A DNA stretch of 20,946 nt from a virus (lineage: Duplodnaviria; Heunggongvirae; Uroviricota; Caudoviricetes), in IMG/VR virus record IMGVR_UViG_3300028886_000047. One strand, written 5' to 3'. The position numbers and the translations under genes are program-made. Position 1 is the first letter of the stretch. Every line of letters starts with the position of its first letter. This document shows, in pieces, positions 1 through 20,946 of this stretch. The notes under the pieces are model-generated. The model was not told the DNA's origin and made no database searches. It was given only the letters and a program-made list of their open reading frames with translations.

Positions 1-34
1 AAAGGTCTAGTCTAGCTTTTTTATTTATAAAATT

Positions 35-760
35 ATGGTATATACAAGCATAAAAAAATTAGCTGATGCAGTTTATAATGATGTAGTGTCCGGATTAAGA
101 GGGTATCATCAAAATTCATCTATTTCTAAACAACAATTAGAAGAGGAAATAGTACAAATGAGACTTCTAATTATTAAAGAATATATGATGAAAGGAATAC
201 TTCCGATTTAGGATTTACTTGTTTCATTAAATTGTATTCCTGTAGATTGTGATACTCTTGATAAATGTAAATGCCGAGGTTCCGTTTGCGGAGAACCTGT
301 AGCGCATTTTCAAATTCCACAATTATTATATGATTATGGTTTGAATAAATCTATATATTATTTAGGTTCATCTGATAGACAACATCCTTTTTTATTCTAT
401 ACTAAACCTATTAATAGACTTTAGACATTTTAGAAATATCGTAAACGTGGAAAAAGAAAGCCATGGGTTTATATTGATGTAACTCCTAATTCTAATGGAT
501 ATATAGACTGTTATATATTTGATGCTCCATTGATTAAACAAGTATCAATTACTGCCGTATTTAAAGACCCACGTCAATTAGAAGAATTTTAGTGTGAATG
601 TGGCGAAGATTATATGAAAGAAGAAATTGAAAGCTAGACTGATAATAATTTCAATTTTTTAGATACAGTTATAAAAGAGCGGCTTACTAAACAGAAATTG
701 TATTACTATCGTTAGGCAGCAGCTCCTCTTTTACCAAATGATTAGACTTATTAGCCATGA
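35..760 (+). CDS. crAss-like ring / tail-tubular protein (241 aa, TAG=Gln)
   Basis: ATG at 35 after an AT-rich leader; open to TGA at 758-760 with 8 in-frame TAG; the stop overlaps the next ATG (ATGA). Sequence MVYTSIKKLADAVYNDVVSGLRG...SITAVFKDPRQLEEF...LLPNDQTYQP resembles Crassvirales ring proteins as I recall them; position upstream of IHF/muzzle genes fits. Confidence 0.7.
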
Positions 761-1467
761 ATGATTTTCATTATGTTGCAGTAATGCTTGATATGTTATA
801 TGGTATTGAAATGGACGATGAAGATTTAGAGGAATTAGGTTTGATTGCTTGGAATTTAATCGGAAATAAAAATATTAGATTACATAGATGTCGTTTAAAA
901 ATAAATGAACAAGATTTGTCAATTACATTGCCGTGTAATGCTACAAATAAAAACGGAGAACTTGGTGGAGTTGTAGAATTAGTAACGGCAAGTTATGAAG
1001 ATTGGCAACATGTAACCAATCATACTTATAATGGTGACATAAATTCTTCAATTACTGAAAATTAGATAGAATATGAAAAGTATTATCAAGGTCCTTTTTA
1101 TCTTCCCGGAAAAATACTAAAATATCACCAAGTCGAAGATAAATTGTACTTTACACATAATTATGGGACAGTTAACGTACTTTATAAGGGAGTTATTGCA
1201 GATGATGAAGGACTTCCAAAATTAACTGATAAAGAAGCTACAGCAATAGCTACATATATTGCTTATGTTATAAAATTTAAAGAAGGACTAATTACTAATA
1301 ATCAAGCTATTGTTTAGATGGCAGAAATGTTAAATGCTAAATGGTTAAGACAATGTGATTAGGCTCGTGTAACATACTTGAATTAGAATGATATGAATTA
1401 GATTATTGAAATAAAGAACTCGTGGGATCGAGGTATATATTCTAAATCTTATAAAGGATTAAAATGA
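757..1467 (+). CDS. crAss-like ring / tail-tubular (P22 gp4-like) protein (236 aa, TAG=Gln)
   Basis: Extends the 757..1065 ORF through 5 TAG to TGA 1465-1467, with ATGA overlaps at both ends. Contains GTVNVLYKGVIADDEGLPKLTDKEATAIATYIAY and C-terminal SWDRGIYSKSYK, typical of crAss ring proteins (recalled motifs). Confidence 0.75.
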
Positions 1468-1907
1468 ATTATGCACTTGGTTGGGCTTGTAATTTAAAAG
1501 ATATTTTCGTTCGGTTTCCATATGAAAAATTTCCATCTTTAAAAAAATTGAGGACAAAACGTGAAAGATTAGCTTTAATAAAGAGGGTATTTATAGAAGG
1601 ATTAAGATTAATTCTTACTGATATAATTGAAAACAATGTAACATTTAAAGTACCTTCTATAGGATATATTGGTGGAGAAATTCATATGGAAGCCGTTCGA
1701 GATTAGGACTTTTATGAAGCTCGTAAAAATGGAAAATTCAAAGAAGTTGATTTTATTGAATCACTTTTTACAGGATATTAGATGTATTTATATATTCACG
1801 GAAAAAGAGATAATTTTCTTCATAGGAGAAAATTTCCAATTTATTTTCATAAAGAATTAAGAAATAAATTGATTGAGAATACAAATAAAGGAATGGTTTA
1901 TTGTTAA
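1464..1907 (+). CDS. IHF/HU-like DNA-binding protein of the crAss structural module (147 aa, TAG=Gln)
   Basis: Read through 2 TAG to TAA 1905-1907 (TAATG overlap with next gene). Basic protein with LILTDIIENNVTFKVPSIG; Crassvirales conserve a pair of IHF-like genes at this position. Confidence 0.6.
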
Positions 1908-2473
1908 TGAAATAGACAGATATAAATGATTATGTAAAATAGGTTCATGAAAAATTTCCAGAATTAACTGAATCTGAAGTAAAAAGAATTTTAGTTTATG
2001 GATGGAAAATGATACTTTAGTATATATCAAAAGGTAATGATTTACATATTCAAACTAATAAATTTTTTACTTTTATAGGGCGAATACCCACTAAAGCGTT
2101 AGATGTTTTTAAAATATATAGATATAAATTATCCAAAAGAATAGCTTATATGTTTAAAAGAACTAACTCAGAGTGGGATGGTTATTATTACTTTACAAGA
2201 ACAGAAAATTAGTATATGGATTATCTGAAACAAAGAAGAAAAAAGTATAAAGTATTCAAAAACGTGTTCTTATATAAATTATTAGAAGAATTAAAAATAA
2301 AAGAATCAGATCGTCCATACATATTTAGATTAGCTGAAGATAGAACTAGTTGGATGAATAAGTATTATCCAGAAATTAAGACAGATAAAGCAGAATTAAT
2401 CATATAGAGAGATTCTCTTACACTACAAGATATGATGACTTCTTAGAATAAATTTAAATACATACAACAATAA
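1907..2473 (+). CDS. Second IHF-like protein (188 aa, TAG=Gln)
   Basis: MKQTDINDYVKQVHEKFPELTESEVKRILVYGWKMIL...; 6 in-frame TAG (first at codon 3); ends TAA 2471-2473 overlapping the next ATG. The N-terminal helical pattern and synteny suggest the IHF-like family. Confidence 0.55.
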
Positions 2474-5400
2474 TGGAACAAGCAGTCAATACTTTTTAGA
2501 AAGGACTTCAATTAGACAGTCATCCAATGATGCAAGGGAATGAATCTCTTACTGATTGTCTGAATGGAACTTTTATTACATAGAATGGAAATGAGATAAC
2601 TCTTCAGAATGATATGGGAAATGCTCGCGTTGACCATGCATATCTTCCAGCTGGATATGAGCCAGTTGGAATTAAAGAATATGGCGGAGTAATATATGTA
2701 GCATGTCATAATCCTCTTACAGGTAAAAGTCAAGTAGGAAGTTTTCCATCTCCTGAGAGAATTAAAGGAGCAGAATACAATTTAGGTAATTGCATATGTT
2801 TAAATAATATTATTTCTAATAATAATACTTAGGGTGAGAATAAAAAATTTTTAATAAATGATAGTATTCTGTATCCATTAACTGAGGATAATTCATTACA
2901 TGTTGGAGATAAGTTTGCAATATATTATACTGGAGAAGACTAGGAGTATTTTAAAAATGTATCGAATTATAATAATATACAAGGTAAACTTATAAAAACT
3001 CCAAAAAATAAATTATATACCCTATCAATAGGAATACTTAATTCTTAGAATGAATTTGTTGATATTACAAAATCTTTATTTAGATTTAATAAAAATGGGG
3101 AACAATTACCTAAAACTGGAAACGATAATTTTGATTTTAATAATGGGTATTTTATAATTCCAATTGATGAAAATAATATATCTGGAATATTGGGAAACGA
3201 AAGTAGCACACAAGAATATTTAAAAAATAGGTTAGCATTATCCAATGTTAATACATATTCATATAAGTTAGTAGGGCCACTTTATTTAAAATAGACATTA
3301 AATCATATTAGAGAATTTACCTACAATATTGATGGTTATAAAGAAGAAGGTAATTATACTTTAATATTTACTGCAAATATTACATATAATTGTCCTGATG
3401 GAACTGGTATCTAGAAACATGGAGATTTAACTGATTTTTAGGATGATGGAATACGTAATAATTTAGATATTAATAACTTTTGTATATTGGAAGTAATTAA
3501 TGCAGATGAAAATTCAAATGAAAATTCAGATGAAAATTCAAATGAAATATCTTCTAAACCATCTACAGAAGTAATATCTCATACGTATGATTAGACAGAA
3601 AACTTATATCACTGTATATTGAAGAAAGAATATACTTATACACATAATGATAGTTCGTCTAATATTGGAAACTTTTTCATCGGAGTAATTGCCTCAAACC
3701 ATTTTTATAATAGTCCTGATACTGATGATTCATGTGAATGCAATTTAACAGAGTCAGCTAATGAAGTTATTTTTGATCCTAATTTATCAGAAGAATTTTC
3801 AATAAATCTCGATTTATTAGGAACTGGTAATATATAGTTTAATGGATATAGATATTTTAATAATCCAAATAGAACAACACTTGTATATAATACTAGTTAT
3901 TATAAAAAATAGGATGAAATTAAGGAATTAGTCTTTAAATTTAAAGATATAACTACTGGTTATAAAAATAGGGATGAAATAGTATTAGGCCCTTATACAG
4001 CAGTTAATGGAAAATCTGTAATTGAATTTGATTGGGAAGATTCCCTTGATTCAACTAAAGAATTTATTCCTAGACATGTTTATAGATTAAATATTTATGA
4101 ACAAACTTAGGGTGAATCGGAATTAGAGGAAGTTGTTGAAAATCTACATTTTTTAACTACTCCATTATTTAATTCATGTTATAATCCAAGTAACAGTGAT
4201 TTTATTGAGGATTTTAGAGATATATATTTAGGAAATGAAGACCATCCTAAATATGATGTAATCCTTAAAAAACTTACAATAAATTATGATTATGAATCTA
4301 ATTTTAAAGGAGAACTTAAAAAAGTGGGAGATTATAAAATTAGTGGTTCTCTAATTAAGTCTGGACTTTCTGGGTTTACCATAGATAGTAATAGTAGTAA
4401 TGCTAAAGAAAGTGGTAGTGTTTGGGAAGATGAAGAAGAGGAAGAACCTGGACAAACAAGTTCTGAAGAATTAGTTCAACCTGACAGTATAGTTGAAAAT
4501 TCATATAGGATAACAGGAACATTTACTATTCCCAACTTTGCTCCTTTTAGATTAGCTATTCATGGTACTGGACTAGGAAATACTGTACTAAATATTACAA
4601 TTAAAAATCATAATAACCAATAGACTTATACATATGGTTAGTATAATTTATATAATATAAATGACACTTTACATGTAAATGAAGAAACCGGAGAAACTAA
4701 TGAAGTTACATTTTGGCATACAATGACTCCCGTATTTACATTACCTGCATACATGTTTAATACATTAGGAGACGAAACTGAAATTGATGTAATAATTGAT
4801 TATTATGCAGGATATGTCTTTGATAATTTAAATCTATATTTAAATACACAAAATAATATATTAACATAGTTTACGAGTAATGAGTATTTAAATATAGAAT
4901 CTGTTACCTCTAATGATTCTACTGAATTAGTCAATATAACCTCAAGTTTGAGTAAAGACATTACATTTAATCAAGATTATATTTACATTGGAAATGTAAA
5001 AGGACGATATTAGTTTGTTGGAGATAGTACATTTACAGATGAATATCAAGCACCTAGACTCACATTAGTTAAAAATCAAATAATCGATGTATGGAAATAT
5101 TTAGATTAGAGTAAGTATATTGATTCTACAACAACGCATGATTTTAATAATGTTAATTTCGATAGTGATGGAAATATTGTCTAGAATTGTACATTTGTTC
5201 CAATGCAGGCCGGTTCTCAATTTAGTTTATATAAATCTACAAAATAGACATTAACTTATAATAAAAGTATTATTTATACTTTTGATTGTAGTTATAATTC
5301 AGCTTTCCAGAGTATAAATTCCTCACGAAATAATTATTTTTATTTAGAAAAAGGAGATTTAATAAAAGTCAAATTACAATATAATAATACTTCTATTAAT

Positions 5401-7638
5401 AGTTCTTTTACAGGTAATTTAGGAATACAATTTAATAATAATTCTTCTTATTATTATATTCCTATATAGACTGATACTTGGTTTAGTATTCCAGAAGAAA
5501 TATTATGTAATTGGGTCAATAGTGATAATATTTTAATAGCTACTCTTAATTCATTATCTGGAGTGACAAATATAAATAATGATTATAATTTACAGCTTAT
5601 AGTAGAAGTTGCTAAACACGAATAGACAATTCCTAGAACAAATGCTCCGTTAAGAGCTTCTTCGGCTAGTTCTTCAACTAATCCTGGTTATGATAATCAG
5701 CCAACAAGTTGGCAGAATTTATATTTATATATGAATGGTAATTATTATTTTCTTTAGGGAAGTCAGCCATATGACGGCCAAACTTATAAAATAACGACTT
5801 AGGCACTTTTTACCGAGGAAAGTGATTATAAATTTAATTTCAATAATGAGAATGAGCCATATATTATTTGTGTTGAGGAGCATAGTACTTATGATAGCCA
5901 AATAAATACTCCTATTTCTTTTGACTCTAAACTCGGATATAAAATTCCATTTAATGATTAGATAAAAAGGAAAGGTTATATTAAAGGAGGAGTTCGTTAT
6001 AAACTAGAACGAGAGGGACCAGCTATTTATGTAGCTTACGCTATGCCGTTTGATTACGAAGCATAGACAAGTCTAAAAAAAGATTTTCATTTATTATATA
6101 ATGAATATACATCTCCAAGTACAGATAATACAGAACAATCTACTACTCCTGTATACACAGCTCCAGATGAAATTGAATTAAAATATTCTCAAACTTATCA
6201 ATTAGATTATACATCAGAACCTAGATTAAGAGTTATTAATGTTGAAAATTATCCAGAAGATATACGAGAATTTTTAACGACAGATATTACACTATCTTTA
6301 AATTAGAGTTTCAGTGGATATAAGGATAAGATTATTACAGAGGGAACTGGAGCATCTATTGATGAAAGTGAAATAATTACACAAGGTAAAAACCAATTTA
6401 CCTTAAATCAAATATTTAGAGCTAAGGCAGTATCTCCATCTAATGTGCAAATTAAAAATGGATTTATGAGTATTCATAATTTATTAGATAATTTAAGTAA
6501 CAAAGATATTGCTGATAAAGCTACTTTGGGAATTTATTGTCATGGACGTAGTGGTAGCGATTCAAAAGCTATTAATGGCCTTAGAGATAGGGATGGCAAT
6601 AGTGTAACAAATGGAACTCAATTTGATAGTGATACTTTAGATGGACTTAAAACATTTGAATTGGATAATTTCAAAGAATAGTGGTTTAGTTACTTAAATT
6701 AGAAAAACTTTGCCTTTAGTTATTAGTTCTTTAGGTCTATTACTGGAGGAAATAGTAGTAGAAATATTAATTATAGAAGTAATGTGGCAAATATATCTGG
6801 AAAAGTTGGCTATACATCTGCTTTAAGAGCTGCTCGTGTATGGTGGAGAAATTATGATGATACATGGTCTTTAATAAGGCTTACATTTGATAGATTCAGT
6901 CCTATATCATAGAAAGAAGAACTAGGTATTACAGTTGGATTGAATGGATTTTCAGTTTCAGTAAATGATAACTATCCAGTAGATGCCCATTATCCTTATA
7001 ATTTTAATCAATTCTTAAAGAGTAAATTATTTGCAGAAAACTTTTCATATTGTGCTGTAAATCAATCAAATTGTGCTGCTGAACATATTTATATTCCAGA
7101 TAAAAATAATTTAGCATATTTGGATAGATGTACAGTCAATTATACTATAACACCTAATATAAGAAGCATTGATGAATCTTCTGGTTCTAGGTATAACTAT
7201 AGAGAAAATGAAAATTCAAATTTTATTGTGTCTTTTAAAGAATATTTTCCAAAATCTAAGCAAGAAGAACCCATTAATTTTGAAATTAAATGTATAGAAT
7301 AGTTTTATGATGATTTTTTGAATTTTAATTATAATGAACTAACAAATATTGATTTAACTACTGGAAAAATGACTGATATAGATGGACAGCCATTAATTTC
7401 TTCAAATATTTATACTTATAATAATGGAGAATTAGTATTCAATATAGAAAAAACTAATAGGTTATGTAAATCTGATACTTATAAAATGGGTTCTTATAAT
7501 GCTATATTAGGAAAAAACGTTAGAACTGATATTTTAGATTTAAAATATGACACTATAAGAGACGATAAAGATAGTGATAATGATCATCAAGCAACAGCTT
7601 TGAATTTTTCAGGAGTTAAAATAGCAGGAGTACAATGA
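2473..7638 (+). CDS. Giant tail protein with a muzzle/gp10-like N-terminus and a long variable region (1721 aa, TAG=Gln)
   Basis: I read one frame across 5166 nt with no TAA/TGA but about 31 TAG; it joins ORFs 2614, 3619, 4324, 6445, 6940 and 7318 of the track (all same frame). N-terminus MEQAVNTFQKGLQLD...LNGTFITQNGNEITLQNDMGNARV...GYEPVGIKEYGGVIY...SQVGSFPSPER is a conserved crAss tail signature. Ends TGA overlapping ATG 7635. Confidence 0.8.
3505..3546 (+). repeat. In-frame 12-bp tandem repeat RATGAAAATTCA x3.5 (DENS-NENS-DENS-NE)
   Basis: gatgaaaattca aatgaaaattca gatgaaaattca aatgaa read directly. Confidence 0.9.
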
Positions 7639-10600
7639 GTAATATACAAGTATTTTTAAGTACATTAGAAACTAAAGGAAATCTAGCATATGAATATAAT
7701 CCTTTTCATAATTATCAAACAAATGTTGATTTATATAAATATGAAACGGATATAGGAACAGTAATTGCTTCAGACAAGGCCAAAGTTTTAAAAAATGGCC
7801 TTGTCTTACATCAGTTATATGGAAATACCTGGGAGGATAAGTATGGAAATAAATATAATTCAGATATTCAAACAGTAGATAAAGGAGAAAAATATGCTAG
7901 CGCAGGTTCCTTAATAGATTTAGATACAGAATAGCTAAATTTCGATTTAGAACATCCTGTAGATATAGAAGTTTAGCCTTCTTATGATGGGTCTGTTAAT
8001 CTTATTTTGAATGATGATAAAAATATTCCGAGATTAATTAATTCTAGATTCTCAGTAAGAGAAAAAGGCACTTATGAAATAGTAGATAGAATTGGAGAAA
8101 ATGATACTAATATATATAGTTCAGATACTTTTGAAAAAGATACTTCTTTATACTTTTAGTATAAATCAAATCCTACTGTTCAATTTACCAATTTTATATC
8201 AGGAATATTACCTGTAGGTTCGTACTATTTTTGTTTTGCCTATTGTGATGCAGATGATAATGAATCTGATTATATAGCTGAATCAGGATTAATTCCAGTA
8301 TTTTTAGGCAATGATGGCGACCCAAATTCTATGGTAGGAGGAATTAAGAATCAAAATTCTCATAAAGGCATTAAACTAAAACTCCAAAATCTTGATGATG
8401 CTTATACATATCTTAAAATTTACTATGTAAGGTATTTTGCAGATTATCAATAGAATAGAGTTTACGAAGCCAAGAAAATATATAAAAAATATCCTATAAA
8501 TTCTGGCACTGTTTATTTATAGATTACTGGAAACGAGCAAGCTGAAGATATTGATGCAAATATTTTAAATATTTCAAGGTTTAATCCACATCATCTTCTT
8601 ACTTAGGCATAGTGTAAAAATATGTTATTCTTCGGTAATATTGTAAAAAATGCTGATAATTATAGAGAATTATAGGATTGTGCTTTAAGAATAATTCCAA
8701 AAGTTATAGAGAAAACATTCTAGCCTACTGGAACTGATTATGTATATCCTGGATATTATACATCTATTAATATGTATAATAATGTAGGATATTTTAATAA
8801 AGAATATTATAGGTTTGGGGTAGTATTTATTTATGAGAATGGAACATTATCTAATGTGTATAATACATTAGGATATGATATAGTAAACAGTGAGAAAAAT
8901 AATATTACATACAATAACGAATGTATGTATGAAGAAAGTGATAATTAGGCTATATTAGTTAGAAAGTATATAAAATCTGATGATGAAGGTTGGATAAAAA
9001 ACTTTTCTGATTTCTTTAATCTAGGCGAAGATATTCCATCAAATACAATAAATTCGAAAGGAGTAGTAAAATTAAATAAAAAATATACATCAAATAAAAT
9101 ATTAGGAATTTAGTTTAATATCCCAAACGAAGTAATTAAGTTTTTAAAAGAAACACTTCATATTAGAGGACTTTTCTTTGTTAGACAAAAGTGTATTCCA
9201 AGTACTATAGCTTAGTGTTATTTGCTTCCTATGGATGAAGTTTTAAAAGCTCCAGTATTAAAGGTAGGAGATTTATATCAAACGGAATCTTTTATAACCA
9301 GAAAAAAGACTTTAACCAATGATTATAATCAAAGACTATATGCTTATAATGGCGAAACCTCTACTGAGAATAAAATTAGTAAACATGCATATGCCGCTAT
9401 TTGTCCAGATTTTCTTTTAAATTAGCCTTATTATAATCAAATCTTTAATGGAAGTTCTTTTAAATTAAATCAAATTACTGATTCAAATTCAAGTGATTTT
9501 CATCGTTCTGATAGGTTTTATATTGATGGAAATACCTTATCAGAAGATGCATCTAATACGATAAATCCTACAGTATCTATTTGTTCTGTAACAGAAGATG
9601 TTCCAACAGTAGCTATAAAAGATTCTATTTATAAATTATAGATAGGTGAAGCAGAAGAAGCTTTTAGATTTGGGTTTGTTGAATATGACAACAGTTCTAT
9701 GGATAATGAAAATAATGGAACTGATAAAAAAGAGAATTATTACTTTAATATTATTCGAGGGAAATATTCACCATACTTAGCTATATATAGCGATGTTGAA
9801 TTAACAGTTAATTCCCTTTATGATATAATGTATGACCAACAGAACCCAATACAAGAATTTAAAAACAGAATGGATTCTTTCGAACCTTTTTATGCTATTA
9901 GTAATAGATACAATTTTGAATAGTTAGAAGGAGAAGGAGATTCTGATAAATCAATAATATGTTTTAGAGGAGATTGTTATTTAAACACATTTACATATCG
10001 TTTAAATAGAAATTTTAATGACCCAACACTTCCTAGTAATGATGAAATAATAGATCCGAATACTTGGAAAGATCACTATAAATTGGACGATCCTACAGAA
10101 TGGACTAAAATATCTCGTTCAGATGTTAATGCTATTCAAATGGGAAGTTGGATTACATTCCAAGTAAGAAGTGCTATGAATTATGCTCTCCGTTCTGAAG
10201 ATGCTTCTAATGTTGCAGAAGCTGCATTAATGGGATAGCCTCGTAGTTTTTATCCAAAAAATAAATTATTATTTAGAGGAAATAACAAAATTCCTGATTC
10301 TTATGTATTTAATGATGCGTATAGAGCTACTTTGGGATTTAAATGTTACTTTACTTTAAATGATATAAATTACATTAAAGATACTTTCTCAAATAGAATA
10401 CAATATTCTGCTATATCTGTACAAGATTCTTATAAAAATAATTATAGATATTCATTATCTACATATTTTAGAGATTATTCTCAAGAATATGGCTCTATTA
10501 CAAAACTTGTTGGATTTGAGGGATATTTACTTGTTATTTTCGAACATGGTATTGGAATTGCTGTAATTAATGAGAGAATATTGGCAGGTCAAGGAGATGG

Positions 10601-12572
10601 AGAACCTGTATTTATAAATACTAAAAATGTTCTTCCAGAAGAATTAACCATTATTTCCGATACAATTGGTACACAATGGGGAGAATCTGTAGTTAAATCT
10701 GAAGCAGGATATGTATATGGTGTTGATACAATAGCTAAAAAGATTTGGAGAGTTAAATCTCAACAATTAGAAATTATTTCTGATTTTAAAGTAAATAAAT
10801 TCTTAGTTGATAATATTACTTTAGGAGAAAGAGAGAATCATCCATATATTGCATTAAAAAATGTAAAGACACATTATAATAATAATAAAAAAGATATAAT
10901 GTTTACATTTTATGATGATGTTTATAAAGAAGAAGAAAAAGTTTGGAACTTGTGTTATAATGAATATCTTGATGAATTTGTAACATTCTATAGTTGGGTT
11001 CCAAGTTATTCTGCAAATATTGATACTTCATTCTTCTCGTTTAATAGAGAAACTTCAAAAGCATTATCTCTACTTGAAAAATCTAACTATTATAATTTAA
11101 ATAATTATGGAGTATTATTAGAATACCCAGTTATAGATGATACTGATGAAGAAATAACATATCCAAAATTACATTATAGAGTTAAACATAGAACTTATTA
11201 TACTATTAAAGAAGGATAGGATGGAACTGTTGAAAATACTGAACATAATGTTGGGCAAGGAGATTTTGAAAAAGAAACCGAATTTTCTAACTTTGTAATA
11301 GAGTTTTCTCAATATGGTTGGAATAAATATTTTGAGGTGATTAAAAACAATGACAATGAATATAAAATTGGATTAAAACCTGAAGTTACTTTAGAAGATA
11401 TTAAAAATAAGATGAAAGAAAATAACTCTAAAGTCATAATTTTAAATATCACACCTCAAATAAGTAAGATTGAAAATCAAGTAAATGCCCTAAATGACAT
11501 AACTAAGTTCCGAACAGAAACAATAGCTTTTACATTTAAGAGTATAGTACAAAATATTGTAGACTTAGATGAATTGAATCTAACTACTGATTTCTTTGTG
11601 CATGGACAAGGAGGCATATATGATTTGAAGGAAAATATTTATCCAACTCATTGGTATGGAGAAACTCATCCATTTGAATTTGAATTTGTTGTAAATGAAC
11701 AGATTGCATATCAAAAGGTATTTACAAATCTTATTATTATAAGTAATAAAGCTGAACCTGAATCTTTTCACTTTGAAATAGAAGGCGATAATTATGAATT
11801 TTCTTCAGATAAAAGGACTATGTATTTCAGACAAGAAAGTACTAAAAAACTATTTTAGAAAGCAGGTTCTGACATCTTATATGATAGAAAATATGAAGAT
11901 GTAGCAGCCAATTTACTTACAAAGGAATAGTATTATAGAAAATTGGATAACGATTATCAAAACCAATATACTGACTTTAAAAATTATCATGGAGTTGATA
12001 GAACATATCCAATAGAATCTGGAGGTTTAACTCAGCAAGTAAAATCTACAATATTCCCTCTTTATTATAAAAGAATTGATAAATATAATTATATATACGA
12101 TAAATATCAAGAATTAGTTAGTGATGGAAAGAACTATTAGAATTTATCGGGTTCAGAAATTATTTGGAATAGAGATTTGAATTAGTTTAATATAGCTACT
12201 CACATTAAAAATAGTCCAATCGACCATTATGGAAGATTAAGAGGAAATTCATTCTATAAAGAAGGTAAATGGAATATACAAATTCCATCATTGAACTTTA
12301 TGTAGAAAAATGAAAAACCTTGGACTACTCCTCCAATAATAGTATAGTATCTTCCAGAAGGTGTTAATGTTATTAACGGAAGTCATGTAGCTGATACATA
12401 TGAAACATTAGATATTAAAAATCCTAGTGAATATGCTATTGCAGAAAACTGGACTTATAGAAAAGAAGCAAAAATACGAGATAAATGGATAAAAATAAGA
12501 GTAAGATATTCTGGATATAACTTAGCTGTTATTCATAGTTTAGTTACTTTATTTAATTTAAGTTATAGTTAA
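7635..12572 (+). CDS. Muzzle / tail stabilization protein (P22 gp10-like) (1645 aa, TAG=Gln)
   Basis: Single frame without TAA/TGA until 12570-12572, about 23 TAG; joins track ORFs 7635, 9222, 9699, 10332, 11337 and 11943. Motifs LNFDLEHPVDIEVQPSYDGSVNLILNDDKNIPRLINSRF, LCYNEYLDEFVTFYSWVP and C-terminal RDKWIKIRVRYSG..LAVIHSLVTLFNLSYS match the crAss gp10-like family as I recall it. Confidence 0.8.
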
Positions 12573-12573
12573 T

Positions 12574-15180
12574 ATGGATATAAATTATCAATTACCACAA
12601 ATTCAAAGATTTCCAGGATTGTCTGAATATACAAGACAAGCTTCATTGCAAGCATTAGCTCCGCCTCCTGCATTATCCAATTCTGCTATGAATGCTGTTA
12701 ATCAACAAAGACAGAATTTGTTTAACTAGTATTAGACATAGCAAAATAAAAATTAGTTACTTGGACAAGCTGTCAGTTCTTTAACTGGTCAATTATCGAA
12801 TCAAGTTTCTGAAGGAATTTTTGGAACAGATACAGAACTTGGACAAGCTATGGGTAATCTTTTTAGTACTGGAATAAATACAGCCGGAGACCAAATAGCT
12901 AATAATATTTTTAAAGGAGAGTCTCTAATGAATGGAATGGGTCAAAGTGTAGGTTCTTCTTTAGCTGGAGCTGGTGCAGGTATGGCAGCAAACTACATAG
13001 GTAAAGGAATTTCCTCTTTAGGGGGAAATTCCAAACTTAGTAGAGGAATTGGTGCAGGATTTGCTACAGGTGCAGGAACTCTTGGAGGAGGTGCATTATC
13101 AAATATAATCAATGGAGAACGTGCATTTGGAGATATTGCAGATTCTTTTAAAGCTATTAAAACTTTTAATCAAGCTAAGAATTTTGCAAAAGGTTCTCCA
13201 GAAGCTTTGGAAGCTTTAAAAGCATCTAGGCTTGGAACTCTTAATCTTGCTGGATTAGGAGCCTCTATTGTTGGTTCAGGATTGCAAGCAGCATTTGGCC
13301 CCTCTAAAGAATATGGTGGAACATATGGAAATATTACTAAGGGAATGGATACTGCTTATGATTTAATTCAAGGAGCAGCTGGATTTATACCTGGAGTAGG
13401 AACAGCAGTATCTGGATTTATGGCTCTTAATAAAGGATTATCTAATGTGTTTGGCTCAACTAGTGGTATGACACGTCAAGATGCTATCTTAGGTTCTGCT
13501 TTTATGCCTGCTCCAGTTAAATGGTTGAATATGGCTGGAGCTAAAACTACTGATAAGTTTAGAAATCAAAGTTGGCAGAATCAAGAACGTACTAATACAT
13601 TTATGCAAAATGGATTCGGTGATTTAGGAGAAAAATTTGATAAAGCACGTAGAGAGTCTGGAAAAACTTATGGAACTTTTAGCAGACATGCCTATAATAA
13701 AGCACAAGGTAATGTAAATTTTGCTAATGATGCTTTTAATAAAATATTAGATATGGCTGATGATGAAGAAACACGCAGAATTAGAAGTGAATATATGACT
13801 TCTATAAATAATCAAAGATATGCTCAAGATATTACTGGAGGATTTCGTCCTTTATATCGTGGTAAAGAAGGAATGAAGATTCCAGAAATTAACCACAATT
13901 TTGGACAAAGACTTCTTTCTGGAGCCGCTTTAATAGACAATAAACAAATGATTCTTTCTGCACAAGGCGGTACTAAAGTAACAAGACCTCCTAGAATGAG
14001 GGCGCATAGAAAAGGCGATGAATCTAGAGGTCTTACTTCAGAGGAACAAGAGTGGTGGAGATAGCATGAAGAAGAACAAAAAAGATAGTAGGAGGAAGAG
14101 ACTGCTAGAAAAATAAAACAACAAGAAGAAGCTGCTAATAAATTTAATCAACAAACTAATATAGTAATGGGAGCAATGACTTAGCAAGCTAATGAAATTC
14201 CTTTTACTGGACAAGAATATCAACAAGCTGCTGAAGATTAGAAACAAAAAAAGGTAGAGAAATTTCATGAAGCTGAAAAAATTGGAGAAGCTGCTTTAAT
14301 GGCAGATTTAGCTGTAAGTGCTGCTCCATTATTATAGAGAGGATTTAGATGGGTATTTAATAAAGCTGGATAGTTAGTTAAAGTTCCTAAATAGTCCGAA
14401 TTATTTTCTTAGAATTTAAGTTCTGAGAAATTTATTAATCCTGATGGTTCTATTAATGTTTAGGAAGCAGTTCCAGAGATTGTAAGAGGTAAAAATTTTG
14501 CAATAGAATATTTAAATTCTCCTATAAGAACAGCAGTTAATACTCATAATAAAGAGTTAGCTAATAGATTAGGATTTAAATTATTCAGACCCTTTAATGA
14601 AGCCGGACAAAGAGTTTCTACCCCAAGTAATTTAAAAATAGTAAGAGAAAATTCTAGCATAGGAGGTTCTGTGTCGACAGATTCAAAAAATCCAGCAGCA
14701 GATTAGGTTACAATTAATCTATACAATAGTGATCCTTATTTTGCATCAATACATGAAAATTTACATAGAGGATATTTAGGAAATGCTCCTAAAGAATACT
14801 TTTTAAATGAAACTAGAGGAACTTTTGGAGATACTAATAGATTTTATGATTATTTGAAAGATAAATTATTAAAACCTTGGTCTGAAAGATATAATCTTCC
14901 CGGAGCAGATTATTTAGATTAGTCTGCTGAACTTGCAGTTAATATGTTTGAAGTAGGACAAAGAATGGGTTTAAAAGTTGGATAGAAATTTCCAGGAAAT
15001 TAGAAAGTCTTAGAATTACTAGAGAAATATAAAAATTCCGGAGATTATAAATCAGGAGTTATTGATCATTTAAACCTTAAACACCCTCTAAGGATTTGGA
15101 AAGCTTTAACAGGAACTCTTTTTTCAGTACCTTTGATATATGGAACAGTCAATAATACAATTGGATAGAAAGCTAAATGA
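12574..15180 (+). CDS. Cargo/ejection protein with Gly/Ala-rich hydrophobic segments and C-terminal HExxH zincin-like domain (868 aa, TAG=Gln)
   Basis: ATG 2 nt after the previous TAA; open to TGA 15178-15180 with 19 TAG. Q-rich N-terminus, long Gly/Ala-rich hydrophobic region (track ORF 12850..14064), E/Q/K coiled coil near 14050-14280, and HENLH at 14752-14766. Position directly after the muzzle matches crAss cargo protein 1. Confidence 0.7.
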
Positions 15181-15289
15181 AGAATTTAATAAATTAAAAA
15201 ATTATAATGAATTTATTGAATTTAAAAATAAATATAAAGATTATATATTTATAGATTATTTTATAATGGAACCTGATTTTGATATATGA
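15140..15289 (+). CDS. Small hypothetical protein (49 aa, MEQSIIQLDRKLNEEFNKLKNYNEFIEFKNKYKDYIFIDYFIMEPDFDI)
   Basis: The frame stays open across an otherwise stop-rich, very AT-rich gap; it overlaps the upstream gene by 41 nt and its TGA overlaps ATG 15286 (ATGA). Below the ORF track cutoff. Confidence 0.5.
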   Translation: MEQSIIQLDRKLNEEFNKLKNYNEFIEFKNKYKDYIFIDYFIMEPDFDI

Positions 15290-16458
15290 AACGTTCAAGA
15301 TTAAAAAATATAATTAATAAATCAAAAACTATTTCTAATAAACAAGAAGTTGGAAATCCGTTTGATAAATTTAAAAAGTCTCTTCCTATAGAAGTTGATG
15401 ATAATTATAGGTTAGAAGCTGCTTGGAAAGCTTATGGTTCTCCTAAGGATTATAAAGAAGCTTTGTGGCAAGGAATGATTCAACCTATAGATGAAAATAA
15501 TGTTAAACTTCCTTCTATTGGATATAATGAAGAGACAGATGAATATGAATATCTTAATAAAGGCAGAGAGAATGAAACTGTAAATAAAGATATTCGAGTA
15601 TGGGATAATGATGTAATTCCTTTTGTTAAAGAATTAAAACAAGGTGGATTTATTCGCATTTTTGACGAAGAAAAAGATTGTTGGAAATATAGTAAAAATA
15701 AACCACAAGAAACCCAAACTGAATAGGGAGAAGTAATTGAATAGTTTAAAAATGGAGGTTCTAGTAAAAAGCCTTACCAAGAATGGTTAAGAACTGTTCC
15801 ACAAGATAGACTATCTAATAATTATGATTTAGAAACTGCTTATCAATATCTTCCGATAGAAGAATTGGAAAAATGGAGAACTGCAACTCCTGAACAATTA
15901 AATGATGAATCTCATCATTTGAGAAGTGTAGCTCCTTATGGTGATGGAGATTATATTTTTCTTAAAAAAGGTAGAGAATGGGTTAACCCAGAAGTTCAAG
16001 GAGAATTAGATTAGTATCATTTAGGTAAAACTGGATTGTAGTTTTCGCATGATTTAATATTTGATGAAGATTAGAATCGATATTTCTATAAAAAGAAAAA
16101 AGGATTTAATCCACAAGCCTTTAAACAAGGTGGACAGATGAATGTTATACCAGAAGGCGCGTTACACGCTAGAAAAAATAACATGGAAGGTGCTGGAGAA
16201 GATTTTACTGCTAAAGGCATTCCAGTTATGACAGCTGATGGCAAAGAATAGGTCGCTGAGATTGAAAAAAATGAAATTGTGTTTAATAAAGAAGTAACAG
16301 ATTTTATTGAATAGAATTATAAGAAGTTTAATTCTGATATTAGTAATACCGAAAAGGATGAATTAGCTATAAAAGTAGGTAAACGTCTTGTAAAAGAAAT
16401 ACTTGATAATACTGATGATAGAACTGGATTAATAGAAGAGGTTTCAGAAAAAATGTAA
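15286..16458 (+). CDS. Cargo-like virion protein with two tandem paralogous domains and a conserved C-terminal module (390 aa, TAG=Gln)
   Basis: Read through 7 TAG to TAA 16456-16458. C-terminal FKQGGQMNVIPEGALHARKNNME...KGIPV...QVAEIEKNEIVF resembles a conserved crAss virion-protein module. Confidence 0.65.
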
Positions 16459-16504
16459 AATTTTTCTAAATATAGTTATTAAGTATAGTATAAGTATAGT
16501 TAGT

Positions 16505-16585
16505 CAAAAAATTTGGCTCAATGTTCTAAAAATTTGGCGCACCATATACAAAAAATTTGGCTCAACTTTCATAAATTTTGGCTCA
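16505..16585 (+). repeat. Four direct repeats AAAWTTTGGCKCA, iteron/operator-like
   Basis: TTTGGC cores start at 16512, 16533, 16556 and 16577 (spacing 21, 23, 21 bp) in a 170-bp non-coding gap directly upstream of a wHTH gene. Confidence 0.85.
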
Positions 16586-16592
16586 AAAATGA

Positions 16593-16615
16593 TTTTGAAA
16601 ATTTATTTTTCAAAA
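16593..16615. promoter_or_regulatory. Inverted repeat TTTTGAAAA-N5-TTTTCAAAA, possible operator
   Basis: Perfect 9-bp arms ending 13 nt before ATG 16629; function is inferred and the arms are AT-rich. Confidence 0.35.
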
Positions 16616-16628
16616 ATATTTTAGGTAT

Positions 16629-17342
16629 ATGAAACAACATATAGAATTGCCTAGCAAAGAGAGTTCCGAATTAACTCCAAAAGATAAGTTAATTTATTTA
16701 GCTTTAAAGAGTTATGAAAATGGAAAAACACATGATTGTTTTCCTTCGATGGCTAAAATTTCGGAAAGATGCGGGGCTTCTGAGCCTACAATTAAAAAAT
16801 CCTTAGATAAATTGGAAAGAGAGGGATATATAACTATTGAAAAAGTAAACCCAAGAAAAAAAAGATATAAATTTAGCGAATATAAAAAATTTGAATGTTT
16901 TTCGTATGAATTTTTATACAACAAGGATTTAACTTTTACAGAAAAATCATATTTAGCAGCATCACAACAGTATATGTTAGAAAAAGAAAGTGGAAAAGGT
17001 AAAATTGATTATTCTAGTTACGAATTATCAAACAAAATTAATATGTCTCCAACAACAATACGACGTTGTGATAAGTCTTTAGTAGAAAAAGAATATATGA
17101 CAATAATTAGAAAAACTAAAAATGGACTAGAAACTTCAGAAATAGATTCTAGATATTATGATTTTGCTAAATATAATGAAGCAGTATGTGATGCACTTAT
17201 TTCACATGAAGATAGAATTACTTCATTAGAAGAAAGATTTGCAATCCAAGAAAGACGTGAAAAAGAAAAAGATGCTTATATAGCTAAATTAGAAAGCCAA
17301 TTAAGAGAAAAACAAATTGAAAAAACAAAAATTACATTATGA
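16629..17342 (+). CDS. Tandem winged-HTH protein with C-terminal coiled coil; replication-initiator (RepL/HTH_36-like) or regulator (237 aa, no TAG)
   Basis: LTPKDKLIYLAL...CFPSMAKISERCGASEPTIKKSLDKLEREGYI is an HTH_36-like pattern; a second unit LTFTEKSYL...SSYELSNKINMSPTTIRRCDKSLVEKEYM follows; then a heptad-like charged tail. Intact in both codes, ends TGA overlapping ATG 17339. Confidence 0.7.
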   Translation: MKQHIELPSKESSELTPKDKLIYLALKSYENGKTHDCFPSMAKISERCGASEPTIKKSLDKLEREGYITIEKVNPRKKRYKFSEYKKFECFSYEFLYNKDLTFTEKSYLAASQQYMLEKESGKGKIDYSSYELSNKINMSPTTIRRCDKSLVEKEYMTIIRKTKNGLETSEIDSRYYDFAKYNEAVCDALISHEDRITSLEERFAIQERREKEKDAYIAKLESQLREKQIEKTKITL

Positions 17343-17950
17343 TAGAAGCAAAGAAAACTAAAAATATTGGTTCTATTAAAATTGGAAATTAGGAATATGA
17401 TATTATTCTTGCTAAATCTGAAGAACAGAAAAGGCGTGGATTATAGAATTTTACTAATCTTCCAAAAGATGAAGGAATTTTATTTTATATAAATGAAGAA
17501 GAACCTGTTGAAACATAGTTCCACATGCATAACGTGTCTTTTCCAATCGATATGATATTTATGGATGATGAATTTAAGGTACTTGATGTTAAGCGAGGTA
17601 ATCCAGAAGATGATAACATACGCGGAATTGCATCTTATGTACTTGAAGTAAATGTTGATAGTGGAATTAAAAAGGGAGACGAAGCAGAAATAAATGATGA
17701 AGATTCTCATAAATATGTTATGGCAATATTAGGGAGCGATAATAAACCATAGGCCTGGCTAGAGTCAGGAGAGAGAATAATTTCACGTCGTGAAACTGTT
17801 GTTTTAATTAAGAAAGCTTTAAAAGCTAATGCTTCGAAGGAAGATAAAGATTATAAAGCACTTGGGAAATATATATTTAAAGTGTTAAAAGGACAAGATG
17901 AACGTAAACCAGAATATGTATAGGCTCCAGAATCTAAATAGAAGAATTAA
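17339..17950 (+). CDS. DUF192 (COG1430) protein with C-terminal extension (203 aa, TAG=Gln)
   Basis: AKSEEQKRRGLQNFTNLPKDEGILF...FHMHNVSFPIDMIFMD...YVLEVN...GIKKGD matches the DUF192 pattern; 6 TAG; ends TAA 17948-17950. Confidence 0.85.
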
Positions 17951-17952
17951 TT

Positions 17953-18594
17953 ATGCCAGATTATAGATATGACCCATTATAGAATAATTTCGTAACTTAC
18001 GAAGCTGTTGAAACTCCGAAAGTGGAAATAGATATGCCCTTAATGGATAAGCCCTTAGATATTAGTGATTGGAGTATTGGAGTTTCACAAACTGGTACTC
18101 CAATAGCATAGAGAAATTTACCAACTGCTACTGATAATAACACTTAGATGGTACAGCCTTCGGTTGATGTTACTTATGAATCTAATCCAGGAGTAACTGG
18201 CAGTAAAAAATAGGCTTATGAGTTCTTTATAGGTAAAGGATTAAAACCACACCAAGCTGCTGGAATAGTAGGAAATTTAATGCATGAATCTGGATTAAAA
18301 ACATCTATTAAAGGAGATGGTGGAAAAGCATTTGGTATTGCTCAATGGCATCCAGATAGACAAAAAGGATTAGAAGCATTAGCTAAATCACTAGGAACTT
18401 CTAAAACAGATCTTAATACTCAACTTGAATATGTTTGGTAGGAATTAAATAGTACGGAAAAGAAAGCATTAAACGCATTACTTAATAGTAAATCTGTTGA
18501 ACAAGCTACTAGTAATTTCTGTTAGTATTACGAAAGACCTGGAGTACTTGCTTTAGAATCTAGAATAAAATATGCTAAATCAACATTATCATGA
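17953..18594 (+). CDS. Phage tail lysozyme (Phage_lysozyme2-like) muramidase (213 aa, TAG=Gln)
   Basis: AAGIVGNLMHESGL...GDGGKAFGIAQW...R...TQLEYVWQEL...A...F...YERPG is the family signature; 6 TAG; TGA overlaps ATG 18591. Confidence 0.88.
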
Positions 18595-18848
18595 AAAAGA
18601 ATTATATAAAACCTAAATTAACTACTAAAACTAGTTGGAAAACTATTTTCTTTGCTAATAGTGGTGGCTTTTCAAGTAAAAGAATAGCTGGAATACTTGG
18701 ATGGTTGTGTTGTATCGGGGTATTTTTAGCAGGATTTATACTCGGAAAAGAAATTCCTGAATTTGGAGATATGATTATTGTAATGGCTTCCTCATTACTT
18801 GGAATTGATAGTGTTGCCAATGTGTTTTAGAAAAGAACAAATAAATAA
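18591..18848 (+). CDS. Holin-like protein with two hydrophobic segments (85 aa, TAG=Gln)
   Basis: SSKRIAGILGWLCCIGVFLAGFILG and MIIVMASSLLGIDSVANVF segments, basic N-terminus, adjacent to the lysozyme. One TAG at 18828, then KRTNK and TAA 18846-18848. Confidence 0.65.
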
Positions 18849-18870
18849 AGTTATTTTATTTTGAAATTAT

Positions 18871-18920
18871 TATATAAATTTATATATTAAGCGAAAGATA
18901 ATTTTCTGAGCAAAAGCTCA
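18871..18920. promoter_or_regulatory. Intergenic palindrome TATATAAATTTATATA (18871-18886) plus mini-hairpin TGAGC-AAAA-GCTCA (18907-18920)
   Basis: Both seen directly in the 101-bp gap before ATG 18950; a regulatory role is inferred only. Confidence 0.3.
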
Positions 18921-18949
18921 TTTAATAATATTATTAAATTTTTTATAAA

Positions 18950-19267
18950 ATGGAATTAAAGATTAAGAATTTTAACATTGATGAATTTATTCCTAAATTT
19001 TAGGAAGGTGGGGAGATGGCTCCTCCCGCAGATGGAGGTGCAGAGGGTGCTGCTGCACCGGCAAAAGCTCCTGCTGAAGGCGGTGACCCAATGCAAGAAC
19101 TTTTAGCTGCTTGTCAACAAGCATTAGAATCTCAAGATTGTAATTTAGCAATGCAAGTATGTCAAGCATTGATGCAAATGGCTGGCGGCGGTGGAGAACC
19201 TGCTCCTGCAGAAGCTCCAGGTCAACCAGTATACCGCAAAGGTGGAAGGTTAAGCCGCTGGGTTTAA
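18950..19267 (+). CDS. Small Pro/Ala/Gly-rich crAss virion-associated protein (105 aa, TAG=Gln)
   Basis: The true start is probably 18950 (after TTTTATAAAA): MELKIKNFNIDEFIPKF[TAG]EGGEMAPP...ACQQALESQDCNLAMQVCQ...GQPVYRKGGRLSRWV; ends TAA. Confidence 0.7.
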
Positions 19268-19281
19268 GTTTTAAATTAAAC

Positions 19282-19326
19282 AAGGGAAATGCGACACGAA
19301 TAAGTCGTGTTTCCCTTTAATTTTTT
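19282..19326 (+). terminator. Probable intrinsic terminator / stem-loop
   Basis: AAGGGAAA(19282-19289)...TTTCCCTT(19310-19317) outer stem with inner CGAC/GTCG pairing, followed by a T-rich tract, in the gap between two genes. Confidence 0.6.
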
Positions 19327-19332
19327 ATAGAC

Positions 19333-20946
19333 ATGGAAGAGAATCAAGAATTATCATATTTTAATTACGGAAATAATCAAATAGAATAGTAGGCAACTCT
19401 TAATGCTTTGGCTAATAATGTACAAAGTTATGTAAATAATTAGGCTTGGAGTACAAAGAGAAAACAAAAGTTTTTGGATGCTTATTCTGATATTATTTCA
19501 AAAGGAATTGTTGGAGCTAATAATTCTACTGGCCAATGGGCTTTAGATTTAAATCAAGAAATTGATTTAAGTGGAATGTCTCCTAAAGACTAGGAAATGT
19601 ATCACGAGGCAGCCTACTATATATTAGAGCAAATGAAAGGTATTCCAGTTAAAGATTCAGAAGAAAAGAAGGAAGAGTCTAAAGATTTGCCATTATATGA
19701 TAACGATACACATTTTAAAGCATTTGAAGGTTATATCAGAAATCAAATGTTTGGTGGAAGAAATTGGAATATTGGTGGAGATAATGATGATTGGAATAGT
19801 TTAGATGAAAGAGATTCCAAAACAGGAATTAGGGGAACTACTAATAGAGCTTTGAAATTAGCTGATATGTTAGAAGGATATTCTAATTCTTTAGAAGATG
19901 GAAAATATAATTTTGAAGGTACTGCATTTAAAAATACAGCAGATTTAAAAGGTAGGATTGCTAACGCAGTTACACAACTTAGAAATGGCACTTGGGATTA
20001 GAATGATAAAGATGCTCTAAATCAAATAGGTCTTGATTGGAGACGATATTTTAATGACGGAAGCGGTGATACAGCAGCTGTAGATGCTAATGGAAATCCT
20101 ATATCTTATGCTCAGTTAGCTACTGCTAATTAGGCATAGGTGGAAGAAGCTGCCAAATCTGAAGCTACTCAAAAAACCACTGCTGCTAAAGAAAATGCTG
20201 GTGTACTTAACATAATGTCTGGATTTAACCCGCGTGAGGCTAGAACTAAGGCTAAAGAATATGCCGAATGGTTAGGACGTACTCATGGAGTTGGACAACA
20301 AGGATTTAATAATGTAAATTAGAGAATACAAGAACTTATAGAAGGAGCATATACTAATAATTTAAATGCCGCCACTAAAAAAGAACTTGGTAATTTATTA
20401 GAGTATATTAAAACAAATAACCCTAATTATCAAAATTATAATCTTACACCAGAAGAAGAGGTTGAGTTATAGGCTCATACGAGTATGAAAGGCAGAAGAC
20501 TTCAAGATTTTAGAAGACTTCCTTGGCAAACTTCTGATGGAAGATATACTTATGCTGATAATAAAGGCAATTTATACTTTTTAAAACCTAGAAACTAGAA
20601 ATAGTTATAGCAAAAACCATTTACAAGAAGTGCTGCTTATAATAATTATAAGAATAGTTTCTTAAAAAGTTAGGTGCAATTAAATAATGAAAAACCTGTT
20701 TTGAGTCAAGATACAGATATTCTTATTTCTGATATGACGTCAATGCTTGGAGATATTGTGTCTTTAGGAGGAGGATATGCAGGAGCAGCTGGAGGTATAA
20801 CTACTTTACTTTCTGACTTATATGGTGATATTAGAAGAGGAAAAGATACATGGTCAACTATTAAAAACTTAGGAGCTAATGTAGCGTGGGGTGCAGCCGG
20901 ACTTATTCCTGGAGCTAAATTAGGTAAATTAGCTAAAAATGCTGCA
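19333..20946 (+). CDS. Large cargo/ejection protein, partial (runs off the 3' end; more than 538 aa, TAG=Gln)
   Basis: Frame open from ATG 19333 to the window end with only TAG interruptions; joins track ORFs 19597 and 20140. Gly-rich hydrophobic segment near the end (SLGGGYAGAAGGITTLL...AWGAAGLIPGAKLGK) resembles the cargo protein at 12574. Confidence 0.7.

Follow-up and report, generated by a model that had tools for sequence, protein, structure and literature searches.

An insertion of about 880 bp between two late genes of a rumen crAss-like phage is, as far as comparison with related phages can tell, a real, conserved, selected and mobile cis-trans DNA-recognition module, and we propose that this cassette (16459-17338) is most likely a mobile iteron-type replication origin that travels with the gene for its own initiator, the tandem winged-helix protein P0001. 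New here are the insertion with its empty sites, the boundaries of the cassette, the covariation between protein domains and repeat half-sites, the readability of the gene in the standard code, the duplex stability of the region, and the link of the AT-rich repeats to RepL and helicase genes.

The window, by which we mean the whole stretch of 20,946 nucleotides that was analysed, corresponds to positions 9832-30777 of a 134-kb virus record with an estimated completeness of about 75%, and the sequencing runs that contain the window sequence originate from bovine gut samples. The window belongs to a TAG-recoded crAss-like phage. Translation with the standard code yields short ORFs; with TAG read as a sense codon, long genes in a common orientation appear, the largest product having 1721 aa. 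The crAss muzzle protein is encoded directly upstream of the homologous locus in a close relative. In the record, a plus-strand block (0-61 kb) holds the late genes and is heavily TAG-recoded, with a density of 2-3 TAG per 100 codons in the late genes next to the cassette, whereas the minus-strand block is mostly TAG-free and has genes for PolA, ribonucleotide reductase, an ATP-dependent ligase, an SF2 helicase and a DnaB-like helicase (99211-100308 of the record). A previous sequence-only reading of this DNA had placed the P0001 gene among virion-associated late genes, and this was borne out; those genes are readable only with TAG as a sense codon. In RNA libraries, contigs identical to the window span 16343-16580 and 16678-17489, for which DNA carry-over is possible. 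Table 1 lists the features of the locus.

Table 1. Features of the cassette and of its flanking late genes (positions in the window).
Feature	Coordinates	Strand	Remarks
Upstream late gene, left flank of the insertion	15286..16458	+	390 aa, 7 in-frame TAG codons
Whole mobile cassette, ~880 bp	16459..17338	+	homology to relatives that carry the cassette elsewhere
Tri-repeat, three TAAGTATAGT-type units followed by TAG (16501-16503)	16467..16503	+	candidate DNA-unwinding/loading element
Four lineage-specific direct repeats (iterons), ~21 bp	16504..16589	+	starts at 16504, 16525, 16548 and 16569
Promoter-proximal AT-rich region with inverted repeat	16586..16628	+	possible operator, weakly supported
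P0001 gene, tandem winged-helix protein	16629..17342	+	237 aa, HTH_36, no TAG codon
Downstream late gene (DUF192), right flank of the insertion	17339..17950	+	6 in-frame TAG codons
Tail-lysozyme-domain gene, after the DUF192 gene	17953-18594		

The cis region of the cassette has three parts. The tri-repeat is composed of units at 16467-16476 (one mismatch, degenerate here), 16480-16489 and 16491-16500, and a search of the 134-kb record found exact copies of the 10-mer TAAGTATAGT in the cassette only. The tri-repeat is also the locally least stable duplex (98-99th percentile among the 40-bp windows of the window), unlike the iterons, whose duplex stability is above average. Each iteron has a 5' box (approximately positions 1-9), a 3' box (approximately positions 10-18) and a variable spacer. 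The 12-mer AAWTTTGGCKCA has four exact matches, at 16509, 16530, 16553 and 16574 (spacing 21/23/21); with up to one mismatch allowed, the same four sites are the only ones in the window, against 0.66 expected by chance, and the iteron cluster is unique in the 134-kb record. Both the TATAGT repeats and the four direct repeats with this spacing had been noticed in the sequence-only reading and are indeed present. That reading, however, had treated the TATAGT tract as AT-rich DNA and had overlooked that it is an element that does not vary across the family.

Directly 5' of the ATG there is an inverted repeat (16586-16601/16607-16622, 88% complementary), which had also been noticed before and is confirmed here, though it carries less weight because it is AT-rich and of low complexity. 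At about 16604-16611 the sequence comes close to the Bacteroidota -7 box; relatives have a full TAnnTTTG box at this place, and in the cassettes of the family a box of the Bacteroidota type is often found 20-30 nt 5' of the ATG. The position of the -7 box near the ATG indicates that the gene has a proximal promoter of its own and that the tri-repeat is not that promoter. No DnaA box was found within 16459-17342 with one mismatch allowed, Rfam returned no family match, and no terminator-like site was found in the cassette or between the flanking late genes. We also considered the tri-repeat as a general early promoter and ruled this out, since it occurs once per genome record and the gene has its own proximal promoter-like box. 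In the phi14:2 study, no motif shared by the early transcripts was found upstream of them.

P0001 is the only HTH_36 gene product in the genome record, and its gene takes its TGA stop from the ATGA with which the DUF192 gene begins. The match to HTH_36 (PF13730) covers residues 14-68 with an E-value of 1.8e-19 (69.7 bits against a gathering cut-off of 25). The AlphaFold model (AF2, pLDDT 79) predicts a first winged helix at about residues 17-82 (WH1), a second winged helix at about residues 103-178 (WH2), and a single long C-terminal helix of 54 residues (180-233), in agreement with the two wHTH units and the coiled coil that had been recognised from the letters of the sequence. WH1 matches DnaD_N (36.6 bits, cut-off 27) and, in PHROG, replication-initiation, O-like and DnaD-like families. 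A DnaD-type C-terminal domain (DnaD/DnaB_2) was not found, the remainder of the protein being the second winged helix and the long helix.

The top full-length Foldseek matches of the model were RepE54 and Rep-iteron-DUE ssDNA complexes (E about 3e-5, TM about 0.4, rmsd 6-8 A). Domain by domain, MarR-, LexA- and CodY-type regulators were matched at Z about 9, and both winged helices aligned with the N-terminal domains of RepA_N proteins at Z 8.4-9.2 (4pql, 4pt7, 4pta, 5kbj). As modelled, the single domains appear to resemble MarR-/LexA-type regulators as closely as RepA_N initiators. Among sequence profiles, Rep_3 gave no match to P0001 at E up to 0.1, the RepE sequence gave no match with the P0001-family profile at E up to 1, and RepL (PF05732) matched neither P0001 nor any other protein of the genome record. 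The MarR profile scored 23.7 bits on P0001, below its cut-off of 24.6, and the P0001-family sequence profile gave weak matches to AdcR and MarR. The comparison of the protein with Rep_3, RepL and HTH_36 that the earlier reading had suggested thus gave a positive answer for the HTH_36 profile and for the full-length fold of RepE, and a negative one for the Rep_3 and RepL profiles.

The limits of the cassette became apparent from loci that carry it in other contexts, in which nucleotide homology starts at 16457-16467 and ends at 17334-17342. In most relatives, close ones included, the site is empty, and a single base separates the end of the upstream gene's homolog from the DUF192 start codon. 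The 880-bp unit of the window lies exactly inside this one-base spacer of the two late genes. These alignments indicate that the cassette is a discrete mobile insertion between two late genes. The element does lie inside the virion operon, as had been read from the window, but as a mobile insertion and not as a native part of the operon.

Proteins 81-94% identical to P0001 occupy different genomic places. The L117 cassette is in the same slot as that of the window, the L002 and L116 cassettes are one gene upstream of it, the L118 and L119 cassettes are at a convergent junction after giant late genes, and the L120 and L001 cassettes are at a divergent junction, both kinds being junctions between the two gene blocks. 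One P0001 protein clade spans at least four different genomic slots, and one genome whose site is empty carries a cassette of its own, placed at the divergent junction (L140 against L040/L098). In L116, the slot of the window holds a second, different cassette preceded by leftover iterons of a third type, which stem from a cassette that has been displaced. One X6 contig, in which 16227 is joined to 17338 (side 42, 85% threshold), gives no more than a hint of a strain that lacks the cassette.

P0001 has at least 160 homologs, many of them on contigs of 145-175 kb. When viral contigs were scanned for pairs of adjacent 10-mer units, 63 loci were found, and at 28 of these a P0001-family gene was present 100-490 bp downstream on the same strand. 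In a second sample, family genes were picked by protein alone, independently of the motif, and essentially all loci with upstream sequence kept the layout, down to 31% protein identity. The shared order is the tri-repeat, three to five direct repeats with a period of 20-22 bp (measured in 40 cassettes), the proximal promoter, and the gene on the same strand. Among about 45 distinct cassettes in related phages, the tri-repeat is clear in 41 and degenerate in 4, and the TAG follows the last unit in 35 of the 41. Each core position of the tri-repeat is 91-100% conserved in 35 cassettes, and this conservation of the 10-mer persists below 40% protein identity. Many of the junction-located cassettes are preceded by long phased A/T tracts. 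The large contigs of the family sample carry, near-universally, one cassette each; in some genomes two or three different cassettes are found in tandem.

When the P0001 family was compared with deposited phages by tblastn, only a partial match in a Parageobacillus phage was obtained; the family is absent from deposited plasmids, and in bacterial collections it occurs only on MAG contigs that resemble phage genomes. Deposited phages and plasmids, searched by BLAST with the tri-repeat, gave chance-level matches or different repeats only, among them a tandem repeat of 11 bp on a Vibrio plasmid and, on pFK2-7, loose AAGTATA repeats that precede a rep gene. In the literature we found no paper on the motif in any phage, nor on iterons in Crassvirales.

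The tri-repeat and the iterons diverge at very different rates. Among 40 cassettes, the last tri-repeat unit with its TAG is 92-100% identical in every bin of protein identity. Below 50% protein identity, iteron similarity stays at the level of shuffled sequences (10 +/- 2.5); it rises steeply above 70%, and reaches 50 at 80-90% and 82 above 90% protein identity. Because such co-divergence alone could be drift, the repeats were phased on the TAG and split into the 5' box and the 3' box, and domains and half-sites were compared by a permutation test with 35 distinct cassettes (564 pairs below 60% overall identity). The recognition helix of WH1 correlated with the 5' box (r=0.33, p=0.0005) and the helix of WH2 correlated with the 3' box (r=0.15, p=0.0035), where the p-values are indicative, since the helix positions were chosen post hoc and the lineages are not independent. 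The cross terms (WH1 with the 3' box, WH2 with the 5' box) were weak.

Individual lineages point in the same direction. Cassettes with mixed helix types (L059, L082, L006 and L066) have correspondingly mixed half-sites. Within the clade of the window, neither the 5' box nor the WH1 helix varies, and the 3' box has switched in concert across the four repeats of each sub-lineage; seven of the eight residues that separate the groups of this clade are in WH2, including the start of the recognition helix and the wing. Taken together, the comparisons suggest that P0001 recognises its own repeats, with WH1 reading the 5' box and WH2 reading the 3' box. The sequence-only reading had anticipated that orthologs would have upstream repeats that co-vary with the protein, and they clearly do. 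Such covariation points to DNA recognition, not to what follows from it.

The P0001 gene differs from the late genes around it in its coding class. Internal stop codons of any kind are absent from 56 of 63 family genes, and recoded stops were found in only 1 of about 30 family genes that lie within TAG- or TGA-recoded surroundings. The replisome genes of the phage are also TAG-free, and the near-absence of recoded stops thus puts the P0001 gene in the code class of the phage replication genes. The dN/dS of the gene (0.04-0.27) indicates purifying selection. The sequence-only reading had correctly described a gene within the late region and had missed that it is, unlike its neighbours, free of recoded stops.

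The tri-repeat is also found without a P0001-type gene. In L058 a RepL-family gene lies behind TAAGTATAGT repeats in the same junction context, and in L055 a DnaB-like helicase gene lies behind 10-mer repeats. These two associations indicate that the tri-repeat is separable from P0001-type initiators and accompanies replication genes. In non-crAss phages that use Shine-Dalgarno sequences, 10-mer repeats together with direct repeats of their own are found at divergent junctions beside terminase operons (the unrelated phages L026, L036 and L039), and a winged-helix protein of another family is encoded near the motif. The DnaD-like winged-helix proteins of L026 and L036 have no significant profile relation to the P0001 family. 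The terminase-adjacent context is equally compatible with an origin, an early control region or a packaging site.

For the origin reading, which we favour, the mechanism may be as follows. P0001 would bind the four ~21-bp repeats, one protomer to each, in the manner of RepE-type monomers, and the bound P0001 would open the adjacent unstable TAAGTATAGT tri-repeat, at which replication of the phage DNA would then start. Since the tri-repeat is nearly invariant across the family, it is probably read by a conserved component, either a conserved part of the initiator or conserved components of the replisome such as the phage DnaB-like helicase. With a proximal promoter of its own and no recoded stops in the gene, P0001 could be made before or without the TAG-to-Gln switch. 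The protein and its array occur once per genome, move together and do not depend on context, which fits a cis-trans module for replication, partition or packaging better than a regulator with a regulon. Indeed, neither the tri-repeat nor the iteron cluster recurs elsewhere in the 134-kb record, which argues against a dispersed regulon.

The cis origin with its initiator had been put forward in the sequence-only reading. Covariation, the RepE-like fold and the layout speak for it, whereas a GC-skew signal, DnaA boxes and relatives on plasmids did not emerge. GC and AT skew of the 134-kb record have no inflection at the locus and flip only with gene orientation, and skew is for that reason uninformative for an origin. 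A further origin or cassette could sit in the part of the phage genome that the incomplete record does not cover. Tandem cassettes of differing specificity are unusual for origins. Going further, and much more tentatively, we suggest a "hopping origin", in which the module might move as a unit between intergenic slots of crAss-like phages and diversify its iterons by paired changes of winged helix and half-site, and in which the TAAGTATAGT tri-repeat might be a general origin-opening or helicase-loading element for HTH_36- and RepL-type initiators, even in unrelated phage groups.

The same features can be read in other ways. P0001 could be an autoregulated transcription factor with an operator array (immunity-like or a roadblock) that controls its own promoter and perhaps the read-through that would pass from the upstream late genes into the DUF192 and lysozyme genes. 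The likeness of its winged helices to MarR, LexA, CodY and similar regulators and the weak AdcR/MarR profile matches are in favour of this, as are the position of the repeats directly upstream of the gene's own promoter, the overlap of the inverted repeat with that promoter, and the lack of a terminator between the flanking late genes, owing to which binding could affect read-through. Across the cassettes of the family there is a modest enrichment of inverted iteron half-sites close to the promoter (13/35 against 22%, 10/35 against 11%), which might be operators for a Rep dimer, but they were not detected in the window itself. With the repeats nowhere else in the genome record, the gene itself would be the only target, and this weakens the pure operator array that the sequence-only reading had offered as its alternative; the many unrelated contexts of the cassette leave no constant neighbouring target either. 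Direct repeats read by monomer-like tandem domains, with halves that track the two domains, would be unusual for MarR-type dimers, whose operators are palindromic, and a regulator would leave the invariant tri-repeat and its link to RepL and helicase genes unexplained. We consider a regulator unlikely. More improbable still is that the cassette is a selfish mobile element or a device of competition or incompatibility between phages, and not the main origin of its resident phage. Such a module would pass from one co-infecting phage to another, and its DNA-binding pair would either interfere with rivals or be a passenger. The precise insertion in a one-base intergenic spacer with empty sites in relatives, the spread of one protein clade over several slots, the remnants in L116, the tandem paralogous cassettes, and the rapid, concerted diversification of repeat specificity would all suit such an element. 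No nuclease, recombinase or transposase domain is detectable in P0001 with Pfam or PHROG, however, and the strong purifying selection together with the near-universal single cassette per large contig suggests a function that the phage needs. This explanation also overlaps with the origin reading, because a mobile origin would be selfish too.

Two further explanations are given little credence here. Phased direct repeats upstream of a small winged-helix gene would also be expected if P0001 bound a centromere-like or tethering site (as in TubR/tubC, ParR/parC or EBNA1-like systems) and so segregated or anchored the phage genome in a plasmid-like carrier state, and the prototypic crAssphage has been proposed to persist in a plasmid-like manner (PMC10983915). 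The P0001-family profile does match TubR, but at noise level (E 0.017), the neighbours of the cassette change from context to context and never include a motor gene of the ParA, ParM or TubZ type, and the low duplex stability of the tri-repeat would be left without a role; we regard this explanation as very unlikely. The least probable of all is a packaging recognition site with a small-terminase-like protein, in which the DNA would be cut at the tri-repeat and the protein would bind the variable repeats. In lambda, the packaging arrangement is cosN, the R sites and Nu1, and the order of a conserved site, three to four binding repeats, and a gene for a winged-helix and coiled-coil protein resembles it; the 10-mer repeats also adjoin terminase operons in L026, L036 and L039. 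Against this, P0001 has no Pfam or PHROG match to terminase small-subunit families, in crAss-like genomes the cassette changes its slot, and none of its slots is associated with the large terminase or other terminase genes, its gene has no recoded stops where the neighbouring late genes have them, and L026 has a separate small terminase gene.

Crassvirales are among the most abundant viruses of the animal gut, and to our knowledge no replication origin has been mapped experimentally in them; the origins of the prototypic crAssphage are based on Ori-Finder predictions, GC skew and long-read coverage. The cassette supplies a testable candidate, composed of a 170-bp cis region and a 237-aa protein, for which some 45 natural variants already suggest which domain reads which half of the repeat. 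If it is an origin, it would provide parts for shuttle vectors and for the engineering of phages that are largely uncultured, it would explain why a gene readable in the standard code lies inside a recoded late operon, and it would mean that a phage origin can be moved and exchanged as a module whose specificity evolves rapidly. Should it turn out to be a regulator or a device of competition, the tri-repeat, invariant and common to RepL and helicase genes, would still be a conserved DNA signal worth study.

Among known systems, the iteron theta plasmids (mini-F ori2/RepE, pPS10/RepA, R6K/pi and RK2 oriV/TrfA) have the same order of elements as the cassette, namely short repeats in an easily melted AT-rich tract, four to five direct repeats about two helical turns apart, a promoter, and the rep gene. 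Iteron origins are recognised by an initiator gene that adjoins at least three direct repeats (17-22 bp each, at a spacing of about two helical turns), and by a neighbouring AT-rich stretch that melts easily and contains short repeats (DUE); the cassette has such direct repeats and, in its three phased units, such an element. RepE and other Rep_3-type initiators have two winged helices in common with P0001, and RepE54 is its best full-length fold match. TrfA and RepE bind the short DUE repeats beside the iterons sequence-specifically and on one strand (PMC4081077), and binding of Rep to DUE repeats has been documented (PMC10602881). Unlike the plasmid systems, P0001 lacks a Rep_3 signature and has an extra long C-terminal helix, and the cassette lacks DnaA boxes. 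The AT-rich repeat of the cassette, moreover, hardly varies even where the initiators have diverged strongly, and it is common to other types of initiator. The cassette is also located in a virulent-type phage genome of 130-180 kb with a helicase and polymerase of its own, and hops as a whole between intergenic slots.

The covariation of origin repeats with the DNA-binding domain of the initiator is a classical pattern in lambdoid phages, and WH1 of P0001 matches several PHROG families annotated as replication initiation O-like. In lambda, however, the origin lies within the O gene and has palindromic iterons bound by a dimer, whereas the cassette has direct repeats upstream of the gene that are apparently read by two domains, and no loader like lambda P is evident with it. 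The staphylococcal RepA_N proteins (pSK41/pTZ2162) align with the winged helices of P0001 at scores no better than those of MarR/LexA regulators, and RepA_N origins are inside the rep gene, unlike the cassette. For the prototypic crAssphage, a preprint places predicted origins next to repL (Schmidtke et al., PMC10983915). There, an initiator-like gene is the first of a gene block and the predicted origin is directly upstream, as in the P0001 cassette, although P0001 is not RepL and iterons are not mentioned in the text of the preprint (PMC10983915). Finally, the cassette resembles phage morons and free-standing homing genes in being an independent transcription unit placed precisely between two genes of a late operon, with empty sites in relatives. 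It differs from them in having neither a nuclease domain nor a terminator, and in that its cargo is a matched cis-trans DNA-binding pair.

In the family of P0001, the HTH_36 protein of the cassette, conservation is highest at residues 88-116, a block that coincides with neither recognition helix. It comprises an aromatic-rich linker and the first helix of the second winged helix (WH2), with F88, E89, F91, S92, Y93, F95, L96, K106 and Y108 invariant. The block is a candidate for contacting the invariant tri-repeat or a conserved partner.

The 10-mer units are also found beside other gene families. Three comparison contigs (L026, L036 and L074) represent phages unrelated to that of the window, with 34% GC and Shine-Dalgarno usage, in which the same 10-mer units as in the cassettes are followed by TAG and then by 3-5 direct repeats of ~23 bp. 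Downstream of the repeats lie a conserved gene of 81-84 aa and an excisionase-like gene. This repeat site is a divergent junction that adjoins genes for HNH, terminase and portal proteins, and a DnaD-like winged-helix protein is encoded on the opposite side. At L058 and L078, two TAAGTATAGT units precede a 151-aa RepL-family protein in the same junction context as that of the HTH_36 cassettes, with no obvious iteron array at this locus. In a group of short phage contigs (L016, L023, L039, L045-L047, L051, L052 and L069), a 12-bp direct repeat that contains GC occurs twice after the TAAGTATAGT-type repeats, at a divergent junction adjoining a terminase-like gene.

Junction-located cassettes share an upstream context, in which a G-run and then TAAAAAT occur ~100-150 bp 5' of the tri-repeat, together with phased A/T tracts of considerable length; a short hairpin (GGCCG...CGGCC) lies immediately 5' of the first 10-mer unit. 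All of these elements are absent from the cassette copy inserted in the window.

Features in the window, its parent virus record (G000) and the comparison loci
Feature	Locus	Position	Strand	Remark
10-mer units, TAG, direct repeats	L026	9775-9935		unrelated phage
same	L036	3700-3830	minus	unrelated phage
same	L074			unrelated phage
RepL-family gene behind two units	L058 (and L078)	1570-2280		PF05732, 29 bits
Shared upstream context	L004	5700-5790
same	L058	1480-1575
same	L083, L099, L105, L088, L096, L115	upstream regions
Remnant iterons	L116	2190-2549
DUF723-domain gene	L002	8067-9410		in or beside slot
same	L119	4282-5223		in or beside slot
Stop/start overlap (ATGA)	window	17339-17342
Four TAG-free ORFs	G000	2228-9795	plus	head of late block, directly before window
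Tandem 11-bp unit, 8 copies	L079	4000-4095		Vibrio tasmaniensis plasmid p1

DUF723-domain genes occupy or adjoin the intergenic slots used by the cassette, among them, in L002, the one that precedes DUF192; these slots thus appear to be general landing sites for mobile genes. In L116, remnant iterons of another cassette type lie 5' of the locus's second, different cassette, and resemble a scar left when one cassette replaced another.

At the 3' end of the window's cassette, the standard-code gene ends in a stop codon that shares bases with the start codon of DUF192, a gene containing TAG codons, and therefore transcripts from the cassette promoter would enter genes needing TAG suppression. This overlap is a product of the cassette insertion itself. 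The four sizeable TAG-free ORFs in G000 (358, 362, 289 and 391 aa) contrast with the 18 genes downstream of them.

Outside phages, the 11-bp unit of the Vibrio plasmid, with a polygalactosaminidase gene downstream of the array, is identical to the variant 10-mer unit of cassettes L110 and L115, an identity that may be coincidence.
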